DNA of 64,000 bases, taken from positions 732,662 to 796,661 of the forward strand of contig DOEE01000003.1 in assembly GCA_003524095.1 (NCBI GenBank), in the 5' to 3' direction. The notes beneath the pieces are model-generated. The model searched no databases, was not told the origin of the DNA, and worked only from the letters and a program-made list of their open reading frames with translations. Numbering within the stretch: position 1 is the first letter of the stretch; each line of letters opens with the position of its first letter. A program made the position numbers and the translations under genes. Shown here one piece after another: positions 1 through 64,000 of this stretch. This DNA comes from Clostridiales bacterium. GTDB lineage: Bacteria > Bacillota > Clostridia > Christensenellales > UBA1242.

Positions 1-54
1 CAAAATACACACATAAAAACTAATAAATTGCAATTAATTGCTGATTTTTACGTT

Positions 55-1026
55 CTAAATGTTTAAAATTTTGAGTACAATTAGACCAACTGCATTATCA
101 ATACTCATATTGCTCTGTTTCAAATCAAAATCAACTTGAGACAAAAGTTCATTAATTTTTTTGAGTTGTGACTTTGAAAACAACCCCGCTTGTTGCATAC
201 TCATTTTGACAGCATACTCTTTGACCCCAAGAAGTTTTGATAGTTCCATTCTGTTTTTGTCTTGATTAAGTGTCACCATAAATAGTCTTCTGAAATGCGA
301 AAAAATTATGGCTGGCAATGTTCTAAACTCGTCTTTTTTCGCCTTCATATCACTAATTATTTGATAAACCCTTATGCTATTCTTTTTTGCCAAAGCGTCT
401 GTTAATTCAAATACTTGATACTCAAGACTTGGGGTAACCAATTCTTTTATATCGCTGATTTCAATACTATCTTTGTCCCCTACATATGAGATTAATTTAT
501 TTAATTCAACTGTAATCTTTGCCAAATCCCCCAAGGTATAATCGTACAAGAGTTTTATAGTTTCTTCTGATATATTTTTATTTGACATATTTGCGATTTG
601 CTTAATTTTCAAAGAAACAATATTAATTCCAAGTCTATTACAATCAATACTTTCTATATTTTTGTCAATAAATTTGATGTCGTTGCTTCCCAAGTTTACA
701 ATAAGCACACTCGACATATTTGGACATTCAAGATATTCTTGCAAGTCTTTGATATTTTTAAGTTCATTCAGTTTGGACATTCTAATATCCAAATAAACTA
801 TTTTTTTATCACAAAACACAGGAAGAGTATTAAGTGCACGAACTACGTCTTTCATATCTATTATCCCTTCGCCAAACTTAATTAAGTTTAAGTCTTCCAT
901 TTGCATGCCTGAATATTTAACTATTAGATTATATGCCGAAGAAAGCAAAAACTCATCAACACCCATAAGTAAATAAGCGGGTTCAATTTTTGATTTCAAG
1001 TTGTTTTTTAGTTCTTCAAATTTCAT
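55..1026 (-). CDS. holA: DNA polymerase III delta subunit
   Basis: 323-aa ORF. Size and sequence style fit the delta subunit. It lies directly downstream of comEC with a 4-nt ATGA overlap, the usual Bacillota comEC-holA arrangement (from memory). Confidence 0.75.
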   Translation of the reverse strand: MKFEELKNNLKSKIEPAYLLMGVDEFLLSSAYNLIVKYSGMQMEDLNLIKFGEGIIDMKDVVRALNTLPVFCDKKIVYLDIRMSKLNELKNIKDLQEYLECPNMSSVLIVNLGSNDIKFIDKNIESIDCNRLGINIVSLKIKQIANMSNKNISEETIKLLYDYTLGDLAKITVELNKLISYVGDKDSIEISDIKELVTPSLEYQVFELTDALAKKNSIRVYQIISDMKAKKDEFRTLPAIIFSHFRRLFMVTLNQDKNRMELSKLLGVKEYAVKMSMQQAGLFSKSQLKKINELLSQVDFDLKQSNMSIDNAVGLIVLKILNI

Positions 1027-3236
1027 AATGCAAATCCCTCTTTATATTTATTTAATATATAAAAACCAGTTTTGTCAAGACTAATTACATTAGGTTCCAA
1101 TGATTTATTACATACAAGACGTTTGTGGCTTATATTATAAACTCCAAGATTTGTATCAGTATTATTTAAATAAAGTATATCCACTTTTGAAAAATTATCC
1201 ATTAAAAACCTTGCTTCTTTTTTGTTTGGCTTAATTTCGGGAATAAGCACAGTTCCCAAACTTGTTTTTAAATAAACAGCAATTATATATCCGTCATAAT
1301 GAACAGTTTCAAGTCTAAGCGAGCCCACTTCAACATTCAATTCAAAAATATTTATATTAGGAATCCTTTTGGATAGTTCAGAGTAATTAAAATCTGACGG
1401 AACATAGATATTTTTGACGCTGTTATCATTACAAATTTCTACTAGATTATTTAGTGAATTTAGTTGTAAATCATAAGCAATTATATTATCAATATTTTTG
1501 ATATGTAAATTTTTTAGGTCAGTCACAACTCTGCTATTTTTTATATTAGAGCCAATCAGCGTTACGATATTATCTTCGACATAATAGCAAACATTTCCTT
1601 TGTAATTCTGTACAAAAATCAAATTGTCATTGCTATAATTATTTGGAATTGCAGACATAAGAAACATAGTAATCAAAAGTGACGTTAATACAAAGGATAG
1701 TCCAAACTTAATGTACTTTTTTATCATGAAAAAATGAAGAATTATTGATATAATCAAAATCAGTGTCAATGTCCAAAAACTTACATTAAAGATTTTGAAT
1801 ATGCCAAATTTTATATTTGAAACATAGTCAGCAATTGTTTTGATTATATGCAAAAATAATTCGGGAACTTTGAGTAAAAATCCCATAAAAGGCAAAATCA
1901 AACTCACAAAAGCAACAACAAAAAGCAAAACATAAGTTATGCTAAAAATTGGAAGAACAAAGATGTTTGTGATAATCCCAAGCAAACTAACCTTTGCAAA
2001 ATTATTAAACCCAACTGGCAATATCGCCAAGTTAGTTGCAATACTTAGAGCAAGTGAACTGGCAAACACTTTGGGAAGTTTGATTTTTTCAAGCATTTTT
2101 GAAAGAGTTGGAGCAAGAGAAATTATAGCAAATATACACAAAAAAGATAATTGAAATGATATAGTAAAAAGTGCAAACGGACTAAATGCAAGTATAATTA
2201 GACCCGCTATACTCAGAGAACTTAGACTATCATACTCAATTAAATATATATCGCAAAGGGTTAATACAATCGCCATAATACTCGCCCTACACACAGACGG
2301 AGTAAATGAGCATAGATACGAATAAAATACAAGAATTGCAGAAAGTATGCCAAGTCTTACAAACTTGTTCATTTTGATTTTTTTGAGTATAAACATAATT
2401 GCTGAGACAAGCACACCGATATGCAAACCCGATACTGCTAGAATATGAGATATTCCCGCATAACTAAACATATCTGACAAGTCTTGGCTTAGTCCCTGTT
2501 TGTCACCAAACAAAATCGCATACGAAATATTTGCATTGTCATAGTTGAGATTGCTTATTAAATTTTGATAAGTCGAATTTTTGATTATGTCTTTGAAACT
2601 TTGTTTCCCCGCTTCAACTTCACATTTATCAACTCCTACATAACAAGAATAGCCCACACCCTGAAAAATCTTTTTTCCATTGTTAGTATCAAAATGGAAT
2701 GATTCAAGTTCGGTTTCAAATGCAACTTGGTCTCCCAAATTAACTACAAAGTTTTTTGTGGTGTACACAACAATTTTGTAATCAACTTTAACTTGTTCTT
2801 CACTATTATCAACAACGGCATCTTTAATTAAAAACCTAGTTGATGTATCCTCAAATACTATGTTGTCACATACAACACCATTAACTTTAACCGTACCATA
2901 AAAGTCTCTAATATTATTTGCTTTGCTAACTGGGAAAATGATACTTACTGTTCCTAAAATAAAAACAACAAAGAAAACAATACTCGATACCAACAATATT
3001 TTGCTAATGTTCTTTCGATATTCAATTTTTTCATTATATGATTTTGTTTTTATTGCATAAATAATTATAGCAACACAAAGCATTAATACACCAACAAGCA
3101 TTACAATCGCTAGCGTAGTTTTTATCCTATTTAAGTACCAATTAAAACCAAAAAGAATACCGAGCATAAGCCCGACAAATGCTACAAAAGTTATTCTAAT
3201 GTTTACGATTCTTTTGTTTGTCATCTTTTGTTCCAA
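1023..3236 (-). CDS. comEC: DNA internalization competence protein ComEC/Rec2
   Basis: 737-aa polytopic membrane ORF with the ILAVSGLHIGVL competence-channel motif and an N-terminal OB-like region. I could not find the HxHxDH motif in the C-terminal third. Confidence 0.8.
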   Translation of the reverse strand: MEQKMTNKRIVNIRITFVAFVGLMLGILFGFNWYLNRIKTTLAIVMLVGVLMLCVAIIIYAIKTKSYNEKIEYRKNISKILLVSSIVFFVVFILGTVSIIFPVSKANNIRDFYGTVKVNGVVCDNIVFEDTSTRFLIKDAVVDNSEEQVKVDYKIVVYTTKNFVVNLGDQVAFETELESFHFDTNNGKKIFQGVGYSCYVGVDKCEVEAGKQSFKDIIKNSTYQNLISNLNYDNANISYAILFGDKQGLSQDLSDMFSYAGISHILAVSGLHIGVLVSAIMFILKKIKMNKFVRLGILSAILVFYSYLCSFTPSVCRASIMAIVLTLCDIYLIEYDSLSSLSIAGLIILAFSPFALFTISFQLSFLCIFAIISLAPTLSKMLEKIKLPKVFASSLALSIATNLAILPVGFNNFAKVSLLGIITNIFVLPIFSITYVLLFVVAFVSLILPFMGFLLKVPELFLHIIKTIADYVSNIKFGIFKIFNVSFWTLTLILIISIILHFFMIKKYIKFGLSFVLTSLLITMFLMSAIPNNYSNDNLIFVQNYKGNVCYYVEDNIVTLIGSNIKNSRVVTDLKNLHIKNIDNIIAYDLQLNSLNNLVEICNDNSVKNIYVPSDFNYSELSKRIPNINIFELNVEVGSLRLETVHYDGYIIAVYLKTSLGTVLIPEIKPNKKEARFLMDNFSKVDILYLNNTDTNLGVYNISHKRLVCNKSLEPNVISLDKTGFYILNKYKEGFAL

Positions 3237-3300
3237 TTAGTACTACATTATATCAATATTAGTATACAATAATTGCGCGTATTTTCAAAGGCTTTTTGTC

Positions 3301-3345
3301 AAAAATACAACCTAAAATGTAACAATATTTTAGGTTGTATTTTGT
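3301..3345. terminator. bidirectional rho-independent terminator
   Basis: ATACAACCTAAAA / TTTTAGGTTGTAT 13-bp stem flanked by an A-run and a T-run, just downstream of the M50 protease gene. Confidence 0.65.
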
Positions 3346-3383
3346 CTTAATACCAAAAGAAAACCAGACACAAAATTTGAATA

Positions 3384-4163
3384 TTACTTAAGCAAATCGG
3401 TTTCATTAATTGTTTCAGTTTTGCCATCTAATTCATTTTTAAAAACCGAAAAATAATGTGGGTTTAGATACTTGACTAGTTCTTTTTTGTTGTGCGTTGA
3501 TACTTTAAACACTTTGACTTCAATAGGTTTATCGTTGTTTTTATTTAAACTCTTAATCTTGTCAAAATATACGTTTTTGTCAGAAGTTATAGAGTTTACT
3601 AACAAAAACATACTAGTTATTAACAAATTGTAGTTAGTTTTAAAAAATATAGATATTAAAAACAAAACTACAAACAATATTCCAAAAGTCAGACAAACAA
3701 TTTTGTTTATCCTAAGACACTTGTTTCGATTTTTGCCTTTTAGACAAAGAATGGACACAATTATTCTACCGCCATCAAGCGGATACAAAGGCAACAAATT
3801 AAACATCATTACAACAATATTGCAAATCAAAAAATCGTATGTGTATAGATAAGATAATGGAAAAATCCACCACAAACAAATTGTAACAACAATCAAAATT
3901 AAATTCACAAGTGGGCCACAAAGCGAGATGATAATATCATGTTTGCTTTTGAAACTCGAATTTGTAGTTATTCCTGCACCACTCAGAGAATAGATAATTG
4001 AATCCATCTGATAGCCATAATATTTTGCACAAAAATAATGTCCGTATTCATGCATGGTTACAACAACAACATAATAAAAAATTTTATTAAACCAGTTAAA
4101 ATAAATACAGACAAAAACATACAAAGCAAAAAGTGGATGAAATTTAATTTTTAACTTTCCCAT
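3384..4163 (-). CDS. spoIVFB: M50 site-2 metalloprotease, SpoIVFB-like
   Basis: 259-aa membrane ORF with HEYGH (HExxH) and NLLPLYPLDGGRI (LDG) motifs. It sits downstream of minD and a degenerate LytM protein, as in the B. subtilis minCD-spoIVFA-spoIVFB locus. Confidence 0.75.
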   Translation of the reverse strand: MGKLKIKFHPLFALYVFVCIYFNWFNKIFYYVVVVTMHEYGHYFCAKYYGYQMDSIIYSLSGAGITTNSSFKSKHDIIISLCGPLVNLILIVVTICLWWIFPLSYLYTYDFLICNIVVMMFNLLPLYPLDGGRIIVSILCLKGKNRNKCLRINKIVCLTFGILFVVLFLISIFFKTNYNLLITSMFLLVNSITSDKNVYFDKIKSLNKNNDKPIEVKVFKVSTHNKKELVKYLNPHYFSVFKNELDGKTETINETDLLK

Positions 4164-4780
4164 ATGATTTTACTTTTACTTATTTTTAGATTACTTATTT
4201 GAGTGTCATTTTGAAAAATCTTAAGATATACAGTATTCCCGGTTTTTGTTGTTGCAATATCTTGACCGGACTTAACTATATCATTTTCTTTTACTCCAAC
4301 AATTTCAACGTTCTCAATCCTTGTTTCAAGATTGTTGTTATGTTTAATAGTTATACATTTTACACCGTCAGTACTTTTGTTCACACTCACAACCATGCCA
4401 CTCTCACAGGCGGACACCATTATAGAATTCCCCACCGTAAATTTAATAGTTCCGTCCATTAAGATTTCATAAATCCCACCCTTAATTGGCAAAACCAAAT
4501 TCAAAGTGTCTTTTTCAATTGCATTAGCATTTGTGAACACAACTCCACTATTATCACTATAAAGCGAACTTACGGGATTTAACACTTTTATAATATCGGT
4601 TTTGATACTTTGAAATAGTGTGTTATTAGTTGCGAAACACACCAAAAATAACGAAACAATAACAAAAGGAATTATAGACTTGTGACTGCTTTTCTTTTTA
4701 CATTTTATTATAATTTCATTTTTTGTCATAGACAAAATCATTACTTTGTTTTCCATACTAGAGTATATGCTTGTCCACAA
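4151..4780 (-). CDS. membrane-anchored degenerate LytM/M23-like protein (SpoIVFA-like by position)
   Basis: 209-aa ORF with an N-terminal TM segment. The C-terminal part (ITIKHNNNLETRIENV...VKENDIVKSGQDIA) resembles an M23 fold without a full metal-binding set. It overlaps the spoIVFB start by 13 nt. The true start may be an internal Met. Confidence 0.5.
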   Translation of the reverse strand: MWTSIYSSMENKVMILSMTKNEIIIKCKKKSSHKSIIPFVIVSLFLVCFATNNTLFQSIKTDIIKVLNPVSSLYSDNSGVVFTNANAIEKDTLNLVLPIKGGIYEILMDGTIKFTVGNSIMVSACESGMVVSVNKSTDGVKCITIKHNNNLETRIENVEIVGVKENDIVKSGQDIATTKTGNTVYLKIFQNDTQISNLKISKSKIIWES

Positions 4781-4801
4781 ACTTATATTACAAACAAAAA
4801 T

Positions 4802-5038
4802 TTAAAACGTGTGAGCAATTTTTAAAAAACTCGAAATTGCGTTTATTTGCAAATCATATTTTCCATCGTCATTAATTAAAATACTAAGACTCACGTCTTC
4901 ACTAGTTATATCAAAATAATTTTTGAGAACATTCATAATTTCGGATTTAAGAAGTCTTTCTATTTTTTCAGGATTTTCTTTTTTGTCAGCGACAATAATA
5001 TTTTTTAATCTGTTTTCCAAATTAGCCAAATCCCTCAT
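4802..5038 (-). CDS. minE: cell division topological specificity factor MinE
   Basis: 78-aa ORF with a 4-nt overlap with the minD stop. The segment KSEIMNVLKNYFDITSEDVSLSILINDDGKYDLQINA aligns by eye with the MinE C-terminal domain. Confidence 0.65.
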   Translation of the reverse strand: MRDLANLENRLKNIIVADKKENPEKIERLLKSEIMNVLKNYFDITSEDVSLSILINDDGKYDLQINAISSFLKIAHTF

Positions 5039-5823
5039 ACCCTACCTCTCAATCTTTTTCTTATTGAACCCAAAAAACCCTGATATTTTTTTGTACAATC
5101 AAAAATTTTATTGTCTACCCCACTTAGATTTTTAACAATCATATTCATAGAAATTTGAATGGGAGAACTACTTTCAAATACACCCGCCGACAAAGACTGA
5201 AGAGTCACGCTATCATCTTCGGGAATAACGCCCAAAAGTTTAACACTTAGACTTTCGGCAATGGTATTTACACCAAGCATTTTTGAATCCAAAACCAAAT
5301 CTCCCCTAACCCTATTAATAATTAGATATGGCACATGTTTGGTCTTGAGTACATTAATAATTTTGTCAGCATCTCTAATGGCAGACAAGTGCGGTGTAGT
5401 TACAACAATATATTCATCTGCCGAATCGACAGCACGTCTAAAACCACCATCAATCCCCGCCGGACAATCTATCAAAACATAATCAAAATAACTATCGAGT
5501 TGCATAATAATACTAGATAATTCTCTTGCACCAAATCTAACTTTCGAAAATCCATGAGTGCTTGGGAATATAAACAAGTTACTCTCCAAAAAATCTTGAA
5601 TCAAAGCCTGTTTTGGCTGACATTTTCCTTCCAAAACATCAATTACATCGTAGACGATTTTGTTTTCTATGCCCATTACTACATCCAGGTTATTGAGTCC
5701 AAAATCCATATCTATAAGCAAAGTTTTGTAGCCATTTTTGGCTAGTGTCATTCCTAATGACGCAACAATAGTAGTTTTTCCAACCCCGCCTTTGCCACTT
5801 GTTACACAAATTTTTCGTGCCAT
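5035..5823 (-). CDS. minD: septum site-determining ATPase MinD
   Basis: 262-aa ORF with the deviant Walker A motif SGKGGVGKTT and a C-terminal amphipathic tail (GFLGSIRKRLRGRV). Confidence 0.9.
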   Translation of the reverse strand: MARKICVTSGKGGVGKTTIVASLGMTLAKNGYKTLLIDMDFGLNNLDVVMGIENKIVYDVIDVLEGKCQPKQALIQDFLESNLFIFPSTHGFSKVRFGARELSSIIMQLDSYFDYVLIDCPAGIDGGFRRAVDSADEYIVVTTPHLSAIRDADKIINVLKTKHVPYLIINRVRGDLVLDSKMLGVNTIAESLSVKLLGVIPEDDSVTLQSLSAGVFESSSPIQISMNMIVKNLSGVDNKIFDCTKKYQGFLGSIRKRLRGRV

Positions 5824-5865
5824 AATATCCCCTAAAATTTAGACTTTAGTATATTCAATAATTTT

Positions 5866-5902
5866 TGAAAAAAAAAGTAAAGACAATTAAATTTCTTTAC
5901 TT
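5866..5902 (-). terminator. rho-independent terminator after the mreB-like gene
   Basis: AAGTAAAGA / TCTTTACTT stem followed on the minus strand by a T-run (plus-strand A9). Confidence 0.6.
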
Positions 5903-5965
5903 TTAAATTTTTAAACTTTCGACATTAAATATCAAAAATAATTATTTAAATACAAAACTTTTACT

Positions 5966-6934
5966 CTATGAATTTTGAGCGACTAGTTTTTCAATGTTTT
6001 GTTCATCATCTAGTATTTGACCAGCACCAATCATAGTTACAATATTTGGCTTGTATCTAAAACTCTCCAAATCGAGTTTAACTTTTAAGAATTTTTCTAT
6101 TCCAGCAATTTTACTCGAAGCACCACATAGATATATTCCATGTCTTTTTATATCCAAATTAACTTCGCTATCAAGTGAAGATATTATTTGCAAAATAGCA
6201 GATGCTATATTTGAATACTCGGACACAACAATTCCAAAAATATCACTACTGCTGACTTCTACTTTTGAATACTCAGTTGTGTCTTTTATAAATCCTTCTA
6301 TAGTCATTGACCTTATATCATTTGGAAGCAGAGTAGCAAGTTCATTTTTGACTTTTTCTGCACTTTCTTTGCTGATTTCAATACATTTTTCATCGTAGAT
6401 TAATTTTGCAATTTTTTGATCAATATTGCTTCCGCCATTATAAACAGTCGCACCTGTCAAAATTCTTCCGTTGTTTATAACCGCAATTTCGGTGTTAACA
6501 CCAATATCCACAATCAAAAAAGATTTTCTAAAATTTTCAATTTCAAAGCCATATGTGGTTGCAATAATCGAAGGCAAAACTTTAACATAATTAACACCCA
6601 ATGCATAAGCTAGGTTTTTAAATTCAGCAACATATTTCATATTATCTAGCGACACCAAAAACAAAACTCCGTCTCTTTTGGTTATTTCTATCTTTTTGAA
6701 ATACTCTCCGAGTAGAATTTCAGCCAAACTAAAATCTATTTGACCATTATCTACAACTTTTCTATACTCCATTCCCGAAGTATACGCATCATTTCCAACC
6801 GCCACAGCAACTTCGTGTTTTCCCTTAATTCCAGTCACAACAACTGACCTATCATGCAAAACAACACCTACTCCTGCCTTGTATATAGATGTCATGTTGC
6901 TTCCAAGTTCAATTGCAAAATTAATCTTTTTCAT
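5966..6934 (-). CDS. divergent MreB/Mbl-like actin-fold protein
   Basis: 322-aa ORF collinear with MreB, but the phosphate and adenosine motifs are altered (IELGSNMT, VDIGVNTEIAV, YLCGASSKIAGI). Confidence 0.6.
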   Translation of the reverse strand: MKKINFAIELGSNMTSIYKAGVGVVLHDRSVVVTGIKGKHEVAVAVGNDAYTSGMEYRKVVDNGQIDFSLAEILLGEYFKKIEITKRDGVLFLVSLDNMKYVAEFKNLAYALGVNYVKVLPSIIATTYGFEIENFRKSFLIVDIGVNTEIAVINNGRILTGATVYNGGSNIDQKIAKLIYDEKCIEISKESAEKVKNELATLLPNDIRSMTIEGFIKDTTEYSKVEVSSSDIFGIVVSEYSNIASAILQIISSLDSEVNLDIKRHGIYLCGASSKIAGIEKFLKVKLDLESFRYKPNIVTMIGAGQILDDEQNIEKLVAQNS

Positions 6935-7012
6935 AATTTCTCCTATGATTATTATAACACCATTCTATTATATTACAAAATCTTAAAATAACATTGTCTC
7001 TCGATTATTAAA

Positions 7013-8329
7013 TTATTCTTGAATTTTATCTAAAACCACCAAGCTTTCAATATGTTTTGTATTTGGGAACATGTCGAATGCTTTGACGCTATTAATTGTA
7101 AAATTATTTATCATGAATTTCAAATCTCTTTCAAGAGTTGCCAAATTACAAGAAACATAAATAATTCGTTTTGGAAGATTATTATTTTCGTCCTTCAAAA
7201 ATTGTAATAATTTTTCGCCACAACCACTTCTAGCGGGGTCAAGAATCAATGTATAATCACCCAAATCTTTTGAAACGCACCTAATCTTTTCGTTTGCATC
7301 GCCACAAATATTTGTAAGTGTCGTAATATTATTAGACAATTTTAATTTTTGAGCGATATCGGATGCAAACTTATTTATTTCAATTCCAATTACATTTTTG
7401 TTCTTTGCAATTATAGCAGACATAAGCCCCGCACCACTAAATGCATCAATTACATTGCTTGTCCCAATGTTTCTGATAACTTCCATATAGAGTTCTTTTT
7501 TTATTATATCGTTTATTTGCAAAAATGACAAATTATTAATGCTGTAATTAATTCCAAATTCGCTTGTATCAATCGAATTTTTTCCATACAACTCGAAGTA
7601 TTTTCCTTTCATTATATCTTTGGAATTATCACTAACCAGTAGTGACAAGCCTTGGGTCTTGATTGCAGTATTTAATTTTTGATAGTAGTCAAACAAATTA
7701 ATTTTTTTGCTTGCGACAATTGTAACTAAGAGTTTGTCATCTACTTCCCTTATAACCAAATATTTCAAAAAACCAAGTTTAGAAGTATCCGAAAACAGTT
7801 TAAAGTTTTCATTAAAATATTTTTGCGAAAAGTTTAAAACTTTGATTATTCCCTTTTTTGAAATTAAACAATCTTTTATTTCAATTACATCATGCGAATT
7901 CTTTTTGAACATTCCAATTTTGATTTCATCTTGGCTATAAACAAAAGGAAAGGTCATCTTATTGCGATATTCAAATTTGTTTTTTGAGATTATTTGAATA
8001 TCCGAAAAACTCTTATCTACTTTTGAAATTGTGTCTTTGACTTTACACAACTTAAATTCTAACTGTAACGAATCGTCCATATGTTGCAAATCGCAACCCC
8101 CACACTCAAAAAAATATGGACACTTAGGATTTATTCTACTTGTAGATTTAGTCAAGACTTCATTCAGTTTTGCATTACAAAATCTAGTTTTGTTATTTGT
8201 AATTGTTACATCACAAGTCTCGCACGGCAATGCAAAATCGACAAAGCCAATTTTGTCTTTGTCGTCTCCACTAGGCACATAAAAAATACCTTCGCCATTA
8301 ATACCTAATCTAACTATGTCTACTTGCAT
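7013..8329 (-). CDS. 23S rRNA (uracil-5-)-methyltransferase, RumA/TrmA family
   Basis: 438-aa ORF with an N-terminal TRAM-like region, a CPYFFECGGCDLQH iron-sulfur Cys cluster and a C-terminal SAM methyltransferase fold (DAFSGAG, DPARSG). Confidence 0.8.
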   Translation of the reverse strand: MQVDIVRLGINGEGIFYVPSGDDKDKIGFVDFALPCETCDVTITNNKTRFCNAKLNEVLTKSTSRINPKCPYFFECGGCDLQHMDDSLQLEFKLCKVKDTISKVDKSFSDIQIISKNKFEYRNKMTFPFVYSQDEIKIGMFKKNSHDVIEIKDCLISKKGIIKVLNFSQKYFNENFKLFSDTSKLGFLKYLVIREVDDKLLVTIVASKKINLFDYYQKLNTAIKTQGLSLLVSDNSKDIMKGKYFELYGKNSIDTSEFGINYSINNLSFLQINDIIKKELYMEVIRNIGTSNVIDAFSGAGLMSAIIAKNKNVIGIEINKFASDIAQKLKLSNNITTLTNICGDANEKIRCVSKDLGDYTLILDPARSGCGEKLLQFLKDENNNLPKRIIYVSCNLATLERDLKFMINNFTINSVKAFDMFPNTKHIESLVVLDKIQE

Positions 8330-8361
8330 AGTTTTATATTATCATAGATTTACAAAAAAAT

Positions 8362-8964
8362 CTATTTTTTAATCTTGGTTTTTAAATAATATGAATAGTT
8401 TGGCTTAGTTTCCGCATTGACTCTTCCGATTACAAAATCTCCACTCTCCGAATTTTTGGTTACAGTAGTTCCTGCACAAATATAAGTATCGTTAGCAATT
8501 TTAACTGGTGCTATTATATTTGAGTTTGAACCCACAAAACAATTATCTCCAACAATCGAAATATTCTTTTCAACACCGTTGTAATTACAAAAGATAACAC
8601 CACAACCAATATTTGAGTTTTTTCCAATAATTGCATCTCCGATATATGCCAAGTGATTTACCTTTGTATTTGCACCAATTATACTATTTTTAATTTCAAC
8701 ATAGTTTCCAATTTTGCAATTATCCCCAATAGAACAATTTGGTCTTATGTGTGAATACGGCCCAATACTAACATTGCACCCAATATTAGATTCTTCCAAA
8801 TAACTATCTGTAATACACGTTTTATCTTTAATTATACAATTTTTAATTGTACAGTTATTGCCAACAACTATATCATTTCCGTCAAATACTGTATTAATTA
8901 TGACATTATTTATACCTATTGACTTTAAATTAGTTAAACCCGAATTGTTTATTATATTTTTCAA
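8362..8964 (-). CDS. left-handed beta-helix acetyltransferase matching only the GlmU C-terminal domain
   Basis: 200-aa ORF of hexapeptide repeats. NHLAYIGDAIIGKNSNIGCGVIFCNYNGVEKN...VGSNSNIIAPV is collinear with the GlmU acetyltransferase half. No uridyltransferase domain is present, and only 46 nt separate it from the divergent neighbour. Confidence 0.7.
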   Translation of the reverse strand: MKNIINNSGLTNLKSIGINNVIINTVFDGNDIVVGNNCTIKNCIIKDKTCITDSYLEESNIGCNVSIGPYSHIRPNCSIGDNCKIGNYVEIKNSIIGANTKVNHLAYIGDAIIGKNSNIGCGVIFCNYNGVEKNISIVGDNCFVGSNSNIIAPVKIANDTYICAGTTVTKNSESGDFVIGRVNAETKPNYSYYLKTKIKK

Positions 8965-9010
8965 AATTCCCCCAATGTATAAAAATTAAATTTGTGTCAA
9001 CCATAAACAT

Positions 9011-9730
9011 ATGATTTTCACATTGATTTGTAGAAGTATAATTTTATATGTTTTAATTTTATTTTTAATAAGAATAATGGGCAAAAGACAGATTGGCGAA
9101 ATGCAACCTTTTGAACTGGTTATAACCCTAGTTATTGCCGACCTTGCAACCATTCCAATGGCAGAAACTGCACTCCCACTCATTCAGGGAGTTATCCCAT
9201 TATTTACTCTTGTATGTATTCATTATTTAATATGTTTACTTTCAAGAAAAAGTGTTACTTTTCGAAGATTATTTAGCGGAAAGCCTGTAATTTTACTCGA
9301 CCCAGATGGAATAAATTATGAAAATATGCGAAAAGTTAATATGAACTTTAATGACTTACTCGAAGGTTTACATTCGGCGGGATATTTCAATTTGGAAGAA
9401 TTGCTTTATGTGATTTTGCAAACAAACGGAACTATGACAGTCATCAATAGGTCACCATATGCACCATTAACCGCAAACGATATTGGCATTAGAAAAGAAC
9501 AAGCAACACTGCCAATGATTATTATATCTAAGGGAAAAGTCATGAATGAAAATTTGAAACTTGCTGGCATTGACGAAAAGTTTTTGATAGAGAATGTTAG
9601 CAAAGTTGGAATTAACTCACTCAAAGACATTTTGATATTGACGTTTGATAACAAGGGCAAAATTTATGTTCAACCAAAGAAAGGAAAGTTCAAAACGGTT
9701 GATACTAAATACACAGGGGGCAATTGGTGA
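9011..9730 (+). CDS. DUF421 (YetF-like) membrane protein
   Basis: 239-aa ORF. The N-terminal segment LILFLIRIMGKRQIGEMQPFELVITLVIADLA is typical of the DUF421 family (from memory). Confidence 0.7.
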   Translation: MIFTLICRSIILYVLILFLIRIMGKRQIGEMQPFELVITLVIADLATIPMAETALPLIQGVIPLFTLVCIHYLICLLSRKSVTFRRLFSGKPVILLDPDGINYENMRKVNMNFNDLLEGLHSAGYFNLEELLYVILQTNGTMTVINRSPYAPLTANDIGIRKEQATLPMIIISKGKVMNENLKLAGIDEKFLIENVSKVGINSLKDILILTFDNKGKIYVQPKKGKFKTVDTKYTGGNW

Positions 9731-10113
9731 AAAAAGCAATAACTTTTATAGTAATATTTGCTATAACTATCGTTTTTGGAATTTTGGAACTAAGTAGTGT
9801 TAGAAAAACACTAACTTCAATGGAAGATATTATATGTGACTTGAACAAGAGATACGAACTAAACAAGGAAGATATAACAATTTTTTATGACGAACTTGGA
9901 GACCTTAAAGAGTTTTGGGAACAACAAGAAGATTGGCTATGCTTTATATTTAACCATAGAGATTTAAGCACAATAACGGATAGCATAAATAGACTTATTC
10001 CTTATACCAAAAATAATGATTATGATAATGCAATATGCGAATTGTCTCTACTCAAAGAATACTCCACAAAAAGTTACCACATAATGGGATTTAACTTTCA
10101 TAATATATTTTAA
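9724..10113 (+). CDS. DUF4363-like small membrane-anchored protein
   Basis: 129-aa ORF with an N-terminal TM segment, overlapping the DUF421 gene end by 7 nt. DUF421/DUF4363 pairing is common in spore-formers (from memory). Confidence 0.5.
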   Translation: MVKKAITFIVIFAITIVFGILELSSVRKTLTSMEDIICDLNKRYELNKEDITIFYDELGDLKEFWEQQEDWLCFIFNHRDLSTITDSINRLIPYTKNNDYDNAICELSLLKEYSTKSYHIMGFNFHNIF

Positions 10114-10126
10114 AAGGTTTAAAAAA

Positions 10127-10174
10127 AGTAGTTTTGAAACACTTGTGCATATGCACATTCAAAACTACTTTTTC
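10127..10174. terminator. bidirectional terminator between convergent genes
   Basis: AGTAGTTTTGAA / TTCAAAACTACT 12-bp stem with flanking A- and T-runs, between the DUF4363 gene end and the uvrA end. Confidence 0.7.
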
Positions 10175-10192
10175 AATTTAAAAACTTAATAA

Positions 10193-13009
10193 TTATTTTT
10201 TCAAATAATCTTTGAGATATTTGGCGGTATAACCAATATTTTTCTTAACAATCTCTTCTGGAGTTCCCGTCGAAATAATTTCTCCGCCCAAATCTCCACC
10301 TTCCATACCTACATCAATTATATAATCAGCACATTTAATCACGTCTAAGTTATGTTCAATAATTACACATGTATTTCCATTATCTACAAGTCTATCTATT
10401 ATATGCATTAGTTTTTCTATATCATATAGGTGCAATCCAGTTGTTGGTTCGTCCAAAATATATAGAGACTTGCCCGTACTACGTTTGCTAAGTTCGCAAG
10501 CCAACTTAACCCTTTGTGCTTCGCCACCACTAAGTTCAGTCGCTGGCTGACCAAGTTTTACATATCCAAGACCAACATCAACGAGTGTTTGAATTTTATT
10601 TTTAATTCTAGGAACGTTCTCAAAAAATTCATTGGCTTCGGATATAGTCATATCAAGAACATCATATATACTCTTACCTTTAAACTTGACTTCCAAAGTT
10701 TCTCTGTTGTATCTCTTTCCATGACAAACATCACAAGTCACATATACATCAGGCAAAAAGAACATCTCAATTTTCTTGATTCCTGCTCCGCCACAACTCT
10801 CACATCTACCCCCGCTTATATTAAAACTAAATCTTCCCGCAGTGTATCCACGCTCTTTTGCACTACTTGTTTCGGCAAATAGATTTCTAATATCCGTAAA
10901 TACATTTGTATAAGTTGCAGGATTGCTACGTGGAGTTTTTCCAATTGGGCTTTGGTCAATATTAATTACTTTGTCTACATTTTCAAGCCCGCTAACAGAT
11001 TTATGTTTGCCTTCAATCATATCAGATTTGTTAACATAATTGTATACAACAGGATATAGTGTTTCATTAATAAGGCTACTCTTCCCGCTTCCGCTAACAC
11101 CAGTTACAACAGTTGTAACACCCATTGGTATTTTTAGATTTACATTCTTAAGATTATTGTGCGTGCATCCTTTGATTTCAATATATCCACGTGAAATCTC
11201 ACGTCTAGCCTTTGGAACATTTATCTTTCTCTTACCACTCAAAAACTCTCCAGTTATACTATCCTTACAATTAATAACGTCTTGCAAAGTGCCAGCAACT
11301 ACCACGTTTCCGCCATGAACTCCTGCGTATTTGCCAATATCTACAATATAATCTGCAATTTTCATTGTATCTTCATCATGTTCAACAACGATTACAGTAT
11401 TGCCCAAATCTCTTAGATGTTTGAGTGTGTCCAAAAGTTTATCGTTGTCTCTTTGATGAAGTCCAATACTAGGCTCATCTAAGATATAAATAACCCCAGT
11501 AAGCCCACTGCCAATTTGTGTAGCAAGTCTAATTCTTTGAGACTCACCACCACTCAAAGTTCCCGCCATTCGAGATAGTGTCAAATAGTCTAGTCCAACA
11601 TCCACCAAAAAGTGTAGCCTTGATTTAATCTCTTTGAGAATTGGCTCGGCAATTGTTTCGTTCATTTTGCTGAGTTTTAAGTTTTCCATAAATGAAAGAA
11701 TATTCTTAACCGACATATTACAAACATCAATTATATTTTTTCGGTTTATGAATATATTAAGTGCTTCAATCTTGAGTCTATCCCCATGACAAGTTGGGCA
11801 TATTTCTTCTTTCATTAATTTCCTAATTTCTTCCTTGGCATAGTCGCTTGTGGTTTCTCTAAAACGTCTTTCGATATTCGGAATAATTCCTTCAAATGCC
11901 ATTTGACCTACAACTTGCTCGCCAAGTCTCACATAGTCAATGTCGAGTTTTTCTTTTTTTGTCCCATACAAAATCATATCAAGCATACCCGCAGGCAAGT
12001 CTTTGACTGGAGTGTCAAGAGATACTCCAAACTTCCTAGCAACTGCACGATAAAACATTTTCGCCATTCCCGAATCGTACGACCAGCCAGATACATTTGA
12101 CAAACCACATTTGTTTATTGGCATGTTTGGATTGGTAATTATTTTTTCGACATCTATAATTTGTTTAAATCCTAAACCTTTGCAATCTTCACAAGCCCCA
12201 AACGGACTATTAAAACTAAAGAGTCGTGGGGCGATTTCTTCAATAGAATATCCACACTCATCACAAAAGTGTGTTGTGCTAAATAGCATCATTTCGCCTT
12301 CGACATCAATATTTACTGTTCCTTTGGAAAGTTTAATTGCACTTTCAACACTATCCGTTATTCGACTTTGATTTTCATCTCTAACTACAAGTCTATCTAT
12401 GACCACATAAATCGTATGTCTTATATTTTTTTCAAGTTTAATGTCATCGTCAAGTGTCATATCGCTTCCGTCAATTTTAACTCTGTGATAGCCTTCTTTT
12501 CTCAAATCATCTAATTCTTTTGCAAAAGTTCCCTTCTTTCCCTTAACATACGAAGCCATGATTTGAATTTTTTTATCCTTTAACTCCATAATCTTGTCGA
12601 TTATGACGTCTATAGACTGAGTTGAAATTTCCTTTTTGCAATTTGGACAATAAGCCTTGCCTATATGTGCAAAAAGTAGCCTTAGGTAATCATAAATTTC
12701 GGTAACCGTTCCGACTGTACTTCTTGGATTATTTGAAGTTGTCTTTTGGTCAATTGATATACTTGGCGACAATCCATCAATACTATCAACATCGGGTTTG
12801 GACATTTGTCCCAAAAATTGTCTAGCATAACTTGACAAACTTTCCATGTAACGTCTTTGACCTTCGGCAAAAATCGTGTCAAAAGCGAGTGTACTTTTGC
12901 CACTACCACTTACCCCAGTAAATACCACTAGTTTATTACGGGGAATTGTAAGATTAATGTTTTTTAGGTTGTTTTCTCTCGCGCCTTTTATAACAATGTC
13001 TTCTAACAT
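10193..13009 (-). CDS. uvrA: excinuclease ABC subunit A
   Basis: 938-aa ORF with two ABC ATPase modules (GVSGSGKST twice, LSGGE signatures) and zinc-finger Cys clusters. Confidence 0.95.
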   Translation of the reverse strand: MLEDIVIKGARENNLKNINLTIPRNKLVVFTGVSGSGKSTLAFDTIFAEGQRRYMESLSSYARQFLGQMSKPDVDSIDGLSPSISIDQKTTSNNPRSTVGTVTEIYDYLRLLFAHIGKAYCPNCKKEISTQSIDVIIDKIMELKDKKIQIMASYVKGKKGTFAKELDDLRKEGYHRVKIDGSDMTLDDDIKLEKNIRHTIYVVIDRLVVRDENQSRITDSVESAIKLSKGTVNIDVEGEMMLFSTTHFCDECGYSIEEIAPRLFSFNSPFGACEDCKGLGFKQIIDVEKIITNPNMPINKCGLSNVSGWSYDSGMAKMFYRAVARKFGVSLDTPVKDLPAGMLDMILYGTKKEKLDIDYVRLGEQVVGQMAFEGIIPNIERRFRETTSDYAKEEIRKLMKEEICPTCHGDRLKIEALNIFINRKNIIDVCNMSVKNILSFMENLKLSKMNETIAEPILKEIKSRLHFLVDVGLDYLTLSRMAGTLSGGESQRIRLATQIGSGLTGVIYILDEPSIGLHQRDNDKLLDTLKHLRDLGNTVIVVEHDEDTMKIADYIVDIGKYAGVHGGNVVVAGTLQDVINCKDSITGEFLSGKRKINVPKARREISRGYIEIKGCTHNNLKNVNLKIPMGVTTVVTGVSGSGKSSLINETLYPVVYNYVNKSDMIEGKHKSVSGLENVDKVINIDQSPIGKTPRSNPATYTNVFTDIRNLFAETSSAKERGYTAGRFSFNISGGRCESCGGAGIKKIEMFFLPDVYVTCDVCHGKRYNRETLEVKFKGKSIYDVLDMTISEANEFFENVPRIKNKIQTLVDVGLGYVKLGQPATELSGGEAQRVKLACELSKRSTGKSLYILDEPTTGLHLYDIEKLMHIIDRLVDNGNTCVIIEHNLDVIKCADYIIDVGMEGGDLGGEIISTGTPEEIVKKNIGYTAKYLKDYLKK

Positions 13010-13010
13010 A

Positions 13011-14960
13011 TTATTTGTCCTTTAATTCTTTGATTTGTTCTCTAAATAAAATTGCTTTTTCGAAATCAAGCATATTTGATGCTTCTTTCATTAAACCTTG
13101 AAGCCTAAATATTTCTTGTTCTTTTTCTTTTTTGTTTAATTTTTTCTTGTCTTTGTTTGCTTTCTTAGTTATTTCCAAAGTATTCTTAATTGGCTTGATA
13201 ATCGTCTGCGGAGTTATGCCATGTTCTTTGTTGTATAACATCTGAATTTGTCTACGTCTAGTTGTTTCACTCACTGCTTTTTTGATAGAATCAGTCATTA
13301 TATCCGCATACAAAATCACCCTACTTTCTGAGTTTCTAGCCGCACGACCAATTGTTTGAATAAGTGCCCACTCACTTCTCAAAAATCCTTCTTTGTCTGC
13401 ATCAAGAATAGCCACAAGTTTAACTTCTGGAATATCCAATCCTTCACGTAATAAATTGATGCCTATTAGCACATCAAAATCTTTTCGCCTTAGCCCGTTA
13501 ATTATATCAACTCTATCAAGAGTGTCAATGTCCGAATGTAGATATTTAACCTTAAATTTCTTTTCGGACAAGTAATTAGTTAGACTTTCAGCCATTTTTT
13601 TGGTTAATGTAGTAACCAAAACACGTCCGTCTTTTTCCATTGTGCTATTAATTTGTCCTATTAAATCATCTACTTGATTTTTAACTGGCTTAATATCAAT
13701 TAATGGCTCAAGTAGTCCTGTTGGACGAATAATTTGCTCTACAACTTGACCCGAATTATCTAGTTCAAACTTGGCAGGAGTTGCTGAGACAAAAATCGCC
13801 TGTCCAATTTTGTGTTCGAATTCGTCAAAGTTAAGTGGTCTATTATCATATGCCGAAGGAAGTCTAAAGCCATAATCCACAAGATTTTTCTTTCTTGCCA
13901 AGTCTCCAGCAAACATACCCCTAATTTGTGGCAGAGTTATGTGACTTTCATCAACAAATAACAAAAAATCCTTTGGAAAGTAGTCAAGCAAAGTATAAGG
14001 TGCTTGACCCGGAAGTCTCCCGTCAAAATATCTCGAGTAATTCTCAATGCCGTTGCAATAACCGACTTCTTTCATCATTTCCAAGTCATAAAAGACTCTT
14101 TCTTTGATTCGCTGTGCTTCAATCAATTTGCCTTGTTCTTCAAATTCTTTGACCCTAACTAAACAATCATGCTTGATGTTTTCAAAAACATCGTCCATTT
14201 GAGAGTTATTTATAATATAATGAGTGGCTGGCAAAAGATATAAATGTTCAAGAGTATTAAGTTTCTTTCCCGTCAATACTTCAAACTCGGATATTTCCTC
14301 AATTTCGTCATCAAAAAAACTAATTCTTATCCCAACTTCACTCTTGTTTGGTGGAATAATATCCAAAATATCGCCTTTGCTTCTAAAGGTTCCACGTTTA
14401 AAGTCTATATCGTTTCGTTGATATTGCAGTTCAATTAGTCTTTTGATAATATCTTTTTTGTTGTAAATTTCATTTGGTCTAAGTGACAGACACGAACTCG
14501 AATATGCTTCAGGCGCACCCAAACTATAAATACACGAAACTGATGCTACTACTATAACATCACGCCTTTCAAATAACGAGCAAGTCGCAGAATGTCTTAG
14601 TTTATCTATTTCGTCATTAATACTCATATCTTTTTCGATATACGTGTCACTAGAAACAATATACGCTTCGGGCTGATAATAATCATAATAGGAAACAAAA
14701 TATTCTACTCTGTTATTTGGAAAAAACTCCCTAAACTCGTTGCATAATTGAGCGGCAAGTGTTTTGTTGTGGGCAATTACAAGAGTGGGTCTATTTGTGT
14801 TTTTAATTATGTTTGCCATAGTAAAAGTTTTTCCTGAACCAGTAACTCCAAGCAATGTTTGATATCTTAGTCCGTCGTTTAACCCTTCGACTAATTTTTC
14901 GATTGCTTGAGGCTGGTCACCGGTTGGCTTGTATTTACTTACTAACTCAAATTTATCCAT
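13011..14960 (-). CDS. uvrB: excinuclease ABC subunit B
   Basis: The track ORF extends to 15056, but the conserved UvrB N-terminus [20 protein letters not shown] starts at 14960. It has the helicase motifs GVTGSGKT and DESH, and the C-terminal UVR motif. Confidence 0.95.
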
Positions 14961-15129
14961 AGTATATATTTCCCTAAAATTTATATAATTAAAATCTTTG
15001 CAATATAAAATTTTATCAATACGAGTATACAACAAAAATATTATAATTACAAGCAAAATATTTAAATATTAGAACATAAGTTCGAAAGTTAAAAAACAAA
15101 TAAACTCTTACACATTTTAACATAAGAGT

Positions 15130-15492
15130 CTATTTGATAAATATTGCTTTTAAGATTATGCCTACAATAAATGATAGTACGGCAAGCAAAATGGTTTTTA
15201 CAATTGCTGTTGACCAAGATTTTTTTATGTTTTTTTGTTCCCTATTAAAAGATTTCCCCTTAGTCAAAATTGTAATACAGTATATAAGTTCGCCATTTTT
15301 ATCCGAATTTACAAGGTTTATATATTCTTCTTGAACAAGACCTTCCAAAATCGCCTGAATTTCAATGTTATTAGCCGAATACTTTGGCTGAAGAGCATAT
15401 TCTAAATCTAGTGGCGTCAAAAGACAAGTGGATTTTCCACCACTTTTTTCCAAAATATAATACATAATCAATTTTTCTTTTTTTGATAACAT
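15130..15492 (-). CDS. hypothetical protein: small N-terminal globular (possibly winged-helix) domain plus C-terminal TM anchor
   Basis: 120-aa ORF with a C-terminal hydrophobic helix (AIVKTILLAVLSFIVGIILKAIFI). Its architecture matches the adjacent 117-aa ORF. Confidence 0.35.
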   Translation of the reverse strand: MLSKKEKLIMYYILEKSGGKSTCLLTPLDLEYALQPKYSANNIEIQAILEGLVQEEYINLVNSDKNGELIYCITILTKGKSFNREQKNIKKSWSTAIVKTILLAVLSFIVGIILKAIFIK

Positions 15493-15497
15493 GCCTC

Positions 15498-15851
15498 TTA
15501 CCTTAGTATTAGTATTGCAAGTCCTGCCCCAATAAAAGCAAATACTCCCGACAAAATTGAAAATAATAGCAAAAAGTAAAACATTTTTTTGTTAGTGGAA
15601 CTTTCAATTTTTAGGTTTTCTTGAATAATTCTTGAATTATCTTTGATAATAAGACAAACATTATCTTGGTCTATGTATTTTAAGTCAATATACTTATATT
15701 GATTAAGATAATTCATATCTTTCTTGAGAAGTTCAAAGTGATTTTTGTAACTTTTAATTGATTTAAGGATTGTTCCACACTCCAAAACTTTGTAATTTTC
15801 ATTACATTGTTTTGACAAATATTTAAGTAATAATATTTTTCGCTTATCCAT
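15498..15851 (-). CDS. hypothetical protein, same architecture as the downstream neighbour
   Basis: 117-aa ORF with a C-terminal TM segment (FYFLLLFSILSGVFAFIGAGLAILIL). It is separated from the next ORF by 5 nt. Confidence 0.35.
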   Translation of the reverse strand: MDKRKILLLKYLSKQCNENYKVLECGTILKSIKSYKNHFELLKKDMNYLNQYKYIDLKYIDQDNVCLIIKDNSRIIQENLKIESSTNKKMFYFLLLFSILSGVFAFIGAGLAILILR

Positions 15852-15917
15852 AAGATTATTTTAACATAACTATAATTTTTTAACAACAATTTAGATAGTC
15901 TTTAAAAACAGAATAGA

Positions 15918-15951
15918 CAAAAAATAGACATCATTAGTTTTTGATGCCTAT
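15918..15951 (-). terminator. rho-independent terminator after the surface protein gene
   Basis: Minus-strand AUAGGCAUCA / UGAUGUCUAU stem (one G-U pair) followed by a U6 run. Confidence 0.6.
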
Positions 15952-15962
15952 TTTTAAATCAA

Positions 15963-18900
15963 TTATTTAGATTTTTTTGGAGATTTCTTACTAGATTTTT
16001 TCTTACTAGAAGCAACAAAGTAAACAACCACACCGCCAAGTACCACAACAGAAAGTACTACAAGTACAGTTCCAAGAACTGGGCTAACTTTCTTTGTTTC
16101 AGCTTCTTCGCTTGGTACATTGATTGTATAAGAATAAGTATTTGTATTTCCAACCTTATCTTTTACAACAATTTTGAGTGTATGATTACCAGTTTGTGTA
16201 AATTTCCATTCATAACCTTCGTTGTTTGCAACTTGGTTAGTAACAGTTGTTCCGTCAGGAGCTGTAACAGAAATAGAAATTTTTTCACGCAAGTATGTCG
16301 GGTCAGATTCATTATCGCTAAGAGTAAGCATATTATTTAGATTAAGAACATAAGTCTCATTCAACTTAACTTCTGTTGGAAGGTCTTTGTCTTTGTTCAC
16401 CCAAGCAAGTGTAGGTTTTTCGCAGTCACCAACAGCAATTGTTAGAGTTTTTGTTGATTCGTTACCCGCTTCATCTACTGCACTATATTTAATAGTATAT
16501 GTGCCTTCAGATGTAGCCTTGAAGTACTTAACATGAGAGTTTTCGTCTCCTTCATAATCCATAACAGATGGTTTTGTTCCGTTTGGTCCAGTTACTGTAT
16601 ATGTTACATCAACTTGTCCACGATTCTTGTCAGTTGCAAATGCTACTGGGATTTTGATTGTCATATAATCTTCGCCAGTTTCTTTTGTAAACTTGGTTGA
16701 TGCTGGGAATCTATAAGTCAAATCCAAATCAATTGTTGGAGCAATTGTGTCTTTGGCTGTAACTGTAAATAAACTATCTTCCAAACTAGCCACGTTGCCA
16801 AACTCATCAACACCTGTGTATCTAATAAAGAATGTTCCTTCACTTGTTGGAATAAATCCGTTGCTATAAAGAGTACATTCTGCACCATTACTCTTGTTGT
16901 AGATTTCCCAATTGATTGTTCCATTAAATGTTTCGCCATCTTTGATAAGTTGAGCGGTTGGAACTTCAAAATATTCACCTACTTCAATAGTCTTTCCGAA
17001 TTTGTCTTCGTCAAGCAATGTAATAGTTGGAGCAGTTTTGTCATTAACTCTAATTCCATAAGATCTTGCGGTTGTTTTTCCTGAAAAGTCTTTGGCTGTA
17101 TATGTTACTGTGTATACACCATATCCACTAAGTTTGAATGATGCATCAGAAATTGTATATGTTTTTGTAGTAGAATTAAATGAAACCTTTTCTTGATTAA
17201 CTTTGGATACTTCGTTACCCTTTCTGTCAGTAATCTTAATGGATATCGAAAGATTTGTATCTTGGTCATCCCAAACAGTCATAGTTGGCAATGTTAGGAT
17301 TGTTGAACCTTGGTCAAATGGTGCAATCTTATTGCCACCTTTTGTAATATATCCCTGTGCATCAATTGATGTTGTTGCACCTTCGGCAATCCCTGCAACT
17401 GCATTAACAGCAGACTTGTTTGCTTCGTACAATGCTTTGTTGAAATTAAATGATGTGTTGCCTTTTTCAAATTCAGGGTTTTCGTTATCGCTACCTGATC
17501 TCAAGATTTTGATTGTATGAACAGTCGACTTAACAACGTTTGTACCACTAGATGCCTCTCTAACACCTTTGATTTCGTCCAAATATGCTTCGGCATAAAT
17601 CTTAAATTCAGTAGCACTCTCGCCAATATCAGAAATCTTAATTTGATATTTACCATCATCATTAGTCTTGGTAAGTTCAACAGGTGCATTTGTACCAACT
17701 TGATAGAATGTCTTAACTTCAATGTTTTTGTCATAAGTATCAGTAGCGGTTGGTTTTGCAAAAGTCAATACTTTTTCTTGGTCACTAACTTGGCTAGTTC
17801 CAATGTTCAAGTTAACTTTTGTTGTGCCTTTTGTCAAATCTTCGTCAGTATCGTAGATAACGATATCATAAACGATTTCACCAAGTGTATTACCCGCTTT
17901 GTCGGTTGCTTGATATCTTATTTCAGCGTTACCTTTTGTCTTAAATTCAATTTCAGCAGGTTTATTTGGTTCTGTTTCAACTGTTGTAACAGCACCAGTA
18001 GAACTACGATAACTTCTTACAATCTTAATCTCATCGTTATCTTTGCCTTTGAATGTATAGAAGTTGTCAGTTGCATATGCTGCAGGAATTGTAATCTTAA
18101 CAGATTTTGTTTCGCCAACTTTTTCTAGTTTTGCAACAGATGGAATATCTACACGTCTATTAACAAGCAATTTTTCAGCAGATTCTCTATCTGTTACTGC
18201 TGTACCTTCGGCACTATCATATACTCTAGTGATTTCGCCCTCAGCATCAAAATCATATTTATAAGTTGGAATAACTTGTGGTGCTTGTTTGTCACTAACA
18301 ACAATTGTGTCAGCAGGTGTAACTTCGCATTTGCAATTTTCACCAAATACAGGAATAGTTGCAACATAAGTTATAGAGTATGTTCCAATTTCAGTAGGTT
18401 TGAATGTATATTTGTCATAATCAACATTCAAATTAACTTTTTGACCATTTTTCTTAATAATTACTTCAACGTGAGCATTTACAGCATCAGTAGAAGAAGT
18501 ATTGCTATCTACAACTTTAACCTTAGGAATTGTAATATCTGTTCCTACATTTCCGCTAGTTGGCATACTGCTTTGCAAAGACATCTTAAGTTTGATGTCT
18601 GATGTAACATAACTATCAGCCTTAACAACTTGGAAGTTTGATTCAAGTCTTGAAATAACTGAAAATAAGCTTTCATTAGTTTCGTTTACGCTACGATATT
18701 CATAAACGATTTGATAAGTTCCAGTTTCCGAAAGTTTTGTTTTGTCTACTGCATAGTATTTGCCTTCAGCATCCAATGTCAACATAACATCTTCGCTTGG
18801 AGTGCTTAGATAACATACAAACTTATTTCCAAGTTCTTTTGCTGTCTTTTTAATATCTTCACCATTTTCGTCTACAACTGTAACAGTTGGAGCAGGAATC

Positions 18901-19394
18901 TTAAGACCATCCAAACTTGCAGGAATCTTAGCAGGAATTACATATTCACTATTAACAGGAAGTGCAATTGTTGCTTCTTCCTTTTCAACAAAGAATGACA
19001 AATTCTTGACAGCGGTTGTAATACCGTTTTCGTTTTTAACCGCAATAGTCAAGTTATAATAGCCTTGATATTTTGGAGTAAACAAATATTTGTCTTCTGC
19101 ATTTTTCTCAATAGTATATTCTTTTTTATCCTTTTTAACAGTATATACAAGTTTTTCGCCAGCTTTTAATCCGTCGGTTACTGTAGTCTTTGGAAGTTCC
19201 ATTTCTGTGTTGATTTTGTAACCAGAATTTTTAAAAGCTTCAACTTTTATTTCAGCACCTTTTACATCTGTAATAGTCTCACTAGCACTAACTTGAATTT
19301 GTTGTTGTTTTTGGTCAACTACATTTGCAACAATGCCTGTAGCAGTAACACCAGCAAGTAACAAAGGTACAATGATTTTTTTCTTGTCTTTCAT
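15963..19394 (-). CDS. large cell-surface protein with multiple Ig-like repeats (HYR/DUF5011-like), C-terminal TM anchor and Lys-rich tail
   Basis: 1143-aa ORF with a signal peptide (MKDKKKIIVPLLLAGVTATG). Motifs of the form GTYxIxYxAxDxxGN followed by APTI recur about every 100 aa. The C-terminus is VLVVLSVVVLGGVVVYFV followed by SSKKKSSKKSPKKSK. I found no LPXTG. Confidence 0.7.
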   Translation of the reverse strand: MKDKKKIIVPLLLAGVTATGIVANVVDQKQQQIQVSASETITDVKGAEIKVEAFKNSGYKINTEMELPKTTVTDGLKAGEKLVYTVKKDKKEYTIEKNAEDKYLFTPKYQGYYNLTIAVKNENGITTAVKNLSFFVEKEEATIALPVNSEYVIPAKIPASLDGLKIPAPTVTVVDENGEDIKKTAKELGNKFVCYLSTPSEDVMLTLDAEGKYYAVDKTKLSETGTYQIVYEYRSVNETNESLFSVISRLESNFQVVKADSYVTSDIKLKMSLQSSMPTSGNVGTDITIPKVKVVDSNTSSTDAVNAHVEVIIKKNGQKVNLNVDYDKYTFKPTEIGTYSITYVATIPVFGENCKCEVTPADTIVVSDKQAPQVIPTYKYDFDAEGEITRVYDSAEGTAVTDRESAEKLLVNRRVDIPSVAKLEKVGETKSVKITIPAAYATDNFYTFKGKDNDEIKIVRSYRSSTGAVTTVETEPNKPAEIEFKTKGNAEIRYQATDKAGNTLGEIVYDIVIYDTDEDLTKGTTKVNLNIGTSQVSDQEKVLTFAKPTATDTYDKNIEVKTFYQVGTNAPVELTKTNDDGKYQIKISDIGESATEFKIYAEAYLDEIKGVREASSGTNVVKSTVHTIKILRSGSDNENPEFEKGNTSFNFNKALYEANKSAVNAVAGIAEGATTSIDAQGYITKGGNKIAPFDQGSTILTLPTMTVWDDQDTNLSISIKITDRKGNEVSKVNQEKVSFNSTTKTYTISDASFKLSGYGVYTVTYTAKDFSGKTTARSYGIRVNDKTAPTITLLDEDKFGKTIEVGEYFEVPTAQLIKDGETFNGTINWEIYNKSNGAECTLYSNGFIPTSEGTFFIRYTGVDEFGNVASLEDSLFTVTAKDTIAPTIDLDLTYRFPASTKFTKETGEDYMTIKIPVAFATDKNRGQVDVTYTVTGPNGTKPSVMDYEGDENSHVKYFKATSEGTYTIKYSAVDEAGNESTKTLTIAVGDCEKPTLAWVNKDKDLPTEVKLNETYVLNLNNMLTLSDNESDPTYLREKISISVTAPDGTTVTNQVANNEGYEWKFTQTGNHTLKIVVKDKVGNTNTYSYTINVPSEEAETKKVSPVLGTVLVVLSVVVLGGVVVYFVASSKKKSSKKSPKKSK

Positions 19395-19593
19395 AATTGT
19401 AAAAATTCTCCCTATTAACTTAATTATAACGAATTTAGTTTATTATTTTTTTGCGGTTTTGTCAACTATTAATTACAAATATTTAAATTTCTTTTGACTG
19501 GCATATTCGTTACTTGTATTATGAGTGTATTTTTCCAAATTATGTAAAAAAATTAGAAAAATTTTCCAAATGATTTTTTATACAATTTTACAT

Positions 19594-19620
19594 CAAAAAA
19601 CTCTTGGGAAAGCCCAAGAG
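19594..19620 (-). terminator. rho-independent terminator after the Cys-rich peptide gene
   Basis: CTCTTGGG-AAAG-CCCAAGAG hairpin followed on the minus strand by T6. Confidence 0.75.
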
Positions 19621-19660
19621 TTATTTCAAACATAAGAGAAGTAGATTTTAAATTTATTTT

Positions 19661-19861
19661 TTAGCAACCAAAACCAGTGCCACAGCCACAGCAGTTAAGG
19701 ATAAGTAACAATAAGATGATGTTCCAACAGCAGTTGTCATCACCGCCAAACCCGTTGCATCCGCAAAGCATCAAAAGAAGTAGTAAACAACAGCAGTTAT
19801 TACCCTTGCCAATAGCACCATTACCTATTCCACGATTGCATCCACAATTATTTCCAAACAT
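19661..19861 (-). CDS. 66-aa Cys/Gly/Asn-rich peptide with two short Leu-rich cores
   Basis: The ORF is preceded by GGAGG with an 8-nt spacer and followed by a clean terminator. It has 13 Cys in 66 aa, arranged as two repeats of (G/N/C cluster, Leu-rich core, C/G cluster). Confidence 0.6.
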   Translation of the reverse strand: MFGNNCGCNRGIGNGAIGKGNNCCCLLLLLMLCGCNGFGGDDNCCWNIILLLLILNCCGCGTGFGC

Positions 19862-19958
19862 AATGTTTTCCTCCTAATTTAGAAAGCAATTATATGTATG
19901 TATTTTGTTTTTTTGCTTTCTACTTCATAGTACTAACAAAGTTCAGAAAATGTTACAT

Positions 19959-21599
19959 TTATTTAAATAAATTTTTCAAAAGAATTTCTTTGAGTTTATC
20001 TATACCTTGATTTGATTTGGCAGAGATAAACACAACCTGTGAGTCGTCGTAGTTTGATGCTATATCTTTTATGATGTCATCTTTGTATTTAATTGACTTA
20101 TCTACATGTTGATTTCTAGTATCAATTACAGGCAAATTATCACATTTGTTAAAGACCATAATAACAGGACTAGTACAACCAAGTTTACTCAAAACTTCGT
20201 TTGTAACTCTAATGTGGTCAAGATATTCTTCGTCGCTTATATCCACCACATGCAAAATCAAATCTGAATATACACATTCTTCGAGAGTGCTTGCAAATGC
20301 TTCGATAAATTCATGTGGAAGGTTGTTTATAAATCCAACCGTATCAGTCATGAGAATTTCTTTTTTGTCTTGAAGCCAAACATTTCGAGTGGTTGTATCA
20401 AGTGTAGCAAATAGTTCATTCTTGACATACACATCAGATTTTGCAAGTAAATTTAATAGTGTACTCTTGCCTGAATTTGTATACCCAACGATTGAAACTG
20501 TAGGCTTTGTGTTGCTTAGTCTATTTTTTCTATTCAAAGCACGCATGGCTTTGAGTTTTTTGAGTTCTTCGGTTTTCTTTTGAATATTCTGTTCAACAAC
20601 ACGTCTATTGAGTTCAAGTTTGGTCTCACCAGGGCCTCGCATTCCTACCCCGCCACCAAACTTTCCACTGCTTTCAAGATATGAGCCGAGTCTTGGTAGT
20701 GAATACTTAAGTTGAGCAAGTTCAACTTGCAACTTTCCTTCGTTAGTTCTAGCACGACTTGCAAAAATATCCAAAATTAGCATACTTCTATCTATAACTT
20801 TGACACCAAGAACATTAGATATATTAGAAATTTTGCTTCCGCTAAGTTCGTTGTCAAAAATAACAAGATTGACACCGTATAATTGTATCATTTCCTTGAT
20901 TAAGTCTATTTTACCTTTGCCAATAAAGTAAGTTGAATCGGGTTTTTGTCTAAATTGTGACACCCTATCCACAGTTTCAATTCCAGCAGTATTTCCAAGG
21001 CTTTCTAGTTCGTCCAAATCTCTTTGAATATTGTCTTTGGAATTTAGAGAAACTTTGACTAGAATGGCTTTTTGTCCATTATCCTCATTTAAACTTTTTT
21101 GATATTCAACAAATTCTTTTTCGTACTCAGGTACTTTTTCGAGTATTCCATATTTATTAATGTATCTAGCATCATGACACGAAGTCAATGCAAAATTTTC
21201 TCCCCTAAGGTATCCAACACTAGCATCATATGGTTCTCCGTTAATCACACTAACAGCAACAATGAAGTCAAGTTTGTGATTTTTCAAAAAACTCAAATCC
21301 ATTTGACTTAGTGTTGACTTAGTGTTTGGATGTGTGTGAATAACTCTAAGTCCCGAATATCCAATTCCGTCACAAACTTCAATTTCGTGACTTGCAGATG
21401 TTTTATCTCCACATGAGACATCTAAAATATGTCCTTTTCTATCAATAACCAGCGATACTTCGTATCCCGTATCCCCCGAAACTTTGCAAATAGTCTTTAG
21501 TACTTGGTCGTCAATAACCAAAGACTTGTCAAACGAATAATCTAACAAGCTTTCAAGGATTTCTTTTTGTGATTTTTTTAGTTTGTTTGGAAATTTCAT
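19959..21599 (-). CDS. hflX: GTPase HflX with an N-terminal extension of about 170 aa
   Basis: Residues from about 175 to 546 are collinear with HflX (VIDRSMLILDIFASRARTNEGKLQVELAQLKY, GYTNSGKSTL, DTVGF, NKCD). The N-terminal extension contains HTHPNTKSTLSQMD. Confidence 0.85.
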   Translation of the reverse strand: MKFPNKLKKSQKEILESLLDYSFDKSLVIDDQVLKTICKVSGDTGYEVSLVIDRKGHILDVSCGDKTSASHEIEVCDGIGYSGLRVIHTHPNTKSTLSQMDLSFLKNHKLDFIVAVSVINGEPYDASVGYLRGENFALTSCHDARYINKYGILEKVPEYEKEFVEYQKSLNEDNGQKAILVKVSLNSKDNIQRDLDELESLGNTAGIETVDRVSQFRQKPDSTYFIGKGKIDLIKEMIQLYGVNLVIFDNELSGSKISNISNVLGVKVIDRSMLILDIFASRARTNEGKLQVELAQLKYSLPRLGSYLESSGKFGGGVGMRGPGETKLELNRRVVEQNIQKKTEELKKLKAMRALNRKNRLSNTKPTVSIVGYTNSGKSTLLNLLAKSDVYVKNELFATLDTTTRNVWLQDKKEILMTDTVGFINNLPHEFIEAFASTLEECVYSDLILHVVDISDEEYLDHIRVTNEVLSKLGCTSPVIMVFNKCDNLPVIDTRNQHVDKSIKYKDDIIKDIASNYDDSQVVFISAKSNQGIDKLKEILLKNLFK

Positions 21600-22408
21600 A
21601 ATATCTCCTTAATAGTGCTATTAACATTTTCAAGTTTTTGATTTATGCTTTCTACCAATACTTCGTCTTCACTACATATTTCTTTGATATTTTGACCAAT
21701 CACAACAATTCTATTTCCCAGCGAAATAAGATAAGCCTTATTTAAACTGTCCGAAACAGCCTTATTTTCTTCAAAAATATCTAGCGATTTTTGAAAATAA
21801 TCTTTAATCGAATTAATTAGCGTATCATCAAAGCCCGCTTGAATTACATCGAAATTATCAAAACCTTGCAGGTCGGCAAAATACTTCAATGCATACACTC
21901 CTTGATTTTTAAAAGTAAAGTCCGAATAGTCTTTGAATTTATCCAAAGCGACACTATATGCTTTTTGTTCATCGCCGACACCTATGAGTGCTTTGACATA
22001 ACTATTAACCAAATAGTTTTCTTCCGAAAGCAGAGTACTTTTTTCCAAAATTCCCAAATTTGCTTGTTCGTTATGTTTTTTAAGTTCAATCATAAAATTT
22101 GAGTAATCATCATCATTTATAAATTTTTCATAAACAGTTATAATTTTTTTATTATTGCCATTTTTTATTTCAATATTTAATGACTTGTAGCAATAATAGA
22201 TATTCTTCTCTTTTTCATAAGTTTTTTGATACATATTAGAAGCCAAGTTATTAAGTCCTAATGAGTATGCAAAGTCTCCCATATTTTTTGGAAAAGCAAA
22301 TATCATTATGCATACAAATATAGCGCTAACTACAATAAGTGAAGTAAGTGTCCACAAAACTGTTTTAAGAATTATTTTTTTGTAATCTACATTCATATTT
22401 TTCTCCAC
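21596..22408 (-). CDS. hypothetical membrane-anchored protein
   Basis: 270-aa ORF with one N-terminal TM segment. Its stop overlaps the hflX start by 4 nt, which suggests co-transcription. Confidence 0.5.
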   Translation of the reverse strand: MEKNMNVDYKKIILKTVLWTLTSLIVVSAIFVCIMIFAFPKNMGDFAYSLGLNNLASNMYQKTYEKEKNIYYCYKSLNIEIKNGNNKKIITVYEKFINDDDYSNFMIELKKHNEQANLGILEKSTLLSEENYLVNSYVKALIGVGDEQKAYSVALDKFKDYSDFTFKNQGVYALKYFADLQGFDNFDVIQAGFDDTLINSIKDYFQKSLDIFEENKAVSDSLNKAYLISLGNRIVVIGQNIKEICSEDEVLVESINQKLENVNSTIKEIL

Positions 22409-22565
22409 GCTATCAAACTAATAGTCAAACAAAAGACAATAAAATCAAAAAATCTTTCGGCTTTATGTTTATAACACTCAATCATAAAAGATTGAATTTT
22501 AGCAATCAGTTTCTTGCAAGTTACATCTCAAAAAGCCATTACATTTAATATAATAACAAATAGAC

Positions 22566-22609
22566 AAAAAAAAATCAACAAATCAAAGGTCTATACTTTG
22601 ATTGTTGAT
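22566..22609 (-). terminator. rho-independent terminator of the micropeptide unit
   Basis: Minus-strand ATCAACAATCAAAG / CTTTGATTTGTTGAT stem (one bulge) followed by a T9 run. Confidence 0.55.
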
Positions 22610-22628
22610 GTTTAAATTTAATATTTTC

Positions 22629-22691
22629 TTATTTTAAGCACATTAGGAAAGCCATAACGACCCCCAATCCTGTTACAATTAAAAATCCCAT
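22629..22691 (-). CDS. 20-aa hydrophobic micropeptide MGFLIVTGLGVVMAFLMCLK
   Basis: Below the ORF-track size cutoff. It is preceded by GGGGGAAG 5 nt upstream of the ATG, and has its own consensus promoter and terminator. Confidence 0.45.
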   Translation of the reverse strand: MGFLIVTGLGVVMAFLMCLK

Positions 22692-22729
22692 AATATCTTC
22701 CCCCTAATCATCAAATTTCGAACATGTAT

Positions 22730-22758
22730 ATTATAGCATGTTATACCATAGTAGTCAA
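22730..22758 (-). promoter_or_regulatory. sigma-A type promoter with extended -10
   Basis: Minus strand reads TTGACT, 17 nt, then TGcTATAAT, about 35 nt upstream of the micropeptide ATG. Confidence 0.6.
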
Positions 22759-22933
22759 TACCCATTTTGAAAAAAATTTCAAAAATTTTTTAATTATTTT
22801 TTAATAGAATTTTTCAAAATTTAATATTTTTTCTTGAATAGTCTTTCGTTCAATTTTTATATTTTATAAGAATAATTTGGAGTATTATGCAAAGTATTAT
22901 GCAATTTGACATTTTTTGGCTTAAACACGTAGT

Positions 22934-23614
22934 TTATAACAAATTATTAATAGCGAGTGTTTCACCTGTTTCTGGAGATATAATAAGACTTAGTCTACCG
23001 CCCGTTCTAGTAAGAATACATACATACCAATAATAGTCCGAAACATTCTCATCAGCATCGTTTAAAATCTTAATATACACCTCTCCCGCAAAACTTTTGT
23101 CAACCACACACTCGCCTATTTCGGACTTGAATTTTTTGGATAAAATATCATATACATCATTACTTTGAATATTCCAATTTGCATTAACACAGTTTAATTT
23201 AATTTCTCTTGAAAACTCTCCTATATTAATTTTAGCAGACACATTAGCAGTTGGGCTTATATTGGTTTTTATATCTACAACCAACGAACCATCAAAAGGA
23301 TTTTTTTGAAGAGCCCCCTCAAATTTGTTTGTGCCAACAAACAGAACATAGTTTGCAATAGTGTAATCTAATTCCAAATTTTTTTTTGGAAGAAATGTCA
23401 GAACGCCAAAGTCAACAAGTTCAGTTGCATAGCCGTTGACAATATAAGTTTTTTCACGTTTTCCACTAATTAAACTAACATCTATATTATCATCACTTCC
23501 CACAAACAAATAATTTCTAATTTCAGCAGTGTTGTTCTTCAAATATTTTTCATATTTATTTCCACAACCAGAACATAGACACATTGTAATCAAAAGTAAA
23601 AAAAATAACTTCAT
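22934..23614 (-). CDS. hypothetical lipoprotein
   Basis: 226-aa ORF with a signal peptide and lipobox (LLITMCLCSGC). Confidence 0.6.
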   Translation of the reverse strand: MKLFFLLLITMCLCSGCGNKYEKYLKNNTAEIRNYLFVGSDDNIDVSLISGKREKTYIVNGYATELVDFGVLTFLPKKNLELDYTIANYVLFVGTNKFEGALQKNPFDGSLVVDIKTNISPTANVSAKINIGEFSREIKLNCVNANWNIQSNDVYDILSKKFKSEIGECVVDKSFAGEVYIKILNDADENVSDYYWYVCILTRTGGRLSLIISPETGETLAINNLL

Positions 23615-23696
23615 ATTTCACCTATCAAACCCAAAATTCTCTTAATGGACTTGTTTAAAAAAATATATGAAGTTATTTAATTTTTTATGTCCAAAA

Positions 23697-24125
23697 TCAA
23701 TTTATATCATCTAATTCATCTACACGTTTTTGATATTTTCCACCCAGAAATTCTGTTTTTAAAAATTTATTAATAATTCTTTTGGCACGACAAAAGCAGA
23801 TATAATCACAAGGAAGAATACAAACGTTTGCATCGTTATGCTTTCTGGACATCTGAGCAAATCTAGGATTTATACAAAGTGCCCCTCTAATGCCTTTTTT
23901 ACGATTGCTTGCCATACTCATGCCAAGCCCAGACCTACAACCATATATACCAATATTTCCCTTGAGTACTTCGGTATTAGCACTCTTTGCAAAAGAAGAA
24001 AAGTTGTCCAAAGCATCATATTCTTTGCTTGCAAACTCCTTATATTCAATACCTTGTGCACTCAAGTATTTTTTTATTTTTTGAAACATTTTGTATGCAC
24101 CATGGTCATAAGCAAGAATTATCAT
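23697..24125 (-). CDS. rpiB: ribose-5-phosphate isomerase B (RpiB/LacAB family)
   Basis: 142-aa ORF with motifs DHGAY and GIYGCRSGLGMSMASNRKKGIRGALC. Confidence 0.8.
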   Translation of the reverse strand: MIILAYDHGAYKMFQKIKKYLSAQGIEYKEFASKEYDALDNFSSFAKSANTEVLKGNIGIYGCRSGLGMSMASNRKKGIRGALCINPRFAQMSRKHNDANVCILPCDYICFCRAKRIINKFLKTEFLGGKYQKRVDELDDIN

Positions 24126-24377
24126 TTTTATTCTCCCAGTTCTGTTAATATTTTTAATAATTTAATTAGCGTAAGTTTTATCTAAAACCAAAAAAGTCGA
24201 TTCTAAGCTAAACATTATTACTTGTATTGTAACACATTGACCCAATTATATCCAACAAAAAAATCTTTCTTTTCAAATTATCTTCGACTTAATAATTATC
24301 AAAGCAATTTACAAACCCAAAAGAAAGACATATTTAATATTGCACGTTTTTGTCAAACAAATTTAAGTCATAAACTG

Positions 24378-24405
24378 TTGACAAAAACAAATTTAATGTT
24401 AAAAT
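24378..24405 (+). promoter_or_regulatory. candidate sigma-A promoter
   Basis: TTGACA, 16 nt, then TGtTAAAAT, about 60 nt upstream of the 24464 ORF. Confidence 0.45.
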
Positions 24406-24463
24406 TAAGTAAACAAGCAGTATTTTTAAATTTAGTTAAGCAAAAGGTCAACAAAGGAACAAT

Positions 24464-24889
24464 ATGGGAAAAATTAATGACATTTACTCCAATCAACAAA
24501 AATTAATAGAGAAAATCTCTCAAAGAGAAGTCCAACTCAAAATCAATGATTTTTGTGTCACATCAGATGATTTTCAAAGTAAAGATGCCAGAAAGGCAAT
24601 TGTATGCACCACACCACAAGAAAAAGACTTGCTTGCAATAGCTTTAGATAGATTAGGTTTAACACCAAATTTTGAAAATCTAGGTTCATTTAAATGCAGA
24701 TATGCCAAGAATGGACACATGAATCAAGCAATCAAAAGTGCCAATGTTTTTGATAACTTTGGAAGATGCTATATGTTTTTGGACACAACATTAAGCCTTG
24801 ACAATGTATATACTTTTAGTCAAATTGACTTTGAAAATGTGTTAAAACCAAATGAACTCAAAAAACTAGAAACTACTTTGTCGAAATAA
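24464..24889 (+). CDS. hypothetical protein
   Basis: 141-aa ORF with a weak AAGGA RBS and no motif I recognise. Confidence 0.45.
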   Translation: MGKINDIYSNQQKLIEKISQREVQLKINDFCVTSDDFQSKDARKAIVCTTPQEKDLLAIALDRLGLTPNFENLGSFKCRYAKNGHMNQAIKSANVFDNFGRCYMFLDTTLSLDNVYTFSQIDFENVLKPNELKKLETTLSK

Positions 24890-24933
24890 TAATTTAAATC
24901 GAAAATATTTTTTGAAAATTTAACAAAAACTAG

Positions 24934-24962
24934 TTGACAAATCAAAACTATTAACATATAAT
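24934..24962 (+). promoter_or_regulatory. consensus sigma-A promoter for tRNA-Asn
   Basis: TTGACA, 17 nt, then TATAAT, ending 11 nt before the tRNA 5' end. Confidence 0.75.
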
Positions 24963-24973
24963 AGTCGTGTTAT

Positions 24974-25048
24974 TCCTCAATAGCTCAATGGTGGAGCAAC
25001 CGGCTGTTAACCGGTAGGTTGTAGGTTCGAGCCCTACTTGAGGAGCCA
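24974..25048 (+). tRNA. tRNA-Asn (anticodon GUU)
   Basis: 75-nt cloverleaf. Acceptor stem TCCTCAA/TTGAGGA, D arm GCTC-AATGGTG-GAGC, anticodon stem ACCGG/CCGGT with loop CT-GTT-AA, T arm GTAGG-TTCGAGC-CCTAC, and an encoded CCA. Confidence 0.92.
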
Positions 25049-25055
25049 AAAAATT

Positions 25056-25080
25056 GCACAGCACTTCGCTGTGCTTTTTT
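25056..25080 (+). terminator. rho-independent terminator after the tRNA
   Basis: GCACAGC-ACTTC-GCTGTGC hairpin followed by T6. Confidence 0.85.
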
Positions 25081-25242
25081 GTTCTCTCAATTAGTACTGC
25101 AAGTTCCACTTGCATGTGTCCTTTGGACACATTTCGAACCTGGTAGTCGTCCGATATTAATTTTACTTTGAGACTTATCAAAAATGTGTTATTATTACAT
25201 TGAAGTATTAAATTACTAATATTTTTGACATAGGAGAACGTC

Positions 25243-25803
25243 ATGGAAATATCTAGTACTCTTACACAAAAGATTTATGTTGACTTTTATATGTTTATGC
25301 AAAAAAAGAATATTAAAACATTTAAAATATGCGGAGGAGTCATTTTGGGTTTTGCACTGCTGATTACACTACTTGTTTTTGTAGGAAATTCAAGCACTGC
25401 CGAAATAGTCGAAGACTTAGAAATCCAAATTCCACTTTTTGCTATATTTGTAGCACTTGGTTTGTTTATGATTTTTGGATACAAACCACTACTTTTAAGA
25501 GTCGCAACAAGAACCTATGCATTAAATAGTTTTGTCGCAAGCGAACCTATTGCCACCTACCAATTCAACGATAATAATTTTCAAATGTTGACAACCAGCA
25601 AATTAGGTATCGAAGATTGCACTTATTCTTATGAAATTATTAATCGTATTATTGAAAGTGACACATACATTTTTATCTTCATTGCGACTAACCAAGCCTT
25701 TATTATCACTAAGTCCGAAGACTTGGATTTAAACAAAAAAATTATTGAATTACTAAAAACAAAAACAGAAAACAAATACACGGAATGTATTTGCAAAAAA
25801 TAA
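25243..25803 (+). CDS. YcxB-like membrane protein
   Basis: 186-aa ORF with two TM helices and a C-terminal YcxB-like segment (YSYEIINRIIESDTYIFIFIATNQAFIITK). The family call is from memory. Confidence 0.45.
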   Translation: MEISSTLTQKIYVDFYMFMQKKNIKTFKICGGVILGFALLITLLVFVGNSSTAEIVEDLEIQIPLFAIFVALGLFMIFGYKPLLLRVATRTYALNSFVASEPIATYQFNDNNFQMLTTSKLGIEDCTYSYEIINRIIESDTYIFIFIATNQAFIITKSEDLDLNKKIIELLKTKTENKYTECICKK

Positions 25804-25806
25804 TCA

Positions 25807-26580
25807 TTAAAATGCCTTCTTGATTTCCTTGATGGCATTTTTTTCTAGTCTACTAACCTGTGCTTGCGAAATGCCAATTTCTTCGGATACTTCCATTTGT
25901 GTTTTTCCTATATAATATCTAAGCATTACAATTTCTTTTTCTCTATCGCCTAGTTTAGAAAGTGCATCTTTTAAATTTAAATTTTCAATCCACTTTTCTT
26001 CACTATCTTTGTTATCACTAACTTGGTCCATAAGATAAATTGTATCGTCCCCGTCGTTATATACTGGGTCACACAAAGACATCGGTTCGCTTATCGCTTC
26101 CAAAGCAATTGCAACTTCACTTACTGGCAAATTCAAATGCTCAGCAACCATATCAACACTTGGCTCTTCGCTATTAACTTTGATTAACTCTTCTCTCGCC
26201 TTCAACACTTTGTATGCTGTATCCCTAAGACTACGGCTTACTCTAATGCTATTGTTGTCTCTCAAAAATCTTTTGATTTCTCCAATAATCATAGGGACAG
26301 CGTATGTTGAAAATTTTACATTTTGATTAACATCAAAATTGTCAATAGCCTTCATTAGCCCCACACATCCAACTTGAAATAAGTCATCTGTACAATTACA
26401 TCTTGCTCTAAATCTTTGAAGTACGCTAAGCACAAGTCTTAGATTACAAACAGCAAATTGGTCTCTTGCACTTGCGTCACCAGCTTTGATTTTTGTCATT
26501 AATTCTAGTTGTTCCTTTCCACTTAGTTTCGGCAAGTGATTAGTGTCCACACCAGTAATTATAACTTTGTTATTATTCAT
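25807..26580 (-). CDS. sigG: sporulation sigma factor SigG
   Basis: Near-collinear with B. subtilis sigma-G (GDASARDQFAVCNLRLVLSVLQRF, KFSTYAVPMIIGEIKRFLRDNNSIRVSRSLRD, ISQAQVSRLEK). The start is set at MNNNKVIITGVD with a GGGAG RBS; the track ORF runs 14 codons further upstream. It lies downstream of spoIIGA-sigE. Confidence 0.9.
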   Translation of the reverse strand: MNNNKVIITGVDTNHLPKLSGKEQLELMTKIKAGDASARDQFAVCNLRLVLSVLQRFRARCNCTDDLFQVGCVGLMKAIDNFDVNQNVKFSTYAVPMIIGEIKRFLRDNNSIRVSRSLRDTAYKVLKAREELIKVNSEEPSVDMVAEHLNLPVSEVAIALEAISEPMSLCDPVYNDGDDTIYLMDQVSDNKDSEEKWIENLNLKDALSKLGDREKEIVMLRYYIGKTQMEVSEEIGISQAQVSRLEKNAIKEIKKAF

Positions 26581-26713
26581 AAAAAACTCCCAACCAGTTT
26601 TGGTTAGGAATATTTTGTACAAAATTTTGACGTTTATTACTGTTGATTATAATTTCGACATTATTGTCAATAACTAGTGCATAATTGACAAATATTTATG
26701 TATTATTGTCAAC

Positions 26714-27439
26714 TTATGCCAACTTTGTTATTTCTTTTTTTATTCTTATTACAATCTTTTTTTCAAGCCTACTTATATAACTCTGACTAATTCCAAGACT
26801 ATCTGCAACTTCTTTTTGAGTGAGTTCTTCCCCGCCAGATAGACCAAATCTAAGTACCATTATTTCTTTTTCTCTTTGGTTTAGTTTGTTGATAACTTTC
26901 CAGAGAATTTGCTTCTCGGTAGACTTTTCCATGCTTTCTTGCGGACAATCATTTTCGCTTGGAAGCAAATCAAAAAGCACCAACTCATTGCCTTCGCTGT
27001 CAACATTTAATGGCTCGTCTAAAGATACAACTTGTTTTTGTTTGCTAATTTTTCTAAGATACATAAGAATTTCATTTTCTATGCATTTGCTTGCATATGT
27101 TGCAATCTTTATGTTTTTGTCTGCCTTGTAAGAATTAATTGCTTTGATAAGTCCCAAACTACCAATGCTTATTAAATCTTCTACATCAACGTCCGCACTT
27201 GGAAATTTTTTGGCAACATATACAACAAGTCGTAGGTTATGTTCTATCAATTTTTGTTTGGCAAGTTCTGAGTCTTCAGAACTAAGCATTTCAATATAAT
27301 ACTTTTCATCTTCTTCGCTAAGTATATCTGGCAGTGACTCTCCACTATTTAGATATAGCAGTATATTCTCTGCACTTTCAAATAATTTTTCCCAAATATT
27401 TTTAACTTTATTCATATAATATTTTAAATTAAATTTCAT
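26714..27439 (-). CDS. sigE: pro-sigma-E (SigE)
   Basis: 241-aa sigma-70 family ORF with an N-terminal pro-sequence, immediately after spoIIGA with a 4-nt overlap. Motifs include NLRLVVYVAKKF and ISQSYISRLEKK. Confidence 0.9.
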   Translation of the reverse strand: MKFNLKYYMNKVKNIWEKLFESAENILLYLNSGESLPDILSEEDEKYYIEMLSSEDSELAKQKLIEHNLRLVVYVAKKFPSADVDVEDLISIGSLGLIKAINSYKADKNIKIATYASKCIENEILMYLRKISKQKQVVSLDEPLNVDSEGNELVLFDLLPSENDCPQESMEKSTEKQILWKVINKLNQREKEIMVLRFGLSGGEELTQKEVADSLGISQSYISRLEKKIVIRIKKEITKLA

Positions 27440-28287
27440 GCCCCACCGCCTAATAATTTTGAATTAACAATACAATCAAAGTTTTTAAAATTCTTTAGAG
27501 TTACTGCAACATATGTATTTTCAAACACCTTTCCGTCACAAACAAATTTATCTATTCTAAACATCAAATATTTACTAGATTTTTCCAAAGATTCAATATC
27601 TATATAACTAGCATCTTTAAGTTTGCTTTTATCTATATTTCTAAACAAAAATTTATTAACCGAATAATCTTTGTACAATCTAAAAAACATGTCACTAGAA
27701 ATTATATTGACAGCATGTCCGTTATGGCAAATTAAGTTTCCACTATCCATAAGTCCAACCCCTTCGGTCTCAACATTGTTATCCACAAGCTTAATACTGC
27801 ACGTCAAATTATTAAACTTAATCTGATTACTAAGTTTATAAATAATTTTTTTAAGCAACCAACCACCAATCAATACAATAATCAAAAATACACTGATAGG
27901 AATTTCCAAATCATAAAGTATTGCACCCGAAATAGTATATTTTATTTTGAGTAGAGTTAGCATAAACATAAACATTCCGCCAAACAAAAATGTATACACT
28001 AGTAGCAAACCCAGATTAAAAAAATATAACCTAAATGATTTGTATTTGGTTAAAACCAAAACCATAAGACATGCACTTAGTAATCTATATATAACGCTTA
28101 AGTAGTTATACTTTAGGACATATGGCAAAAAGACTGCCGACAAAACCCCAATTAAACAGGCAAAAAACAAATTTTTTTTGTAAAGTTTGAACTTGGTTGT
28201 TATAGATATAAGTTTAAATAACATATAGTCCACAACCAAATTATCTAATATTACATACTCAATATATAATGTCATTTTGCCTTCCAA
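27436..28287 (-). CDS. spoIIGA: sigma-E processing peptidase SpoIIGA
   Basis: 283-aa ORF with an N-terminal polytopic membrane domain and a C-terminal domain carrying GLMDSGN. Its position between ftsZ and sigE supports the call. Confidence 0.8.
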   Translation of the reverse strand: MEGKMTLYIEYVILDNLVVDYMLFKLISITTKFKLYKKNLFFACLIGVLSAVFLPYVLKYNYLSVIYRLLSACLMVLVLTKYKSFRLYFFNLGLLLVYTFLFGGMFMFMLTLLKIKYTISGAILYDLEIPISVFLIIVLIGGWLLKKIIYKLSNQIKFNNLTCSIKLVDNNVETEGVGLMDSGNLICHNGHAVNIISSDMFFRLYKDYSVNKFLFRNIDKSKLKDASYIDIESLEKSSKYLMFRIDKFVCDGKVFENTYVAVTLKNFKNFDCIVNSKLLGGGA

Positions 28288-28353
28288 TTTAGATTTTATA
28301 TAATTTTAACAAATATATATTATTAACGCTTTCAAAAAGCATGCGACATTTTC

Positions 28354-28395
28354 ACAAAAAAAAGAGAATAAACACTAAATTTTGTTTATTCTCTT
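28354..28395 (-). terminator. rho-independent terminator after ftsZ
   Basis: AAGAGAATAAACA / TGTTTATTCTCTT 13-bp stem followed on the minus strand by T9. Confidence 0.75.
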
Positions 28396-28407
28396 CATTA
28401 ATATTTT

Positions 28408-29577
28408 TTAAAATCTATTTTTTAATTTTTTTATAAATGCCGGAATATCATTGTCGGAAACATCTACTCTGCTACTTGGAATATCTTGCTTTGGCAAGTC
28501 CAAGGCTTCGTTTGTCTCACTTGGTTCGTTTTCAGACTCGGTTTCAACATGAGTAACTATATTTCGTTTAACTTCTTGTTTCATTTCGTCAGTCGCTGTA
28601 CCACCACTAAATCCAGTAGCAATAACAGTAATTTCAACTTCATCATCCATTTTAGGATCAATTCCGCTACCAAAAATAATATTACAAGATGGGTCAACAA
28701 CTTCCTTAACCAAGTCAGCCGACTCATAAACTTCGTCCAAAGTTAAATTTGGTGAGCCTTTGATATTAAGAATAATGCCTGTAGCACCTTCAATGGTCGT
28801 TTCAAGTAGTGGACTCGAAACCGCTTGTCTAACAGCCTCAATTGTTCTATTTTCGCCCTTGCCACGACCCAAGCCCATATGAGCAAGTCCCTTGTTTTTC
28901 ATAATAGCCTTAACATCGGCAAAGTCAAGGTTAATAAGACTTGATGTTACAATCAAATCACTTATACCCTGTATACCTTGTCTAAGCACATCATCGGCAG
29001 TCTTAAATGCATCAATAATAGGAGTATTTTTTGGAACAATTGTAAGCAATTTGTCGTTTGGAATAACAACAAGAGTATCGACAACATTTTTGAGTTCTTT
29101 GATACCATTTTCGGCATTTTCCATACGTTTTTTGCCTTCAAATCTAAATGGCTTAGTCACAACTGCAATAGTTAAAATTCCCATTTCTTTGGCAATATTT
29201 GCAACAACTGGCGCAGCACCTGTTCCCGTGCCACCACCCATACCTGCAGTAACAAATACTAGGTCAGTATCTTTCAAAATTTCTTGAATTAATTCTTTGC
29301 TTTCTTCCGCTGCTTTTCTACCCACCTCTGGGTCAGCACCTGCACCAAGACCACGTGTCAATTGTTCACCAATTTGAAGTCTACTTTCAGCCTTGCTCAT
29401 AAGCAATGCTTGTTTGTCTGTATTAATTGCAACAAATGATGCACTAGTAATTCCCGCATATATCATTCTATTGACTGCATTATTACCGCCACCGCCTACA
29501 CCAATAACCTTAATCTTACAAATAGGTGTACTTGCATCAACTTCTTCATTTGTAATATTTTCATCAAATAATTCCAT
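28408..29577 (-). CDS. ftsZ: cell division protein FtsZ
   Basis: 389-aa ORF with the tubulin signature [10 protein letters not shown] and a conserved C-terminal peptide (DIPAFIKK). Confidence 0.97.
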
Positions 29578-29586
29578 AATATCTCC

Positions 29587-30720
29587 TTATTTATAAATAT
29601 TTATAGCCATATTTAGTAAACTTATCGAACTAGCCAAGTCTGGTCTTGAATAAAGCAAGGCTTTGGGACTAATCAATTCAACTGGTCGCATAAATTCTTT
29701 TCTTAGATAATCCTGTATCCCCTCAAAGAAATTAAGACCTCCACCCGTAAAACTTAGTGGAATATAATTTGGAAGTTCACAGTCCATGCTTGACAAACAC
29801 TTCTTAATAAGTTCACAAATGCCATCTAGTCTGCCCAAAATTATTTCATTAACATTTTTAACTCCAAACTTCTTGCCATTTTGCAATTTATAATAATCCA
29901 TACCCGTAGGTCTAAGAGTAATTATAGCCTGAGTTTTGAGTTCTTCGGCTTCTTCATAGGATATATCCAAAATTTTTGCTAAGTCCGCAGTTATAAATCC
30001 ACCGCCCAAAGAGAAACTCTTTAACCCTTTGAGTCCGTCTCCCAAAACAATTCCTACACTAGTTGTAATAAATCCACAATCAATAATAATTGCACCTTCG
30101 TTTCGCTTATGCTCATCAATTAAATAAACACCTTCGGCAAGCGAATTAGATAGAAAATCGTAGTTTTTGATGCCCAAACTTTCAAGGATTGAACCAATTT
30201 GCATTTTGAAATTGTTTTCAACAAGAATGTAACTTGTAACCGCTTGAATCTTGGTTGCATATTGTCCTACTGGGTCATTTGTCTTGTTGTCTTCATTAAT
30301 TATATAAAATAATGGGGATTTGTTGATTACAGAATGAGTGGTATAAGGACTTGCCTCATCATCTTCAAGATACAAATTATCTATAATCTTGCTAGTAATT
30401 TTGACTTTTTTGGGAAAAGTCTTGACAAGAGTTTTTTCAAAAGTAAAACAAAATTCCGCAGGAACTCCCACGAAAATATTATGTAGTTTGCATTGCAATT
30501 CTCTTTCTGCAAAGTTAATTGCTTGCATAATTTGGTTTTTGAGATTATTAGGCTCAATAAACTCCCCACTACCAAAGCCTTCGTAGTCAATATCTACAGA
30601 CGACATCAACTTAAAACTATTATTAACTTCACTTTTTGCTGTTAGCAATGTTATTTTGGATGACCCAAAATCCATAACAGACACTATATCTTTGTTTATT
30701 TTCATATCTCTTCTGCCCAT
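29587..30720 (-). CDS. ftsA: cell division protein FtsA (short form)
   Basis: 377-aa actin-fold ORF (DFGSSKITLL, IIIDCGFITTSV, FTGGG) immediately upstream of ftsZ. The protein ends right after the core domain. Confidence 0.8.
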   Translation of the reverse strand: MGRRDMKINKDIVSVMDFGSSKITLLTAKSEVNNSFKLMSSVDIDYEGFGSGEFIEPNNLKNQIMQAINFAERELQCKLHNIFVGVPAEFCFTFEKTLVKTFPKKVKITSKIIDNLYLEDDEASPYTTHSVINKSPLFYIINEDNKTNDPVGQYATKIQAVTSYILVENNFKMQIGSILESLGIKNYDFLSNSLAEGVYLIDEHKRNEGAIIIDCGFITTSVGIVLGDGLKGLKSFSLGGGFITADLAKILDISYEEAEELKTQAIITLRPTGMDYYKLQNGKKFGVKNVNEIILGRLDGICELIKKCLSSMDCELPNYIPLSFTGGGLNFFEGIQDYLRKEFMRPVELISPKALLYSRPDLASSISLLNMAINIYK

Positions 30721-30810
30721 TTATAAAAATAGTATATTTAAAAAGATAAGTTATGTCAAATTTATTTCAACTCCAAATTCAAAATTTTTTGGCTTTTTAT
30801 GAATGCATTT

Positions 30811-30846
30811 CAAAAAAAAAATGGCTGTTTATTTTACAAACAGCCA
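30811..30846 (-). terminator. rho-independent terminator after divIB/ftsQ
   Basis: TGGCTGTTT / AAACAGCCA stem followed on the minus strand by T10. Confidence 0.7.
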
Positions 30847-30865
30847 CAAAAGTTTAATTATATTT

Positions 30866-31681
30866 TTAAATTTCTTTTATAAAATTCTCATCGAATCTTG
30901 CAAATATTTTTGATTCATTATTTTGCCAAACAATCACAGCGCCCGATGTCACCCCTTGTTGATGAAAATAATTGTATCTCTCAAGCCCAAGCAGTAACAT
31001 CTCTGTCATATTATCAAAAGCATCTTCAATCACAAGCGAAATCCCGCTTCTAGTTTTGAAAAATAATTCAACATTTTGACCTTTTTTGGTGACTTCTAAC
31101 GATACAAAAACACCTTTTGACGTGGTTGGAATATAGTTAGATTCTCTTAGGGACTTGGAAACTCTGCCAATAATACCCACAACACTTTCGTCCTTGATAA
31201 TACTTCCAACTTCATAATTTTCTGGCGAAATGGATTCATTTAAGATTATCTTGATAGGTTTTGCTTCAAGTTCGGAACTTTTGATATTTTCGTTATCTTT
31301 TCCCACCCTGCTCAAAACCTTGCCAAGTTCGTCAACTATAGCATAGTCATTATCTGAAATTTTGATTGCAAACATGCTTTCTCTTTCGGCTGAGTGAATC
31401 ACAATTTTGTTTGGGAATTTAGTTTCGATACTAACCACTCTTAAATATGAGTATTTTTTTTCTAAATTTTCAACAATTTTATCTTTTTTAACCAAAAATA
31501 TACTTTCGCCTTTTTCAATGCTGTCCACCATAGTATAATCTTTGAGAGTTTCGAGTTCGCACTTAGTGGTTAGCCAGTTGACAGAAATACTTTGCAAAGT
31601 AAAAAGAGTACTATTCAAAACCACTAGTACAGTAATAAACGCCAAAACTATTAGTAATCCAATAAGCTTTTTATTTTTCAT
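30866..31681 (-). CDS. divIB: cell division protein DivIB/FtsQ
   Basis: 271-aa ORF with a single N-terminal TM segment followed by POTRA-like and beta domains, positioned between murA and ftsA. Confidence 0.7.
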   Translation of the reverse strand: MKNKKLIGLLIVLAFITVLVVLNSTLFTLQSISVNWLTTKCELETLKDYTMVDSIEKGESIFLVKKDKIVENLEKKYSYLRVVSIETKFPNKIVIHSAERESMFAIKISDNDYAIVDELGKVLSRVGKDNENIKSSELEAKPIKIILNESISPENYEVGSIIKDESVVGIIGRVSKSLRESNYIPTTSKGVFVSLEVTKKGQNVELFFKTRSGISLVIEDAFDNMTEMLLLGLERYNYFHQQGVTSGAVIVWQNNESKIFARFDENFIKEI

Positions 31682-31758
31682 ATTACTTTTAACTCTTTTT
31701 AAATTACCATTATTTTAGCAAATACTTTTTGTTTTTACAAGAAAATTGAGTACCTTTG

Positions 31759-33012
31759 CTATTTAATTCTTTTTATTTCTGCCCCAAGTTTACAAAAATC
31801 TTCTTCAACCGACAAGTATCCCCTATCTATATGATAAATATCCTCAATAGTTGTATACCCGTCTGCGACTAGTCCCGCAAGAACCAGCCCTGCACCTCCT
31901 CGCAAATCCGTCGCCACAACATTTGCTCCATACAATCTGTTGACACCTTTGATTATTGCCATTCTATCTTTGATACTAATATCTGCACCCATTCTAAGTA
32001 GTTCGTTGCAAATCTTGAATCTACTTTCGTACAAATTTTCAACAATTACAGACGTGCCTTTGGTGATGGTTTGCATAGTAAGAATTTGGTTTTGTAAATC
32101 GGTTGGAAATCCCGGATAAGGCTGTGTTTCAATATTAGGAATACTCTTAAGCCTAGACGACACACTAATACTTAGCCCAAATTTATCATCTTGAATATCT
32201 GCGCCACATTGTTTTAGTTTTTGAATAAGTGCCTGATTATGCTCTTTTTTGCTTCCAATTAGCCTAGTATTTCCGCCACACATAGCACAAGCTATAAGAT
32301 ATGTTCCAGCCACTATTCTATCTTTTATTGGAGTAAACTCGGTTTCAACAAAACTATTTACTCCAGTAATAGTAATCGTGCTACTTCCAGCACCCGAGAC
32401 CTTGCAACCAAACGAATTAAGAAAGTTTTGTAAGTCTTCAATTTCTGGTTCTCTTGCACAATTATAAATTGTTGTTGTGCCTTTGAGTTTGACACTCGCC
32501 ATCATTAAATTTTCGGTTGCTCCGACTGACGGAAAATCCAAATGCACCTCGCCCGCACGCATATTTCTTCCATCACAAATTATGTAACCATGTTTTTCTT
32601 CAATCTTTACATTTAATGCTTCCAAACCCTTGATGTGTAGATTAATTGGCCTATTCCCAATATTGCACCCGCCCGGATATGCCACCTTGGCTCTGCCAAA
32701 TCTACTAAGCAAAGGACCTAACAAAAAAATGCTAGACCTTACTTTTTTTGTAAACTCATCTTTTACAAGATATTTACAAGCCCCGCCTGAATCTAGTCTC
32801 AAAGTATCGTCAAAAAACTGAGTCTCAACTCCCAAACTTTCCAAAATTTTGACCATATACAAAACGTCCGAAAACTTGGCAACCTTGTTGATTTTGACTA
32901 ATTTATCATTAATTATGCTTCCAGCAAGAATCGGAAGCAAGGAATTCTTGGCAGAAACAATTTCAAGTTCGCCTTCAAGTCTTCTGCCACCATTTATAAA
33001 TAATGTTTCCAT
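31759..33012 (-). CDS. murA: UDP-N-acetylglucosamine 1-carboxyvinyltransferase
   Basis: 417-aa ORF collinear with MurA (VSAKNSLLPILAGS, active-site loop GGCNIGNRPINLH, FPTDLQ). Confidence 0.95.
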   Translation of the reverse strand: METLFINGGRRLEGELEIVSAKNSLLPILAGSIINDKLVKINKVAKFSDVLYMVKILESLGVETQFFDDTLRLDSGGACKYLVKDEFTKKVRSSIFLLGPLLSRFGRAKVAYPGGCNIGNRPINLHIKGLEALNVKIEEKHGYIICDGRNMRAGEVHLDFPSVGATENLMMASVKLKGTTTIYNCAREPEIEDLQNFLNSFGCKVSGAGSSTITITGVNSFVETEFTPIKDRIVAGTYLIACAMCGGNTRLIGSKKEHNQALIQKLKQCGADIQDDKFGLSISVSSRLKSIPNIETQPYPGFPTDLQNQILTMQTITKGTSVIVENLYESRFKICNELLRMGADISIKDRMAIIKGVNRLYGANVVATDLRGGAGLVLAGLVADGYTTIEDIYHIDRGYLSVEEDFCKLGAEIKRIK

Positions 33013-33191
33013 TTTATCCCCTATATGTATTCAAAAATTAATGTTTGCATCTCAAACAAAATGTTTAAGTGAATCAATATTCACTTTAATCATACTATTC
33101 AATATTTATAATTTGTGTTAAAACAAATTACTCTTACAATATACAAGATAAAACCATATATATTTTATATGTGCCAACCTAGGATTTTTGT

Positions 33192-33236
33192 TAAAAAAAA
33201 CTACAAGCAATTGATAAAATCAAATTAACTTGTAGT
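33192..33236 (-). terminator. rho-independent terminator after the DUF2087 gene
   Basis: ACTACAAG / CTTGTAGT stem (20-nt loop) followed on the minus strand by T8. Confidence 0.5.
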
Positions 33237-33243
33237 CAAAATT

Positions 33244-33606
33244 TTAATTGTCTTCTTTTGAAGCATTTACGCAATAGAAACCACCACTGCTATCTCTATT
33301 TAAATAACCCATGTCTATCATATCTCGTCTAATTGCAACATAATCCACAAAACAAATCCATTGTAGAATTATTTCATTAACTTTCTTTTCGTTATATCTA
33401 GTATCTTTGTCAAACTTGCTACACAAATATTCTAATGCTACTCGTTTGTTAGGTTTAGTTGGATATTTCATAATTTTTCCATCTTTGTCAAGTAGACTAT
33501 TCAATTTCTTTGCATCAACTTCCTTTGGTGTTGGCAATTTTGCTCCACACTTAACGCAATATTTTGCACCTAAATAATTAAACTGATGACAAGTTTCACA
33601 ACACAC
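33244..33606 (-). CDS. zinc-ribbon plus DUF2087 domain protein
   Basis: 120-aa ORF that starts at GTG as drawn. It has a CETC...CVKC zinc ribbon, and its C-terminal part (ALEYLCSKFDKDTRYNEKKVNEIILQW...DYVAIRRDMIDMGYLNRD) fits DUF2087 (from memory). Confidence 0.6.
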   Translation of the reverse strand: MCCETCHQFNYLGAKYCVKCGAKLPTPKEVDAKKLNSLLDKDGKIMKYPTKPNKRVALEYLCSKFDKDTRYNEKKVNEIILQWICFVDYVAIRRDMIDMGYLNRDSSGGFYCVNASKEDN

Positions 33607-33609
33607 TGT

Positions 33610-33759
33610 CTAAAACTCAATATCATTTACATAAACACCATTTGGGTCATCTACATACTCCAAATTATATTGTCTTGAGCCACATCCCGGACATTTTCCA
33701 AGTCGGTTTTCAAATCTACACCCACACTACTTACAAATTTTGTAGACCATTTTTTGCAT
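33610..33759 (-). pseudogene. in-frame upstream extension encoding a second zinc ribbon, broken by two TAG codons
   Basis: The same frame as the DUF2087 ORF reads MQKMVYKICK-TAG-CGCRFENRLGKCPGCGSRQYNLEYVDDPNGVYVNDIEF-TAG-TV, then continues into CCETCHQ. The TAG codons are at 33727-33729 and 33610-33612. Confidence 0.35.
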
Positions 33760-33792
33760 AGGTCTTTGTTTTTTGCTTTCATTATCTAGTTT

Positions 33793-33924
33793 TTAAGTTG
33801 AATTATTTTGTTCGGTCTTCTGAGACAATTCACTTTTTGACCTTTCTTTAATTAGTTTCATTACAGCCATAATTACACCAACTGTTACAATTATTACAAA
33901 TGCAAAAACAAATAATTCTCTCAT
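33793..33924 (-). CDS. 43-aa single-TM small protein
   Basis: MRELFVFAFVIIVTVGVIMAVMKLIKERSKSELSQKTEQNNST. It is below the track cutoff and lies downstream of an extended -10 (TGgTATAAT). The RBS is weak. Confidence 0.35.
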   Translation of the reverse strand: MRELFVFAFVIIVTVGVIMAVMKLIKERSKSELSQKTEQNNST

Positions 33925-34055
33925 ATTTTTCTCTCTTTAAGTATTTTTTCTATCACAAAATTATTATACCAAATATTAAATTTGCAAGCAATCAAAAAAT
34001 GCAAAATGCGGTTCACTGCATTTATCCATGGATTATTATTTTTATATTTAGTTAA

Positions 34056-34625
34056 TTATACAATATTTTGGTTTTCAATAATTTTTGTGATTTTTTCTAG
34101 TACAGATTGTCTATTTTCAAAAGTATCAAAATAGTAAAATCCATATTTTTGGCAGTCTTCTTTTAATTTTTTGCTTTCGGAAATAATTTCTTTGCAATTA
34201 TTTAGTAGTTGTTCGTCCGTTCTTTTATGAGTCCAGTCGTGTTGCTCGTCCATTTCTCTAATTTTCTTCATAAGAACTAATGGTTCAACATCACTCATTC
34301 CCAAAAATATAACTATAAATTTGTCTTTGTTTGGATATTCATATAATTGTTCGGGCAAAAATTGCGACCCTGGAAAAACTGTTATATTATCATTATACTT
34401 CAAACTTTTGCAAAATCCATTTAAGATTTCAAACAAAAATGGTTTGTAATTTTCACGAGCGAGATTAGGTTTTCTATGAATGATTCCAAGTTCGGGAAAC
34501 ACTTCGTTAAACGCATTAACAATGGTATCGCTTTCGACAAGTGAATACTTTAGTGTTTTATGAATTATACCCGCCAAAGTACTTTTCCCCGACCTAACAG
34601 TTCCGCCAATTATTATATTTTTCAT
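34056..34625 (-). CDS. P-loop NTPase/kinase-like protein
   Basis: 189-aa ORF with an N-terminal Walker A motif (GGTVRSGKST). Its start overlaps the hydrolase stop by 1 nt (TAATG). Confidence 0.6.
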   Translation of the reverse strand: MKNIIIGGTVRSGKSTLAGIIHKTLKYSLVESDTIVNAFNEVFPELGIIHRKPNLARENYKPFLFEILNGFCKSLKYNDNITVFPGSQFLPEQLYEYPNKDKFIVIFLGMSDVEPLVLMKKIREMDEQHDWTHKRTDEQLLNNCKEIISESKKLKEDCQKYGFYYFDTFENRQSVLEKITKIIENQNIV

Positions 34626-35356
34626 TACAACTCCTTAATAACGTCAATTATTTTTTGCCAAGATGTATCTTTTTTTAAGCAATGTTCATCATCAAGATAA
34701 ATACTTTTACATTTTGTCAAAGTCTCAAAATCTTTTAATTCTTGTCTAGGAATTAAATCATCCTTAGTGCCAATCACCAAAATGATAGGACAATCCACTT
34801 TAAATTGTAGTTTCAACAAATTATTTAAGTATAAATCATCTAAGAATTTTTTGGATATGTATTTATTCAAACTGCTTTTTATCAAAATTTTGCTATCGTA
34901 TTCTAATTCTTTGTAATCAAAGCCTTTAGTTTTCTCCAAAACTTCTAACATTTTTATGGCCGGATTAACAAGAACAATTCCTTTCAAATTTTTGTAATTA
35001 TATTTTGAAATAGCGACCATCGCCCGGTAACCGCCATAACTTGTTGCATAAAAATATAACGGTGTGTGCTTGAACTTGTTTTCTAAGTAGTTAACCACAT
35101 CTGTAATTTCTTGAAGTACTAAATCTAGTGTCATATTGAGCGAGTCTACTTCACTCATTCCATGCCCAGCCGAATCGAATGAACACACAAAAATTTCGTC
35201 TTCTTTGGCGAGTAACTTTCTAAATTTAGAAAATCCATCTCCCCACAAATCACCATTAAATCCATGCAAACACAAAACAATTTTTTTAGGATTTTGAACG
35301 CCATTAGTATATAGTTTTATTTTATGATTATTAGAATATACTTCCAGTATTTCCAT
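34625..35356 (-). CDS. alpha/beta hydrolase
   Basis: The start is set at MEILEVYSN with an AGGAGA RBS; the track ORF runs 37 codons further upstream. It has an HGFNG oxyanion region, a nucleophile elbow ATSYGG, and GTKDD and DDEH as likely acid and His residues. Confidence 0.7.
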   Translation of the reverse strand: MEILEVYSNNHKIKLYTNGVQNPKKIVLCLHGFNGDLWGDGFSKFRKLLAKEDEIFVCSFDSAGHGMSEVDSLNMTLDLVLQEITDVVNYLENKFKHTPLYFYATSYGGYRAMVAISKYNYKNLKGIVLVNPAIKMLEVLEKTKGFDYKELEYDSKILIKSSLNKYISKKFLDDLYLNNLLKLQFKVDCPIILVIGTKDDLIPRQELKDFETLTKCKSIYLDDEHCLKKDTSWQKIIDVIKEL

Positions 35357-35479
35357 GAAAGTTCTCCTATAATAACTATATATGTAAGTTATTATATCAT
35401 TTTTCCTTGTTTCATCAAAACAAAAATTAAAGCTTTTTAAACTGGATATATTGAAACCAAGAGACACACTTTTTTCATT

Positions 35480-35614
35480 TTAAATCTCCTTATCGCAAAA
35501 GTTGAGAACTTGCATAAATGTTTTACTAAATTCTTTGTATTCGTTTATATTTACGTATTTATTTTGTTTTGTATCAAAACTTTTTATTGACACTAATTCT
35601 TCCAAATTTTTCAT
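35480..35614 (-). CDS. 44-aa hypothetical protein
   Basis: MKNLEELVSIKSFDTKQNKYVNINEYKEFSKTFMQVLNFCDKEI. It has a strong RBS (AGGAGAAAAATT before the ATG) and is the first cistron of the hydrolase/P-loop operon. Confidence 0.4.
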   Translation of the reverse strand: MKNLEELVSIKSFDTKQNKYVNINEYKEFSKTFMQVLNFCDKEI

Positions 35615-35628
35615 AATTTTTCTCCTGT

Positions 35629-35675
35629 AAATAAAATAACCCGTTGTAAGTTTTTTTCAAAACATACCAACGGGT
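35629..35675 (-). terminator. candidate attenuator/terminator hairpin in the operon leader
   Basis: Minus-strand ACCCGUUG...CAACGGGU outer stem with an inner GUUUU-GAAA-AAAAC stem, followed by UAUUUUAUUU directly before the RBS of the 44-aa ORF. Confidence 0.35.
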
Positions 35676-35763
35676 CTTAGATTATATTAAAAAAGTTTTA
35701 ATCCATTCATATGTTTTGTAACATGCAAAATAGCACTCACAAAACATACTTTTTGTGAATGCA

Positions 35764-35802
35764 CTATTTATGCCAATGCCACATAACAAATGAATTAAAC
35801 AT
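35764..35802 (-). CDS. candidate 12-aa leader peptide MFNSFVMWHWHK
   Basis: AAGGAGAAAAGT precedes the ATG. The stop codon is embedded in the 5' arm of a hairpin. The ORF lies between the ftsW stop and the hydrolase operon. Confidence 0.25.
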   Translation of the reverse strand: MFNSFVMWHWHK

Positions 35803-35846
35803 ACTTTTCTCCTTTTTTGTTTTATAATTTCATATTATCTCAAAAA

Positions 35847-37019
35847 TTATTTGTTGTCAATAGTTTTTATCTTTTTTTGTTTATTTTTAAAAAATTGCCA
35901 CTTGTTATACTTAACAGAAACCACCGTATTTTCGTGCTGTTTTCCAACATTGCATAGTACTCCCATTGCTCCCATAAATACGCTTAAACTAGTTCCTCCT
36001 GCTGACACAAATGGCATAGGTATTCCAGTCGGTGGAATTGAGCCTGTAACAACTGCAATGTTTATAAGAAGTTGAATTGCAATTACAAAAATTATCCCAC
36101 TAGACAAGTATGCCCCCAATCTATCTTTGGCATTTAGAGAGATTTTGATACCAAGTGCAATAATAACCACATAAACCAAAACTATCAATGTTGCACCGAC
36201 AAAGCCAAGTTCTTCGCCAATGATAGCAAATATAAAGTCGCTTTCGGCAAATGGCAAGAATAAATATTTTTGTCTGCTATTGAATAGTCCCACTCCAAAT
36301 AGTCCACCACTTCCAAGTGAATAAAGTGATTGAATGAGTTGATAGCCTTCTTCCTTTGGGTTTGCCCAAGGATTTATAAATGCAATAAGTCTATCAAATC
36401 TATATGGTTCAATCACAATTAACACCACAACTAGTGCTAATGCAGGAAATGCCAAAATCAAAAAATGTTTAAACGAAATTCCCCCAACCACAAGCATGGA
36501 TATCATGACAAGTCCAATACACATCGTAACACTCATGTTTGGTTCAAGCATGACAAGTAAACAAATTATTCCACCCGCCAAGAGAATGGGAAGTATGCCT
36601 TTGAAAGTTTTGGTCTTAACAAAGTTTTTGGATAAATAACAAGCAGTAAAAACAACAAAACCAAACTTAGCAACTTCGCTACTCTGAAGATTAATTCCGC
36701 CAACCCCTATCCAACGCCTTGCACCGTTTGCCGAAATTCCAAGCCCAGGAACAAAAACCAAAACCAAGAGTAAAATTGATAGTCCCAAAATCCAGAATCT
36801 CAGTTTGTAGTATTTGTGATAATCAAAAAAATACGTCACAAAAAACACTGCTATCCCCAAGACAAATCCAAAGAACTGTTTTTTGACAAAGTGAAAAGCA
36901 TCACCATACAAGACTTCGCTTGAATAAGAACTAGCACTATATATCATAAGCATTCCAAACAAACACAAAAACAAAGTTAGAAATATTATAACCAAATTTA
37001 TATACTTAGTTTTTTGCAT
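35847..37019 (-). CDS. ftsW: SEDS-family peptidoglycan glycosyltransferase FtsW/SpoVE
   Basis: 390-aa polytopic ORF of the FtsW/RodA/SpoVE family (RWIGVGGINLQSSEVAKF, ESDFIFAIIGEELGF), located after murD. Confidence 0.85.
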   Translation of the reverse strand: MQKTKYINLVIIFLTLFLCLFGMLMIYSASSYSSEVLYGDAFHFVKKQFFGFVLGIAVFFVTYFFDYHKYYKLRFWILGLSILLLVLVFVPGLGISANGARRWIGVGGINLQSSEVAKFGFVVFTACYLSKNFVKTKTFKGILPILLAGGIICLLVMLEPNMSVTMCIGLVMISMLVVGGISFKHFLILAFPALALVVVLIVIEPYRFDRLIAFINPWANPKEEGYQLIQSLYSLGSGGLFGVGLFNSRQKYLFLPFAESDFIFAIIGEELGFVGATLIVLVYVVIIALGIKISLNAKDRLGAYLSSGIIFVIAIQLLINIAVVTGSIPPTGIPMPFVSAGGTSLSVFMGAMGVLCNVGKQHENTVVSVKYNKWQFFKNKQKKIKTIDNK

Positions 37020-38322
37020 GTGCGAGTTCCTTTATGATTTTTTCAAATTGCTCGCCCCTTTTTGCATAACTTTCAAATTCATCAAAACTTGCACAAGACG
37101 GAGAAAGCAAGACCGTATCGTTTTTGCTAGCAAGTCCGTAAGCAGTTTTAACTCCTTCATAAAAATTTTTGCAAACCAGAATATTTTCAAACCCACAATG
37201 TTTTGCCGACTTCAAAACTTTTTTTCTAGCACTTCCAAAAGCAACAACATGAGTTAGCTTGTCTGAATACTTCAAAAAAATCTCATCAAAATTCAAATTC
37301 TTGTCCGAACCGCCAAGCATAAGTATAGTATTTTTGTTGGATACACTCAAAGCATTAAGGGTACTATGGACATTTGTACTTTTGCTATCGTCTATGTATT
37401 TAACACCATTCTTTTCCAAAACCAAACTCATTCTGTGTGGACTGAGTTCAAAACTTTTAATCGATTCAATAATTTTGTCTGGTTCAATTTTTAGCAGTAC
37501 TCCAACAACAATACTCGCAAGCACATCTTCAATGACAGATTTTAGATTTTCAATATCACTAAGTTTTAGTATCTCGTATCTTTTGCTAGACATATTAACA
37601 ATAATGCTATCCCCACTAAGATAAACACCCTTGACCTTTTTAAACTTGGAAAAATAATAAATCTTAGCCTTAACATTTTGTGTTCTTTTCATTAGTAGCT
37701 CGTCATCGGCATTAAGAACAATGAGAGATTTTTCTGTTGAATTTTTGATAAGCCCCAATTTACATCTTATGTAGTTTTCAAAAGTTTTGTGTCTATCCAA
37801 ATGGTCTTCGGCAATATTTAGAATAACTGAGATGTAAGGACTAAAAGAATATGTACTTTCAAGTTGAAAAGAACTCACTTCACAAACAAGATAATCCAGT
37901 GTCAAGCCATACGCTTCGCAAAGTGGTGTGCCGATATTTCCATAAGCCGAACTAGAAAAACTAGTAGAAACAATTTTTTGAGTAAGACTAGTTGTCGTGG
38001 TTTTTCCGTTAGTTCCAGTGATTGCAATAACGGGACTCGAAGTAAACCAGTATCCAAACTCCATTTCTCCCACAACTTTTATACCAGATTTTTCTGCAAA
38101 AGAAACATATTTATTGAATATGCTAATGGCTGGAGATATAACAATCAAATCAAATTCCAAAATTTTTTTCTTGCTGAGTTTATTTAAATATCCCCCGCCA
38201 TTAATCCTATGGGATTTGTCATAAATCTGATATTCAACATGGATATGTTTGAGTATTTCTTCGACGGCTAGTCCACTTTTTGCATAACCCATAATCAAAA
38301 CTTTTTTGTAATCAAAATTCAT
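37006..38322 (-). CDS. murD: UDP-N-acetylmuramoylalanine--D-glutamate ligase
   Basis: 438-aa Mur ligase (GTNGKTTT) positioned between mraY and ftsW. Confidence 0.9.
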   Translation of the reverse strand: MNFDYKKVLIMGYAKSGLAVEEILKHIHVEYQIYDKSHRINGGGYLNKLSKKKILEFDLIVISPAISIFNKYVSFAEKSGIKVVGEMEFGYWFTSSPVIAITGTNGKTTTTSLTQKIVSTSFSSSAYGNIGTPLCEAYGLTLDYLVCEVSSFQLESTYSFSPYISVILNIAEDHLDRHKTFENYIRCKLGLIKNSTEKSLIVLNADDELLMKRTQNVKAKIYYFSKFKKVKGVYLSGDSIIVNMSSKRYEILKLSDIENLKSVIEDVLASIVVGVLLKIEPDKIIESIKSFELSPHRMSLVLEKNGVKYIDDSKSTNVHSTLNALSVSNKNTILMLGGSDKNLNFDEIFLKYSDKLTHVVAFGSARKKVLKSAKHCGFENILVCKNFYEGVKTAYGLASKNDTVLLSPSCASFDEFESYAKRGEQFEKIIKELAHAKN

Positions 38323-38331
38323 AAATTCCCC

Positions 38332-39312
38332 CTATAAATATATACTTATTGTCAGAATTGACACAACTATTGTCACTATTATATATATTGCGACAACTTT
38401 CGTTTCATGAGTAGTTTGTTCAAAATGATGATGCAAAGGAGACATTTTGAATATTCTTTTGTGTGTTAGTTTAAAGTATGTTACTTGCAATATAACACTA
38501 AGTGTGGTTAACACAAACATAATTCCAATTATGATTATCAAAAAGTAATTACGTGTAAGAATAGTCATGCTTGCAATCAGTCCGCCAAGTGCGAGTGACC
38601 CCGTATCCCCCATAAATACTTTGGCAGGATAACAGTTATAACACAAAAATCCAAGCACGCTTCCAGCAACCCCCAAAGACACTTTAACAACATTTGCGTG
38701 TTCAATCGCAATAACACCTTCTATCGAACTTGAAATTATTGTAATAAGTATTGACATCGCAACAATAACAACAGCCGAAACCCCACCGCAAAGTCCATCT
38801 AGCCCATCTATTAAATTGACCGAATTGACAACAGCCAAATAAATAAAAATTACAAACGGAATTATCCAAAAACCCAAATCTATAGTCTTTGAACTAAATG
38901 GAATATTACAAGTAGTTCCTACAAGTTGAGAGTTATATATAAACACCGCAAGGATTATCGATATTCCCAATTGTCCGATAATTTTTTGATAAGGCTTAAG
39001 CCCTTCGTTTTGTTTAAACTTAATTTTGATAAAATCATCCAAAAATCCAAGTATTCCAAAAAACAAAAAACTAAACATAACAGTTGTTGCCAAAATATTG
39101 TTTTTTTGAAAAAACACAAAATATCCAACAAACGAAGACAACAAAAATATTATCCCACCCATTGTCGCCGTTCCACTTTTTTGCTTGTGCTTTTCTACAT
39201 ATATAAGTATGCTTTGACCAAATTTAAGTTTGTGTAAAAATTTGATAATCATAGGTGAAATAATTAACGCAACAACAAAGCAAAGCACAAGATTAATTAG
39301 TCCTAATTTCAT
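38332..39312 (-). CDS. mraY: phospho-N-acetylmuramoyl-pentapeptide transferase
   Basis: 326-aa polytopic ORF with MraY motifs (GTATMGG, NLIDGLDGL, MGDTGSLALGG, PLHHHFE). Confidence 0.95.
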   Translation of the reverse strand: MKLGLINLVLCFVVALIISPMIIKFLHKLKFGQSILIYVEKHKQKSGTATMGGIIFLLSSFVGYFVFFQKNNILATTVMFSFLFFGILGFLDDFIKIKFKQNEGLKPYQKIIGQLGISIILAVFIYNSQLVGTTCNIPFSSKTIDLGFWIIPFVIFIYLAVVNSVNLIDGLDGLCGGVSAVVIVAMSILITIISSSIEGVIAIEHANVVKVSLGVAGSVLGFLCYNCYPAKVFMGDTGSLALGGLIASMTILTRNYFLIIIIGIMFVLTTLSVILQVTYFKLTHKRIFKMSPLHHHFEQTTHETKVVAIYIIVTIVVSILTISIYL

Positions 39313-39322
39313 AATTTTATCC

Positions 39323-40759
39323 TTAATCTTTTTTATTTAACAATTCTTTGACAACGTCCAAGTCTGAATACTCACATCTTTTTCCATTAATCTTTTGAAA
39401 ATCTTCAGCACCTTTTCCCAAAACACAAAGAACATCGCCACAATTAAGCATTGATAGTGCTTTTTTGATAGCAGTTTTTCTATCTTCAATTTGAGTACAC
39501 TCTTTGGTTATTTCAATCTTAATGTCTTTGCAAATATCTTCAAAGTTTACAAAATCTCTATTATCCGTCGTTAGAATTATTGAGTCCGAATATTTGTTTG
39601 CAATCAAACCCATATCCATTCTTTTTTGTTTGTCGCTATATCCCACACATCCAAAAATCACATAGAGTTTTCCCAAAACAAATGGACGCAAAAATGATAG
39701 TGTTTTTTCAAAACTATCTGGAGTATGTGCAAAATCCACAATAACAGTTTTGTCGTCTTTTTCAAAAACATTAAGTCTCCCAGGAATTTGAGACATAGAA
39801 TTTACACTCGACAAAATATCTTTTGCATCAACTCCCAACATTTTTGCAACAGTCATTCCAGCAAGTAAATTATATACATTAAAGTCTCCAATCAAACTCG
39901 TATCCACCAACATAATATCGTCTAATATATTTGCAGTAAACTTGAGTTTTTGAAGTCCAGATTGTATATCAATTGCAAAACTATTTGCAGGCGACTTCAC
40001 TCCATAACTTATACAAGGAACGTTTGTTTTGTAGGCAAGTTCACGACCATAAAAGTCATCAATATTAATTACACATTCCCGCATGTTTTGTTTATCAAAA
40101 AAGTCCATTTTGCATCGAACATACTTTTCCATACTATCAAAAAAATCAAGATGTTCTTGAGTAATGTTTGTAAATACACATATGTCAAATTTGATTCCAT
40201 ATAATTTTTTCAAACTAATCGCCTGGGCGGATACTTCCATAACAATAGTCTTAACACCAAGCGATTTCATTTGATAAAAAATATAATGCAAGTCAATTGG
40301 GTCGGGAGTTGTAAATTTATTGCTAATTTTGATATTGCCAATAAATATACCGTTTGTGCCAATAATACCTATGTTATTGTCAATTTTTGACAAAATATTA
40401 CCAATTATGAGAGAAGTTGTAGTCTTGCCGGATGTGCCCACTATCCCTACAAGTTTAAGACTATCCACACACCTATTATAAAAATTCTTTGCAATTATAC
40501 TCATGGTCTTTCGAATATCTTTGACAACCACAACTGTAACACCACAAGACACATCGGTCTCAGTTATAATACATTTTGCGCCTTTTGAAATAGCATCGTC
40601 TATATAATCATTCCCGTCAAAGTTTGCACCTTTGATACATATAAACATGCCACCACCAATAACATCATTTGATATATGTGTAATTGACTTAATGTTATAG
40701 TTTTTAAAATTTTTTGTACTTATAATTTCAACATCTTTAAGGATTTTTTTTAGTCTCAT
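39323..40759 (-). CDS. murE: UDP-N-acetylmuramoyl-tripeptide synthetase
   Basis: 478-aa Mur ligase (GTSGKTTT) positioned between the PBP gene and mraY. Confidence 0.9.
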   Translation of the reverse strand: MRLKKILKDVEIISTKNFKNYNIKSITHISNDVIGGGMFICIKGANFDGNDYIDDAISKGAKCIITETDVSCGVTVVVVKDIRKTMSIIAKNFYNRCVDSLKLVGIVGTSGKTTTSLIIGNILSKIDNNIGIIGTNGIFIGNIKISNKFTTPDPIDLHYIFYQMKSLGVKTIVMEVSAQAISLKKLYGIKFDICVFTNITQEHLDFFDSMEKYVRCKMDFFDKQNMRECVINIDDFYGRELAYKTNVPCISYGVKSPANSFAIDIQSGLQKLKFTANILDDIMLVDTSLIGDFNVYNLLAGMTVAKMLGVDAKDILSSVNSMSQIPGRLNVFEKDDKTVIVDFAHTPDSFEKTLSFLRPFVLGKLYVIFGCVGYSDKQKRMDMGLIANKYSDSIILTTDNRDFVNFEDICKDIKIEITKECTQIEDRKTAIKKALSMLNCGDVLCVLGKGAEDFQKINGKRCEYSDLDVVKELLNKKD

Positions 40760-40905
40760 TTATATCTCCAAAATCGCCAGTTAATTTACAAATACATTAT
40801 ATAATTTTTGCTTTCAAAAAACTTCGCATCATCAATTATTCGACACAAAAAAATTAAAGCACTTTGACACAATGCGACAAATTGCTTTAACTTAATATAT
40901 ATTTA

Positions 40906-42816
40906 TTAATTAAAATCTATCATAACAATACTCTTCTTAGATAGTTCCGTATCTGGCGCCGGAAATTGACTTCGAATAATTTCACCTTCGTTTTGAATTT
41001 CAACTTGAAGTCCTAAGTCTTCAAGAGTATTGATTGCGCTATTTACATCCATACCCACCACATTAGGCATTTTAACTTTGTCGTTTACTTGGGCTATATC
41101 TTTTATTAAATCCGCGCTTGGCTTGTAATCTTTGTAAGTTATGATATTTTCTATAATCTTTTTTGCATATGGTGTTGCTACAATGCTTCCATAATAACTT
41201 GCACCACCCGGTTCGTCTACAACAATCAAAACTACGTAGTCGGGTCTGTCCGCTGGAAATGTTCCAACAAACGATGCTATATATTCGCCACTAAGCCTAT
41301 TTCCATCATACTTTTGACTTGTTCCTGTTTTGCCACCAACATGGTATCCGGGAATAAAAGCATAATATCCACTATATTGCTTGATTACGTCTTCCATCAT
41401 CGTTCGCATTATTTCACTAGTCTTAGGTGATATGGTGTTTTTGAGAACTGTTGGATTTGTGCTTGAAATTATTTGGTCATTTGCATCAGTTATCTTGTTT
41501 ACAAAATATGGTTTATATAGTTTTCCGCCATTAACAATACTGCAAATAGATGTAATCAACTGCAAAGGCGTAGTTGCAATCGCTTGACCAAATCCCATTC
41601 TAGCAACATCGACAATTTTGGCGCTATCATAATTCATTACAATTCCGCCACTTTCTCCAAGGAAATCTACCCCCAATGGCGAGCCAAGTCCGAACTTTTC
41701 AAACATTTCATACATTTTGTCTTTTCCAAGCCTTAGCGACAAGTCCACAAACACCGCATTACAACTATTACACAGTCCTTGGCTCAAAGTCTGATGCCCG
41801 TGTCCTGTGAGTTTCCAACACTTGATTTTTTCGCCATCAACAATTCGATATCCGGGGTCATAAAAAGTATCACTAAGATGAGCCACTCCCACATCAATTG
41901 AATTAGCCATAGTCAAACACTTAAACGTCGACCCGGGTTCATACACATCTACAATGTTTATGTTTTTAGCAGTTTCCATAAGATTAGTTACATTATCTCT
42001 TGGCACATTATTTAAATCAAAATTAGGATATGTTGCCATCGAGACAATTGCACCGGTATTTGGATTCATAACAATGGCACTTGCTTTTTTTGGCTTTTGT
42101 TCTTCTACTAGCAAACTCAAAGCATCTTCGGTAAATTTTTGAATGTTAATATCTATAGTGAGTTCTAGATTCAAACCGGGAATACTAGGAATGTATGTAC
42201 TAAGAGTATTGTCAATTTTGACACCCTTAACATCACTTTCTTCTAAGATATAACCCTTGACACCCGTCAAATATTTGTTATAATACGCCTCAAGTCCCGC
42301 CTGTCCGACATTATCTATAGTTGTAAACCCTAGTACTTGAGTTAGTGCGGATTTATACGGATAATATCGACTATTATTTTCACTAAACAGAATTCCACTC
42401 AAATTATTTTCTTTGATTTTGTTTGCAACACTCTTTTCTACTTGTAATTTAATTAAACTCTCAGATACAAATCTATCTGTAACTTTTTTGAAAGTTTCAT
42501 CAAAATCCAATCCCAACTCACTACAAAGCGCATACGTTACAGCCTTTGGGTCTTTTACCATAGACGGTCTCACATAAATATCATAAGTCGAATAGTTTGT
42601 GGCCAGTACAGCGCCATTGACATCATAAATCTTGCCACGTTCCGAATTAAGAGGGAGTTCTCTTTGCCATTGCTCAATTGCTTTTGACTGAAGCCACTTG
42701 CCTTTGGCTAGTTGAACATATGCCAGTCTTACAATTACAAGCAAAAAAACAAAAGACACTAGCAAAAATACTGCTAGTAATCTTTTTGAAAGAGAAAATA
42801 TTGAATTATTTTGCAT
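40906..42816 (-). CDS. class B penicillin-binding protein (FtsI/SpoVD-like) with one C-terminal PASTA domain
   Basis: 636-aa ORF with an N-terminal TM segment, the transpeptidase motifs STFK, SCN and KTGTS, and a terminal PASTA-like segment (MPNVVGMDVNSAINTLEDLGLQVEI). Confidence 0.9.
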   Translation of the reverse strand: MQNNSIFSLSKRLLAVFLLVSFVFLLVIVRLAYVQLAKGKWLQSKAIEQWQRELPLNSERGKIYDVNGAVLATNYSTYDIYVRPSMVKDPKAVTYALCSELGLDFDETFKKVTDRFVSESLIKLQVEKSVANKIKENNLSGILFSENNSRYYPYKSALTQVLGFTTIDNVGQAGLEAYYNKYLTGVKGYILEESDVKGVKIDNTLSTYIPSIPGLNLELTIDINIQKFTEDALSLLVEEQKPKKASAIVMNPNTGAIVSMATYPNFDLNNVPRDNVTNLMETAKNINIVDVYEPGSTFKCLTMANSIDVGVAHLSDTFYDPGYRIVDGEKIKCWKLTGHGHQTLSQGLCNSCNAVFVDLSLRLGKDKMYEMFEKFGLGSPLGVDFLGESGGIVMNYDSAKIVDVARMGFGQAIATTPLQLITSICSIVNGGKLYKPYFVNKITDANDQIISSTNPTVLKNTISPKTSEIMRTMMEDVIKQYSGYYAFIPGYHVGGKTGTSQKYDGNRLSGEYIASFVGTFPADRPDYVVLIVVDEPGGASYYGSIVATPYAKKIIENIITYKDYKPSADLIKDIAQVNDKVKMPNVVGMDVNSAINTLEDLGLQVEIQNEGEIIRSQFPAPDTELSKKSIVMIDFN

Positions 42817-42822
42817 TATTAC

Positions 42823-43410
42823 CTACCCGAATATTCGGCTCAAAAAATTACAGAATTCATCAAACCAATTAGTTTGACCTTGCAATTCGGATACTTCCAC
42901 TTTGTTTGGAACATCCACAGCCACAACGTTTGAAGAAGGAATTTGCGAATATTCCATGTTACCAAGTTCATTTTTGATATTATCAGTACTTGTAAGTCTT
43001 TCGTACAAGCCTTGTGCATTAGTCAAGTCATATTCGGCAGTCGCCACTTCTTCTTGTAAATAACTTATGTTATTTGACATGCCGTTTATGACAAAAATAT
43101 TATACACACAAAGGAAAGCAAGAAGCAAAGTTACAATGAGAACTGTTGACATAGCAAGTGCTACTCTAAATGGCACTTTGCTACTTACAGCATTAACTTT
43201 GACTTGAGTAAACTCTTTAATTTTGTTTTCATCAAGAGTAATCTTGTCAAATTCATTATATAATTCTTGCAATTTTTCGTTTGTAGAATATGAGTTGTCA
43301 AACTTGCTTACTTGATTTTCAACAGTAGAATTAGTTTCAAAGTCTTCTTTAACTGTTTCGCTTGCAATGTTTTCTCCGTTAAATAATGCTGATTTTCCAA
43401 AAGCACTCAT
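42823..43410 (-). CDS. FtsL-position bitopic coiled-coil membrane protein
   Basis: 195-aa ORF with a central TM segment followed by a coiled-coil-like segment, located between rsmH and the PBP gene. The call is positional only. Confidence 0.45.
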   Translation of the reverse strand: MSAFGKSALFNGENIASETVKEDFETNSTVENQVSKFDNSYSTNEKLQELYNEFDKITLDENKIKEFTQVKVNAVSSKVPFRVALAMSTVLIVTLLLAFLCVYNIFVINGMSNNISYLQEEVATAEYDLTNAQGLYERLTSTDNIKNELGNMEYSQIPSSNVVAVDVPNKVEVSELQGQTNWFDEFCNFLSRIFG

Positions 43411-43431
43411 AACTTATCCCCCTTTGTTTCT

Positions 43432-44379
43432 TTATTTTTTCTGAATTATTCGTAGTTTTGCGCTACTGCTTCGACTATTATTTTCGAGTTCTTCTTTGCC
43501 CGCTTCGATTGGTTTTTTGTTAACAAGTATTGCATCAGAATGATGATTGCATACACAAAATGGCAAAGTTTTGTCACAGATACAATCTGTCGACCTAAGT
43601 TTAAATACGTTTTTGACAATTCTATCTTCTAGCGAATGGAATGTGATTATCGCTAGTCTTCCCGACGGACTGAGAATATCTATCATCTTATTAATAGCAT
43701 CTTCAAGTCCAACGAGTTCCTGATTAACTTCTATCCTTATTGCCTGAAAGGTCTTTTTGGCAACACTGCCACGCCCCCAAAATTTCTTTGGAATCGCCGA
43801 CTCAATCAAACTTACTAATTCACCAGTTGTCTCTATCACCTTAATCTCTCTTGCTTCCAAAATTTTGGCAACAATTGATTTAGCAAAACTTTCTTCCCCA
43901 TAATTATATAGTATTCTAAGCAATTCTTCCTTAGGATAAGTATTTACAACCTTGTAAGCATCCAAATCTGCGGATTTGTCCATTCGCATATCAAGTCTAC
44001 TATCAAACCTATACGAAAATCCACGTTCGGCTGTGTCAAGTTGATAACTACTTACTCCCAAATCAAGCAAAATTCCGTCAACACTTTCAATCCCGATTTC
44101 TTTGAGGTCGCCAGCCATGTTTTTGAAGTCATCTTTGATATAAGTAACCATATTTTCGTACTTTTTTAACTTCTGACTTGTTGACTTCAAAGCATCTTCG
44201 TCTTTGTCAAAGGCAATAAGCCTTCCGGTGGTTAGTCTTTTGAGAATCTCGCCACTATGACCACCACCACCCAATGTTCCATCAACATATATTCCGTCGG
44301 GTTTGATATTAAGTGCCGACAAGCACTCGCTTAGCAATACTGGAGTGTGTTTAAAATTATTTACAAATGTTTCTTCCAT
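43432..44379 (-). CDS. rsmH: 16S rRNA (cytosine1402-N4)-methyltransferase RsmH/MraW
   Basis: The start is set at MEETFVNNFKHTPVLL with an AGGAG RBS; the track ORF runs 21 codons further upstream. Motifs include DGTLGGGGHS, DLGVSSYQLD and FHSLEDR. Confidence 0.9.
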   Translation of the reverse strand: MEETFVNNFKHTPVLLSECLSALNIKPDGIYVDGTLGGGGHSGEILKRLTTGRLIAFDKDEDALKSTSQKLKKYENMVTYIKDDFKNMAGDLKEIGIESVDGILLDLGVSSYQLDTAERGFSYRFDSRLDMRMDKSADLDAYKVVNTYPKEELLRILYNYGEESFAKSIVAKILEAREIKVIETTGELVSLIESAIPKKFWGRGSVAKKTFQAIRIEVNQELVGLEDAINKMIDILSPSGRLAIITFHSLEDRIVKNVFKLRSTDCICDKTLPFCVCNHHSDAILVNKKPIEAGKEELENNSRSSSAKLRIIQKK

Positions 44380-44599
44380 TACTAATTCACTCCTATTAAT
44401 TATACACATATTAACACACTCATAATTTCTATGTATAATCAATCATTTTTTTCAAAGAGTATGCAAGTAGTAAAGTTTTCAAAAAGCATATCATTTAACT
44501 CTTTACGCTTATAATTATACAATACTTATTCAAATTTTCAAAACAAAAAAATATACTTTTACAAAGATTATAAACACATTTTTGCATAAATAATCACAA

Positions 44600-44621
44600 G
44601 TTATCCACAATTGTGGATAAC
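44600..44621. promoter_or_regulatory. 22-bp perfect palindrome containing two convergent consensus DnaA boxes
   Basis: GTTATCCACAA/TTGTGGATAAC. TTATCCACA lies at 44601-44609 and its reverse complement at 44612-44620. A third box, TTATACACA, lies at 44711-44719. Confidence 0.5.
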
Positions 44622-44921
44622 TCAAAAATCGCATAAATTATTAAAATTCGGCTATTTTCGTAGATAATTGGTAATATTATCAAACATTTGTTTTATACAT
44701 GCATAAATATTTATACACAATTATATTTTTATAACCACCAATACATTATGTATATTTTTTATAAAAATTCATCTACAAAAACATACAAAATCACTCAAAT
44801 TTACATAAATTTTGCATATTTAAACAAAAAATACACACAAAGTCTCCATTTTTAAACACAGAGTTTCAAAATAAAGTATGTGTGTATTTCATTTTTAAAT
44901 AAACTAAATTATTTTCAAAGA

Positions 44922-45617
44922 TTACATTATTCTGATTAATTTGTTGCCCACCAAATCGCAAGACGTCAAAAAATATTTAATTCCATCTTTCTCAAATTGC
45001 ATTTTTTGTTTGTTGTCATCATTGTGTAAATGCCCATAGACGACAGTATCAACATTATAATTTTTGAATAGTTCAATCATTTCGTTATTTTCCATTCTGT
45101 AATTAAAAGGCGGAAAGTGTGTCATTACAACGATTTTATCCCCTTCTTCACACAAGGTCTTTGCAGTTTTCAAAGACAACTCCATTCTAATGAGTTCTCG
45201 TTTATAAATCTTCTCATCTAGTTCCGACTTGAAACCATTATCAAACGGAGTCCACCCACGTGAACCACAAATAACATAGTTTCCAAACTTGTATGCGTCA
45301 TTTTGTATGGCATAAGTATTGTTATGTAAATATTCTCTGAGTTCGCTAATTGAACTCCACCAATAATCGTGATTGCCTTTAAGTATAATTTTTGTGCCAT
45401 TTAGCCCACAAATCAAGTCCAAATCCGGCTTTGCACTTTCAAACTTCATCGCCCACGAAATATCTCCGGGAATCAAAACTATGTCATCATCACTTATTTT
45501 TTCTTGCCAATCGGCAAAAATTTTGTCAAGATAACCTTCCCATGTTGGCCCAAAAATATCCATAGGCTTTGGATTATTAATACTTAAATGCAAGTCACTA
45601 ATTGCAAAAATTCTCAT
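44922..45617 (-). CDS. calcineurin-like metallophosphoesterase
   Basis: 231-aa ORF with the motifs SDLH, GDISW, GNHDYW and GHLH. Confidence 0.75.
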   Translation of the reverse strand: MRIFAISDLHLSINNPKPMDIFGPTWEGYLDKIFADWQEKISDDDIVLIPGDISWAMKFESAKPDLDLICGLNGTKIILKGNHDYWWSSISELREYLHNNTYAIQNDAYKFGNYVICGSRGWTPFDNGFKSELDEKIYKRELIRMELSLKTAKTLCEEGDKIVVMTHFPPFNYRMENNEMIELFKNYNVDTVVYGHLHNDDNKQKMQFEKDGIKYFLTSCDLVGNKLIRIM

Positions 45618-45676
45618 ACAATCTCCTATTTTTAGTATATCAAAACAATTACAATTTTACAAGTGAATATTAATAA

Positions 45677-45710
45677 CAAAAAAAATCCCCGCCAAATCAT
45701 TTTGGCAGGG
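45677..45710 (-). terminator. rho-independent terminator
   Basis: Minus-strand CCCUGCCAAA / UUUGGCGGGG stem followed by U8. Confidence 0.75.
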
Positions 45711-45717
45711 ACAAATA

Positions 45718-46389
45718 TTAGTTTACGTTAATCTGAGTTGGCGGGTTAACTGGTTGTTGTGCTGGATACAATGGCAAATCAAAATAACCACTACAAACGT
45801 CTTGAGTATAGTCTTGGCAAGGTGGAATTTGACAATATCCATATGTAGGAACGAGAAGTTCGGCATCAACAACAACACGGATAATAATTGTCATACAAGG
45901 ATCAATTGAGAAAGTTGAACTTTCAACAAATCTACCGCCCGAGCAAATTGCATTTGCAAACGCTGTTACTTGATAAGGTATAATAGATGGTTGTGGCACA
46001 TACAAAACAACATCAATAGGAATTGTAACAATTCCTGTTCCGCTACCTGCTACATTATTGTTATCTGTATAATTAACAGTAATTGGAACACTAACACTGC
46101 CAGAAACTCTAGCAAAGCATGGTTTGTCTTCAAACCTATCTACCACTAAGTTTGTAATAGTGACATCGTTTGTTTGAGTCTGACAACTAACAAAAGTAAG
46201 TGGAGCGGTCGGACTTTGCGGTTGTTGATTGGTCAAAGTCACCGAAGTTCCATCCATTTGAACTTGTTTCATACAAGCATCAAAAACCTTTCTTGTTTGA
46301 ATACAAGCTTTTTCACAAAGCCCTTGCAATGGATTGCCTGTTATTGGGCCGGGATTACAACCTTGTCTATTTCCGGAAAAAAATGACAT
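45718..46389 (-). CDS. orphan Cys-, Pro-, Gln-, Thr- and Val-rich protein of unknown function
   Basis: 223-aa ORF with a strong RBS (AAGGAGGT) and its own terminator. I see no signal peptide or TM segment. It is visibly richer in GC than its neighbours. Confidence 0.55.
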   Translation of the reverse strand: MSFFSGNRQGCNPGPITGNPLQGLCEKACIQTRKVFDACMKQVQMDGTSVTLTNQQPQSPTAPLTFVSCQTQTNDVTITNLVVDRFEDKPCFARVSGSVSVPITVNYTDNNNVAGSGTGIVTIPIDVVLYVPQPSIIPYQVTAFANAICSGGRFVESSTFSIDPCMTIIIRVVVDAELLVPTYGYCQIPPCQDYTQDVCSGYFDLPLYPAQQPVNPPTQINVN

Positions 46390-46589
46390 AATTTACCTCC
46401 TTAAAGATTGTATGGTAAATTATATGTAATCAGCCAAAATTTTGTGCATAAAAAAGGAAGAAATCAAAAAATTCCTTCCTACTTAGTACCTTTTTTGGTA
46501 GTACTTATTTTAATCTTTAACTATTAATTTTTTATTATATATCACAAATTTAATTAAAAGCACTATCTAATTTAAAAGATTGCAATCAA

Positions 46590-47483
46590 TTAAGCATTTG
46601 TTTGGCTTTCAGCAAAAACATTAGCAACAGCTACTTTTTCAAGCATTACGTTTTTGTCCACAACACCTTTTTCAAATTTGAAATTCATTGGATAAGTATT
46701 AGATTCCTTGTTACCGCCCACTTTGTCAAAAGATGAAGACAAACTTTCAATTCTTACGAATTCAGCATTCTCAGTTAATTCAATTTCGAAATGTGTTTTT
46801 AAAATAGTATCATTAGCGGTATCCATTACACTAATAGCATAAATTAAATAATTTCCATTTTCCAAAGCATCAACTTTGCAAAGATTATCTTCTGTAATTC
46901 CATATTTCTTTGTTACATCAAATAGACTTGCAAATTGTCCAGGCATTGAATATCCAAGTTCATATTCTTTTTCTATTAGTTCAGGCTGAGAATTTGCAAC
47001 TGGCAAATTATGATTATCAAATTTTGCACTCTTATATGTTCTCATATAATCTTTTTGGGTGTCGCCTTCTTGTTTTGTATAATTGTATTCTAGTGTATAA
47101 TTTTCTCCCCATTCAGTAGATTTTGACAATACTGCATAGTGAGTACTATCAAACATAACAATATCCATTACTTGCTCATCATATTCACCACCCACACTAC
47201 CTGATACAGTTATACGAATATTCTCCATAATATTATCCATTTGTAGTTGAGTTCTAACTTCGGCAAGTTTCAACAAATCATATGCTTCAGATTTGTCTAA
47301 TTTTTTGTTTTGCTTGTTAAGCAAATCCATTGTGTCCTTCATAAATTTATCTGAGTTGTCTACTACTGTAATAATTTTGTCCATTTGTGCTTGGCTTAGA
47401 TTAATGTCAGCACAGCCCGCCAAAGTTACTGCACCGACCCCACATAATGCTACCGCTGAGAGTATTTTTGTTAATTTTTTCAT
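46590..47483 (-). CDS. hypothetical lipoprotein
   Basis: 297-aa ORF with a signal peptide and lipobox (AVTLAGCAD) and an AAAGGAGA RBS. Confidence 0.7.
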   Translation of the reverse strand: MKKLTKILSAVALCGVGAVTLAGCADINLSQAQMDKIITVVDNSDKFMKDTMDLLNKQNKKLDKSEAYDLLKLAEVRTQLQMDNIMENIRITVSGSVGGEYDEQVMDIVMFDSTHYAVLSKSTEWGENYTLEYNYTKQEGDTQKDYMRTYKSAKFDNHNLPVANSQPELIEKEYELGYSMPGQFASLFDVTKKYGITEDNLCKVDALENGNYLIYAISVMDTANDTILKTHFEIELTENAEFVRIESLSSSFDKVGGNKESNTYPMNFKFEKGVVDKNVMLEKVAVANVFAESQTNA

Positions 47484-47526
47484 TTGTTCTCCTTTCTATT
47501 TTCAAAACATATTATTCATTATCCTT

Positions 47527-47557
47527 ATTATACCCCCCCCCCGGACATAATTTGCAA
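47527..47557 (-). promoter_or_regulatory. sigma-A type promoter whose 19-nt spacer contains a G10 tract
   Basis: Minus strand reads TTGCAA, then ATTATGTCC plus G10, then TATAAT. The -10 ends 43 nt upstream of the lipoprotein ATG. Confidence 0.6.
47533..47542. repeat. C10/G10 homopolymeric tract
   Basis: Read directly from the sequence. It is the longest G/C homopolymer I noticed in this AT-rich window; the other G/C runs I saw are about 5 nt. Confidence 0.95.
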
Positions 47558-47711
47558 GTGTTTTTAGGTGATATTTTATAAAAAAATTAGTTATTTTAAT
47601 TTTTTCAAAATATCTATTGAAAAATTGCAATTTAAGCAAAAAACTCCGTTAAATATCCCCCTTTTTATGAGTTTTTCTTCACTAAAAACAAGATATAATT
47701 AAACTTCAATA

Positions 47712-47754
47712 CCAAAAAAGAAAAACTCGTCCGTAAAATCTTACAAACGAGTTT
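47712..47754 (-). terminator. rho-independent terminator
   Basis: AAACTCGT / ACGAGTTT stem followed on the minus strand by a T-rich run (TTCTTTTTT). Confidence 0.55.
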
Positions 47755-47776
47755 GAATTTTAAATTTATTCAGATT

Positions 47777-48118
47777 TTAATAATAGCCACCCATAGAATC
47801 ATACATTCCAGCCATTACAACACCCGAAATAGCACCAATAATAATGCTTACACCAATTGTAATACCAAAAGTAATACCCCAAGCCTTGATAAAAGTCTTT
47901 CTAGCAACCGTACCTTCTGGATAAATTAATACTCCAATAAGTAGTCCAACCAACCCAAGCAAAAGTCCAAGCAAAACACCCATGCCAGTCTTTGGAGTAT
48001 TGAAATCTTGAGCATTAGATACCGCTGGTTTTTTGTCATCAACTGCACAACCACAATGAACACAAACTACAGCATCGTCATTGATTTCTTTTCCGCATTT
48101 TTTACAATACATATACAC
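47777..48118 (-). CDS. zinc-ribbon membrane protein
   Basis: 113-aa ORF with CKKC...CVHC at the N-terminus and two Gly-rich TM helices. Confidence 0.55.
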   Translation of the reverse strand: MYMYCKKCGKEINDDAVVCVHCGCAVDDKKPAVSNAQDFNTPKTGMGVLLGLLLGLVGLLIGVLIYPEGTVARKTFIKAWGITFGITIGVSIIIGAISGVVMAGMYDSMGGYY

Positions 48119-48275
48119 TTTCTCCTTTTATTAATTACATTCATTGTAACATAATATATGTGTATTTTGCAATAAATTTGTATAAATAACTACAAAAGTT
48201 GCAAAACCTGTCTAATTAACCTTGAGTTTTTGCAAAACTCACTCGCCAAAAAATTAAGCACACAAATTTATTACA

Positions 48276-48303
48276 CAAAAAAACCCAAACAAAATTGTTT
48301 GGG
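48276..48303 (-). terminator. rho-independent terminator after engB
   Basis: CCCAAACA-AAAT-TGTTTGGG hairpin followed on the minus strand by T7. Confidence 0.75.
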
Positions 48304-48309
48304 AATGAT

Positions 48310-48891
48310 TTAATTGAGAAATTGGTCGAATTTATTTAAGATTTCAAGTCTTCCAAATCCAGTTTCGCTGGAACTAGCAAATACATTATCTTTACCAACA
48401 CCCAAGGCATTAGCAATCTTTTGTAATTGTGGCTTGACTTGACTTTTGCCAAATTTATCGCATTTGGTGGCAATTATTACAAAAGGGATACGATAGTAAT
48501 TCAAAAACTTGAGCATTTGCTTGTCCCCAGCAGTTGGCTCTATCCTACTATCCACAAGTGCACAGACACACTTTAGGTTTTCGTTTTCGACTAGATATGG
48601 CTCAATCATAGATTGCCAGCCATCTACTTCGGATTTGCTCGCTTTGGCATATCCATACCCAGGCAAGTCAACAAAATAAGTATTGTCGTTTATCAAAAAG
48701 AAATTAATAAGTCTAGTTCTTCCAGGTGTGGAACTAGTTTTGCAAAGTTTGGAATTTTTGCAAAGCATGTTAATAAGTGAACTTTTGCCAACATTACTTC
48801 TTCCAACAAAGGCTATTTGATTAAGATTCTCTATGCCTTTGGGACTAAAGTTTGTTGCACTAGTGAAAAATTTGGCACTTTTAATTTCCAT
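48310..48891 (-). CDS. engB: ribosome biogenesis GTPase YihA/YsxC (EngB)
   Basis: 193-aa ORF with the GTPase motifs GRSNVGKSS, DLPGYG and TKCDK, located after clpX as in many Bacillota. Confidence 0.85.
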   Translation of the reverse strand: MEIKSAKFFTSATNFSPKGIENLNQIAFVGRSNVGKSSLINMLCKNSKLCKTSSTPGRTRLINFFLINDNTYFVDLPGYGYAKASKSEVDGWQSMIEPYLVENENLKCVCALVDSRIEPTAGDKQMLKFLNYYRIPFVIIATKCDKFGKSQVKPQLQKIANALGVGKDNVFASSSETGFGRLEILNKFDQFLN

Positions 48892-48903
48892 ATCCTCTCC
48901 TAA

Positions 48904-50202
48904 TTAAGCGGTTTTTTCTTCTGAATTCAATTCACTTTCGGATTTTTTGACTTCAATCTTTTTGTGTTCGATTATAGGCTCTGAGCCATTTACGGTCTCT
49001 TTGGTTACTCTAACTTTGGTTATAGTTCTATCATCAGGGGTTCTAAACATAATGTCTAGCATTATATCTTCCATTATTGTCCTAAGTCCCCTTGCGCCGG
49101 TTTTGAGTTTCATTGCCTTTTGAGCAACAGCCTTGACAGCATCGGCATCAATTTCTAGTTCAACTCCGTCAATTTTAAACATTGTTTTGTATTGTTTAAC
49201 AAGCGCATTTTTAGGTTCGGTCATAATCTTGATTAAGGCTTCTTCGGTTAGTTCGTCTAGTCCCACAACTATTGGCAAACGTCCAACAAATTCAGGAATT
49301 AAGCCATATTTTATTAGGTCTTGTGGTTGAATTTCCTTGATAAGTTCGCTTACCTTTCGTGGTTTTTGTTCTTCATCTATCGAGAATCCCAAAGACGATT
49401 TGTTAACTCTCTTTTCAATAATCTTGTCAAGTCCTACAAAAGCACCACCACAGATAAACAAAATATTCTTTGTATCTATCTGCAAAAGTTCTTGTTGTGG
49501 GTGTTTTCTTCCGCCTTGTGGTGGAACATTGGCCACAGTACTCTCAATTATTTTGAGAAGTGCTTGTTGTACACCTTCACCACTAACATCACGAGTTATG
49601 CTTGTATTTTCGGATTTGCGTGTAATCTTGTCTATTTCGTCAATATAGATTATTCCTTGTTCGGCCTTTTTAATGTCATAATTTGCATTTTGAATGAGTT
49701 TCAAAAGCACATTTTCAACATCGTCTCCCACATATCCCGCTTCGGTCAAAGTAGTTGCATCGGCACAAGCAAAAGGCACTTCCAAGATTTTTGCCAAAAT
49801 TCTTGCGAGCATGGTTTTTCCACTACCAGTAGGGCCAATGAGCAAAACGTTACTTTTGTCCAAATCCAAAACTTCGTTTTCTTTTTTTGAGTTTTGAATA
49901 TCTATATTATAATTAATTCTTTTATAATGATTGTAGACCGCCACTGACAAAACTCTTTTTGCTTCGTCCTGACCAATAACATATTCATCAAGCATTTTTT
50001 TGAGTTCACTTGGAGTTGGAAGAGCAATTTTGTTCTGCCCAATACTCTTGTGTGTTTTGGCTAGCATTTCGCTACAAATCGCCACACAATCTTCACAAAT
50101 AAAACAAGTGCCATCTGGACTGGTTATCATGTTTTTGGTCTCTAATTGGCTACGTCCACAAAAGGAACATTCCATTATAATTTTGTCTAAATCTTTTTCC
50201 AT
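48904..50202 (-). CDS. clpX: ATP-dependent Clp protease ATP-binding subunit ClpX
   Basis: 432-aa ORF with an N-terminal zinc finger (CSFCG...CEDC), Walker A GPTGSGKT and IYIDEIDK. Confidence 0.96.
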
Positions 50203-50263
50203 AATCCCCCTTTAGTCAAAAAGTACTATGCAAGGTAAATTAGCATAGTACAAAAATTATTAG

Positions 50264-50848
50264 TTACTTAGTTTTTCTAGTTATAACCTTGTCAACTAGT
50301 CCATAAGCAACTGCTTCATCTGCAGTCATAAAGTAGTCTCTATCGACATCTTTTTCAACTTTTTTGATTGATTGTCCTGTGTTTTTGGAAAGCATTTCAA
50401 TCATTTTTTTCTTAGTCTTCAAAATATGATTTGCAGTAATTTCTATATCACTAGCCTGACCTTGAGCCCCACCCAAAGGTTGGTGAATCATAACTTCGCT
50501 GTTTGGCAAGCAAAATCTTTTGCCCTTAGTTCCCGCAGAAAGCAAGAATGCACCCATCGAAGCAGCAAGACCGATACAAATGGTCGAAACATCGCATTTA
50601 ACATATTTCATTGTGTCATAAATAGCCATTCCAGCAGTTACACTTCCACCCGGACTATTGATATAAACACAAATATCTTTTTCGGGATTTTTGGCTTCGA
50701 GATATATTAGTTGTGCCACAATTGTATTTGCACTTGCATCGTCAATTTCGCCCGAAATAAAGACTATTCTATCTTCAAGAAGTCTACTATAAATATCATA
50801 ACTTCTCTCGCCAGAATTTGTCTGGTCTACTACATAAGGTATAAGCAT
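50264..50848 (-). CDS. clpP: ATP-dependent Clp protease proteolytic subunit ClpP
   Basis: 194-aa ORF with [11 protein letters not shown] (catalytic Ser) and IHQPLGG (catalytic His). Confidence 0.96.
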
Positions 50849-50859
50849 ATTATCTCCAA

Positions 50860-52137
50860 TTATTTATTTTTTTCAACCAAGAATTCAAGTAGTTTATTCA
50901 TAAGAATTTCGTTTGTGATGTAATTTAATCTTTCTTCAGTTAGAGTTTTCTTATACTCGTCAACGGATTTATTTGCTCTTTTTGCGATTTTTTCGATATA
51001 TTCGTTCAAATCTTTGTCTTTTACGTCAATTGTTTCTTTCTTCAAGATTTCTTGCAAAGCAAGTCTGATTTTAACTGACTTCAAAGCATCGTCTTTTCTT
51101 TCTTCTCTAAGTTTGTCTACAGTTGTATTTAGATACTTAGCATATGCTTCCAAGTTTGCACCTTGATACATTAGTCTATATTCCATGTCTTGCATAATTG
51201 CATCAAGTTCTCTATTTACCATAATATCTGGAACTTCAACTTCCATAGTTTTGATTATTTCGTCAATAATCTTGTTTTCTGTTTGAACTTTGGCATCTTC
51301 TTTTGCATGTTCGCCAAGGTGTTCTCTAATATGATTTTTGTATTCTTCCAAAGTTTCAAATTCACTAACATCACTAGCAAGTTCGTCATTAATTTCAGGA
51401 AGTTCTTTGGTTTTGACAGCATTAACTGTTACTTCAAACTTAGCATCTTTGCCAGCCAAGTTTTCTGCTTGATAGTCTTTTGGGAACTTAACCATAACGT
51501 CTTTTGTATCCCCAGCCTTCAAGCCGATTAGTTGGTCTTCAAAGTTGTCAATAAAACTATGACTTCCGATTTCCAAATCAAAAGCGTCCGCTGAGCCACC
51601 TTCAAAGTATTCGCCATCAACACTGCCCTTGAAATCGATGTTTGCTATATTTCCATTTTCAATAGCACCATCTTTTTCAACAAGTCTTGTGTTTTGAATT
51701 TGAACTCTTTTTAGTTCATCTTCAACGTCTTTGTCAGTAATTTCTTTTGGTTCAACACTAATTTTAAGACCAGTATAATTTCCAAGTTTAACTTCAGGTC
51801 TAACTGGAATTTCAGCAACAATTGTAATTCCTGTGTTATCTAGTTTTTCTACACTTAGTTCTGGACTATCAATTGGGTCAATTGATTTGTCTTTGTTCAA
51901 AATTTCGGTGTAATGTTTATTAAATCCTTCCAAAATAGCGTCTTCAAAGAAAACTTCAGGTCCATAGATTTTTTCAATCATTTTTCTTGGTGCTTTTCCA
52001 TTTCTAAAGCCTTCAACTTTGTATTTGCCTTTTGTTTTATTGTAAGAATCTTCAACCAATGCTTCCCATTCTTTTGAATCTAATTCAAGTTTTAGTTGAA
52101 GATTTTTGTTTTGTAATTTTTCTATATTATATTTCAT
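50860..52137 (-). CDS. tig: trigger factor
   Basis: 425-aa ORF with an N-terminal GFRNGKAPR ribosome-binding motif and a central FKBP-like domain, located upstream of clpP-clpX. Confidence 0.92.
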
Positions 52138-52363
52138 TTATTTTCTCCTTAAAATACATTCAACAACTAGTCTATTATAACATACCCGTTTGCAAATTGC
52201 AACAAAAAATTCACATATAAAAATACATTAAAACAACCTATTTTGTATAATTTTTGCATGAAAATATTTATTCCTATTTATTAATACTCTTTGTGTTTTC
52301 AAAATAATCACATACAACATGCACTCAAAAAGTACAAGTTAGAAAAAACTTTTAAAAAGGGTA

Positions 52364-52392
52364 TTGACACACCCCCACTATGATAATATAAT
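52364..52392 (+). promoter_or_regulatory. consensus sigma-A promoter
   Basis: TTGACA, 17 nt, then TATAAT, about 30 nt upstream of the 52425 ORF, which has an AAAGGTGG RBS. Confidence 0.65.
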
Positions 52393-52424
52393 GATATCAA
52401 ATAAAATTTAAAGGTGGATAAATT

Positions 52425-52862
52425 ATGAAATATTTAGTTAAAGAACTTTATACAAAATGTTTTTATGGTGACAAATATAATAACAACCAAGACAAATTTG
52501 TAGTAGGTTACAAAAATCACATAGGAAACAAACTTAAAGATGTAATTACAGGACAAATTGTCGAAGCGGATTACTTTGAAACATTGTCAGATATGGTTAT
52601 ACACCATATGACATTAGGATACATGACAGGTCTTGACTCCAAAAGTGCTACTATTAAACAACAAATTCTAGCAAGATACATCGACAAAACCATACTCAAA
52701 AACGACATTCTTGATTCAAAACAAATTGCCAAAATTAAAAACATTATAAACAAAGAAATTGTTGCTTCACACGAAAAAGATGTCAAAAAGCAAAATGCTA
52801 AGGCAAAATATCAAGAAGAGATTAATCAATACAAAATTGACGAATCAGACAAACAATTCTAA
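52425..52862 (+). CDS. hypothetical protein
   Basis: 145-aa ORF with a consensus promoter, an RBS and a terminator, but no recognisable motif. Confidence 0.55.
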   Translation: MKYLVKELYTKCFYGDKYNNNQDKFVVGYKNHIGNKLKDVITGQIVEADYFETLSDMVIHHMTLGYMTGLDSKSATIKQQILARYIDKTILKNDILDSKQIAKIKNIINKEIVASHEKDVKKQNAKAKYQEEINQYKIDESDKQF

Positions 52863-52869
52863 CCAAAAA

Positions 52870-52918
52870 AACTAATACTAATTTAAGTTAATTAAAACTT
52901 GACTAGTATTAGTTTTTT
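52870..52918. terminator. bidirectional terminator
   Basis: AACTAATACTA / TAGTATTAGTT 11-bp stem flanked by A7 and T6, between convergent genes. Confidence 0.65.
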
Positions 52919-52965
52919 CTTTGTAAATTTATAATTTTAAAAATAATTAATAAACTAACTCATAC

Positions 52966-53310
52966 TCAAAGAATTGCCACAAAAAGTAGTGCAAGTCCCA
53001 TGAAAAAATAAAGTATTGCTTGAAAGATGTTGCTTTTTTTTATTAGTTTGTTTCTTTTTTCAAGTCTTTCCATATTTATATTTTCAATTGCAAGCTTGGA
53101 CTGAAGTTCCATATTTTTGTCTATTTCTTTGTTTTTTACCAATGTTTTTATTCCAAAAATCACAAAGAAGACCGCTTCAAAAACTAGTGTCAAAACAAAT
53201 GCCCATCTACCCTTATTTGCAAAGCACAAGAAAAATAATGCAATAACTTGGGATGCAAGAAGAAAAATATTTAGTTTGCTACCAAAAAATTCTTGAAAAA
53301 ATTTTTTCAT
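52966..53310 (-). CDS. hypothetical membrane protein
   Basis: 114-aa ORF with three predicted hydrophobic helices. Confidence 0.45.
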   Translation of the reverse strand: MKKFFQEFFGSKLNIFLLASQVIALFFLCFANKGRWAFVLTLVFEAVFFVIFGIKTLVKNKEIDKNMELQSKLAIENINMERLEKRNKLIKKSNIFQAILYFFMGLALLFVAIL

Positions 53311-53314
53311 GTTT

Positions 53315-53587
53315 TTAGATAACCATAAAGATGATAATAAGCGCTACACAAATAACCCACACCAAATAGTATGCCCAATGATGACGTGAGTAAGCAAAAT
53401 AAAATGCCGAGATTGCAACAATTGCATAAGCCAAAATTTCGCTTATTTGTCTTAGTGAACTAGCAAGATTTCCGCCACCGATTTTTCCTATCACAAGTGC
53501 AAGCCCGATGCAAGCAATTGCAATAAATGAAAGTAAGTTTATAAATCCACGCCAACTAGCGCCACCTGTATTTTTTGCCATAATCAA
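53315..53587 (-). CDS. hypothetical small membrane protein
   Basis: 90-aa ORF with three hydrophobic helices, 4 nt upstream of the next ORF. Confidence 0.45.
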   Translation of the reverse strand: MIMAKNTGGASWRGFINLLSFIAIACIGLALVIGKIGGGNLASSLRQISEILAYAIVAISAFYFAYSRHHWAYYLVWVICVALIIIFMVI

Positions 53588-53631
53588 AATCTCCTTATTA
53601 ATATAATAATTTTAAAATTTTTTTTAGTCAA

Positions 53632-54537
53632 TCAAATTTTCTTTGTTTTAATAGTATTGAGAACTTTTTGAAAGTACTCGGGCAACTGAGTCTCAAATGT
53701 CATAGTCTCACCCGTTCTTGGATGATTAAGAGTGAGTTTTTTGGCATGCAAGAGTTGACCATTTAGATTAAATTTACACTTGTTAGGATTATATAGTTTG
53801 TCTCCAACAATAGGATGATGCATATATGCACTATGCACTCTTATTTGATGTGTTCTTCCCGTTCCAAGTTCAAACTCGACTAGTGAATAGTTTGAATAAG
53901 TTTCCAGTACCCTATATTTTGTGTCCGCCACCTTCCCCTTATCTACTACAGCCATTTTTAGCCTATTTTTGGGGTCTCTACCAATATTTGTTGTAATTTC
54001 TCCGTCAGATTTTACAATACCTTCGACCAAAGCCCAATATATTCTTTTGCAAGTTTTTTTTGAGATTTGTTCACTAAGACTTACGTGCGCCATATCATTT
54101 TTTGCCACAACAAGTAGTCCGCTTGTATCTTTGTCTAGTCTATGAACAATCCCAGGTCTTATTACTCCATTAATACTGCTTAGACTATCTAACTTAAACA
54201 TCAAAGCATTTACTAATGTTCCGTCATAATTGCTAATAGCGGGATGAACGACCATTCCCTGGGGTTTGTTTACAACAGCAATATCGTCATCTTCGTAGAC
54301 AATTTCAACGTCAATATCTTGGGGCTTGGCACTAAGAACTTTTTCTACAATCTCTTTAAGAATAACTTTGTCGCCAACTTTCAAACCATATCCGGCCTTG
54401 ACAACCTTGTCGTTTACAAGGACGTCCCCGTTTGTTATCCAATGCTTGATATGCGACCTAGTTTTATCTTTGTTTTGGTTTTGCAAAAACACATCTAGTC
54501 TTTGCCCACAACTTTCGTTATTTATTTCCCATTCCAT
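53632..54537 (-). CDS. rluD: 23S rRNA pseudouridine synthase, RluD subfamily
   Basis: 301-aa ORF with an N-terminal S4-like domain and the catalytic motif HRLDKDTSGLLVVAK, located downstream of lspA as in many Bacillota. Confidence 0.85.
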   Translation of the reverse strand: MEWEINNESCGQRLDVFLQNQNKDKTRSHIKHWITNGDVLVNDKVVKAGYGLKVGDKVILKEIVEKVLSAKPQDIDVEIVYEDDDIAVVNKPQGMVVHPAISNYDGTLVNALMFKLDSLSSINGVIRPGIVHRLDKDTSGLLVVAKNDMAHVSLSEQISKKTCKRIYWALVEGIVKSDGEITTNIGRDPKNRLKMAVVDKGKVADTKYRVLETYSNYSLVEFELGTGRTHQIRVHSAYMHHPIVGDKLYNPNKCKFNLNGQLLHAKKLTLNHPRTGETMTFETQLPEYFQKVLNTIKTKKI

Positions 54538-55018
54538 TACTCTTCTCCTTTTTCTCTTTGATTAATGAAATGAGCAAGTATACAAGAAAACAAATAACTC
54601 CCGCCGTTATAAACAAATCCGCCAAGTTAAAGACAAAACTAAATAGTTTGATAGATATAAAGTCTCTCACGTATCCAAGAAATAGTCTATCTACCAAGTT
54701 TCCAATTGCACCGCTAAGTATTAGTCCAATTCCAAAAATGTATAGCCAGTCGTTTTTGTGATTGAAAATATCAAACAAAACAAATCCTATAATAAATAGA
54801 ATTGATACAACCGATAGCATAACTGTGCTATCTCCAAATATTCCATATGCCGCACCCGTATTTTTGACAAATACAAACTCAAACAAATTGGGGATAACTA
54901 CTATTTTTTGTGAGTTAGCCTCAAATCTCAAAGCAAAAAAGTGTTTGGACACCAAGTCCAAAACAATGCCAACAACTATTATGCTAAAAATTATTATATA
55001 ACTCGTTCGTTTTTTCAT
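54518..55018 (-). CDS. lspA: lipoprotein signal peptidase II
   Basis: 166-aa ORF with four TM helices and the motifs NTGAAYG and GNLVDR...VRDF. Confidence 0.85.
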   Translation of the reverse strand: MKKRTSYIIIFSIIVVGIVLDLVSKHFFALRFEANSQKIVVIPNLFEFVFVKNTGAAYGIFGDSTVMLSVVSILFIIGFVLFDIFNHKNDWLYIFGIGLILSGAIGNLVDRLFLGYVRDFISIKLFSFVFNLADLFITAGVICFLVYLLISLIKEKKEKSNGMGNK

Positions 55019-55111
55019 AATTAACTTACAACCCAGTTTAACACATATTAGCGGGTTTTACAAATACTTTTGAGTGTATTTATGTGTCATACTCCAAAGT
55101 TTGACAAAATA

Positions 55112-55924
55112 TTAAAGCAAGTTATATAGATTATATTTGTTCTCAACTACACATGCAATTGAATTTTTGAGAGTGTAGTTTGTGGCGGAATTATCTATGA
55201 TTATAAGTAGTGCTGAGTCAAGTAACTCATCAATTTTTGTAAGCGAATTAATAATTTCTTGAAGTTGTGATGAGAAACTATTTTTTTGAAGGCTTTGGAT
55301 ATTTATAATATTGCTTTTGAGTTCTCCTCGCAACATAGAAATCCCATTACACACAGCAAAATTATTCATATCTTTGCTATCAAACTTAATGGAATAATCA
55401 TACAAAGTCTGATAAATTTTATCAATATTTTCTAGTCCAATTCTTATTTTTTTGACATCGCTATTTTCCAAATCATCGAAGTTAAACTTAATTTTTGGAA
55501 ATTTAATTTCAAAAATTTCAGTTTTATATAATTCATTTCCAATATTCTTTTTGACATTTTCGGCATCTTGAAGACTTGAGTAAATATTCCCCACCACCAA
55601 GTAACTATTATTATCTTTCCAAACAAAGCCACTTGCACCCCTAAGAGTTGAGCCTAGTGCTACTTCTTGAGCCTCGTTTAAATCATCATATCTACCTAAT
55701 GCCACCATGTAATATGAGTGAGCCTTAATGCTTATGTCACTTCCACCAAAGACAATTGCTTGGGAGATATTCCCCACACTCAAAGCCTTGCTAAGATATA
55801 CTGAACAAAGTAGCACTCCTCCAAATATAAGTGCAAACAAAAAAAATGCAAAGATTGTTTTTAATCTTCTTTTAAAGGACTTTTTTAGAACTTTGACATC
55901 TTCATAAAACAAATTTTTTGGCAT
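55112..55924 (-). CDS. membrane-anchored protein with a SPOR-like domain
   Basis: 270-aa ORF with an N-terminal TM segment. The segment YYMVALGRYDDLNEAQEVA...GFVWKDNNSYLVVGNIYSSLQDAENVKKNI resembles a SPOR repeat. Confidence 0.45.
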   Translation of the reverse strand: MPKNLFYEDVKVLKKSFKRRLKTIFAFFLFALIFGGVLLCSVYLSKALSVGNISQAIVFGGSDISIKAHSYYMVALGRYDDLNEAQEVALGSTLRGASGFVWKDNNSYLVVGNIYSSLQDAENVKKNIGNELYKTEIFEIKFPKIKFNFDDLENSDVKKIRIGLENIDKIYQTLYDYSIKFDSKDMNNFAVCNGISMLRGELKSNIINIQSLQKNSFSSQLQEIINSLTKIDELLDSALLIIIDNSATNYTLKNSIACVVENKYNLYNLL

Positions 55925-56139
55925 AAAACTTGATTTCTTACCACCTTACCATGTTATAACAAAATTGCCAAAACTAGTTGGATAAACTTTGACTTTATTA
56001 ATTTTGGTCTTAATTATAAATATTATCATTTTTCAAAAATTATACAAAAGATTGTAAAACTAGACAAAATTAAGCCCAAAAATAATTAAATCAAATTTAA
56101 GTTTATTTTGTAAACTAAATATAAATAAAGGAGAAAGAA

Positions 56140-56421
56140 ATGAAACTAAAACCATTATTTGATAGAGTTGTAGTCAAAACACTTCCAATCAAAAACGAAA
56201 AAATTGGAAATATTATTTTGCCCGAAATCACCAAACAGCCCGAAGTTAGCGAAGTTGTTGCACTAGGCACGGGCAAAGTCGACGGCAAAGATGTTGAATT
56301 TGAACTAAAACTTGGTGACCATGTAATTTTTAACAAATTTAATGGAAATGAATTCAAAATCGGAAATGAGACTTTTACGATTATCAAAGAAAAAGATATT
56401 TTAGCAATACTAGAAAAATAA
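56140..56421 (+). CDS. groES: co-chaperonin GroES
   Basis: 93-aa ORF starting MKLKPLFDRVVVK, with an AAAGGAG RBS, directly upstream of groEL. Confidence 0.93.
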   Translation: MKLKPLFDRVVVKTLPIKNEKIGNIILPEITKQPEVSEVVALGTGKVDGKDVEFELKLGDHVIFNKFNGNEFKIGNETFTIIKEKDILAILEK

Positions 56422-56431
56422 GGAGAAACAA

Positions 56432-58060
56432 ATGTCAAAACAAATTTTATCAGGATTTGATGCAATCAAAAAATTAGAAATGGGAGTTAGAAAACTAAGT
56501 AATGCTGTCAAAATTACGCTTGGGCCAAAGGGTCGAAATGTCGTTTTGGACAGAAAGTTTGCCACTCCATTAATCACAAACGACGGGGTCACAATTGCCA
56601 AAGAAATCACCCTTCCCGACCCTTTTGAAAACATGGGTGCAAATTTAATCAAGGAAGTCAGTATCAAGACTAACGAAGTTGCGGGCGACGGAACAACTAC
56701 CGCTTGTATTTTGGCTGAAAGCATTGTTAGTGTTGGTGTCAAAAACTACACCGCTGGAGCAAACCCAATTATTCTCAAAAAAGGCATACAAAAAGCAATT
56801 TCGGTAGCGACTGAGCATTTAAGAGAAATCTCCATTCCAGTGTCTAGTTCCAAAGAAATCTTCCAAGTAGCATCAATTAGTGCTGGCGACGAAGAAATTG
56901 GAAGACTAATAGCCGACGGCTTTGAAAAAGTCGGCAAAGACGGAGTTATTACTGTCGAAGAAAGCAAAACTCTCAAGACCGAACTAAAAATAGTCGAAGG
57001 CATGCAATTCGACAGAGGCTACTTGTCTCCATACATGGTAACCAATCCGGACAAAATGGAATGTATACTTCAAGATAGTTATATTCTAATAACAGACAAA
57101 CGCATCAAAAATTTAAATGAAATTATTGGAGTACTCGAAGCGGTTTCGCAGAGTGGAAAGTCACTACTCATTATTGCCGAAGATATCGAAAACGAAGTAC
57201 TTAGCACTCTAGTTCTTAACAAACTAAGAGGTGCACTTAACGTTGTAGCGGTCAAAGCACCGGGTTATGCAGACAAGCGAAAAGCCTTGTGTCAAGACAT
57301 TGCAGTACTAACACATGGAACATTTATTTGTGACGAACTTGGTTTTGAATTAAAAGATGTAAATCTTCAAAAATTAGGTTTTGCTAGTAGTATCAAAGTC
57401 ACCAAAGATAGCACTACAATTTCTGGTGGCAAGGGCCTCAAAGAAGAGATTGAAAATAGAATTCTCGAAATCAAAGGTCAAATTGAAAGTGCAAACAATG
57501 AGTTTGACAAAAATCGTCTTCAAGAGAGACTTGCAAAATTAATAGGTGGAATAGCCATAATTTATGTAGGAAGTGCAACCGAAGTTGAAATGCAAGAGAA
57601 GAAACTTAGAATTGAAGACGCAATTGAGGCCACAAAGTCTGCCACCCAAGAAGGAATTGTTTGTGGCGGTGGTGTTGCACTACTCAACTGTGTTGATTGT
57701 GTTCAAAAATTAGTAGATACTCTCTCAGGTGACGAAAAAACCGGTGCTGAAATTGTACTAAAATCACTCTTTGCACCTATTAATATGATAACTCAAAATG
57801 CTGGGATTGAAGGTGCTATTGTTATTGAAAATATACTTAATAAACACGACAAAAATTATGGTTACAATGCACTAACTAATGAGTATGTAAATTTGATAGA
57901 AAGCGGAATTATTGACCCTACCAAAGTTGCACGAACAGCACTTGAAAATGCAGGAAGCGTAGCGTCTACACTGCTTACAACCGAAGTGCTAGTCTGCGAT
58001 ATCGAAGAAAAGATAAACCCCAAAGACCCAAATGCCATTCCCCAAGCATATGGCATGTAA
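56432..58060 (+). CDS. groEL: chaperonin GroEL
   Basis: 542-aa ORF with GPKGRNVVL, AGDGTTTA and VAVKAPG. I see no C-terminal GGM repeat. Confidence 0.97.
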   Translation: MSKQILSGFDAIKKLEMGVRKLSNAVKITLGPKGRNVVLDRKFATPLITNDGVTIAKEITLPDPFENMGANLIKEVSIKTNEVAGDGTTTACILAESIVSVGVKNYTAGANPIILKKGIQKAISVATEHLREISIPVSSSKEIFQVASISAGDEEIGRLIADGFEKVGKDGVITVEESKTLKTELKIVEGMQFDRGYLSPYMVTNPDKMECILQDSYILITDKRIKNLNEIIGVLEAVSQSGKSLLIIAEDIENEVLSTLVLNKLRGALNVVAVKAPGYADKRKALCQDIAVLTHGTFICDELGFELKDVNLQKLGFASSIKVTKDSTTISGGKGLKEEIENRILEIKGQIESANNEFDKNRLQERLAKLIGGIAIIYVGSATEVEMQEKKLRIEDAIEATKSATQEGIVCGGGVALLNCVDCVQKLVDTLSGDEKTGAEIVLKSLFAPINMITQNAGIEGAIVIENILNKHDKNYGYNALTNEYVNLIESGIIDPTKVARTALENAGSVASTLLTTEVLVCDIEEKINPKDPNAIPQAYGM

Positions 58061-58090
58061 AAAAAAGTGAGCAAACGCTCACTTTTTTTT
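58059..58090. terminator. bidirectional terminator (left copy of a duplicated terminator)
   Basis: A8, then AGTGAGC-AAAC-GCTCACT, then T8. It serves groEL on the plus strand and the 80-aa ORF on the minus strand. Confidence 0.85.
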
Positions 58091-58331
58091 ATTTCTTACA
58101 AATCATAACAATAAATGAAAATAAAAAAATGCTTAAAACAATTGCTACTATAATTTGTGGAAGTTTGTGTTTAATAAAATATACATTTTCTCGTATCCTT
58201 TCCCTATCTTTTTGCAAAAATACTTGACCACAATATGGGCAACATTCGTCACTGGTCTCACTATTAGCAAAATCTACCTTGACTTTTCTATTGCATCTGC
58301 TACATTTTATAATCACCCTACGCCTCCGCAA
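58089..58331 (-). CDS. zinc-ribbon protein with a C-terminal TM tail anchor
   Basis: 80-aa ORF with CSRC...CPYC followed by IIVAIVLSIFLFSFIVMI. It overlaps the upstream ORF by 14 nt. Confidence 0.5.
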   Translation of the reverse strand: MRRRRVIIKCSRCNRKVKVDFANSETSDECCPYCGQVFLQKDRERIRENVYFIKHKLPQIIVAIVLSIFLFSFIVMICKK

Positions 58332-58746
58332 CTATTAAATCATCTATTCTAGTAACCCATTGAACACCATTTTTGTAAAAAGACGACATAGAAAAATCAT
58401 AAATACCATTGCCTGTATAATCAATAACAGTAAAAATAGGAACATAAAAATTATTATACTCCCCTTTGGCTTTTGCTCGTATGATAATTTTTTTTGACTT
58501 GTAATTTTCCAATTTAATCGTTCCAAATACTTTGAAAGTATTTTGATAATCTAATCCTTGACCATAACTTGCATCTTCAATACCTGCCAAATTTTGAATA
58601 CGATAGTCTATTGAAAACTTTGACTCATCTGTTTTTAATTTTGATAAAACAAAAAAACCAACTCCCATGACCGCAAAAATAATCAAAACAACTATGACTA
58701 TTTTTAGTTTAGATTTACCACCATTTTGATCTTCTACACATTCCAT
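58318..58746 (-). CDS. bitopic membrane protein with an ectodomain of about 100 aa
   Basis: 142-aa ORF with an N-terminal TM segment (IVIVVLIIFAVMGVGFFVL) and a C-terminal part that looks beta-rich. It overlaps the upstream ORF by 13 nt. Confidence 0.5.
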   Translation of the reverse strand: MECVEDQNGGKSKLKIVIVVLIIFAVMGVGFFVLSKLKTDESKFSIDYRIQNLAGIEDASYGQGLDYQNTFKVFGTIKLENYKSKKIIIRAKAKGEYNNFYVPIFTVIDYTGNGIYDFSMSSFYKNGVQWVTRIDDLIVAEA

Positions 58747-58952
58747 TGATTACCACAATTTTTACACACTGCTCTGGTTTTGGATATTGTTTTGGAATTT
58801 GTTATCCCCATAAAGTACAAAAATAATAGTCCAATTCCAAAAGTAAAACAAGCAATCAAAATCCAAAACAACCAAGACAATGCAGACCTATGTTTGCTTT
58901 GAGTATTGCTAATAAATTGAATATCATCACTTCCACATTTTGGACAATGCAT
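58734..58952 (-). CDS. split zinc ribbon interrupted by a hydrophobic hairpin (LITAF-like topology)
   Basis: 72-aa ORF with CPKC, a hydrophobic stretch of about 30 aa, then CKNC. The RBS is AAAGGAGGAG. Confidence 0.5.
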   Translation of the reverse strand: MHCPKCGSDDIQFISNTQSKHRSALSWLFWILIACFTFGIGLLFLYFMGITNSKTISKTRAVCKNCGNQWNV

Positions 58953-58984
58953 ATAAACTCCTCCTTTGTATAATTTCTACCTAC

Positions 58985-59014
58985 ATTATATATTAGCCAT
59001 TGGCTAAAAGTCAA
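58985..59014 (-). promoter_or_regulatory. near-consensus sigma-A promoter of the three-gene operon
   Basis: Minus strand reads TTGACT, 18 nt, then TATAAT. The spacer consists mostly of the palindromic operator. Confidence 0.6.
58993..59007. promoter_or_regulatory. palindromic operator candidate TTAGCCA-T-TGGCTAA
   Basis: Two perfect 7-nt arms. An 11-nt direct repeat of one half (ATTGGCTAAAA) occurs at 58999-59009 and 59029-59039, 30 bp apart. Confidence 0.5.
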
Positions 59015-59057
59015 GTAAAATTTTAACTATTGGCTAAAATAATTGTAAGGAGGATTT

Positions 59058-59267
59058 ATGAGAGCAGAAATAATTAATCGTATGTTTGAAGAAATAAATT
59101 CATGTGGACTAACTTATACTGAAATTGCAAAAAAAGTTGGAATATCTGTTGTTATGCTAAGTCAATACAAAAATTTGTCTAAACTACCATCACTAGAAAC
59201 CTTTACAAAAATTTGTAGTGTAATCAATGCATCCGCAGATTATATTTTAGGATTAAAAGAATATTAA
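59058..59267 (+). CDS. XRE-family helix-turn-helix transcriptional regulator
   Basis: 69-aa ORF with LTYTEIAKKVGISVVMLSQYKN (HTH) and an AAGGAGG RBS, divergent from the three-gene operon. Confidence 0.8.
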   Translation: MRAEIINRMFEEINSCGLTYTEIAKKVGISVVMLSQYKNLSKLPSLETFTKICSVINASADYILGLKEY

Positions 59268-59375
59268 AATAACTTTACACATTTAGCGAAAATATATCAA
59301 TAAAGTGTTTATTCTATCACAACATAAAAATAAATTATGTTTAGACACCATATCGCAATATTTATCAGTTAAAAG

Positions 59376-59404
59376 CAAAAAAGTGAGCATATGCTCACTT
59401 TTTT
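59376..59404. terminator. bidirectional terminator (right copy of a duplicated terminator)
   Basis: A6, then the perfect palindrome AAGTGAGCAT/ATGCTCACTT, then T6. It lies between the XRE gene and the rluA-family gene end. Confidence 0.85.
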
Positions 59405-59419
59405 ATTTTCTTTTTAGAG

Positions 59420-60112
59420 TTATTTAACAATATCCAAATTAAAGACGTTCCATGGGGTTATGTCTTCGGGTGGATAGCATTTGAAGGTCATGTTTTCCTT
59501 GGTGGTTGGATGAACAAATTTGAGTTCATAAGCCCAAAGTGCCAAATTGTGTCCTTTGGCTAATTTGTCGCCACCATATTTGACATCACCATAAATAGGA
59601 CAACCTATATTTTTGAGTTGAACTCTTATTTGATGACTTCTGCCAGTAGCCAAGTTTACTTCCACCAAAGAAACTTTTTCACTATCGTCCAAAACAACAT
59701 AGTCTAATTCGGCACGTTTTGCATTTGTTGTGAGTTCCGGAACGACTTGGACGGTATTAGTTCTTGCATTTTTAAGCAAGTAGTTTACAAGTTTTGCTCG
59801 TTTTTCTCTTGGTTTTCCAACAACCACTGCCAAATATCTTTTCTTAAAATCTCCGGTATGCATCTCTTGAGTAAGTCTACTTGCAGACTTGCTTGTTTTG
59901 GCAAAAACCATAATTCCGCCCGTTGGTCTATCTAGTCTATGAACAAGTCCAACGTATACATTGCCCGGTTTGTTTTCTTTGACTTTTATGTATTCTTTGA
60001 CCATAGTAAGCAAGTCTTTGTCCTTGCTTTCATCTTCTTGAGTTGGTACATTTTGTGGTTTAACAACCACAATTATATGATTGTCTTCGTACACAACATT
60101 TAATTCTTCCAT
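59420..60112 (-). CDS. RluA-family pseudouridine synthase (no S4 domain)
   Basis: 230-aa ORF with the catalytic motif HRLDRPTGGIMVFAK and GRSHQIRVQ. Confidence 0.85.
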   Translation of the reverse strand: MEELNVVYEDNHIIVVVKPQNVPTQEDESKDKDLLTMVKEYIKVKENKPGNVYVGLVHRLDRPTGGIMVFAKTSKSASRLTQEMHTGDFKKRYLAVVVGKPREKRAKLVNYLLKNARTNTVQVVPELTTNAKRAELDYVVLDDSEKVSLVEVNLATGRSHQIRVQLKNIGCPIYGDVKYGGDKLAKGHNLALWAYELKFVHPTTKENMTFKCYPPEDITPWNVFNLDIVK

Positions 60113-60130
60113 TATTTACTCCCGATATTT

Positions 60131-60517
60131 TTAATTAATTTCGGATACAAGCAAGTACCACCTTGTTGTACCATTAACCTTGTTAACGACACATTTGCCA
60201 GCAACCGTTACATTTGCACCACTTTTTGGAGTACTGACACCGCTATCCATTCTAACTTCAAATTGCCATCTACAACAAGTATTATTTTCGTTTAGTGTAT
60301 AGTAGCCACTTGACCCCTTAAACTTCCCCCACACTTTAAGCGTTTTGTCTTTGTATCTTGCGGGGTCGTTGTTGATATTGGTAATTATGCTATTTGCAAA
60401 AGTGTCATTTCCAACTAGGTTATAATTAATTTTCATTTCACCACAAGCGGTTAGACAAGTTAGCGAAATTACTAATACAAGTAACACCAAAAAATTTTTG
60501 AATAGTTTTGTTTTCAT
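60131..60517 (-). CDS. hypothetical lipoprotein at the 3' end of the zinc ABC operon
   Basis: 128-aa ORF with the lipobox LTACG. Its start overlaps the permease stop by 4 nt. It contains a CC pair (NNTCCRW) and looks OB-fold-like. Confidence 0.5.
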   Translation of the reverse strand: MKTKLFKNFLVLLVLVISLTCLTACGEMKINYNLVGNDTFANSIITNINNDPARYKDKTLKVWGKFKGSSGYYTLNENNTCCRWQFEVRMDSGVSTPKSGANVTVAGKCVVNKVNGTTRWYLLVSEIN

Positions 60518-61374
60518 ACTCTTTTTGTTCCTTTTGAATTTTTAATTATTATTTCTAAAAGCCAACACACAAAGTACGTAAATATATTTATTACAACAAT
60601 AGTCGCTCCAACAGGAGTTCCCCAAAGCATAGACACAAGTATGCCAAACACTGATGACAACACACTAATGATGCTTGAAAATATTATAACCATTTTGTAA
60701 GATTTAAACAACCTAATTGCACTAAGTGCCGGAAAAACTATTAGTGCGGATATTAGTAGCGAACCTACTAGTTTCATAGCAAGTACTATAATTACTCCTG
60801 TTATTATAGCCATTATGCTATTATATACACTAACTTTTGTGCCAGTTGCTTTCAAAAAATCTTCGTCAAATGTTATTGCAAAAATTTTGTTGTGAAAGAA
60901 TACAAAGTAAAAAAGCACAACAATTGTTAGACCCACACAAAGCCAAACATCCAAGGTACTAAGTGTAAGTATGGATGTAGAACCAAAAAGTGTACTACAC
61001 ACATCACCACTTATATTTGCACTAGTTGAAAACAAACTAACAATTAAATATCCAAAGGATAATGCACCTACAGATAGCATTGCAATTGCACTATCGTTTT
61101 TAACTTTTCCTTTGTTGGTAAGGCTAATAAGCAAAATTGCCACAAGAATTGTAATAGGAAGCATAAGATACATGTCCGCAATAGTGAGAACCATTGCAAT
61201 TGTCATTGCCCCAAAAGCAACATGAGATAGTCCGTCTCCAATCATAGCATATCGTTTGAGAACCAAAGTAACACCCAAAATAGCACAACAAAGAGAAATA
61301 AGTGTGCCAACAATCAATGCATATCTAACAAAGTCATACTGAAGATACGACCCAATTTGTTCAAAAATATTCAT
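60514..61374 (-). CDS. znuB: metal (zinc) ABC transporter permease
   Basis: 286-aa polytopic ORF of the ZnuB/MntB type, positioned between the ATPase gene and the lipoprotein gene. Confidence 0.85.
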   Translation of the reverse strand: MNIFEQIGSYLQYDFVRYALIVGTLISLCCAILGVTLVLKRYAMIGDGLSHVAFGAMTIAMVLTIADMYLMLPITILVAILLISLTNKGKVKNDSAIAMLSVGALSFGYLIVSLFSTSANISGDVCSTLFGSTSILTLSTLDVWLCVGLTIVVLFYFVFFHNKIFAITFDEDFLKATGTKVSVYNSIMAIITGVIIVLAMKLVGSLLISALIVFPALSAIRLFKSYKMVIIFSSIISVLSSVFGILVSMLWGTPVGATIVVINIFTYFVCWLLEIIIKNSKGTKRV

Positions 61375-61375
61375 A

Positions 61376-62074
61376 TTACTCCCCTACTTTCAAAGCAGAC
61401 ATAATATCACTGCTTTCAAATTCTTGTTTGGTTCCGTTAAAAATCATGGAGTCTTTGAGATATACTATATGGCTTGCATACTCCATAACCTTGTCTAAAT
61501 TATGTGAAACCATAATAATAGTTAGCCCCGAATTGTTCAAATTTTTGAGTAATTTATAAAACTGATTAGTTGTTTTTGAATCAAGTCCATTTGTTGGCTC
61601 ATCCAAAACCAAAATCTTGTCTGTTGCACACAAGGCTCTTGCAAGCAATACCCTTTGCTGTTGTCCTCCAGATAGTTCCTTGAAGCCATTTTTAGTTAAA
61701 TTTTCAAGTCCCAAAAATTCAATAATTCCGTTTGCTTTATTTTTTTCTGCCTTGTTATAAAAGGGTCTAAGTCCCATTTGACTTATAAATCCCGACATAA
61801 TAACTTCTTTAACTGTTGCTGGAAAGTCCTTTTGAAAATCATTCTGCTGTGGAAGATATCCTAGTTTGTTTTTACTAAGAGATTTTTCAAAGATAACTTT
61901 ACCAAAAACCGCCTTATTAAGCCCTAAAATAGTTTTTAAAAGAGTGCTTTTGCCCGACCCGTTTTCGCCCAGTATACACAGGTAATCACCCTCTTCGACT
62001 TTGAAGTTAATATCTTTGCACACAACTTTTTTGTCATAACCAACACTTAATCTTTTACACTCTATTAATGTCAT
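61376..62074 (-). CDS. znuC: metal (zinc) ABC transporter ATP-binding protein
   Basis: 232-aa ORF with GENGSGKST, LSGGQQQR and LVLDEP. Confidence 0.88.
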   Translation of the reverse strand: MTLIECKRLSVGYDKKVVCKDINFKVEEGDYLCILGENGSGKSTLLKTILGLNKAVFGKVIFEKSLSKNKLGYLPQQNDFQKDFPATVKEVIMSGFISQMGLRPFYNKAEKNKANGIIEFLGLENLTKNGFKELSGGQQQRVLLARALCATDKILVLDEPTNGLDSKTTNQFYKLLKNLNNSGLTIIMVSHNLDKVMEYASHIVYLKDSMIFNGTKQEFESSDIMSALKVGE

Positions 62075-63078
62075 CTTTCCAACACCTTCTTTAAAACTTC
62101 CAAATTGCCAAGTAGAACATCATACAAACTTACTTTGTCTTTTTGCTTATAACTTACCGACTGACAAGAATCTAAAACTTCTACTTGAACACCTTTTTTG
62201 CATTCTTTGTCATTCAAAACTGAATTTGCAATAACCCTATCCGAAGTTTCGAGAACACAAATATATTTTGCATCTTCTTCAGATATTTTTTGTATAAGTT
62301 TTGAAATCATATCAGCACTAGCCTGCGTTTCTGTCGAACAACCCGAAAAACAAGCGTAGTACTTAATCCCATAATCGCGATTTAAATACCCAAACGGAAA
62401 TCTATCCGCTACTATTAGTGTTTTGTCCGAGTTACTACATATTGACGAATATTCTGTGTTTAAATTTTGAATTTTGGATATATATTTTTCCGAATTAATT
62501 CTAAAAATTTCCTTTCTTTCAGGAAAAATTAAACTTAGACTATCTCTAATTTTTTCTGTCATAACAATTACATTCTTTGGGCTTAGCCAAATATGCTCGT
62601 CCAACTCTTTTTCTGCATGTTCGGAATGACTTTCGTGAGTATTGCTTTCGTGTTCATTATGTTCGTGACTATGCTCACTATCAAGAATTCCTTCTTTGCT
62701 TTCTTCCATACTCTCAATTTCATCAAGCAATTTGACTGTTATCAGGTTTGGACTATTGGTTGTCTTCAAAACATCACTAACCCACTTGTCACTCTCTCCA
62801 CCTACATACAAAAAAAGTTCACTTTTTGCAATCGCAGTCATATCTGATGTTGTAGGACTAAAATTGTGAATATCTACGCCATTATCTTCAAGAAGCATAA
62901 TGTCATCGGCATTACCCATAATTTCACGAGTTATATCATAAATAGGAAAAATTGTTGCAATAACTTTGGAGTTTTTGCTAGGCTTGGAAAAATAGTAAAT
63001 AGCATATCCGCCACCTACAAACATCAAAACTATTAGTATACTACATACAATTGCTTTAATTTTGCTTGCCAAGTACAT
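62071..63078 (-). CDS. znuA: zinc ABC transporter substrate-binding protein with a His-rich loop
   Basis: 335-aa ORF of the cluster-9 SBP type. The loop DSEHSHEHNEHESNTHESHSEHAEKELDEH is typical of zinc-specific ZnuA/AdcA proteins. It has an N-terminal TM anchor. Confidence 0.8.
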   Translation of the reverse strand: MYLASKIKAIVCSILIVLMFVGGGYAIYYFSKPSKNSKVIATIFPIYDITREIMGNADDIMLLEDNGVDIHNFSPTTSDMTAIAKSELFLYVGGESDKWVSDVLKTTNSPNLITVKLLDEIESMEESKEGILDSEHSHEHNEHESNTHESHSEHAEKELDEHIWLSPKNVIVMTEKIRDSLSLIFPERKEIFRINSEKYISKIQNLNTEYSSICSNSDKTLIVADRFPFGYLNRDYGIKYYACFSGCSTETQASADMISKLIQKISEEDAKYICVLETSDRVIANSVLNDKECKKGVQVEVLDSCQSVSYKQKDKVSLYDVLLGNLEVLKKVLER

Positions 63079-63348
63079 ATCTCCTTTGGAATTTTGATTA
63101 AATGACTAGTTACATCGATTGTCATATCACGAGTAAACAAATATTCGAGTTTTGTTCTAAAAAATTTTAGTCAGAACACATTCGCATATACTACAGTCTA
63201 AATGCGAACAATTCGCAATAACTTACAATAATATAGTTTATTTTGCATATATTGTCAAGTAAGATTGACAATTTATTTTGAATAAATTAAAATATATTTG
63301 AAATAAGTTAACAAATAAATATTTTGACCAAAACAAAAGGAACAAAAA

Positions 63349-63774
63349 ATGTTAAAAAATACAAAAACAAGAACTCTTGTTAGAGAAATTTTAGACAAAT
63401 CAAATTCGCCTTTGACTCCGGCTGAAATTTTTGAAAAATTAAAGACTTTGGATGTAACTTTGTCGTCAATTTATCGTACACTCGATGCATTTACAAAAGA
63501 AGATATAGTTATCAAAGCAAACGACCAAAAAGGCACTGCACTATATACTCTTAACAAAGACGACCACTATCATTATTTGGAATGCAAAAACTGTCACCAA
63601 AAAATTCAACTAAATTATTGTCCTTATCACAAAGTTAATCACGAACTGTCCAAAAAATACAATTTTGATATTGACGAAAGCAATGTTGTCATATATGGAG
63701 TTTGTAATAATTGCAAAACAAAGTGTCCAAGCGGACATGCTATATGCAATCACGAACATAACAATAACAATTAA
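63349..63774 (+). CDS. zur: Fur-family regulator, probably Zur
   Basis: 141-aa ORF with an N-terminal winged helix, CKNC...CNNC zinc sites and a His-rich tail, divergent from the zinc ABC operon. Confidence 0.75.
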   Translation: MLKNTKTRTLVREILDKSNSPLTPAEIFEKLKTLDVTLSSIYRTLDAFTKEDIVIKANDQKGTALYTLNKDDHYHYLECKNCHQKIQLNYCPYHKVNHELSKKYNFDIDESNVVIYGVCNNCKTKCPSGHAICNHEHNNNN

Positions 63775-63839
63775 ACGCATGAAAAATCAACCTGATTTTG
63801 CTTAAATCAAAAAAGTTTTTTACTCAAAAAAGACCAAAA

Positions 63840-63879
63840 ATAGGAAGAAACTCCAAATTTCTTCCTATTTTTTTTTTAT
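63840..63879. terminator. bidirectional terminator
   Basis: ATAGGAAGAAA / TTTCTTCCTAT 11-bp stem followed by a T12 run, with an A-run upstream. Confidence 0.8.
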
Positions 63880-63944
63880 TTTCAGTGACTCCACGGAATT
63901 CACTTTAAATATGCATAACTTTTTTTGTTTAATTTTTAAATTAA

Positions 63945-64000
63945 TTACTTAGAAACTCTCAATTCAAATTCAACTTTTTGACCATTTCCAACTTCAACTT
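63945..64000 (-). CDS. 3' end of an unidentified gene running off the window
   Basis: The open minus-strand frame ends ...VEVGNGQKVEFELRVSK-TAA. Only 17 codons are visible, so no product call is possible. Confidence 0.3.
   Translation of the reverse strand, partial: VEVGNGQKVEFELRVSK

Follow-up and report, generated by a model that had tools for sequence, protein, structure and literature searches.

Does an uninterrupted run of ten G residues, placed between the -35 and -10 elements of a lipoprotein promoter, act as a slipped-strand switch for the gene behind it? A sequence-only reading of the stretch of DNA analysed here (the window, 64 kb in length) had proposed a candidate phase-variation switch on the minus strand, and direct reading of the letters bears out, in all its particulars, the anatomy on which that proposal was built. 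Minus-strand positions 47557-47527 read TTGCAA-ATTATGTCC-GGGGGGGGGG-TATAAT, and the letters across the promoter region are cacTTGCAAattatgtccGGGGGGGGGGTATAATaagg. The -35 hexamer TTGCAA (47552..47557) matches TTGACA at 4 of 6 positions and is followed by a 9-nt non-repeat part of the spacer, ATTATGTCC (47543..47551). The G10 homopolymer, the proposed slippage-prone element, occupies 47533..47542 (C10 on the plus strand) and directly abuts the consensus -10 hexamer TATAAT (47527..47532), so that the spacer measures 19 nt, as had been claimed. The defining feature of promoter-spacer contingency loci, an uninterrupted mononucleotide repeat between -35 and -10, is present in the form TTGCAA-N9-G10-TATAAT.

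The gene downstream also proved to be as described. A predicted 5' leader of 43 nt (47484..47526) separates the -10 element from an ATG at 47483 and contains the RBS AAAGGAGA (47488-47495); the ATG opens a 297-aa lipoprotein ORF (46590..47483, minus strand) with the lipobox LAGC. Transcription would start about 7 nt past the -10 element, and TTGCAA/TATAAT is presumably the promoter in use for the lipoprotein gene; judged by its letters, TTGCAA-N17-19-TATAAT is a plain sigma-A pattern. The pair is absent from the output of the promoter scan because the scan admits spacers of 16-18 nt only. An Rfam search of the window gave no family at the lipoprotein leader, the sole match being one tRNA elsewhere. 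The terminator scan placed one terminator-like hairpin behind the upstream Zn-ribbon membrane protein gene (47723..47754, minus strand) and another 3' of the lipoprotein gene (46455..46480, minus strand). With such hairpins on both sides, the lipoprotein gene is therefore taken to be a stand-alone, monocistronic unit, for which the 290-nt gap upstream of it must supply a promoter, and the predicted hairpin at 47723..47754 insulates that promoter against read-through.

The window carries tig-clpP-clpX-engB upstream and the dcw cluster downstream, together with spoIIGA-sigE-sigG and spoVD, and by this gene content the organism belongs to the Bacillota and is sporulation-competent. Human gut metagenomes contain loci that are identical or nearly identical to this one. 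The ortholog of the lipoprotein in the Hadza gut MAG CAKVHV01 ('uncultured Clostridia bacterium') is 98% identical in protein, and CAKVHV01 is therefore assigned to the window's species. As a separate observation, a second tract with no relation to the first occurs in the Hadza strain, where TTGACA-C9-TTGTGATAT-TATAGT stands before a 138-aa gene adjoining tig; the promoter of the same gene in the window reads TTGACA-CACCCCCACTATGATAA-TATAAT, with a 17-nt spacer.

The sequence-only reading had also remarked that a 10-nt G/C run stands out in this DNA, in which other runs are about 5 nt, and a full count agrees. With a base composition of 32% G+C, the window contains 21 runs of C5, one of G5, none of length 6-9 and one of length 10. 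The expected number of G/C runs of at least 10 per window is 0.003 with independent bases and 0.006 under a first-order Markov model, so that G10 is the sole G/C run above 5 in 64 kb against an expectation of about 0.005. A G/C repeat of about 8 or more is long enough for hypermutability, and unbroken G10 runs are intrinsically unstable; the tract is of this length and lies far above background. At least 12 independent metagenome assemblies share the tract sequence, and all assemblies that span the site carry it (DNA around 10 of the 11 lipoprotein-related protein clusters and one JGI/ENA metagenome contig).

The product of the gene was examined for its relationships and variability. Its N-terminus, MKKLTKILSAVALCGVGAVTLAGC/A, is a standard lipoprotein signal peptide with the lipobox LAGC (codons 1-24). 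The protein has no match in Pfam or NCBIfam, and Pfam domains are absent from its remote relatives too. A profile search delimited a family of 127 clusters at 50% identity, whose members are lipoproteins of 270-320 aa, alike chiefly in their N-terminal lipobox and in one helical segment (DKIxTVVDNSDKFMxDT...). In an AlphaFold (AF2) model with a pLDDT of 74, an N-terminal helical hairpin is followed by a beta-sheet domain. Foldseek against the PDB returned weak matches to LolA/RseB/LolB-like half-barrels (TM 0.32-0.37, E 3e-3 or worse), which are not taken as an assignment of function.

Comparison of two within-species allele types showed that the variation of the lipoprotein is concentrated in two segments of the minus-strand gene. 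Hypervariable segment 1 (codons 91-110, 47154..47213) has a dN of 0.60 and a dS of 0.63, and hypervariable segment 2 (codons 216-275, 46659..46838) a dN of 0.26 and a dS of 0.57; in codons outside these segments dN is 0.04 or less and dS 0.03-0.12. The dN/dS ratio of the hypervariable blocks reaches about 1, and from these comparisons the allele pattern is a mosaic of old, recombining hypervariable blocks. The Hadza strain has in addition an extra lipoprotein paralog, inserted between engB and the Zn-ribbon gene. Between its two paralogs the DNA identity is 95-98% over a stretch that begins about 15 nt before the -35 element and takes in the promoter, the leader, the signal peptide and the first ~50 codons; beyond ~50 codons it is 40-70%, and overall the proteins share 50% of their amino acids. 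Neither blastn nor tblastn detected a paralog within the 64-kb window, where the gene is single copy, and no tandem repeats were found in the gene besides a 2-copy 12-mer. The lipobox, the mosaic hypervariable blocks and the strain-variable paralog content together fit a surface product under diversifying selection. The lipoprotein is thus predicted to be surface exposed, and the extra paralog with its shared 5' cassette and the hypervariable blocks point to a protein that acts like a variable surface antigen.

The most distant ortholog (the L011/L012 pair, 39% protein identity) was compared over the 40-nt promoter core, which runs from immediately ahead of the -35 element to immediately behind the -10 element. 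The core, which reads TTGCAA-AATTAGGTC-G10-TATAAT in this ortholog with the G10 unbroken, is identical at 34/40 positions (85%); the upstream intergenic DNA is identical at 96/258 and the leader at 14/42 positions, or about 35% in the flanks. That an unbroken G10 is kept across such divergence in a 32% G+C genome argues for selection on the tract, which by this comparison is selectively maintained across deep divergence. TTGCAA is identical in every ortholog and paralog, the ortholog at 39% identity among them, and TATAAT is unchanged in all relatives. The non-repeat part of the spacer occurs in the variants ATTATGTTC and AATTAGGTC, at a constant length of 9 nt.

A search for orthologous loci with other tract lengths had been suggested as a check, and such loci exist, so the tract is not strictly invariant. 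Among the consensus sequences of the relatives, most have G10, two have G9 and one has G4AG4. G10 occurs in eight independent samples, namely ERR636349 (in two assemblies), ERZ27280371, SRR25448140, SRR25477512, SRR12557734, ULTU01 (ULTU01056301), the L011/L012 pair and Hadza paralog b. G9 is found in ERZ28563957 (L063) and in Hadza paralog a, on a contig at 24x coverage, and the two paralogs of this one genome therefore differ in tract length. The interrupted 9-nt version, GGGGAGGGG, comes from ERZ28563702 (L064) and looks as expected of a naturally locked allele at 18-nt spacing. Repeat number thus varies among strains at 85-100% ortholog identity, over the narrow range of 9-10. G8, which would give the predicted optimum of a 17-nt spacer, is absent from all orthologs and paralogs of the lipoprotein family that were retrieved.

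Of about 15 assemblies, three have a contig end at the tract or within 0-15 nt of it. One contig starts exactly at G10-TATAAT (L005), one at ATAAT of the -10 element (L007) and one 38 nt before the ATG (L009). The first of these breaks is suggestive, since the coexistence of G10 with longer tracts would make a de Bruijn (k-mer) graph fork at that very position. Contig breaks at G10 can equally stem from Illumina or PCR slippage and from the loss of quality at G runs.

On this evidence it is probable that slippage in the G run alters the distance between the -35 and -10 elements and so the transcription of the lipoprotein gene, as a phase or a volume switch. One monocistronic gene for a surface lipoprotein would be under the control of a sigma-A-type promoter whose spacer contains a hypermutable simple-sequence repeat, the G10 run. 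On replication, slipped-strand mispairing would gain or lose one G, setting the spacer at 17 nt with G8, 18 nt with G9, 19 nt with G10 and 20 nt with G11, and the rate of transcription initiation would follow. A clonal population would then always be mixed, with cells ranging from high levels of the lipoprotein to none. The 19-nt spacer of G10 would most likely be low or off, and G9 or G8 on. For an exposed product under diversifying pressure from host antibody, phage or both, such heritable and reversible silencing would be useful. We infer that slippage proceeds at a useful rate in the window organism, that lipoprotein expression depends on tract length, and which of the lengths is on. The conservation of the tract, its length differences between strains and paralogs and its variable-antigen-like target together support the designation of a candidate phase-variation switch. 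The original proposal is partly supported, by comparative evidence that is strong; the absence of the predicted optimum G8 and the restriction of lengths to 9-10 tell against it.

The mechanism has well-known precedents outside the Clostridia. In porA of Neisseria meningitidis, a poly-G run between the -35 and -10 elements of a sigma-70-type surface-protein promoter works on the same principle, and Bordetella fim is a further classical promoter-spacer contingency locus. For opc of N. meningitidis, the length of a poly-C spacer sets expression in a graded 'volume control' (Sarkari 1994, as cited in PMC3447861). The window locus resembles opc and porA in having a G/C homopolymer (theirs of ~9-14 nt) between the two elements of a sigma-70-type promoter for a surface protein. 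It differs in that those loci belong to Gram-negative pathogens, bear no sequence relationship to it and have tract lengths that vary widely among isolates, whereas here the lengths are 9-10 only, in an uncultured, sporulating gut Clostridium for which the switch is a proposed one.

Among the classical promoter-spacer loci, the anatomy appears to recall above all the Vlp lipoproteins of Mycoplasma hyorhinis, a member of the Mollicutes, which fall phylogenetically within the Bacillota. Vlp paralogs share a conserved promoter, leader and signal peptide, and each has its own poly-A spacer homopolymer, with combinatorial expression as the result. The likeness lies in the lipoprotein target and in a conserved 5' cassette set on divergent mature regions, each paralog having its own spacer homopolymer, as in the two paralogs of the Hadza MAG (G9 and G10). 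On the other hand, the tract is poly-G and not poly-A, there are 1-2 paralogs per genome and a single copy in the 64-kb window, the coding region is without in-frame tandem repeats, and the protein has no homology to Vlp proteins, as judged from its lack of a Pfam or NCBIfam match. By sequence, the window locus is not a member of the Vlp family proper, a system cited in PMC11868660.

Homopolymers also control surface structures by other routes. The low-G+C genome of Campylobacter jejuni has rare G8-G13 runs that are a mark of phase-variable genes for surface structures, but in this epsilonproteobacterium the tracts lie mostly within coding regions and act by frameshift. In the Bacillota, a slippage switch in a spore former is known from swrA of Bacillus subtilis, where reversible switching was measured at 1e-4 to 1e-5 (PMC2831843); unlike the present locus, it works by frameshift within the coding region of a motility regulator, at an A8/A9 tract. 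In Streptococcus pyogenes M28, an intergenic T tract between Spy1336/R28 and Spy1337 alters transcription of the R28 surface protein (PMC7098570). This is a Bacillota example of an intergenic homopolymer affecting surface-protein transcription, but the T tract lies between divergent genes of a non-sporulating pathogen and is not described as a -35/-10 spacer element. The sequence-only reading had held that promoter-spacer control was not a known feature of spore-forming Bacillota. This survives for the Clostridia, for which full-text literature searches turned up no report of promoter-spacer homopolymer switching, and has to be qualified for coding-region slippage by swrA and for intergenic homopolymers by S. 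pyogenes. The class of mechanism is well known; the lineage is new.

Whether the arrangement recurs was addressed with a scan of one genome per GTDB species and of the JGI metagenome collection for the pattern TTGCAAA-N7-C-G6-N(0-12)-TATAAT. The pattern fixes the -35 element and the 9-nt length before the tract and thus gives no proper measure of generality across taxa; it does not require a long run or contact with the -10 element. Most matches in low-G+C Bacillota nevertheless have G8-G11 directly abutting TATAAT, and the genes 3' of the matches are overwhelmingly secreted or envelope-related, coding for signal-peptide or lipobox proteins. A G9 tract precedes an adhesin-like SpaA/PA14 protein in a Peptostreptococcaceae MAG and a YfhO-family membrane glycosyltransferase in Ihubacter; G8 tracts precede large signal-peptide proteins in Lachnospiraceae, and on metagenome contigs G8 and G10 tracts stand before two further lipoproteins. 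In Emergencia timonensis a c-di-GMP-I riboswitch lies behind the G9 promoter, and after it come genes for an Lgt-like membrane protein and for a surface protein of 1273 aa. Strain SN18 of this species and a metagenome contig, a near-isogenic pair, differ by three substitutions in ~720 nt and by one G in the tract (G9 vs G10). In the rabbit-gut 'uncultured Bacilli' MAG CANRBB01, promoters of this design number at least 19 (G10 in about 15, G9 in 4), and some of them form tandem arrays with a unit of 1.1 kb. Every copy stands before a gene of one secreted-protein family (305-330 aa) that has a conserved leader of ~120 nt.

A broader proposal, made tentatively and at somewhat less than even confidence, is that gut Bacillota, both sporulating Clostridia and Bacilli, repeatedly use poly-G/C runs in promoter spacers as a phase-variation device that has gone unrecognised until now. 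The device would switch lipoproteins, adhesins or pilins, cell-wall glycosylation enzymes and tandem secreted-protein families, would operate alongside invertons and, at one locus, would be layered on a c-di-GMP riboswitch. The window locus would then be a single example of this device, and its conserved 5' cassette, similar to that of Vlp, could be copied in front of divergent lipoprotein bodies.

The strongest competing explanation is that the G tract is a fixed cis-element, which either gives the spacer its shape, as a rigid G:C block, or is bound by a regulator or contacted by RNA polymerase. The 9/10 differences would then be rare, fixed and functionally minor, and the gene would be conventionally regulated. 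The tight clustering of lengths speaks for it, with G10 in most samples across orthologs of 39-100% identity, as does the abutment of the tract on the -10 element in every taxon found, which could mean a structural requirement. The predominance of G10 at the locus and in the 19-copy family fits a state in which most copies or cells would be off, and counts equally as the main argument for a fixed element. Against such an element, the cross-taxon comparison yields no motif besides the positions forced by the scan, lengths run from 8 to 11 across loci with both 9 and 10 among the paralogs of one genome, and the A-interrupted G4AG4 version exists. Moreover, a sequence-specific site needs no perfect homopolymer, an unbroken G10 is intrinsically unstable, and the link with surface proteins and multigene families is a hallmark of contingency loci. 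We regard a fixed element as unlikely, though it deserves to be kept in view.

The sporulation genes of the organism (spoIIGA-sigE-sigG and spoVD) bring up a second explanation, in which the promoter is of the forespore (sigma-F/sigma-G) type, the lipoprotein is a spore protein and the G residues help to form the recognition element. For sigma-F of B. subtilis the consensus is GCATR-N15-GGHRARHTX, or GGnnAnAHTR. The sequence GGGTATAATA fits the latter at all specified positions, and GCAAA-N15/16-GG(G)TATAATA fits the former fairly well. In addition, a conserved G upstream of the -10 element sets sigma-F promoters apart in Clostridioides difficile (PMC3789822). This consensus, however, needs one or two G residues and not ten, and the -35 sequence GCAAA has an A at the conserved T position of sigma-F/G promoters. 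The window's own sigG promoter, GCATA-N14-CATAAATA, is without a G run, the sequence at the lipoprotein gene conforms to the sigma-A pattern, and in other taxa the same G-tract design stands before large adhesins, a c-di-GMP-riboswitch operon and the 19-copy secreted family, which are not forespore genes. A forespore promoter is accordingly judged improbable.

A third explanation keeps the switching but assigns it to another route, either an invertible promoter or reiterative transcription at the G run, of the type known for pyrG of B. subtilis, starting at a promoter that lies farther upstream. Invertible promoters are the usual mechanism of phase variation in Clostridioides and Bacteroides. 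In C. difficile they are documented for cwpV, flgB, cmrRST and pdcB, and a 2025 review gives invertible promoters only for phase variation in Clostridioides (PMC11868660). Like the proposed switch, these systems belong to a sporulating Clostridium, in which they make surface and signalling functions phase variable, but they depend on site-specific inversion between inverted repeats. Around the present promoter such repeats are absent, with 12-nt imperfect AT-rich matches only, and all assemblies show a single orientation, which rules out an inverton. Reiterative transcription could draw on a weak AATTAT 5 nt upstream of the tract, but this has no -35 element and is not conserved, in contrast to the invariant TTGCAA and TATAAT; taken as a whole, switching by another route is very improbable. 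A sigma-I-type C-tract promoter on the plus strand was likewise discarded: no CGAA follows, there is no plus-strand gene, and sigma-I uses an A-tract and CGAA, not a C run (PMC6056542). Finally, although poly-G artefacts (e.g. the poly-G signal of two-colour Illumina chemistry) are known to exist and some contigs terminate at the tract, a sequencing or assembly artefact or a chance run is ruled out with near certainty by the recurrence of the same internal tract, flanked on either side by conserved sequence, in 12 or more independent assemblies that differ in study, assembler and sequencing year, by its presence in distant orthologs and by the expectation of ~0.005 per window.

Taken by itself, a slippage switch at the window locus is a taxonomic extension of a textbook mechanism. 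The recurrence of the tracts before surface-protein genes across gut Bacillota suggests a class of phase variation that metagenomics now overlooks. Phase variation in gut commensals has been mapped almost wholly via invertible promoters, which are easy to detect in metagenomes since both orientations assemble. One-base changes in a homopolymer are invisible to inverton-type methods and are usually dismissed as sequencing noise. The conserved promoter cassette provides a simple search key for more such genes. If poly-G promoter tracts do switch surface proteins of Clostridia, a layer of heritable cell-to-cell heterogeneity would have been missed among the most abundant and least cultivable members of the human microbiota, and such heterogeneity would bear on IgA coating, phage resistance and strain persistence.

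Beyond the lipoprotein gene, the promoter TTGCAA-N9-G9/G10-TATAAT was found in at least 19 copies in the metagenome-assembled genome (MAG) CANRBB01, a rabbit gut 'uncultured Bacilli' (Lapin-016__bin61). The copies lie on the retrieved contigs L013-L016, L019, L021, L023-L026, L037, L041 and L045 (for example L025:187, 1346 and 2511; L016:1218 and 2324), some of them in tandem arrays of 1.1-kb units. The tract is G10 in about 15 copies and G9 in four. Each promoter precedes a paralog from one secreted protein family of 305-330 aa (MRKKRINKIMI...GYSYLSKTLGVSGNVTVK), for which a Pfam match was not found, and the genes of this family have a conserved leader of ~120 nt in common. Together the copies have the look of an extensive gene family subject to phase variation.

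At another locus (L029:2714-7562 in Emergencia timonensis SN18; L049; L040), a promoter with a G9 tract precedes a c-di-GMP-I riboswitch (RF01051, L029:2865-2946) and, after it, the genes for an Lgt-like membrane protein and for a surface protein of 1273 aa. A near-identical metagenome contig (three substitutions in about 720 nt) carries G10 instead of G9, so the operon may be subject to two layers of control, tract slippage and c-di-GMP. Two 'uncultured Clostridia' MAGs (L036:3048-3084 and L047:1680-1716) have another layout, CTTGAC-G9-N7-TATAAT, where the G run begins within the -35 hexamer; the L036 copy precedes a gene whose product has a signal peptide and is at least 1003 aa long.

Within the species of the window, the Hadza MAG CAKVHV01 has a second copy of the lipoprotein gene, inserted after engB and before the Zn-ribbon gene (paralogs at L010:1429-2400 and L010:3058 onward, equivalent to L044 and L022). 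From the promoter through the leader and signal peptide to about codon 50, the extra and resident copies are 95-98% identical, but only 40-70% identical over the remainder. The extra paralog is missing from the window, where the gap from engB to the Zn-ribbon gene is 190 nt. The promoter of the 145-aa gene adjoining tig (window 52364-52392, plus strand; Hadza counterpart L044:2331) reads TTGACA-CACCCCCACTATGATAA-TATAAT in the window, with a 17-nt spacer and C5, and TTGACA-C9-TTGTGATAT-TATAGT in the Hadza strain. Here too, then, a homopolymer lies in a promoter spacer, with an unbroken tract in the Hadza strain and an interrupted one in the window.

Two allele types of the lipoprotein gene occur across gut samples, distinguished by both of its hypervariable blocks, codons 91-110 (window 47154-47213) and 216-275 (46659-46838). 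Since these divergent blocks are embedded in an otherwise nearly identical gene, the comparison points to a mosaic structure kept up by recombination. In one ortholog cluster (P0004, L063:95-988; 15 member sequences) the lipobox is LADC instead of LAGC; aspartate is rarely the -1 residue where lipoproteins are processed.

Directly downstream of the lipoprotein gene, a gene for a 223-aa cysteine-rich protein (window 45718-46389, minus strand) keeps its synteny with it in all relatives; a Pfam or NCBIfam match to this protein was not found. Elsewhere in the window, GCATA-N14-CATAAATA, between sigE and sigG (26640-26720, minus strand), is likely a forespore-type promoter of sigG, and this candidate offers a useful comparison from the same genome for other sporulation promoters.

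Follow-up and report, generated by a model that had tools for sequence, protein, structure and literature searches.

Within a window of 64 kb (the whole stretch of DNA analyzed here, 64,000 nt), a self-contained cassette of about 1.3 kb from an uncultured gut Clostridia bacterium places three very small genes, A, B and C, opposite a gene for a small XRE-family protein; the question it raises is whether these genes belong together, how they are controlled and what they do for the cell.

Layout and borders of the cassette

The strain-variable cassette extends over positions 58066..59420, its borders being where sequence shared with the species' other alleles stops. A, B and C are tightly packed on the minus strand, and the gene for the 69-aa XRE protein is divergent. 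The operon originally predicted, encoding three small membrane proteins to which no function has been assigned, is borne out. The cassette is bracketed by 33-nt direct repeats with 88% identity, which are bidirectional terminator hairpins: the copy at 58061..58093, with a folding energy of −17.9 kcal/mol (z −5.7), is common to C and groEL, and the copy at 59377..59409 is common to XRE and rluA; these are the only two copies of the repeat within the window. Neither the cassette nor the 78-nt repeat of a related locus (L025) had an Rfam match above threshold.

Translational coupling through overlaps of 13 nt (A/B) and 14 nt (B/C) had also been proposed. The A/B overlap is present, whereas that of B and C needs a TTG start at 58331, to which the longest ORF of C extends. 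The GTG at 58316 is preferred because a GGAGG Shine–Dalgarno sequence lies 6 nt upstream and locus L019 has an ATG at the same position. From this GTG, C has 75 aa rather than the 80 aa first given to it and starts 1 nt past the stop of B, so that the tight packing of the two genes is retained.

The three membrane proteins

Gene A (58734..58952, minus strand; ORF, Pfam and AF2) encodes 72 aa behind the Shine–Dalgarno sequence AAGGAGGAG, read directly at 58958..58966 on the same strand. The motifs behind the earlier view of A as a zinc ribbon split by a hydrophobic hairpin are present, with CPKC at residues 3–6 and CKNC at residues 63–66 around 26 hydrophobic residues (25–50); all four cysteines are invariant in the family, and basic residues flank the hydrophobic stretch on both sides. 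The proposed likeness to LITAF is backed by Pfam: residues 1–69 align to positions 6–65 of the 70 in the Pfam model zf-LITAF-like (PF10601), a full-length match that at 21.6 bits lies just below the cutoff of 23.8, and 9/9 relatives match the model at E ≤ 0.01, the best at 1.4e-5. By its sequence, A is LITAF-like, near the Pfam threshold. The AF2 model (pLDDT 68) consists of a strand, a 13-residue helix, a turn, an 11-residue helix and a strand; a fold search against BFVD returned TFIIS-type zinc ribbons, but these matches carry little weight because of the pLDDT of 68.

LITAF is reported to bind zinc and to sit monotopically in the membrane, its two termini in the cytosol (PMC5142333, PMC5095921). 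The hallmark of its domain is a pair of N- and C-terminal CxxC knuckles around a hydrophobic segment of ~22 residues, and binding to the head groups of phosphatidylethanolamine, together with a role in membrane trafficking, is described for eukaryotic LITAF domains (PMC5142333). A carries this defining feature of PF10601, a CxxC pair around a hydrophobic stretch of about that length. Like the eukaryotic LITAF/SIMPLE proteins (PF10601; LITAF, CDIP1), it has ~22–26 hydrophobic residues between its knuckles, too short for two membrane crossings; the full Pfam model is aligned, and the arms of the predicted helical hairpin measure 13 and 11 residues. Unlike them, A is a bacterial, stand-alone protein of 72 aa without the proline-rich N-terminal region, scores below the cutoff and shares its operon with a second zinc-ribbon membrane protein; its zinc binding and topology are predicted. 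Apart from two papers on eukaryotic LITAF structure, literature searches gave nothing relevant on bacterial LITAF-like or similar defense modules.

Gene C (58089..58316, minus strand, GTG start) encodes a CxxC...CPYCG ribbon at the N terminus, followed by a basic helix next to the membrane and a membrane anchor at the C terminus. It is a zinc ribbon with a tail anchor, and the CSRC...CPYC motifs and hydrophobic tail that had been claimed for it are all present. Its ribbon is similar to subunit P of archaeal RNA polymerase (Rpo12; E 8e-6), the NCBIfam match being sub-threshold; similarly, sequence searches of the PDB found for C only Rpo12-type ribbons, and for A and B no relatives. Gene B (58318..58746, minus strand; ORF and AF2) encodes 142 aa, in which a membrane anchor at the N terminus precedes a beta-sandwich of ~100 aa that faces outward; the anchor and beta-rich ectodomain expected of it appear in the AF2 model (pLDDT 90) as a helix at residues 11–36 followed by six long beta strands. 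Its family is small, with 18 representatives among 1.84 billion proteins, some of which have a lipobox instead of the membrane anchor. Pfam has no match for B or for any of 14 of its relatives, and a fold search of the PDB and BFVD gave no hit at E ≤ 0.001, only generic Ig/FnIII-like beta-sandwiches. B is best described as a beta-sandwich, anchored or lipidated, for which relatives are not known. A 140-aa lipoprotein encoded in locus L024 compares with B at an hhalign E of 0.004 and a probability of 8%, and no relation to B was found for a 297-aa lipoprotein of locus L059.

Judged from sequence comparison, A is under strong purifying selection (dN/dS 0.05–0.34) and is intact in nearly all loci; dN/dS is 0.05–0.19 for XRE and below 1 for both B and C, as expected of real genes, all of these estimates being rough because dS is saturated. 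Within its clade, XRE shows synonymous changes only. Natural variants of C include K13R, D15Y and K36Q; within the species, C has 5 non-synonymous and 0 synonymous variants, compared with 0 non-synonymous and 4 synonymous variants in A, B and XRE together (Fisher test, p = 0.008, from 9 variant sites only).

Searches for relatives in known systems gave little. Pfam, NCBIfam, PHROGs and PADLOC returned only generic zinc-ribbon or HTH matches for all four proteins, save for the LITAF-like A. In PADLOC-DB 2.0, A and B had no match and no model rose above noise for the trio, C giving a noise-level 20.8-bit zinc-ribbon match to PDC-M14A; tblastn with A and B found no match in 50,697 phage and 72,556 plasmid records; and scanning IMG/VR with profiles of A and C yielded no true relative, at most unrelated zinc ribbons, in an integrase and in one further protein. 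No homology of the cargo to any characterized system was found.

Promoter, operators and the XRE protein

The XRE protein (59058..59267, plus strand), presumed to be a repressor, has a Cro/C1-type HTH domain, matching Pfam HTH_3 at 37.9 bits (cutoff 23, E 1.8e-9), and no sensor domain; among solved structures, its nearest relative is 7t8i, an Xre-family regulator of ICEBs1. The operon promoter, TTGACT-18-TATAAT (58985..59014, minus strand), scores 11/12 against the consensus, and TTGACx with TATAAT is retained in most related loci. Its spacer holds a perfect palindrome, operator O1 (TTAGCCAtTGGCTAA, 58993..59007), recognized by palindrome search and layout comparison; operator O2 (TTAACTATTGGCTAA, 59023..59037) falls within the XRE leader at a distance of 30 bp from O1, on the upstream side of the operon −35, and reads TTAACCATTGGCTAA in sister strains. 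The promoter, the palindrome in its spacer and the second site 30 bp away are present in the sequence, as first described. The palindrome has only these two matches in the window; shuffled sequences gave a mean of 0.21 matches, with two or more in 2/100. A candidate weak XRE promoter, TAGCCA-16-TAAAAT (58994..59021, plus strand), overlaps O1 and the operon −35; the claim that the XRE promoter overlaps the palindrome stands as this 9/12 consensus match and as nothing beyond it.

The order operator, −35, operator, −10 recurs across loci with five different palindromes, which change with the HTH protein. This operator–regulator covariation backs the predicted gating of the operon by XRE and the palindrome: the comparison supports regulation, and XRE appears to repress the operon via O1 and O2, to which its binding is putative. 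A dimeric XRE-type repressor would bind the two palindromic operators, three helical turns apart. Bound repressor is proposed to block RNA polymerase at A-B-C because O1 fills the spacer of this near-consensus sigma-70 promoter; it is likewise proposed to limit its own synthesis because O1 and O2 overlap the weak divergent XRE promoter. The operon would then be held tight and would fire hard without repressor, for instance on entering a new cell or on repressor inactivation.

This arrangement is comparable to the 434/lambda CI-Cro switches, ImmR of ICEBs1 and the controller (C) proteins of R-M systems, which share with it a small HTH protein, two palindromic operators, divergent promoters, an operator over the cargo promoter core and implied autoregulation; the nearest solved XRE relative itself comes from ICEBs1. 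In contrast to these switches, the cassette lacks an ImmA-like gene or any other protease or sensor partner, neither a Cro-like partner nor R-M genes accompany it, its cargo consists of three membrane proteins, and DNA binding by its regulator is putative.

Recurrence, strain turnover and possible function

Comparison of loci, including those from a genome scan with the A alignment, placed A and C behind a divergent HTH gene in every A-carrying locus, in at least 9 genomic contexts, all in uncultured Clostridia. B is optional: the order is A-B-C or A-C-B, B is missing in some loci, and it stands alone behind XRE in L015 and L048. The expected co-occurrence with an XRE gene was found, with one change: the invariant unit is XRE, A and C, with B as an optional, movable third part. 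The switch in gene order points to functional linkage rather than inherited synteny, and the cassette is more than a chance arrangement because its genes and its operator/promoter layout recur in many independent loci. The cassette is a real, conserved, uncharacterized module. It is inserted mostly between housekeeping genes and not in recognized defense islands. In several contexts, the immediate neighbors include defense-type genes: AbiLi/AbiLii and a serine recombinase in L015, PDC-M41A (1e-76) in L026, PDC-S13/Bro-N (7e-119) in L011, a PD-(D/E)XK protein in L023 and MazF in L021. A link to zinc homeostasis, suggested by the neighboring znuABC and fur genes, was dropped because the cassette occupies unrelated sites in other genomes.

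At the rluA/groEL site, related species have a single terminator and no insert, and conspecific strains carry at least 4 alternative cassettes of 1.2–1.4 kb with identical flanks, 3/4 alleles having their own divergent XRE gene. The cargo of sister cassettes is a lipoprotein or just B; for instance, in one conspecific allele (L059), an XRE protein of 74% identity with the same operators drives an unrelated 297-aa lipoprotein. On this sequence comparison, the A-B-C cassette is accessory and exchangeable between strains. Since the same driver gates a plain lipoprotein, gating alone says little about the role of the cargo; together with the loci that carry B alone, this weakens the original argument from a locked strong promoter to toxic cargo.

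Pangenomes of E. coli and Pseudomonas have variable defense hot spots between conserved core genes. The rluA/groEL site resembles these in that at least 4 small cargos occur in one species with the site empty in relatives, and some sister or neighboring cargos are defense candidates; it differs in being a single intergenic terminator with cassettes of 1.2–1.4 kb, most with their own XRE, and in having four cargos that all lack a match to a validated defense system. Meanwhile, the superinfection-exclusion proteins of Gram-positive prophages (Sie2009-type and the Ltp lipoprotein) are small, anchored or lipidated, fast-evolving proteins with an outside domain of ~100 aa, and their genes adjoin the repressor gene. 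B is like them in architecture only, its family alternating between membrane anchor and lipobox; no sequence or fold similarity was found, B has neither a PHROG annotation nor a match in phage records, and the cassette lies outside any prophage, with no prophage genes nearby. Its cargo would, moreover, be repressed by the neighboring regulator and is not co-transcribed with it, and nothing in those systems corresponds to the A-C pair. A holin–endolysin cassette is equally out of keeping, with no hydrolase gene in or beside the cassette in any locus.

The reading we favor, at a probability of about 40%, is an XRE-gated accessory cassette that may serve in envelope-level conflict with phages or other invading DNA. 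The operon product would be a small membrane assembly, with topology taken from sequence and models: A would form a monotopic LITAF-like hairpin with its zinc ribbon at the cytoplasmic face, C a tail-anchored cytoplasmic zinc ribbon, and B, if present, a beta-sandwich outside the membrane. The cassette would work at the envelope by exclusion or defense, with the fast-changing ribbon of C as the specificity part and A as the conserved membrane-acting part. Counted for such a conflict role were the A-C linkage, operator covariation, strain turnover, defense-type neighbors and C polymorphism; counted against it were the missing phage and plasmid relatives, the housekeeping surroundings, an XRE without sensor domain and the lipoprotein under the same driver. 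A more far-reaching version is doubtful: in it, A-C (B being present or not) would make up a new system against phages or invasion, based at the envelope and built around a bacterial LITAF-like monotopic zinc-ribbon protein, within a wider undescribed class of plug-in cassettes combining a small XRE, an operator-locked consensus promoter and swappable cargo, lodging in intrinsic terminators between core genes of uncultured gut Clostridia, often duplicating the terminator, and exchanged between strains. If the envelope-conflict reading is right, the cassette would provide a first way into the function of bacterial LITAF-like domains, add to conflict systems a membrane-based member built of very small proteins only, and expose a compact XRE-plus-promoter expression platform carrying varied cargos at one hypervariable terminator site, a tractable model for the gain, silencing and swapping of small accessory genes in gut Clostridia.

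A wholly membrane- or surface-bound cargo could also serve the envelope outside conflict, as a strain-specific accessory for adhesion, for handling of lipids or the cell wall, or for tolerance of stress; an autoregulated XRE would then simply hold its expression steady. Sister cassettes with a lipoprotein or B alone, the phosphatidylethanolamine binding and trafficking role of eukaryotic LITAF domains (PMC5142333) and the mostly housekeeping flanks suit this explanation, but a promoter so close to consensus, its spacer occupied by an operator, suits an on/off switch better than fine tuning, and the extreme strain-level turnover, the defense-type neighbors and the purely non-synonymous polymorphism of C also argue against it; it is possible but rather unlikely. 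If the cargo has no conflict role, the locus remains a clean natural case of operator–regulator covariation.

The consensus promoter held by a spacer operator could instead be the lock of an addiction-type or conditionally toxic module, in which abundant A and/or C damages the membrane, XRE is the antitoxin-like transcriptional lock, and loss of the cassette or repressor kills or arrests the cell, which would explain persistence without a mobility gene. The cassettes are indeed small, self-contained and present at many sites, XRE weakly resembles HipB-type antitoxins (HipB and HigA, both sub-threshold), and A is frameshifted in one MAG (L013), possibly through an assembly error. However, XRE is divergent in all loci, not the co-transcribed partner of a type II toxin–antitoxin pair; the hydrophobic stretch of A is neither amphipathic nor pore-like; A is under strong purifying selection; and the same driver gates a lipoprotein, which makes this explanation unlikely. 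Still less probable is a decayed genetic switch of a prophage or ICE, a repressor facing former early genes and drifting without function. The geometry is that of a CI/Cro-type switch, the best family matches of XRE are the phage repressor families RstR (sub-threshold) and phrog_8, and A weakly matches C-terminal domains of several phage protein families, but further phage genes are absent next to the cassette in every context, the compact unit is intact at its nine or more sites with A and XRE under purifying selection, and the phage-record and IMG/VR searches gave no true relatives. As a minor observation, the recorded gene calls of the conspecific contigs examined include B and XRE and omit A and C.

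Layout and regulation of the cassette

The strain-variable cassette (58066–59420) lies between groES/groEL (56140–58060, plus strand) and the gene of an rluA-type pseudouridine synthase (59420–60112, minus strand), in an AT-rich neighbourhood of core genes, lspA, znuABC and fur among them, and its G+C content is slightly below that of the surroundings (27–31% vs. 33–40%). Bidirectional, stable terminator hairpins are present at both cassette ends (−17.9 and −15.4 kcal/mol). Between them, three packed minus-strand genes, A (58734–58952, 72 aa), B (58318–58746, 142 aa; 13-nt overlap with A) and C, diverge from XRE (59058–59267, plus strand, 69 aa). This is the arrangement described in the original prediction, which was correct except for the start of C. 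The longest C ORF (58089–58331) begins with TTG at 58331 and gave the 14-nt overlap proposed there, but this start is probably not the one used; because GGAGG is located 6 nt 5′ of GTG 58316, precisely where L019, a close relative, carries an ATG, C is placed at 58089–58316 (75 aa), starting 1 nt past the B stop. On the other side of the rluA gene, a 128-aa lipoprotein-like ORF (60131–60517, minus strand) with no Pfam family precedes rluA, overlaps the end of znuB and is kept in all syntenic loci; it may be an uncharacterised component of the zinc-uptake operon.

The operon promoter, TTGACT-18-TATAAT (59014 to 58985, minus strand), is the region's best match in a promoter scan (11/12). Its spacer is filled by the perfect palindrome O1, TTAGCCAtTGGCTAA (58993–59007), and a second putative operator, O2, TTAACTATTGGCTAA (59023–59037), lies 30 bp away, all as predicted; these are the only palindrome matches in the 64-kb window with up to two mismatches allowed. 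An operator within the −35/−10 spacer is in a repressing position. XRE consists of an HTH_3 domain alone (37.9 bits; Pfam cutoff, 23) and has no sensor domain, and the solved structures nearest to it are the ICEBs1 Xre-family regulator and then HipB. XRE may be autoregulated, since its candidate promoter, TAGCCA-16-TAAAAT, shares sequence with both O1 and the operon −35.

A palindrome pair about 30 bp apart was found in every compared locus with a small XRE (66–92 aa). Except in L023, one palindrome is flanked by a TTGACx (TTGAAA in L016/L026) and a TATAAT-like hexamer, and its partner sits immediately upstream; L023 has both palindromes without evident hexamers of this kind. Their sequence varies with the regulator, being TTAGCCAATGGCTAA in window-type loci, TTAAGCCAATGGCTTAA in L023, AGAAGAAATCTTCT in L015, ATAGAAAATTCTAT in L016 and L026, and ATACTCAAAATGAGTAT in L021. 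On comparative grounds, the conserved operator/−35/operator/−10 layout and this covariation argue well for binding of the palindromes by the HTH protein, and they support the XRE gate originally proposed.

Recurrence of the module and the rluA/groEL hot spot

Relatives of A (65–94% identity) and of B were traced to contigs and GTDB genomes, and the ORFs of these loci were scored with A, B and C profiles. A and C recur together in at least nine different contexts, such as rluA/groEL, RNase R/FAD protein, ftsW/murA, MazF/nth and a site beside tRNA-Lys, and all organisms with the module are uncultured Clostridia. In every A-bearing locus, A adjoins C behind a divergent HTH gene. The order is A-B-C in the window, L011–L014, L017–L019 and L022, and A-C-B in L016 and L026; L049 is truncated upstream, so that C-B is what remains visible there. 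B is absent from L021, L023 and L025, stands alone behind an XRE in L015 and L048, and in L024 is replaced by a 140-aa lipoprotein whose hhalign comparison with B is ambiguous and which is possibly unrelated. Since A and C are adjacent behind the HTH gene everywhere and B is variable, the conserved core is XRE with A and C, and B is a frequent add-on; the predicted trio is thus a real, conserved and probably XRE-gated module, but as an A-C pair with an optional B. Pairwise dN/dS was 0.05–0.34 for A, 0.05–0.19 for XRE and 0.4–0.7 for B and C, rough values since dS is saturated. Recorded gene calls of the conspecific contigs L001–L010, L053, L058 and L061 list only XRE and B; with A and C missing from these tables, annotation-based surveys would miss the module.

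At each end of the window cassette lies one copy of a 33-nt direct repeat, which is the terminator hairpin itself (58061–58093 and 59377–59409, 88% identical), and the window contains just these two copies. Similarly, exact repeats of 29 nt bracket the module in L016 (176 and 1424) and of 21 nt in L017 and L018 (2462 and 3612 in L017), a 78-nt repeat occurs in L025 (3370–3447 and 4465–4542), and another surrounds an extra Bro-N gene in L011 (about 6830 and about 7900). The bracketing repeats (21–78 nt) correspond to the hairpin of the local terminator or to some other local repeat, their sequence differs per context, and none was seen in L014 or L021. They suggest either insertion into terminators with target duplication or selection keeping a terminator on each side.

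In more distant relatives (RluA 63% identical), the site is empty, and rluA and groEL converge on a single bidirectional terminator of about 50 nt. Lookup of the window's exact RluA protein revealed at least four alternative cassettes at this terminator within one species, with identical flanks, which makes the rluA/groEL terminator a hypervariable hot spot. Allele 1 (window, L053, L058, L061) has the 69-aa XRE with A-B-C; allele 2 (L052, L056, L057, L027) has a 228-aa kinase-like gene and no regulator; allele 3 (L054, L059) has an XRE of 69–70 aa with a 297–300-aa lipoprotein; and allele 4 (L055, L060) has an 82-aa HTH protein with a 192-aa YpsA/SLOG-like protein (sub-threshold), so that three of the four types carry their own divergent small HTH gene. 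The cassettes lie at about 4190–5620 in L052, L054, L055, L059 and L060. Between-allele homology ends at 58066 and 59420. The allele 3 XRE matches that of the window at 51/69 positions (74%) and retains the O2, TTGACA, O1 layout in front of cargo unrelated to A-B-C, with flanking DNA 99–100% identical and the XRE-plus-promoter segment 66%; the XRE-plus-promoter unit therefore behaves as a portable driver.

Perfect inverted repeats of 15 bp, CTTTTGAAACTAGTG and CACTAGTTTCAAAAG, delimit the allele 2 cassette (2480–3680 in L027, same as 4220–5420 in L052), whose 228-aa ORF reaches a sub-threshold 18.7 bits against Choline_kinase. Terminator-stem remnants lie outside these repeats in L027, a pattern that would fit the arrival of a MITE-like element within the loop of the hairpin.

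The cargo proteins

LITAF has been reported to bind zinc and to be a monotopic membrane protein, its two Cys pairs being separated by a hydrophobic region of 22 residues (PMC5142333, PMC5095921). A likewise has Cys pairs flanking a hydrophobic stretch and aligns along its full length with Pfam zf-LITAF-like, at 21.6 bits just below the 23.8 cutoff; E ≤ 0.01 is reached by all nine members of the A family (best 1.4e-5), which lends support to the LITAF-like reading first proposed. Conservation within the family is complete at the four Cys, at a central FG-G turn and at the polar interface residues. In the AF2 model (pLDDT 68), a zinc-ribbon strand leads into a 13-residue helix, which a turn joins to an 11-residue helix and a final strand, and the helices as modelled are too short for crossing the bilayer twice. 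At about 6150 of L013 (MAG GCA_034174845.1; window 58785), a 1-nt deletion frameshifts A and removes the second CxxC knuckle; this A may be a pseudogene, or the deletion may reflect misassembly.

The predicted N-terminal anchor and beta-rich ectodomain of B agree with its AF2 model (pLDDT 90), in which a helix (residues 11–36) is followed by six long strands; several B relatives have a lipobox instead of the anchor. No Pfam family or solved relative was found for B, the fold search gave no significant match, only generic Ig/FnIII-like sandwiches, and among 1.84 billion representatives an exhaustive search with HMMER returned only 18 matches.

C carries the expected ribbon, CxxC...CPYCG of Rpo12/RpoP type (E 8e-6), then a basic and aromatic juxtamembrane helix and the C-terminal anchor. 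Among nine near-identical conspecific contigs (L002–L010 comparison), C has five non-synonymous variants (K13R, D15Y, K36Q, V45A, I56M) and no synonymous one, against zero non-synonymous and four synonymous in A, B and XRE combined (Fisher test, p = 0.008); the silent variants are all in A and B, XRE being invariant in this comparison. This pattern suggests diversifying or relaxed selection on C.

Possible function of the module

The module, genuine and conserved but uncharacterised, is probably gated by XRE and holds a bacterial LITAF-like protein. In agreement with the original statement that the trio has no assigned function, PADLOC gave only a noise-level zinc-ribbon match to the cargo, tblastn of A and B against phage and plasmid records gave no match, and IMG/VR scans gave no genuine relative. 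Defence or candidate-defence genes directly adjoin the module in several contexts: AbiLi/AbiLii and a serine recombinase in L015, PDC-M41A in L026 (1e-76), a PD-(D/E)XK protein in L023, MazF in L021, and, in one lineage, a 275-aa Bro-N protein directly after A-B-C (L011, 6984–7811) that strongly matches the phage-defence candidate PDC-S13 (7e-119) and has its own consensus promoter and similar flanking hairpins.

An envelope-level exclusion or defence role is tentatively preferred (probability about 0.4) because of the cargo turnover between strains, the many cassette sites, the defence neighbours and the polymorphism of C; in such a role, specificity would reside in the variable C, and A would be the conserved component that acts on the membrane. 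A surface or membrane accessory outside any conflict is somewhat less plausible. The toxic, lytic or abortive-infection cargo first put forward was argued from a strong promoter locked by its repressor; this argument is weakened by the portable driver, a related XRE in front of a lipoprotein in allele 3, and the data give toxicity no support. An addiction-type toxic module is improbable. A decayed prophage switch is the least expected, at long odds. A-C with optional B fits among the small, repressor-gated accessory cassettes that occupy variable hot spots, and its distribution is restricted to uncultured Clostridia.

In two unrelated contexts, and perhaps by coincidence, the A-C-B form is followed within about 1 kb by membrane-scaffold genes: a Band_7/SPFH protein fused to zinc ribbons (L016, 2475–4624) and NfeD (L049, 753–1800).
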